From contig JAYENX010000026.1 of the NCBI GenBank assembly GCA_034722435.1, positions 1 through 14,486 of the forward strand: DNA of 14,486 nt, in the 5' to 3' direction. Made by a program: the position numbers and the translations under genes. The notes beneath the pieces were generated by a model. The model saw only the letters and a program-made list of their open reading frames with translations, did not search any database and was not told the DNA's origin. Of the stretch, positions 1-14,486 are shown piece by piece (the stretch's first letter is position 1; each line of letters opens with the position of its first letter). Source of the stretch: Nanobdellota archaeon. Lineage in GTDB: Archaea > Nanobdellota > Nanobdellia > Woesearchaeales > JAHWHD01.

Positions 1-122
1 ATTATATATTATGTTCTTTAATCTATATAACTCTTTCCATATATAAAACTTATTGTGTTTGTAACTGTATGGGGACAGTTATATTTATAAATGCATGGAG
101 CTAGTAAGGTATTGGGGGAAGT

Positions 123-983
123 ATGAATAGAAGATTGATTATTGGAATGATTGGAGCTATTGCAGCTACTGCTATAATGTCTTATTCTTTGAGTCCATCT
201 TTAATGAATGTTCCTTTTCATGAGAAAAGAGTAGAATATTTACAGAAATATAAACAAGTAAGAGATATATTTCAATTACCTTTGAAAGAAGCGCATGAAA
301 TTGCAAAGAGTAAGGGAATTTCAATTGCTGATGAATTACAAAAAGATGATACTTATTTGCAAGGTCTTAATTCTGAGATATTGGGAACTGTAAGAACTTT
401 AAAATCTATATCTGGTTTAGATTTGAAAGATTATGATTTTAGAAATAAAGCTGAAGAATCTACTTTAGAAAAATTGTCAAAGGACCTCTATAAAACAATT
501 TCTCCTATAAATAGATTAGAATCAATTGAAGGTGTTTTTTTTATACCTAAAGATAAGTTAAAAGTAGTATATAAACCTGAAGAAATGTCGGGAGGTTATT
601 GTATGCATGGTTTGATGACTTATCATCCTGGTCCTTTTTATTCTTATAGTTCAAGTATACATCTTTTGCAAAGAGATTTGCTTTCAACATCAAGGGGGAT
701 GGCACATGAACTTGGACATGTATTATGTAAAAAAAATACTTCTATTGAGACAAGGGAGTTAGGGGCTATTGCAGTTGAACATTATTATCTTCAGCATCTG
801 TTTAATCAGAGGCCTGAATTAAGAAAATTTATGCCTGAAGGTTCTTACAAGTATGTTTCAAGTGGTGCAAAGAAAGGGTATAGACTTTTCAAAGGTTTAA
901 AGAAAAAAGGGTTTGCACCAAGACAGATTTATTCAATTTCTACCAATCATTCTGTTGAAGAGATTAATGACTTTTTACCTTGA
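123..983 (+). CDS. Membrane-anchored/secreted zincin-like metallopeptidase, 286 aa
   Basis: Hydrophobic N-terminus (LIIGMIGAIAATAIMSYSL); HEXXH motif AHELGH followed by a downstream Glu (ELGAIAVE); TTTATAAA at 84-91 and GGGGG at 114-118 upstream of ATG. Confidence 0.65.
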   Translation: MNRRLIIGMIGAIAATAIMSYSLSPSLMNVPFHEKRVEYLQKYKQVRDIFQLPLKEAHEIAKSKGISIADELQKDDTYLQGLNSEILGTVRTLKSISGLDLKDYDFRNKAEESTLEKLSKDLYKTISPINRLESIEGVFFIPKDKLKVVYKPEEMSGGYCMHGLMTYHPGPFYSYSSSIHLLQRDLLSTSRGMAHELGHVLCKKNTSIETRELGAIAVEHYYLQHLFNQRPELRKFMPEGSYKYVSSGAKKGYRLFKGLKKKGFAPRQIYSISTNHSVEEINDFLP

Positions 984-1049
984 TTTTTATGTCGTCGTAA
1001 TCTTCGTGTTAATACAGTATATACTTACTACCTTTTAATAATGAAATTA

Positions 1050-1067
1050 CGAAAACTTTATAAAGTT
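1050..1067 (+). promoter_or_regulatory. Archaeal BRE-TATA promoter for the 68-aa ORF
   Basis: CGAAAAC followed by TTTATAAA (1057-1064), 22 nt before ATG 1087; 1054-1067 (AACTTTATAAAGTT) is a perfect palindrome. Confidence 0.7.
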
Positions 1068-1086
1068 CTGTTGCTTAACTTGTTCT

Positions 1087-1293
1087 ATGTATGAAGAATT
1101 GAAGATTGAGGAGTTAAATATGGAACCTTTTAAGTGTATGCAGTTCAAAGAGTATCTTGGTTTTGTGCTTTCTTCAAAAAAATCTTTAAGCTTTGTTGAT
1201 TTTCAAAAACATTGTGGAGTTTCAAGACCGCAATGGGATATGTTTAAAGCAAATAATAGAGAAGTTGAAGATTTTATATTTCTTCTTGATTAA
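1087..1293 (+). CDS. Small hypothetical protein, 68 aa, probably leaderless
   Basis: ORF track; BRE-TATA at leaderless spacing; stop overlaps the mutL stop in a TTAA tetramer. Confidence 0.6.
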   Translation: MYEELKIEELNMEPFKCMQFKEYLGFVLSSKKSLSFVDFQKHCGVSRPQWDMFKANNREVEDFIFLLD

Positions 1294-3014
1294 ACAACTC
1301 GTTTAAATTTTCTTTCTAGATCAGATTTAGTGAACTTGATAATTGTAGGTCTGCCGTGTGGGCAGGTATAAGGTATATCGCAGGTGTGAAGATTTTTTAG
1401 AATTTTGTGCATTTGTGCAATTTCGATTCTATCGCCTTGCTTGACTGAACCTCTGCATGCCATACGTATTAAAATACTTTCTTTAATGTCATTAATTTTT
1501 TTGAATTTGTTTTGTTTAAGTTCAGATATAATATCTAAAATTATGTCTTTGTTAACTAGTTTTTTGATAATCATTGGTGAGGTTCTTAGTATGAAAGAGT
1601 TACCTCCGAAATTTTCTATCTTGAATCCGAACTCTTCAAAAATTTTTAAGTTACTTCCTAAAACATTTGCATCAATAGGGTTAAGGTTTAGATGTACAGG
1701 TGAGAGAAGTTCTTGTACAGCGATACCTTTATTTTTGTATTCTTTCATTAATCTTTCATATCTTATACGTTCTTCAGATGCGTGCATGTCCACAACAACA
1801 AAACCTTCTGCGTCTTCTGCTACAATGTAACAGTTATGTATCAATCCAAGAACAGTGAGTTCAGGAATCTTTTTGGTATCTGCTTTTACCACTGTTTCAA
1901 CTTCAACAAGAGCAGTTTGTGCGGGTTTGTGTTCATATACTTTCTCGGCTGTTCTTGGTTTTGGTCTGGCAGATGTTGCCATTAAAACACTTTGTTTTTC
2001 TGATGGTGTGACCTCAGGTATAAGTGAAACGTCTTGAAGAGATTCATGGCAAGCATTGAAAATAGCTTCATATATTTCGTTTTCCATACTGAAACGGATC
2101 TCGGTCTTTTGTGGATGGACATTTACATCTACCATATCGTTTTTTATTTTTATTGAAAGTATTGCAACCGGGTAACGGTGTGAATGTAATAATGTATGGT
2201 ACGCATCAGTGAGTGCGTTGCTGATTATTTTGTTTTTTATATATCGGTTGTTGACGAAGATACTTATCATTTCTTTATCAGACCTTGTAAGTTCAGGTTT
2301 TGATATGAAACCTTTGATACTTATTTTTTCAGTTTCATAATTTACTTTGATAAGTTTTTTAGCAATATCTGTTCCGTATATGTTAACAATGTTGTTAAGT
2401 ATGTCCTCAGATGCGGGGGAGTTAATTATTGTTTTAGTGTCATGGATAAGTTTGATTGAAATTTCTGGATGTATTAATGAATATCTTGTGACGATGTCAA
2501 TTGTGTGGTTAAGTTCTGCTTTGACAGATTTAAGATGTTTTTTTCTTACTGGTGTGTTAAAGAATAAATCTGTTACTTCAATAGTGGATCCGACTGGCGC
2601 GCCTATTTCTTCATTCCTTAGCATAGTACCGCCTGATACCAGTATTTTTGTACCTTCTAATGAATCTTCAGTTTTTGTGATGAGTTTTAGATTTGATATT
2701 GCTGCGATAGATGCAAGTGCTTCTCCCCTAAACCCTAAAGTGTTTATATTGAAAAGGTCTTTGTCGCTTGTAATTTTTGAAGTTGCATGGCGTAAGATAG
2801 AAAGTTCTGCATCTTCTTTAACCATTCCCGAACCATTATCAGTTATCTTGATAAATGATTTACCTCCCTCGTTAAGTTCTACTGTGATAATAGAAGCATT
2901 TGCGTCAATACTGTTTTCTATAAGTTCTTTGACAACTGAGGCTGGTCTTTCTACTACTTCACCTGCTGCAATCTTGTTAATCAGTTCCTCGTCTAAAATC
3001 TTTATATTAGTCAT
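1290..3014 (-). CDS. mutL: DNA mismatch repair endonuclease MutL, 574 aa
   Basis: GHKL ATPase N-terminus (KIAAGEVVERPASVVKELIENSIDA, DNGSG, GFRGEALASI); DVNVHPQK; endonuclease motifs DMHASEERIRYE, ACR (MACRG) and CPHGRP; QELLSP clamp-type motif. Confidence 0.98.
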   Translation of the reverse strand: MTNIKILDEELINKIAAGEVVERPASVVKELIENSIDANASIITVELNEGGKSFIKITDNGSGMVKEDAELSILRHATSKITSDKDLFNINTLGFRGEALASIAAISNLKLITKTEDSLEGTKILVSGGTMLRNEEIGAPVGSTIEVTDLFFNTPVRKKHLKSVKAELNHTIDIVTRYSLIHPEISIKLIHDTKTIINSPASEDILNNIVNIYGTDIAKKLIKVNYETEKISIKGFISKPELTRSDKEMISIFVNNRYIKNKIISNALTDAYHTLLHSHRYPVAILSIKIKNDMVDVNVHPQKTEIRFSMENEIYEAIFNACHESLQDVSLIPEVTPSEKQSVLMATSARPKPRTAEKVYEHKPAQTALVEVETVVKADTKKIPELTVLGLIHNCYIVAEDAEGFVVVDMHASEERIRYERLMKEYKNKGIAVQELLSPVHLNLNPIDANVLGSNLKIFEEFGFKIENFGGNSFILRTSPMIIKKLVNKDIILDIISELKQNKFKKINDIKESILIRMACRGSVKQGDRIEIAQMHKILKNLHTCDIPYTCPHGRPTIIKFTKSDLERKFKRVV

Positions 3015-3020
3015 CTGAAT

Positions 3021-3075
3021 CTCCTTAAGAAAAATCTAAGTTTGAAGTTTAAATGTTTTATGGTTGGTATTTAAA
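3021..3075 (-). promoter_or_regulatory. mutL promoter and Shine-Dalgarno
   Basis: Minus-strand TTTAAATA at 3075-3068; AGGAG at 3025-3021, 6 nt before ATG. Confidence 0.6.
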
Positions 3076-3095
3076 TGGTTAGGATTACATGAAAT

Positions 3096-3214
3096 AACCG
3101 GAAAGCCTCGTCTTTTAAGGCGTGGATGAATGGCTTTCTGGTTCTTTGTGTCTCAAAAATTCGCTTGTTAAATGGGGTGGTCGTCAAGTTTACCTTTTTA
3201 AGGCCGGGTACGTC
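3096..3214. mobile_element. Putative non-autonomous IS200/IS605-family remnant (palindrome-associated element), no transposase
   Basis: Imperfect GC-rich hairpin GAAAGCCTCGTCTTTTAAGGCGTGGATGAA (3101-3130) and a degenerate second copy CCTTTTTAAGGCCGGGTACGTC (3193-3214), sharing TTTTAAGGC. Both resemble IS605-type end hairpins as I recall them (AAGCC..GTCCTTTAGGGCG.GG). A 12-bp inverted repeat (3096-3107/3132-3143, one G-T) surrounds the first copy. Confidence 0.5.
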
Positions 3215-3266
3215 GTTCTTGGTTGATTTTAGTGACTTTTATAAATATGTTTATATATCTAATATT

Positions 3267-4739
3267 ATGGACTTAAATAACGTTTATCCTGAATTTGTTA
3301 CAAGACATTATGGTCTGGCTTTTTACCATGATAATGCTAAGAAAGTTATTGTTCCTCTAGATACTTTTTTTATTGGTAGAGCACAATGTTTAAGTCCCGA
3401 AAGTCTTGAGACTATTTTGGGTGCTTGGCTTGAAGATAAAAAGGCGAAGGTACAAGCTGATAAGGATTATTTTGCTGAACATGGTGATGAGTATTATTGG
3501 AATGGTGGAGATTTTGAGATTAAAGAACATTATAATGTTGCAAATTCTAAAGGTGAAGTTAGGAAGAGACATATTTTGGATTTGTCTTCAAAAGATTTGA
3601 TTAGGGAGCTTATTAAAAGGGTTAAAGCTGTAGATAAAACTTCTAAGCTTGTAACTGTTTCTGGTAAAGATGTGTTCAGACATCCTGAGAAAGAAAAAAA
3701 ACAAAAATGGGTTGCTAATATTGGTAAGGGTTCTGTGTTAACAGGGAAAATTGCGAGTAGGTCTGATGCGAGAGAATGGGACAAGAAAAGTTATCATCAT
3801 GTTAAACTTGTAGGTGTGATGGAACCTAATGCACATCGGTTAACTTCTGTGAATTGCACAGGAATGTCTGCAGAGTTTAATTCGTATAAACAGATTGTTG
3901 CAAATGGTGAAGGATATTCTGAACTTGAAGTGATGTGTTCGCATGTTGCGACGTTGTTACAATATGTAAAAGATTATCCTTATTCAGTTGAAGGATATAG
4001 ACAAGTAAGGGGTAGAGGTACGGAATGGAAGTTCTGGGTACCTATAAATGCGGGTTCATTACAACCTCGGAACTTGTTTAGTTCTCCTAGTAAAGATTTA
4101 TTATTGGCGGAAATTTTAATTGCAAGATATTTTAATAGAATGACTCTTGAACAAATATCGCAAAAGTTGGGTCATCAGAAAGATATTTACGATTTTGAAG
4201 TGTTAAAAGGTCTTGAGTCTGGAACTATAGGTTTTGAGAGTGTGGTGCAATATCAACATCCGCCTGCAGGAACTTTAGGTAGGAGTGTTATGCAGGGTGT
4301 ACATGAATGTCTTAGCGAGGTAGGTTTTAAATTAGCAGGATATGTGAAAGAAGGTAAATGGGGACAATACGAAGCTAGCTGTCCTAATTATGTTAATGAC
4401 AAAGGTGAAGAGGCGCGTATCTGGGTTACTAAAAAGATGCCTCCTGTTGTTGTTTTTAGAAGAGGGTTAGATGATTCTAAGTTTAATCCTTATCAAATGC
4501 AAAGAAGGGATACTAGTCCAATGGGTAGACTTTTTGAGAGGGAAACTTCTTTAGATGATAGAACTTCAAGGTTTACTGAAAGTGAAGTTAGGATTCCTTG
4601 GAATTTACAAATGCATCCGAGTGTGGTAAAAGATTATCTGGTTTTTATCAATAAATATCATCCCTTGGGTGTTAAAGGTCTTAAAATGAAACTTTGTCAT
4701 CAGAAGGATAAAAAATTGTATAAGCAGTTGTTTAGTTAG
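3267..4739 (+). CDS. Hypothetical protein with degenerate SWIM-like zinc finger, 490 aa (start revised from 3126 to 3267)
   Basis: TTTATAAA at 3238-3245 lies 21 nt before ATG 3267; the extra 47 codons in the ORF track run through the palindromic element. SWIM-like pattern ASRS..YHHVKL..VNCTG..MCSHVATLL. Confidence 0.75.
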   Translation: MDLNNVYPEFVTRHYGLAFYHDNAKKVIVPLDTFFIGRAQCLSPESLETILGAWLEDKKAKVQADKDYFAEHGDEYYWNGGDFEIKEHYNVANSKGEVRKRHILDLSSKDLIRELIKRVKAVDKTSKLVTVSGKDVFRHPEKEKKQKWVANIGKGSVLTGKIASRSDAREWDKKSYHHVKLVGVMEPNAHRLTSVNCTGMSAEFNSYKQIVANGEGYSELEVMCSHVATLLQYVKDYPYSVEGYRQVRGRGTEWKFWVPINAGSLQPRNLFSSPSKDLLLAEILIARYFNRMTLEQISQKLGHQKDIYDFEVLKGLESGTIGFESVVQYQHPPAGTLGRSVMQGVHECLSEVGFKLAGYVKEGKWGQYEASCPNYVNDKGEEARIWVTKKMPPVVVFRRGLDDSKFNPYQMQRRDTSPMGRLFERETSLDDRTSRFTESEVRIPWNLQMHPSVVKDYLVFINKYHPLGVKGLKMKLCHQKDKKLYKQLFS

Positions 4740-7252
4740 ATGTCAAATAAACTTAACTGTTTATGTTTTATTTCGTCTTTAGTTTCTATTTTTGGTTCAG
4801 GTTTTGGTTCTTTTTTAGGAAATTCGGCATGGACACGTTCAGCTATTTCATCTTCCATTTCTAATCTGTTCATGATTATTTTGCTTCTTTCGATGACTGA
4901 GTTGGGAAGGCCTGCTAATCTTGCTACTTGGATACCGTAGCTTTTGTCAGTACCTCCTTTTACAATTTTTCTTAAGAATATTATTTCGTCATCTTTTTCT
5001 ATTACGGCTATATTGTAATTGTTTACTGATTTTAACTTTTCAGAGAGTTTGTTAAGCTGGTGATAGTGTGTTGCAAATAATGTTTTGGCTTTGATATTAT
5101 CATGGATATGTTCTGCTATTGACCATGCTAAAGAGATCCCGTCAAAAGTGCTTGTACCTCTACCTATTTCGTCAAGGATAATTAAAGATTTGGATGTTGC
5201 ATTGTTAAGGATGTTTGCAGTTTCAGTCATTTCTACCATGAAAGTTGATTGCCCCATTGTTAAGTCGTCATAAGCGCCAACTCTTGTAAAAATTCTGTCG
5301 GCAACTCCGAGTTTTGCTTCTTTGCAAGGTACAAAGCAACCTATTTGTGCCATCAATTGTATTAAAGCTATTTGTCTCATGAATGTTGATTTACCCGCCA
5401 TGTTTGGGCCAGTAATTATGTGAAGAGATTCTTTAGTGTCTAAAAAGCAGTCGTTAGGAACAAAGTTTGATTCTAGAAGTTCAACAACTGGATGTCTAGA
5501 GTCTTTAAGATTTATAGTTTCTGAATTTTCAATTATTGGTTTTACATAATTATTATCAACAGAGATGTTTGCGATAGAGATCAAAACGTCAAGGTTGGCT
5601 ATTTTGTTAGCTATTGTTTGAATTTGTTCAGTGTATTTTGATACTTGTTTAATGATTTCTTGAAATATGCTGTATTCAAGTGCATGAATTTTTTCTTCAG
5701 CACCAAGGATGAGCGCTTCCTGATCTTTAAGTTCTGGGGTGATGAAACGTTCTGCGTTTACTAAAGTTTGTTTTCTTATGTAATCTTTAGGAACTAAATG
5801 TAAGTTTGCTTTAGATATTGTGATGTAGTAACCAAATACTCTGTTAAAACCAACTCTTAAAGTTGATATCCCTGTTTTAGCTTTTTCTTTTTTTTCGAGC
5901 TCAGCTATCCAGTCTTTGCCGCCATGAGTTATCTTGTAAAGTTTGTCAAGTTCTTCATTATATCCCCGTTTTATTATGTTAGCTTCTCTTATTGTAATGT
6001 TAGGTTCTTCTTTAATAGCTTCTTGAATGAGGGTGGATACTTGGGATATATTTGGGATGTCTGAAAGTTTTTTAAGAAGTTCAGAATTGAATTTAAGAAT
6101 TTTCTCTTTAATCGCTGGTAGTGTGTTAAGTGACTTTTTTAGGGATACTAAATCTCTAGGGTTTGCAGAGCCAAAGTTTACTCTGGAAATTAATCTTTCA
6201 ATATCGTATACTTGTTTAAGTAATGTTTTAAGTTCTGTTCGTTCTAGATTTGTTTTTGCTAATTCTTCGACAGAATTAAGTCTTTTTTGAATCTGGGTAA
6301 TGCTTATCAATGGTCTGAGAATCCATTTTTTTAAAAGTCTAGAGCCCATTGGTGTAATTGTTTTATCTAAAACTGAGAGGAGAGTCCCTCTCAAGGTTTG
6401 ATCGTGAATATTTTTTATAAGTTCAAGGTTTCTTTGAGTGCTGGAGTCTAGGACCATGAAATCGTTTGAAGTGAATTTCCTGATTTTGTTAATGTAGCTT
6501 AACGTGGTTTTTTGGGTTTCTTTAATATATGAAAAAAGTGCACCTGCAGCTGAGATTGCTAGTTTATTGTTTTCAATTCCATAACCTTGTAAAGTTGATA
6601 CATTGAAATGTTCTGTAAGCGTTTCATAAGCTTGTTGAGTGAATTTATTGTCAGGAAATGTGGAAGTGAACGAGTTAAGGTCGTTAACAAGTTCTTGGTT
6701 TACTTTTAATGATTCGGGGATTATTATTTCTGCAGGATTAAAACGGGTAATTTCATTTTTTAATTTTTCAAAATTCCCAAGTTCGCTGCAAAGGAATTCT
6801 CCGGTTGAGATGTCAACAAGCGCAATTCCGAATTTGTCAAGATTTGGATATATTGACATTAGGTAGTTGTTAGATTTTGCGTCTAAAATGTTTGATTCTA
6901 CTATTGTGCCGGGTGTGACAACACGTACAACTCCTCGTTTTACAATTCCTTTAGCTTGTTTAGGATCTTCTAGCTGTTCACATATGGCTACTTTGTGACC
7001 TTTTTTCACGAGTTTTGCTAAAAATGGTTCTAAAGCGTGATAAGGGAACCCTGCTAAAGGCGCTCTTGATTCGCCTTTGCCTCTGGCTGTTAGAGTTATT
7101 TCAAGTTCTCTTGCAACTAGTTTAGCGTCATTGTAAAATGTTTCGTAGAAATCTCCCATTCGGAATAAGAGAACGCAATCTGGATACTCCTTTTTAGCTT
7201 TTGCAAATTGTTGCATTGCCGGTGTCAGTTTCATATTGTCAAAGTCTAGCAT
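4736..7252 (-). CDS. mutS: DNA mismatch repair protein MutS (MutS1), 838 aa
   Basis: LTPAMQQF, FRMGDFYE (Phe-X-Glu mismatch sensor), VVRVVTPGT, Walker A GPNMAGKST, STFMVEM, DEIGRGTST, FATHYH, SYGIQVARLAGLP; C-terminal QLSLF. Confidence 0.99.
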   Translation of the reverse strand: MLDFDNMKLTPAMQQFAKAKKEYPDCVLLFRMGDFYETFYNDAKLVARELEITLTARGKGESRAPLAGFPYHALEPFLAKLVKKGHKVAICEQLEDPKQAKGIVKRGVVRVVTPGTIVESNILDAKSNNYLMSIYPNLDKFGIALVDISTGEFLCSELGNFEKLKNEITRFNPAEIIIPESLKVNQELVNDLNSFTSTFPDNKFTQQAYETLTEHFNVSTLQGYGIENNKLAISAAGALFSYIKETQKTTLSYINKIRKFTSNDFMVLDSSTQRNLELIKNIHDQTLRGTLLSVLDKTITPMGSRLLKKWILRPLISITQIQKRLNSVEELAKTNLERTELKTLLKQVYDIERLISRVNFGSANPRDLVSLKKSLNTLPAIKEKILKFNSELLKKLSDIPNISQVSTLIQEAIKEEPNITIREANIIKRGYNEELDKLYKITHGGKDWIAELEKKEKAKTGISTLRVGFNRVFGYYITISKANLHLVPKDYIRKQTLVNAERFITPELKDQEALILGAEEKIHALEYSIFQEIIKQVSKYTEQIQTIANKIANLDVLISIANISVDNNYVKPIIENSETINLKDSRHPVVELLESNFVPNDCFLDTKESLHIITGPNMAGKSTFMRQIALIQLMAQIGCFVPCKEAKLGVADRIFTRVGAYDDLTMGQSTFMVEMTETANILNNATSKSLIILDEIGRGTSTFDGISLAWSIAEHIHDNIKAKTLFATHYHQLNKLSEKLKSVNNYNIAVIEKDDEIIFLRKIVKGGTDKSYGIQVARLAGLPNSVIERSKIIMNRLEMEDEIAERVHAEFPKKEPKPEPKIETKDEIKHKQLSLFDI

Positions 7253-7258
7253 TGGTTT

Positions 7259-7315
7259 CTCCTTGATATAATGTCGTACTTCATTCTATTTATATTTTAG
7301 GTTTTGGTTTATAAA
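7259..7315 (-). promoter_or_regulatory. mutS promoter and Shine-Dalgarno
   Basis: TTTATAAA at 7315-7308; AGGAG at 7263-7259, 6 nt before ATG; same layout as mutL. Confidence 0.55.
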
Positions 7316-7335
7316 TTAAGAAGTTAAATTTTATT

Positions 7336-7629
7336 TTATATTTCTTTTTTAGGAACTATGTCGACTGTTGCATAGCATGAACATCCATTTCTGATAACTG
7401 TTCTAGTAGGGTCTCTTCGTATTTCGTATCCTGAAGGGACATGTCTTTGTGCTAGTTCTTCTGCAGCTTTATACGCTAAGTTACTGTTTGGCCCAGTTCC
7501 TATTACTGTTTTAATTGTTAATATTTCTAGATTTAATTCTGTTTTTTTTGCAGTTTCATATGCTATGTTAATGTGTGGTCCAGCGTTTATTGTTGTTTCA
7601 GTTGTTAAATTGTCTAGATTTTGTCTCAT
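7336..7629 (-). CDS. Hypothetical protein with internal tandem repeat, 97 aa
   Basis: ORF track; minus-strand TTTATAAT at 7661-7654, 24 nt before ATG; two GPxxNxAYxxA units. Confidence 0.7.
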   Translation of the reverse strand: MRQNLDNLTTETTINAGPHINIAYETAKKTELNLEILTIKTVIGTGPNSNLAYKAAEELAQRHVPSGYEIRRDPTRTVIRNGCSCYATVDIVPKKEI

Positions 7630-7722
7630 GAACTGTTTGTTTTTTTGTACTTGATTATAAACTTGTTGTTTTGATGATTGAGATGATAATCTTTATAAAT
7701 AAAATGTATATATTTCTTGAAA

Positions 7723-7992
7723 ATGATGAAAGATTATGCAACTCAATATAGGCCTATGCCTATAAGTAAAACTTATAAATCAAGGTTAAGAAATTTAGCT
7801 TTTGCAGTGTTCGTTTTAGAAGCTGTTTATTTTGGTCTTTCTATGGTGAGAAGTGAGCCTGTTGAAGAATTAGCTATGAAAACTAGTTATAGTCATAGTT
7901 ATACTAGAGAGGATGCGGCTCGTGAGATTGCCGAAGGAAGTTTTGATGAAAATCTTATGAAGGAATGGGCTTTGATAAGGATGGGACAGTAG
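7723..7992 (+). CDS. Single-pass membrane hypothetical protein, 89 aa (ATG 7723 preferred over TTG 7717)
   Basis: TTTATAAA at 7692-7699, 23 nt before ATG; hydrophobic segment NLAFAVFVLEAVYFGLSMV. Confidence 0.7.
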   Translation: MMKDYATQYRPMPISKTYKSRLRNLAFAVFVLEAVYFGLSMVRSEPVEELAMKTSYSHSYTREDAAREIAEGSFDENLMKEWALIRMGQ

Positions 7993-8021
7993 AAAGATTG
8001 TTTTTTTATTTAGCACCTTTT

Positions 8022-8031
8022 CGTAATTACG
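8022..8031. promoter_or_regulatory. Possible operator palindrome upstream of the HEPN gene promoter
   Basis: Perfect palindrome CGTAATTACG, 18 nt upstream of TATATAAA (8050-8057). Confidence 0.3.
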
Positions 8032-8081
8032 GACTTTATTATCTAAATATATATAAATAAGTTTTATGTTAAGTTTTGTTA

Positions 8082-8780
8082 ATGGAAAAAGGGGTTATTT
8101 TAGAATTATCAAAAGTACTTGATTCTTTGACAAAGAGTGATCTTAATTTTAATGCTAAACGTGATGTTCTTGATTTTAAGTCTAACAAGGTAGAAATATT
8201 GAAAAAGTCTTTAGATAAACATTATGAAAATCTTTTGAAAGTTGAGCGCGAGTTCAAAAAAGTTCGATATGAAGATGTGCTCAACACTTTTAATTTTATT
8301 AAGCTTGCATATCAAAAAAAAGATTTTAATGAAATGAAGACCCATTTGGTAAATCTTCAGCTACTCTTGCCGGCAAATGATGAAACTCATTTTGTGGTTG
8401 ATTTAAAATTGCCTGCAGATATTAGACCTGAACTTACTGCAGATATTCAGGAGATGAGGATGTGTTATGATGCTTCTTGTTACAGATCTGCAGTAGTTTT
8501 ATGTGGGCGTATACTTGAGATTGCTTTGCACAGAAAATATTATGAAGCTACTGGTAATGATATACTTGAAACTAATCCTTCAATAGGTTTAGGTAAGTTG
8601 ATTGCAAAATTGCGTGAACATAATGTTAAGTTTCCGCCGGGTATAACTGAACAAATTCATCTTATAAATAAAGTGCGTATAAGTTCTGTGCATAAAAAGA
8701 AGCAAGTGTTTGTACCTTCGAAACCTCAAGCAAATGCTATTATCCTTTATAGTTTAGATGTGTTACGTCAATTGTTTTAG
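8082..8780 (+). CDS. DUF4145/HEPN-domain protein, 232 aa
   Basis: C-terminal YRSAVVLCGRILEIAL...LGKLIAKL...INKVRISSVH matches the DUF4145/HEPN pattern with an intact R-X4-H; TATATAAA 24 nt before ATG 8082. Confidence 0.75.
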   Translation: MEKGVILELSKVLDSLTKSDLNFNAKRDVLDFKSNKVEILKKSLDKHYENLLKVEREFKKVRYEDVLNTFNFIKLAYQKKDFNEMKTHLVNLQLLLPANDETHFVVDLKLPADIRPELTADIQEMRMCYDASCYRSAVVLCGRILEIALHRKYYEATGNDILETNPSIGLGKLIAKLREHNVKFPPGITEQIHLINKVRISSVHKKKQVFVPSKPQANAIILYSLDVLRQLF

Positions 8781-8809
8781 TTTTTTAAGATTACTTAATA
8801 AGTTAATTC

Positions 8810-10177
8810 GTGAAAGTAATGAATATCTATAGTTTTGAAGCGACGAAAAGAGGAAGAGTCAAAGATGCGGTAGTTGGAACAATCGATGATACTGGCGAGT
8901 TTGTTGTTGCTATTGTTAATCCTAAACTAGATTATTTTGATCCTTTAAAAGTACATGCGTTTTCTAATAAAATTCGTAAAAAATCTCCTAAACAGTTAAT
9001 TAATTATCTTAAACGTAGATTTTTGGCTGGTAAAGATTTTTATGATTTAGGTCCGGGAAATTATAAACCTTTGATTAGAGATGGGGTGAAACCTAGAGGT
9101 TTTGATTTGGTTAATTATAAGGCCGGTTTGAGCGAGGTGGCTAATGTTGCGAGTGCGTCTCCCCCTTTATATCTTGGGATGAATACTCCGTATGGTGCTT
9201 TTTCATTGATATCTTGTTTAGAAGCTGCTAAGAAGTTTGTTTGGCAAAATGGTCGTGAGAATATAATTTCTAAAGAAGTTCATGAATGTGGTGATATATA
9301 TTCTATATCTGGTTATAATGATAAAATTCTTATTCAACAAGATGGTGTTAAGTTGAGAAAGCGAAGACTTGGTTCAGGTCAGAGTAACCTGTTTGATACG
9401 CGCTGGAGATATGACGAATTTTGGATACTGTTGCACAGGCAGTTTAATGAACATATTGATACTCCATTATTTTTTCCTTTAATGGGTTCAAGAATGACCA
9501 CAATAGCAACTGCTATTGAAAATGCGTTTGAATTTTATGGGCATAATCATAAGTTGTTGTTGGAAGTTTATTTACAACAAATACTTTTAGATAGTATGAA
9601 AAATCGTTCGGGTCTAAATTCTTATCTTAGATTTGATGCTGAACCTTTAGATTATAATTTGGTTAAAGGTATTGATTTTAAGAAAGTTCCTTTAGAGTTT
9701 TTAATGGCTAGGTTTGAAATTTCGAAATTGTCTGCATCTGATTTTTTTATGAGAGAGGTTGAACAAGGATTTAAAAAGTTATCAGTTACTGATAGGAAAA
9801 TTAAATATCTGGGGTTAGCGAGTCAGTTGCCTGAAAAGTTAAATGAATTTACTGCAGTACTTGACATGGCTAATATATTTTATTCTTTATTTCTATATTT
9901 CAATACTGAAATGGTTGTTGATAAAATTAAGCAGTGTGATGAAAATATTGGGCTTGAAGATTTGTTAAGAGCGCTTGAAAAATATAATTCTTATGAACAA
10001 ATTAAGGTTATGAGAGAAGAAATTGAACGGAAGGCGGTAGTGGGTAGAAAAAAGGTTGTTCGTGTTAAGGATGAGGAGAAGCAAATAGAAAGTATATGGT
10101 TAAAGCGCGGGAAACGTAGTAAGGGTATAGACTTTGAGAGTGCGTGGGTCAAGTTAACTCGGAACTGGACAGGATAA
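8810..10177 (+). CDS. Hypothetical protein, ~455 aa (GTG start; ATG 8819 is an alternative)
   Basis: Long ORF 29 nt after the HEPN gene on the same strand; no recognisable motif. Confidence 0.75.
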   Translation: MKVMNIYSFEATKRGRVKDAVVGTIDDTGEFVVAIVNPKLDYFDPLKVHAFSNKIRKKSPKQLINYLKRRFLAGKDFYDLGPGNYKPLIRDGVKPRGFDLVNYKAGLSEVANVASASPPLYLGMNTPYGAFSLISCLEAAKKFVWQNGRENIISKEVHECGDIYSISGYNDKILIQQDGVKLRKRRLGSGQSNLFDTRWRYDEFWILLHRQFNEHIDTPLFFPLMGSRMTTIATAIENAFEFYGHNHKLLLEVYLQQILLDSMKNRSGLNSYLRFDAEPLDYNLVKGIDFKKVPLEFLMARFEISKLSASDFFMREVEQGFKKLSVTDRKIKYLGLASQLPEKLNEFTAVLDMANIFYSLFLYFNTEMVVDKIKQCDENIGLEDLLRALEKYNSYEQIKVMREEIERKAVVGRKKVVRVKDEEKQIESIWLKRGKRSKGIDFESAWVKLTRNWTG

Positions 10178-10209
10178 AACATTTAAAGAGTTGTTACTTT
10201 TTTGTTTTT

Positions 10210-10803
10210 ATGAAGAAGTTATTTATCTTATTAGTATTGTTACTGCCTTTGATAATTATTTTAGGTTCTGCCAGGTTAGTTGTTTTTGATAAAAGTTTAC
10301 ATGAATCTTTATTTATTAAATCAGAGACAGTTATTGAAAATTATAATTTATTGAATGATGATGTAGTTGAGTTCCTGAAAGGTAATACTGAAACGGTTGA
10401 GAGCGATATGTTTACTGATAAAGAGAAAGATCATCTTAGAGATGTTAGGTGGTTGATTAATGTTTTAAGTGCTGTTTTTTATTCAGCTATTGTTTTGTTT
10501 GTGATTCTATTATTTTATTTTTATAATGAGGATAAACTGATTATTAGAAAAGGGTTGTTTTATGGTGGTGTGTTAACTTTTTCTTTGTTAGGAGTTGGCG
10601 CGTTATTGTTTTCGATAAATTTTGATTTTATGTTTAGTCTATTTCATAAATTATTTTTTCCGCAAGGCAATTATGTGTTTAGAACTAATCTTCCCTTATT
10701 GTATAACGGGGTTTGGTATTATTTAATTAGTTTTAGGATTGTTTTGTATTCTGTTATCGGTGCAGGTGTTTTGGTTGTTCAGAAGTTTGTTAAAAGATTA
10801 TAA
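10210..10803 (+). CDS. TIGR01906/DUF1461 (Lit-like) integral membrane protein, 197 aa (start revised from 10144)
   Basis: About 4 hydrophobic segments; family motifs FTDKEKDHLRDVR and FSLFHKLFFPQGNYVF; AAAACATTTAAAGA promoter 20 nt before ATG 10210. Confidence 0.75.
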   Translation: MKKLFILLVLLLPLIIILGSARLVVFDKSLHESLFIKSETVIENYNLLNDDVVEFLKGNTETVESDMFTDKEKDHLRDVRWLINVLSAVFYSAIVLFVILLFYFYNEDKLIIRKGLFYGGVLTFSLLGVGALLFSINFDFMFSLFHKLFFPQGNYVFRTNLPLLYNGVWYYLISFRIVLYSVIGAGVLVVQKFVKRL

Positions 10804-10824
10804 TGTCTTTTTAGAAATTTAAAA

Positions 10825-10886
10825 ATATCTCAGCAGTTACTTCCGTTCATCATTGTATCAGCCGGGAATAACTTCATCATCGACAT
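10825..10886 (-). ncRNA. Double-guide box C/D sRNA (2'-O-methylation guide)
   Basis: Minus strand: ATGTC-G, C box ATGATGA (10880-10874), 12-nt guide AGTTATTCCCGG, D' CTGA (10861-10858), TACA, C' ATGATGA (10853-10847), 13-nt guide ACGGAAGTAACTG, D CTGA (10833-10830), GATAT. All four boxes are perfect; 5-bp terminal stem gives K-turn geometry; own promoter; T-run downstream. Confidence 0.9.
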
Positions 10887-10907
10887 TGTTGATTAAATAT
10901 ATCTTAC

Positions 10908-10922
10908 TATAAAAAGCTTTTT
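10908..10922 (-). promoter_or_regulatory. BRE-TATA promoter of the C/D sRNA
   Basis: Minus strand AAAAAGC-TTTTTATA (TATA 10915-10908), 21 nt before the predicted sRNA 5' end. Confidence 0.7.
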
Positions 10923-10946
10923 AAGAATTGGTTTGGGTTTTGAGTA

Positions 10947-11081
10947 TTAATCCCAACCAGTATTATTCTCTTTTTTTTCTCTGTCTTGTGTATTCATGTG
11001 TTTGTCGTATGCCCAACACGGATATTGAGGGCAGTAGCTGTTACATGAACTTAGACGTTTTGGACAGTCTGGTATTCTCAT
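10947..11081 (-). CDS. Cys-rich microprotein, 44 aa (MRIPDCPKRLSSCNSYCPQYPCWAYDKHMNTQDREKKENNTGWD)
   Basis: Translated by hand and absent from the ORF track; minus-strand TTTATATA at 11111-11104, 22 nt before ATG; C-x6-C-x3-C-x4-C. Confidence 0.55.
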   Translation of the reverse strand: MRIPDCPKRLSSCNSYCPQYPCWAYDKHMNTQDREKKENNTGWD

Positions 11082-11194
11082 AGAATGGATAATGTTTTAC
11101 AGTTATATAAATCTTAGTTGTTATGGATGAGTACTCAGTATATACATAATATCGACTAAGTTTATAAACTTATTTTACTCTTATAAAGATTTAA

Positions 11195-11878
11195 ATGAAA
11201 AGGGGTGTATTGACAGCTGCGTTAGCAGGTTTATTGATGTTTAGCTATGCGCCTTCATATTCTGCTTCTTTTGTAATTCCTATACATTCTCAGTATCAAA
11301 AATGTTCTGTAATTGAATCGTCGCTAGAGGATAAAGTTAATGATTATGTGGAGACCAGACATAAAGTTACACGTGTGGTTGATGGCGATACTATTGATGT
11401 TGATAATGGTGAGAGGGTTAGACTTGTTGGTATTGATACGCCAGAATGGTGGGCACCAGGTTATAGAACTGCGACGCGTAAAACTAGATCTTTAATAATG
11501 GATGGGAGCGGTTATGTAATTTTAAGAAAATATAATGATGAAAATAATAGGGATTGTACAGGTAGGAAGGGATTGCCTGGCAGATTATTGCGTTATGTAT
11601 TTGTTGAGACTAATGAAGGGAGGAAACATGTTCAGGAAGAATTGCTTAAGGATAAGTTTGCTTCGCCGTATATATTTCGTGGAGAGATTAGGGCTTATTC
11701 TAAAATTTTTGAAAAGATTACGCACGATGCTCTTCGGAAAGGGTTTACTGGCGTCTGGGATAATTTTGATGATTTTGCGCGTTATAGGGTTAGTAAAAAG
11801 AACAGATGGAAAGTTAAACGATATATTGGTCGGTTAGATGGGTTGGTTGATAAGTATAAGGCATCTTGTGTTAATTGA
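11195..11878 (+). CDS. Secreted staphylococcal-nuclease (thermonuclease) family protein, 227 aa
   Basis: Signal-peptide-like N-terminus; VVDGDTI, VRLVGIDTPE and GRLLRYV motifs; TTTATAAA at 11161-11168. Confidence 0.88.
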   Translation: MKRGVLTAALAGLLMFSYAPSYSASFVIPIHSQYQKCSVIESSLEDKVNDYVETRHKVTRVVDGDTIDVDNGERVRLVGIDTPEWWAPGYRTATRKTRSLIMDGSGYVILRKYNDENNRDCTGRKGLPGRLLRYVFVETNEGRKHVQEELLKDKFASPYIFRGEIRAYSKIFEKITHDALRKGFTGVWDNFDDFARYRVSKKNRWKVKRYIGRLDGLVDKYKASCVN

Positions 11879-11945
11879 TTTTGTTGGTGGTTTAGATTGT
11901 GGTTGATTATTTCAGTTCTATTTACTACTTACTAGGAATGCTTTT

Positions 11946-11960
11946 CGAAACATTTAAATA
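11946..11960 (+). promoter_or_regulatory. Consensus BRE-TATA promoter, possibly driving a precursor that includes tRNA-His
   Basis: CGAAACA-TTTAAATA; no TATA-like box directly upstream of the tRNA at 12225. Confidence 0.7.
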
Positions 11961-11982
11961 CTTTAATAATTTAACTTATTTT

Positions 11983-12042
11983 ATGATTAAACAAATCGAG
12001 GCTAAGGCCCTATCCTGGGCTGACTGTATTCATTGTAAGTAG
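11983..12042 (+). CDS. Putative 19-aa leaderless peptide MIKQIEAKALSWADCIHCK (CxxC)
   Basis: ATG 22 nt after the TATA box, the same spacing as other leaderless genes here. Too short to be sure; could instead be a non-coding leader. Confidence 0.3.
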   Translation: MIKQIEAKALSWADCIHCK

Positions 12043-12100
12043 TCCGAGTTTTCTTAATTATTTAATTTATGCTGATTGTAATTTTTTTGATTGTAATATT

Positions 12101-12210
12101 CAAAAACCGCTATGTTCACTTGCTGTAATTTCTATTTTGACGAATACAGCATCAAGGCAGTCTTATGATTATTGGATTAGTTCGCTGGCCAATACTGGCA
12201 GCGGTTTTTG
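12101..12210 (+). ncRNA. Putative structured RNA (three-way junction; divergent 5S rRNA is one hypothesis)
   Basis: Perfect 11-bp terminal helix CAAAAACCGCT/AGCGGTTTTTG; arm TGCTGTA/TACAGCA (12121-12127/12145-12151); arm with a UUCG-capped hairpin TATTGG-A-TTAG-TTCG-CTGG-CCAATA (12170-12194). Confidence 0.45.
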
Positions 12211-12224
12211 TGTTCTATGTAAAC

Positions 12225-12360
12225 GCAGTAGTAGCATAATGGTTAGCGCAAGAGCTTGTGGGAATTCTGCAGAAAGTTCTATCTTTAGTAATCAAAGATT
12301 ACTGGGACTTTATAAATCAGGGATTTTAAATGAGTTTGAGTTCGAATCTCAGCTACTGCT
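12225..12360 (+). tRNA. tRNA-His(GUG) with a canonical 37/38 intron (12262-12274) and a second ~50-nt insertion in the variable region (~12281-12330)
   Basis: Acceptor stem GCAGTAG/CTACTGC; D arm GCAT-AATGGTTA-GCGC; anticodon stem AGAGC/GTTCT; anticodon GTG at 12258-12260; T arm TTGAG-TTCGAAT-CTCAG; BHB-type central helix TTGT/GCAG; CCA not encoded. Confidence 0.88.
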
Positions 12361-12366
12361 TTTTTT
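12360..12366 (+). terminator. Oligo-T tract after tRNA-His
   Basis: Run of 7 T starting at the discriminator position; typical of archaeal terminators. Confidence 0.5.
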
Positions 12367-12371
12367 AACCA

Positions 12372-12392
12372 ATGGAGGTACAGAAAAATGAA
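12372..12392 (+). repeat. Direct repeat copy 1 (RBS plus start codon)
   Basis: ATGGAGGTACAGAAAAATGAA; 20/21 identical to 13065-13085. Confidence 0.8.
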
Positions 12393-12430
12393 TAAAATAA
12401 AAACAGAAAAAACGAAAATAAATAGTTTGA

Positions 12431-12991
12431 GTGGTAGTTCCTTACTTGCCAAGGTTAGTCAGGGTATTCATTGTTATCAATAAAGATTTCTTAGATGCAA
12501 ATCCTTATGTGAGAAATGAGATTGCTGATCTTTACACTGAAATTTATAATGCTTCGCCATGGAATGAAGATTGGACTAAAGAATCTGCTTTGAATGAATT
12601 GCTTGAGGTTGAGCAAAAGCAAGGTTTTGCTGGAGCAGTGGCTAGAGATCAAGAGCTTGTAGCTTTTTCATGGGGCTATAAAGTTCAGTCGGAGAATACT
12701 GCTAGAGTTGACTTTAGGAAGATTAGGGCGAAGTTGGAAATGGTTGGTCTTGATCCTGAGGATGCTTTTTACGGAGCTGATACTGGAGTAAGGATTGATT
12801 ATAGGAAAAACGGTATAGGTTCTTTAATATTGAAAGAAAGAGCTAAATCTACTGATGCTGGTGTTGTACTCTTTCGGACATTGAATCCGCAAATGTTGAG
12901 AATCTATAGGACAGCTCTTGGGAAGGAAATTTTTTCGTTTCTTGAAGAAAGTTCTTACAAAGGAGGGCGAGTCTATGTTTTTAAAAAATAG
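12431..12991 (+). CDS. GNAT-family N-acetyltransferase (true start uncertain; possibly frameshifted)
   Basis: LYTEIYNASPWNEDWTKESA N-terminal pattern; acetyl-CoA motif A GVRIDYRKNGIGSLIL; the only SD-led ATG (12388) is out of frame. Confidence 0.75.
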   Translation: MVVPYLPRLVRVFIVINKDFLDANPYVRNEIADLYTEIYNASPWNEDWTKESALNELLEVEQKQGFAGAVARDQELVAFSWGYKVQSENTARVDFRKIRAKLEMVGLDPEDAFYGADTGVRIDYRKNGIGSLILKERAKSTDAGVVLFRTLNPQMLRIYRTALGKEIFSFLEESSYKGGRVYVFKK

Positions 12992-13064
12992 TTTTTATTT
13001 TTTATTTTTGTATTTGTACTTATATTTAGAATTTTTAATAACATTTATAAACATAAAACTAACT

Positions 13065-13085
13065 ATGGAGGTATAGAAAAATGAA
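13065..13085 (+). repeat. Direct repeat copy 2 = hisS RBS and start codon
   Basis: ATGGAGGTATAGAAAAATGAA; TTTATAAA at 13044-13051 upstream. Confidence 0.8.
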
Positions 13086-14352
13086 ATTACAAAGAGCTAA
13101 AGGGACAAGGGATTTTAATCCTGAAGAGAAGATTATGAGGAATAAAGTTGTAGATGTTCTTAGAGAGGTTTTTGAGTTGTTCGGGTTTCCACCGTTAGAG
13201 ACTCCTTTAATTGAAAGGACTGATGTATTGGCAGCCAAGTACGCAGGCGGTGCAGAAATTTTGAAAGAAATGTTTCAGTTAACTGATCAGGGCGGACGAA
13301 AGTTAGCTTTAAGGTATGATCTTACAGTTCCTTTTTCAAGATATGTGGGTATGAATCCTACAGTTAAAATGCCTTTCAAACGGTACCAGATAGGTCGAGT
13401 TTTTAGGGATGGGCCTATAAAATTAGGTAGGTATAGAGAATTTTGGCAGTGTGATGTAGATGTGATGGGTTGTAATAAAATGACAGCTGAAGTTGAACTT
13501 CTTAATCTTGGCGTGATGGCTTTTAAAAAAATTGGTCTTAAAGTTATAATTTCTGTGAATAATAGGAAAGTTTTAGACGGCATTTTGGACGCTTTTGGTA
13601 TATCTGATGATAAGAAAGTAGAAATTATACTTACTATTGATAAAATAAAGAAGATTCCTAGAAAGGACCTTATTGCCGAGCTTAAACAAAAAGGTGTTAA
13701 GGATGTTAATAAGCTTCTTAAGATTTTTGAGGTTGAAGGAACTAATAAAGAGAAGATTGATTTTTTACTTAAATTTGTTAAAACTGAAACTGGTAAACAA
13801 GGTTTGGAAGAGGTGGCGCAGGTTTTCAAGATTGTAAAGAGTAAAGATGTTGTGTTTAATCCTGCACTTGCACGTGGTTTAGCTTATTATACTGGTATGG
13901 TCTATGAAGCGTTTATGAAAAATTCAGATTTTAAATCAAGTTTAGCTGGTGGTGGCAGGTATGATAAGATGATTGGAGATTTTCTAGGTACAAAGAAGAT
14001 TTTCCCGGCAGTAGGTTTGTCTTTCGGATTAGAACCGATAACTGAAATGTTAAAATTGAAAAATCAAGAGATCGCTAAAACTGTGACTGAGATTTTTGTT
14101 GTTCCTATTAATACTTTAAATGAATGTATGAAAATTGTTTCTGATTTGCGTAAGCAAGGGGTGAAGACTGAGATTGATATCATGGGTCGAGGTATTAGCA
14201 AAAATTTGGACTATGCCAATTATTACAAAATTCCTTATGTTTTGATTGTTGGTGATGATGAAGTAAAGAAGAATAAGGTTCAGTTAAAGAATATGGTCAC
14301 TGGTGAACAGAAGCTTATTAGTCTGGCTGAGGTTGTGAAAGTTTTAAGATGA
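13081..14352 (+). CDS. hisS: Histidine--tRNA ligase (eukaryote-like motif 2), 423 aa
   Basis: KGTRDF, LRYDLTVP, motif 2 FRDGPIKLGRYREFWQCDVD, ARGLAYYTG, GGGRYD, motif 3 GLSFGLEPI, C-terminal anticodon-binding domain. Confidence 0.98.
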   Translation: MKLQRAKGTRDFNPEEKIMRNKVVDVLREVFELFGFPPLETPLIERTDVLAAKYAGGAEILKEMFQLTDQGGRKLALRYDLTVPFSRYVGMNPTVKMPFKRYQIGRVFRDGPIKLGRYREFWQCDVDVMGCNKMTAEVELLNLGVMAFKKIGLKVIISVNNRKVLDGILDAFGISDDKKVEIILTIDKIKKIPRKDLIAELKQKGVKDVNKLLKIFEVEGTNKEKIDFLLKFVKTETGKQGLEEVAQVFKIVKSKDVVFNPALARGLAYYTGMVYEAFMKNSDFKSSLAGGGRYDKMIGDFLGTKKIFPAVGLSFGLEPITEMLKLKNQEIAKTVTEIFVVPINTLNECMKIVSDLRKQGVKTEIDIMGRGISKNLDYANYYKIPYVLIVGDDEVKKNKVQLKNMVTGEQKLISLAEVVKVLR

Positions 14353-14486
14353 ATTATAAAAAAGTACATGGCCGTATCATGGTAATTTCTGGTTTTTTAA
14401 TGTTAATTTTTAATGCTCTTGATTATTTGTTAGGTTGGAACCAGGAAATTATGTTTTTTGGAATAATTGGTTTGGTTTTTGTGGTT
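14349..14486 (+). CDS. Small membrane protein, truncated by the window end, translationally coupled to hisS
   Basis: ATGA overlap with the hisS stop; MNYKKVHGRIMVISGFLMLIFNALDYLLGWNQEIMFFGIIGLVFVV is open to the end with two hydrophobic segments. Confidence 0.65.
   Translation, partial: MNYKKVHGRIMVISGFLMLIFNALDYLLGWNQEIMFFGIIGLVFVV

Follow-up and report, generated by a model that had tools for sequence, protein, structure and literature searches.

A two-guide box C/D sRNA of an uncultivated archaeal order, with guides predicted to address neighbouring sites at the peptidyl-transferase centre of 23S rRNA

Archaeal box C/D sRNAs are compact molecules, with a published norm of ~60 nt and guides of ~12 nt (PMC7229835). 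Several of those described so far are close to the sRNA presented here. RNA-seq-verified sRNAs of M. maripaludis (sR101), T. tenax (sR140), N. equitans (sR03) and I. hospitalis (sR414) carry a D′ module (Dennis et al. 2015, PMC4644070) consisting of box C, a guide to the 23S rRNA word CCGGGGAUAAC and box D′, an arrangement shared with the present sRNA together with its predicted target. Likewise, the D guide of N. equitans sR14 and the D′ guide of M. maripaludis sR106 address the 3′ strand of helix 74 with U2438 (E. coli numbering, hereafter Ec) at position +5, as does the other guide of the present sRNA, and apparent complementarity to that strand is seen in guides of Sac sR128, Mka sR16 and Iho sR425 (PMC4644070 supplement). 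In eukaryotes, yeast snR38 has been found experimentally to guide the methylation of Gm2815 in 25S rRNA (PMC5027498). Dual guides directed at nearby sites, as well as a chaperone action of such guides, have already been published (PMC4644070, PMC7994747). The size of the repertoire differs among species, with 7 C/D sRNAs in M. maripaludis and 26 in N. equitans, and in the same seven-species study targets shared between sRNAs occur only in two species with over 120 sRNAs (PMC4644070). Standard archaeal target rules admit at most one mismatch, at most two G-U pairs and no bulge (PMC4644070), and the archaeal RNP tolerates no more than 10 bp and modifies duplexes of 9–10 bp well, the 8-bp substrate that was tested being left unmodified (PMC7229835).

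The locus analysed here lies in a window of 14,486 nt, which is the whole of one contig in a 60-contig assembly of an archaeal genome (1.30 Mb, 33% GC, rated 94.5% complete). Its element at positions 10825–10886 of the minus strand is confirmed as a real and ordinary archaeal box C/D guide sRNA, 62 nt long from stem to stem (10886 to 10825). The perfect C, D′, C′ and D boxes, terminal stem, promoter and T-run that the initial annotation had described are all present, on the minus strand, in the following order ('own' refers to the numbering of the organism's rRNAs).

10908–10913, minus strand: TATA box TTTATA, 33 nt upstream of box C, at the position where TATA-like words pile up in homologues
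10882–10886, minus strand: 5′ strand of the terminal stem, ATGTC, pairing with 10825–10829 and supported by covariation; likely transcript start
10874–10880, minus strand: box C, AUGAUGA, perfect and invariant in alignment A1, although the search pattern demanded TGATGA
10862–10873, minus strand: D′ guide, 12 nt, to own 23S 2481–2491; position +5 at own G2485 (Ec G2446)
10858–10861, minus strand: box D′, CUGA, perfect
10847–10853, minus strand: box C′, AUGAUGA, outside the search pattern and still found in homologues
10834–10846, minus strand: D guide, 13 nt, to own 23S 2474–2480, plus 2481–2483 if bulged; position +5 at own U2477 (Ec U2438)
10830–10833, minus strand: box D, CUGA, outside the search pattern and invariant in A1
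10825–10829, minus strand: 3′ strand of the terminal stem, GAUAU, supported by covariation
10821–10825, minus strand: run of five T, likely an archaeal termination signal, overlapping the 3′ strand of the stem, with weak support from homologues

The structural hallmarks of an archaeal box C/D sRNA are found together, namely boxes C and D, boxes D′ and C′ separated by a short linker (4 nt, a K-loop), guides and total length of the usual size, and a terminal helix. The helix has 5 bp; one unpaired G separates its 5′ strand from box C in the minus-strand reading, and G-A-U is unpaired on the 5′ side before the sheared GA of box C, a layout that is the geometry of a predicted C/D kink-turn. An ORF scan of the window showed no frame of at least 50 aa overlapping the element, which is flanked by the gene of a Lit-like membrane protein converging on it and, on the other side, by an SNase-like gene. 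In gathering mode, Rfam recognizes only a tRNA in the window and no C/D family passes; in E-value mode, sR1 (RF01152) scores 34.3 bits, snoPyro_CD (RF00095) 23 bits and snoR38 (RF00213) 25.6 bits, with gathering thresholds of 45. The tRNA in question (12225–12360, 136 nt) was missed by ARAGORN. In the genome as a whole, the Rfam tRNA model finds 10 tRNA genes and ARAGORN 14 tRNA-like genes, despite the completeness rating; many tRNAs of this genome are probably interrupted or atypical.

The proteins of the C/D RNP are encoded in the genome, as a check on the initial annotation required: the fibrillarin and Nop5 genes are adjacent on contig C8 and the L7Ae gene lies on contig C36, all as intact open frames (scores of 281.7, 194.6 and 99.9 bits among the three proteins). 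Fibrillarin scores above the cut-off in 40 of 41 genomes, i.e. this one and 40 relatives. It is probable, in our judgement, that the element is transcribed independently as a box C/D sRNA of ~62 nt and that both guides direct 2′-O-methylation of 23S rRNA, at G2446 and U2438, by the mechanism common to the family; that the sRNA is expressed, assembles into an RNP and serves methylation at the two sites is predicted here from the anatomy, complementarity, protein genes, conservation and covariation that were observed. By analogy with the family, L7Ae would bind the terminal C/D kink-turn and the internal C′/D′ K-loop, and a Nop5 dimer with two copies of fibrillarin would assemble on the L7Ae-bound sRNA. 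Each guide would then present for 2′-O-methylation the rRNA nucleotide paired to the fifth position upstream of box D′ or D, so that the D′ guide would pick own G2485 (Ec G2446) and the D guide own U2477 (Ec U2438), the latter through a 10-bp duplex with one guide nucleotide bulged. The guides would act successively on one pre-rRNA, or simultaneously only with the D duplex reduced to 7 bp, and the bound guides might keep this strand of the nascent peptidyl-transferase centre from pairing, in line with the chaperone effect that has been suggested for dual guides.

The first of the two targets is the simpler one. The D′ guide forms 11 contiguous pairs with own LSU 2481–2491 (10 Watson–Crick and one G-U), where about 9–10 bp or more and a Watson–Crick pair at +5 are expected of an archaeal target, and the pair at +5 is C-G. 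Numbering relies on alignment of the organism's LSU and SSU sequences, from the 23S and 16S genes of contig C56, to E. coli rrlH and rrsH fetched by accession (BLAST had found no match to the segment in E. coli genomes). The nucleotide at +5, own G2485, corresponds to Ec G2446, which lies a single nucleotide away from the peptidyl-transferase central loop, and the duplex spans Ec 2442–2452, including G2447, A2450, A2451 and C2452. The equivalent of Ec G2446 in yeast is presumably G2815. The initial annotation had proposed pairing with Ec 2442–2453 including one G-U; the G-U and the numbering were right, and the duplex is 11 rather than 12 bp long, own 2492 (Ec 2453) being A. The target nucleotides that it had named, G2446 for the D′ guide and U2438 with one bulge for the D guide, are borne out by the rrlH alignment, the homologues and the published equivalent guides. 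With −18.1 kcal/mol, the duplex at 2481–2491 is the best that the D′ guide forms in the LSU, and 19 of 21 LSU sequences (this organism and 20 relatives) have the same target sequence. About 2.6% of shuffled D′ guides have an equally good rRNA site, and the G-U of the duplex adjoins the pair to be methylated, which was counted against the main reading.

The second target involves an irregular duplex. The D guide forms seven contiguous Watson–Crick pairs with own LSU 2474–2480, and bulging guide position 8/9 adds pairing of CGG with 2481–2483, for 10 bp in total; its position +5 faces own U2477, which is Ec U2438, in the 3′ strand of helix 74. With the bulge allowed, no other LSU site suits the D guide as well (−13.2 kcal/mol, 4.7 kcal/mol ahead of the runner-up at −8.5), and the genome contains a single copy of the 10-nt target word, the one at this 23S site. 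Pairing of both guides with the organism's own 23S rRNA, on which the initial annotation had made its proposal depend, was found, with 11 bp for the D′ guide and 10 bulged bp for the D guide. When the D guide is shuffled, a 10-bp duplex with one bulge turns up somewhere in the rRNAs for 4% of the sequences, and for 0.15% if the site has to lie no more than 45 nt from that of the D′ guide. The match statistics of the single genome are only modest and the weight of the evidence is comparative. Perfect complements of the 13-nt D guide in the genome are confined to two sRNA genes (see below for the second), and no mRNA or other RNA target emerged. A candidate site at own LSU 1161 was dropped, its pairing being inconsistent across variants of the guide.

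These variants are the most informative part of the comparison. The core GUAACU beside box D is common to 38 of the 74 distinct members of the sRNA family, the D guide not being part of any family-1 search, and of 401 genomes of the order that were searched, 161 have a C′ box followed by this core. Among the variants listed, some are unbulged (CGGAGUAACU or CCGGAGUAACU, 10–11 bp) and others lack CGG (GGAGUAACU or GAGUAACU, 9 or 8 bp). The commonest form, to which the present sRNA belongs, has one extra A or U between CGG and GUAACU or AGUAACU; two extra nucleotides (AA or UA) are found between the same flanks in other versions, and three (AUA) in a further one, seen in the homologue set. The inserts vary in identity and number (0–3 nt) while the CGG and GUAACU flanks stay, and this favours a bipartite, bulged duplex with own LSU 2474–2483 and argues against a different, perfectly matched target. 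Given that the archaeal RNP modifies duplexes of 9–10 bp well and left the one of 8 bp unmodified (PMC7229835), the 7 bp alone would be too few, and the additional CGG pairing fits. The need for a bulge places the D duplex outside the standard rules (PMC4644070), and the comparative data favour the bulged form; a biochemical test of a bulged guide was not found in the literature. The genomes read include unpublished ones (G001, G002, G208, G210, G273, G315 and G337), of which G001 provided same-genus copies of the sRNA, LSU and SSU, G210 and G208 examples of insert variants, and G273 one of the examples of a single A insert. The same insert variants are also present in published genomes (e.g. 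G086, G054, G264 and G035), and the conclusions are independent of the unpublished ones.

Besides the locus in the window, a perfect copy of the D guide occurs in the genome only in a second C/D-type sRNA, located between two convergent genes (contig C58:46301-46370, minus strand; locus L138:1501-1570). Its C′ box and D guide are identical to those of the window sRNA (20 identical nt). The D′ guide of its family pairs with own LSU 2624–2633 and places at +5 own U2627, which is Ec U2552, a conserved methylation site of the A loop. This RNA has a 6-bp terminal stem and degenerate terminal boxes, AUGAUCU and GAUA, which could pair in ordinary Watson–Crick fashion where tandem sheared GA pairs would be expected, and its status as a C/D sRNA is uncertain; in seven relatives the RNA is represented by versions that are canonical or degenerate only in part. 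A search for RlmE/FtsJ gave no strong orthologue in the genome (best Pfam FtsJ match, 29.5 bits), and a protein-only route to Um2552 was rejected on this ground. A-loop Um2552, if present, would depend on this degenerate sRNA.

The presence of one D guide on two sRNAs leads to a different view of its function, which we regard as unlikely, namely that only the D′ guide methylates, the bulged D guide being a non-catalytic docking or chaperone element on the helix-74 strand, common to two sRNAs that are delivered to G2446 and U2552. The identity of the D guide in the sRNA aimed at own U2627 speaks for it, as do the relatives read in detail, which, where an sRNA is recognisable, mostly keep at least one copy of the D guide and in some cases two. 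Bulges lie outside the standard target rules (PMC4644070), and a chaperone role of dual guides is an established proposal (PMC4644070, PMC7994747). However, the Watson–Crick pair at +5 and guide positions 2–7 are the most conserved, as for a catalytic guide, some lineages have unbulged D guides with 9–11 bp, and N. equitans sR14 forms an ordinary 9-bp duplex to the same U.

No further sRNA with canonical boxes was found in the genome by regex scans or by model R1, for which nothing else exceeded 17.4 bits; this model gave 28.5 bits to a relative's sRNA with unrelated guides, so canonical sRNAs should have been seen, while RNAs with degenerate boxes could escape both scans. The recognisable repertoire therefore amounts to two sRNAs, and their primary predicted targets are all around the peptidyl-transferase centre and the A loop. 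A broader proposal can be made, tentatively and with rather little confidence, that the organism has a near-minimal set of two sRNAs with all guides converging on the region of the peptidyl-transferase centre (Ec G2446, U2438 and U2552), in which the duplicated and deliberately bulged helix-74 guide, beyond being a plain methylation guide, would be a common docking or chaperone element, delivering both RNPs to the nascent centre and limiting duplex stability at mesophilic temperature.

A less favoured possibility concerns the D′ guide, the main target of which might be another rRNA word, either LSU 1947–1957 or SSU 113–124 or 787–798, instead of Ec G2446; this appears improbable. The LSU site is the runner-up in energy (−16.4 kcal/mol, 11 pairs including two G-U), is conserved in relatives, and would have own G1951 at +5 (column of Ec C1908); family members with a D guide to own C1963 would gain two adjacent targets under this reading. 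The two SSU sites offer 8–9 contiguous Watson–Crick pairs. Against these sites, LSU 2481–2491 is superior in pairs and energy, and the D′ guide ends in G, which pairs with own C2481, in 29 of the 38 members that have the D guide discussed here, versus 5 of the 36 others. Furthermore, SSU 113–124 varies even within the same genus, including relatives with the same guide, and was discarded as a conserved second target of the D′ guide; SSU 787–798 is inside a lineage-specific insertion. This insertion is an observation in its own right: the 16S rRNA encoded on contig C56 has ~102 additional nt in the 790 loop (own SSU ~768–869), a possible intron or expansion segment with a 10-bp closing stem, and a 9-nt perfect complement to the D′ guide falls within them (own SSU 790–798). 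As to the alternative partner guide, family-1 loci L053, L056, L116 and L120 have a D guide of the GAAGAGAGUUAU type, which addresses own C1963 (Ec C1920), 12 nt downstream. One D′ module may serve two rRNA regions in different lineages. Among the 10–14 detectable tRNA-like genes, no convincing tRNA target was found for the sRNA.

With G2446 retained as the predicted target of the D′ guide, three rRNA nucleotides (own 2481–2483) belong to both fully paired duplexes, as the initial annotation had anticipated, and full use of both guides on one rRNA molecule would be sequential. The guides are also largely complementary to each other, as had been noted, with 7 + 3 bp (−10.7 kcal/mol for the duplex alone), and the minimum-energy fold of the sRNA pairs them (−10.5 kcal/mol including the terminal stem). 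The suggestion was made that the free sRNA could fold shut, and a functional closed hairpin could in principle regulate RNP assembly or guide availability. The minimum-energy fold with its 7 + 3 bp speaks for such a hairpin, which we judge very unlikely to be functional. The fold is no more stable than those of shuffled sequences (z −0.85, 39 of 200 shuffles folding equally well), and the rRNA target is a near-palindrome, so guides to its adjacent halves must be mutually complementary. In addition, the D guide makes a G-C pair with rRNA where it would make a G-U pair with the D′ guide, and matches rRNA better than it matches its neighbour; where the D′ guide has C at position 7, guide–guide pairing drops to 5 bp and the core of the D guide is still kept; and the same D guide also adjoins unrelated D′ guides. 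Self-pairing of the guides looks like a by-product and not a switch, and folding shut as a selected feature is not upheld.

Homologues were searched in one genome per species with a pattern made of box C, the D′ guide and box D′. This search yielded 90 stretches, nearly all archaeal and mostly labelled Woesearchaeota, Nanoarchaeota or Nanobdellota, where simple arithmetic predicts ~9 by chance for the complete collection, most of which is bacterial, and far fewer than 1 for its archaeal part. Pattern loci and relatives' loci together give 83 complete sRNAs, corresponding to 74 distinct sequences (alignment A1). The C′ and D boxes are kept in these homologues though absent from the search pattern, while invariance of the D′ guide in A1 is imposed by the pattern and was not counted as evidence. 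In A1, 83.5% of the cells of the terminal stem are paired, versus 35–49% with the partner column slid, and 117 cells show double changes, a number attained in none of 500 shuffles. Across the 74 homologues, TATA-like hexamers cluster between −36 and −31 relative to box C, with few at other positions, and TTTT occurs within 25 nt past box D in 31 of 74, versus 18 of 74 in a control window, which is weak support for the terminator. Some complete copies are on contigs labelled 'Alphaproteobacteria bacterium' or 'uncultured Methanosarcinales' (L087; L044, L056, L062 and others); these labels are probably binning or taxonomy errors since the sRNA is otherwise confined to genomes of Woesearchaeota type. 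That the boxes, which are short, would be chance words in the AT-rich intergenic DNA of a 33% GC genome, with no gene present, has a negligible probability given the stem covariation and positioned TATA box across 74 homologues, the four-box arrangement found once in the 1.3-Mb genome by pattern scan and not at all in the reversed genome or in three shuffled genomes, and the score of model R1, 77.8 bits at the locus versus at most 17.4 elsewhere in the genome.

Placed beside the known systems, both guide modules of this sRNA are already known in other archaea and the mechanism is unchanged. The module of M. maripaludis sR101 even matches the search pattern built from box C, D′ guide and box D′ of the present sRNA. 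Differences from sR101, sR140, sR03 and sR414 reside in their partner D guides, which are unrelated, and in position 6 of the D′ guide, which is U here and in most members of the order and forms the G-U pair, unlike in the sR101 group. The helix-74 duplexes of sR14 and sR106 are unbulged, with 9 bp in N. equitans and 10 pairs out of 11 with one mismatch in M. maripaludis; in the latter organism the two modules are on separate sRNAs, whereas they are joined in one sRNA here. The likeness to eukaryotic snR38/snoR38 (RF00213) extends to the guide core and the rRNA target word, and the Rfam model gives a weak alignment over the guide and box D′; however, 25.6 bits against a gathering threshold of 45 do not make the sRNA a member of that family, and the eukaryotic snoRNAs are longer, with weak C′/D′ boxes, unlike this sRNA. 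What is particular is the joining of the modules in one sRNA, the duplication of the helix-74 guide in a very small repertoire and the prevalence of its bulged form. No description of C/D sRNAs in this uncultivated archaeal order was found in the literature consulted, to which the present analysis adds an unannotated and well-supported family of guide RNAs. The family hints at which rRNA ribose methylations persist as the guide repertoire shrinks, and its natural series of 0–3-nt inserts constitutes a ready-made test of the tolerance of the C/D RNP for bulged guide–target duplexes.

Follow-up and report, generated by a model that had tools for sequence, protein, structure and literature searches.

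The gene at 12225-12360 on the forward strand of the window, the 14,486-nt stretch of archaeal DNA analysed here, has the form of a tRNA-His(GUG) gene and is interrupted by a 13-nt intron at 37/38 and by 51 nt of extra DNA between nucleotides 43 and 44. With a probability of roughly 0.5, it is best read as a redundant hisS-linked paralog, decaying or at least dispensable, that would carry an unspliceable insertion. This reading is based on the canonical copy found elsewhere in the genome, the lack of G-1:C73, the lineage-specific nature of the insert, the absence of a BHB path for its removal, signs of relaxed constraint and the rearrangement of the locus. In the proposed sequence of events, the gene would be the hisS-linked member of a tRNA-His(GUG) pair, and the insertion would have arisen in the lineage of the window's own genome (G000), exactly between nucleotides 43 and 44 and without a BHB to direct its removal. 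It would then remain unprocessed and probably be disabling, in a redundant copy already made atypical by C-1/U73. We infer that the 51 nt stay in the RNA and that this copy's function in translation is fading or already gone. Taken together, the sequence features suggest that a decaying spare copy is more likely than a new kind of multi-intron tRNA.

Host genome, gene structure and the 13-nt intron

The host of the window is a tiny brine archaeon, with an archaeal SSU rRNA, one EndA gene and RtcB in the assembly. The genome measures 1.30 Mb at 33% GC and is 94.5% complete, the window being its contig C26. Relatives of the HisRS encoded in the window at 13081-14352 are annotated as Woesearchaeota/Nanoarchaeota, and its homologs P0002, P0004 and P0005 showed 78%, 70% and 67% identity, respectively. 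Profile searches returned EndA (PF01974) with 101.9 bits and RtcB (PF01139) with 566 bits; the single EndA, encoded on G000:C58, is 176 aa long, and the N. equitans alpha subunit and the M. jannaschii alpha4 enzyme are closest to it. In this 94.5%-complete genome, Rfam detected only 10 tRNA genes and ARAGORN, with introns allowed, 15. Most tRNA genes of G000 escape standard finders, and nearly all of them are interrupted.

Four of the genomes used for comparison (G001, G002, G113 and G122) are flagged as unpublished. The intronless ortholog, its C-1/U73 state, the 10-position comparison and the three-intron canonical copy rest on G001, and the canonical copy with a 59/60 intron rests on G002, while G113 and G122 contribute one alignment row each. 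Contig G001:C92 is identical to the public GenBank record JAHWHD010000099.1 across the compared stretch, where the intronless ortholog can be read.

An origin of the 51 nt through misassembly or a chimera was considered, since the sequence comes from a metagenome-assembled genome and palindromes rich in AT are able to mislead assemblers. A Logan contig of 15,305 nt at a depth of ~25 covers 11900-12700 and reproduces this stretch with 0 differences and no alternative joint seen; it stems from the probable source run and is thus not fully independent of the assembly. Against this match, an artefact appears highly improbable.

A tRNA-His(GUG)-shaped gene had been recognised in a preliminary description of this DNA, and each sequence feature reported there was recovered at its coordinates. 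The Rfam tRNA model matched 12225-12360 with 34.2 bits (cut-off 29). ARAGORN made no call on the gene by default and called tRNA-His(gtg) when introns were allowed. All features lie on the forward strand. The 5' exon (12225..12261), delimited by the Rfam and tRNA-His model alignments, shares 85% identity with the G001 ortholog across 41 nt; it contains the 5' strand of the acceptor stem (12225-31), followed by U8/A9, the D arm (12234-49), the 5' strand of the anticodon stem (AGAGC, 12251-55) and the anticodon GTG (12258-60), and it extends to G37 of the anticodon loop. Position -1 (12224) holds C, and the gene thus does not encode G-1. Behind the intron (12262..12274), A38 and the 3' strand of the anticodon stem occupy 12275..12280 (GTTCT, nt 39-43, at 12276-80, with a G30·U40 pair). 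The unspliced variable region between GTTCT and the T stem strand TTGAG (12336-40) spans 55 nt (12281-12335). The 3' exon (12332..12360), 96% identical to G001 over 24 nt, starts with the variable loop GAGT (12332-35), which has 4 nt as in the aligned tRNA-His genes, and in the cloverleaf reading continues with the T arm (12336-52) and the 3' strand of the acceptor stem (12353-59). It ends in the discriminator U73 (12360), C73 being absent.

Directly abutting the gene end, U73 and six further T form a T7 run (12360..12366). Oligo-T stretches of this kind terminate archaeal transcription, and this one would presumably act as a terminator. The universal tRNA positions (U8, A14, G18G19, U33, G53, T54-C56, A58 and C61) are all intact in the window copy, together with 20 of the 21 stem pairs, so that the cloverleaf with its GUG anticodon has the A12·C23 mismatch in the D arm as its sole exception.

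The canonical 13-nt intron proposed at 37/38 (12262-12274) proved to be a genuine BHB intron. Its central helix of 4 bp, TTGT (12256-59) with GCAG (12269-72), consists of two Watson-Crick and two G·U pairs and is flanked by two 3-nt bulges, GG|G (12260-62) and AA|A (12273-75). Cuts are predicted after G37 and before A38, the outer helix being the 5-bp anticodon stem. Excision would restore the 7-nt anticodon loop UUGUGGA and the 5-bp stem AGAGC/GUUCU, matching the intronless G001 ortholog (loop CUGUGGA, stem AGAGC/GCUCU), and the splicing enzymes EndA and RtcB are encoded. By its geometry and the enzymes present, the 13-nt element is an ordinary intron of the EndA/RtcB type. Unlike the BHB-like site at 43/44 treated below, it stands above chance, as does the tRNA itself.

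For comparison within the order, a tRNA-His covariance model was built from six intronless genes of the order and searched against 151 genomes. Introns at 37/38 occurred in 17 of the 23 intron-bearing tRNA-His genes extracted from the order (Woesearchaeales-type); most of them end in ...GCAGA(A/G/C)|A opposite CTGT, and 13-nt mini-introns are among them. The intron of the window shares with them the splice sites, the YTGT/GCAG helix and the GG|N and AA|A bulges, and it equals the 37/38 intron of G007 in size (13 nt). The 9-mer TTCTGCAGA recurs in G001, a genome of the same genus, within the 37/38 intron of its canonical tRNA-His. No notable difference from the 37/38 introns of the order was seen; the intron of the window sits in a C-1/U73 paralog and not in a canonical G-1:C73 gene.

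Content of the 51-nt insertion and splicing tests

In 29 of 29 aligned tRNA-His genes the variable loop measured 4 nt, its third base being G in 26, and the syntenic ortholog in G001 has the 4-nt loop GGGT. Since the relatives have loops of 4 nt and GAGT directly precedes the T stem of the window copy, the extra DNA was delimited as a 51-nt insertion between nucleotides 43 and 44 (12281..12331). It was absent from the G001 ortholog and from the 29 other aligned tRNA-His genes of the order. None of these 29 genes has an intron in the variable region, theirs occupying the 37/38 and 59/60 positions and, in a single gene, the D loop. A conserved variable arm of 10-24 nt, as in class II tRNAs, was not found either: the region measures 55 nt unspliced here and 4 nt in every relative.

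Both hairpins noted earlier (12287-12303 and 12309-12330) are present in the insert, as is the box TTTATAAA at 12309-16. By eye, an imperfect tandem duplication GGGAYTTTA(T)AAAT was seen, with copies starting at 12304 and 12320, which the repeat search did not report; its second copy overruns the insert by 1 nt, to 12332. The duplication at 12304-12332 (GGGACTTTATAAAT / GGGATTTTA-AAAT) creates two alternative 3' BHB-like partners for one 5' site. A C or D box was not seen by eye inside the insert. The fold of the insert alone was unremarkable (z = -1.06), and the whole precursor folded better than shuffles (z = -2.84), partly through its tRNA helices.

A second copy of the insert was not found in G000, where matches reached at most 14 nt. 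Against 60 relatives the matches were likewise short, with one of 21/21 in G036, upstream of a tRNA-Ser gene. At that locus (L005, G036:C1, 1410-1640), two partial repeats of the tRNA-Ser(GCU) 5' end (CCGAGATCGCATAC) were observed upstream of the gene itself, each followed by a different hairpin of 17-19 nt and then by GGTCGC. One of these hairpins is the 21/21 match to window positions 12285-12305, which may reflect a shared hairpin module or chance.

For the splicing tests, all pairs of cut sites were scored for BHB geometry, with a 4-bp central helix, 3-nt bulges and flanking helices. A path was called strict when each step had four central pairs and a flanking helix of 2 bp or more; this is looser than the bona fide introns of G000, whose central helix has four pairs and whose outer helix measures 5 bp or more. 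The scoring upheld the earlier statement that no strict BHB removes the whole extra sequence in one step. None of the (p,q) pairs restoring a loop of 4-5 nt had a 4-bp central helix. At the junction 12280|12332, which restores GAGT, the strands AGTT and TTAA would need to pair, and the alternative shifted by one base fails as well. The best one-step candidate was 12286/12337 (loop ATCT), where ATCT/GAGT gives three of four central pairs, two of them G·U.

The proposal of two to three introns with ordered splicing was not borne out. No strict one- or two-step path leaving a 4-5-nt loop exists in the real insert, while dinucleotide shuffles contained such a path in 22% of cases for one step and in 69% for up to two steps, and the insert is absent from relatives. 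One strict path of three steps does exist and is contrived; relaxed paths, with three of four central pairs, are also available. These shuffle frequencies mean that BHB-like motifs are uninformative in such an AT-rich context and that the real insert is no richer in them than random sequence.

The same applies to the BHB-like site described for a 43/44 intron (12281-12311; AGTT/GACT). The site is present as reported, but in 36% of dinucleotide shuffles a site at least as good arose at this 5' junction, which places it at chance level. The strand AGTT at the 5' junction 12280|81 pairs with GACT (12306-09) or with GATT (12322-25). Excising 12281-12311 leaves a loop of 24 nt, and the sister site, created by the tandem duplication, removes 12281-12327 and leaves 8 nt. 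Through an hBH motif (TTTA/TAAA, with a 4-bp outer helix), 12315-12332 would be excised, leaving 6 nt in combination with the first site. In sum, BHB geometry, a motif better than chance and a same-site intron in relatives were all lacking for the insert.

Three other models were examined and rejected: a split GGGT loop (GGG...T), inspected by hand, the ARAGORN model with a 44-nt intron at 38/39 and a 24-nt variable arm, and nested introns. In each case no 4-bp central helix was found at the required sites.

The hisS-linked copy and the canonical tRNA-His gene

A second, intact tRNA-His(GUG), whose existence had been named in the preliminary description as part of the grounds for regarding the window copy as a pseudogene, was found at G000:C13:5871-5980. 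It was the best match of the tRNA-His model in G000 with 71.4 bits, the window copy reaching 35.1 bits. The C13 gene encodes G-1 and C73, has 66% GC with GC-rich stems, and contains a single 36-nt BHB intron at 59/60 (TTCA/TGAA), whose outer helix is the T stem (5 bp). The 59/60 intron type ending in TGAAAG|T recurs in G001, G002, G014, G026 and G149. With its identical anticodon, the C13 gene makes the window copy redundant, and the histidine codons of G000 are probably read by the C13 tRNA-His.

Orthologs of the C13 gene are present in both G001 and G002. The canonical ortholog in G001 (G001:C85:10039-10189) has three introns (D loop, 37/38 and 59/60) compared with one in G000, and the hisS-linked copy has no intron in G001 compared with two inserts in G000. 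As judged from these gene pairs, intron content is turning over quickly within the genus.

The window copy and its G001 ortholog carry C-1 and U73, while the other aligned tRNA-His genes carry G-1 and C73 in 29 of 29 cases. Thg1 (PF04446) was not found in the 94.5%-complete G000, and the G-1:C73 expected of a HisRS substrate, whether encoded or Thg1-added, was not found for the window copy. The C-1/U73 paralog would either be a substrate that does not depend on G-1 or not serve HisRS as a substrate.

The order of genes in G001 (Lit-family gene, tRNA, hisS) is the same as in the window; the G001 tRNA (L047, G001:C92, 2246-2318) is intronless and lies 48 nt upstream of hisS, and the HisRS proteins of G001 and G000 are 70% identical. 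Searches with the exact 24-nt pattern of the 3' exon gave no match in JGI metagenome contigs and, in GTDB genomes, returned the G001 record only. In G002, which belongs to the same family and has a 76%-complete assembly, hisS was not found. Across the order, a tRNA-His gene no more than 100 nt upstream of hisS and on the same strand was observed in at least 19 of ~120 genomes, which looks like a conserved tRNA-synthetase gene pair. Given this common upstream placement, the hisS-linked position appears to be old and the C-1/U73 state a peculiarity of the genus.

The window copy differs from the G001 ortholog at 10 of 72 positions, and 8 of the 10 differences go toward A/T in the window copy. 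At 45.8%, the exon GC of the window copy is below that of the G001 ortholog (54%) and of other G000 tRNAs (53-66%). One of the G000 differences breaks the pair 12-23 (A·C), and three pairs are kept by one-sided change, namely two G-C to G·U and U5·G68 to U5-A68. On this comparison, the AT drift and the broken 12-23 pair point to relaxed constraint on the branch leading to G000. The pair 11-24 shows a compensatory double change (C-G versus U-A), which argues for selection on the fold during part of that branch. The perfect cloverleaf in G001, despite a HisRS only 70% identical, argues that the gene family has a function.

The locus itself is rearranged in G000. A 693-bp cassette, absent from G001, is located between the tRNA gene and hisS and is bracketed by a direct repeat of ~26 nt from the hisS start region (12366-12392 and 13059-13085; AAC..ATGGAGGTA.AGAAAAATGAA). 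The ORF of the cassette (12431-12991) gave a weak GNAT match below the Pfam cut-off.

Rival readings and comparison with known systems

The splicing alternative holds that the gene is a functional multi-intron tRNA-His, in which a broad-specificity EndA would remove the 51 nt as a single relaxed intron or as two to three introns in order, the product being a 72-nt tRNA with the loop GAGT (or ATGT/AAGT). We regard it as possible, although the balance of the evidence tilts away from it. Because nearly all tRNA genes of G000 are interrupted and intron content differs between G000 and G001, the insert is a priori likely to be an intron: multi-intron tRNA genes abound in G000, intron turnover between the two genomes is fast, and EndA and RtcB are encoded. 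The alpha4-type EndAs of DPANN archaea have, moreover, been linked to relaxed motifs and disrupted tRNA genes (PMC5829648), and such sites are at hand in the BHB-like pairings at 12280|81, the hBH motif at 12315-12332 and the relaxed paths. The intact tRNA invariants, the position of the insertion exactly at the 43/44 structural boundary, which leaves the ortholog-like loop GAGT, and the still working-type BHB of the 13-nt intron fit splicing as well and speak against decay. These points are set against the lack of any strict path of two steps or fewer, the three-step path being contrived, and against the variable loops of 6, 8 or 24 nt left by the best sites, which are matched by equally common sites in shuffles. 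Relatives lack an intron in the variable region, and the missing G-1/C73, the canonical copy and the AT drift count against a working tRNA. The narrower proposition, that an alpha4-type DPANN EndA would remove the 51 nt without a canonical BHB, whether in a single relaxed step or in several steps of fixed order, is rated as unlikely.

Still less probable is that the RNA retains the insert in a non-decoding role, for example as a tRNA-like RNA with a two-hairpin extra arm that would bind HisRS or act as a regulatory element beside hisS, or that the gene serves as a promoter carrier for the G000-specific cassette through TTTATAAA at 12309-16. A C-1/U73 paralog has been kept next to hisS in two species whose HisRS proteins are 70% identical, and the full-length RNA folds better than shuffles; however, the G001 ortholog manages without the insert, which by itself is not unusually structured. 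With regard to a promoter, the duplicated segment offers no separate TATA box for the cassette ATG at 12388, and TTTATAAA, occurring about once per 5 kb in G000, is mildly notable within 51 nt. Against this, the T7 run begins ~20 nt past the start predicted from the box, and GGGAC, the sequence upstream of the box, does not resemble the AAACA found in both hisS promoters. An unspliceable insertion in a redundant copy is preferred over both alternatives.

If the insert were spliced after all, it would be an archaeal variable-region tRNA intron without a BHB, challenging the need of EndA for this motif. A 43/44 intron in a working, G-1-less U73 tRNA-His paralog beside a canonical tRNA-His would then widen both the substrate range of archaeal splicing and the identity rules of tRNA-His. 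Under the decay reading, the gene would provide an example of a redundant tRNA gene decaying in a genome with rampant intron gain, together with a warning that chance BHB-like motifs occur in a third or more of random AT-rich sequences. The more durable result is that the genus keeps two tRNA-His genes, one canonical and one hisS-linked with C-1/U73, and claims on histidine identity or tRNA completeness in G000 must weigh both.

Multiple-intron tRNA genes of Thermoproteales and of ARMAN/DPANN archaea were reportedly described by Sugahara et al. in 2008 and Fujishima et al. in 2011. The window gene resembles these systems in combining a 37/38 intron with a second, non-canonical interruption (PMC4033280, PMC5829648), and the hosts likewise possess EndA and RtcB and have most of their tRNA genes disrupted. 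In those systems, however, the cloverleaf is restored through a BHB, hBH/HBh' or BHL motif present at every intron, whereas the second insert here has none, lies in the variable region and is missing from relatives.

A likeness also exists to the nev-tRNAs of nematodes, in which long, class II-like variable arms occur on class I identities (PMC3333845): removing only 12281-12311 would leave a 24-nt variable arm with a hairpin, as in the ARAGORN model. Unlike in nev-tRNAs, the arm is not conserved, the anticodon stem of the ARAGORN model has a C·A mismatch, and the host is an archaeon.

With respect to identity, some alpha-proteobacteria and protists have only a G-1-less tRNA-His with A73 and a co-adapted HisRS. 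The window copy shares the missing G-1:C73 with them, but here a canonical gene coexists and the discriminator is U73.

The gene resembles tRNA pseudogenes and degenerating duplicates in several respects: it is redundant, has lost the main identity element, contains a mismatch in a stem, has drifted toward AT and is disrupted by an insertion. It differs from them in its intact universal positions and 20 of 21 stem pairs, and in having a G001 ortholog with a perfect cloverleaf, from which it follows that any decay would be recent and confined to G000.
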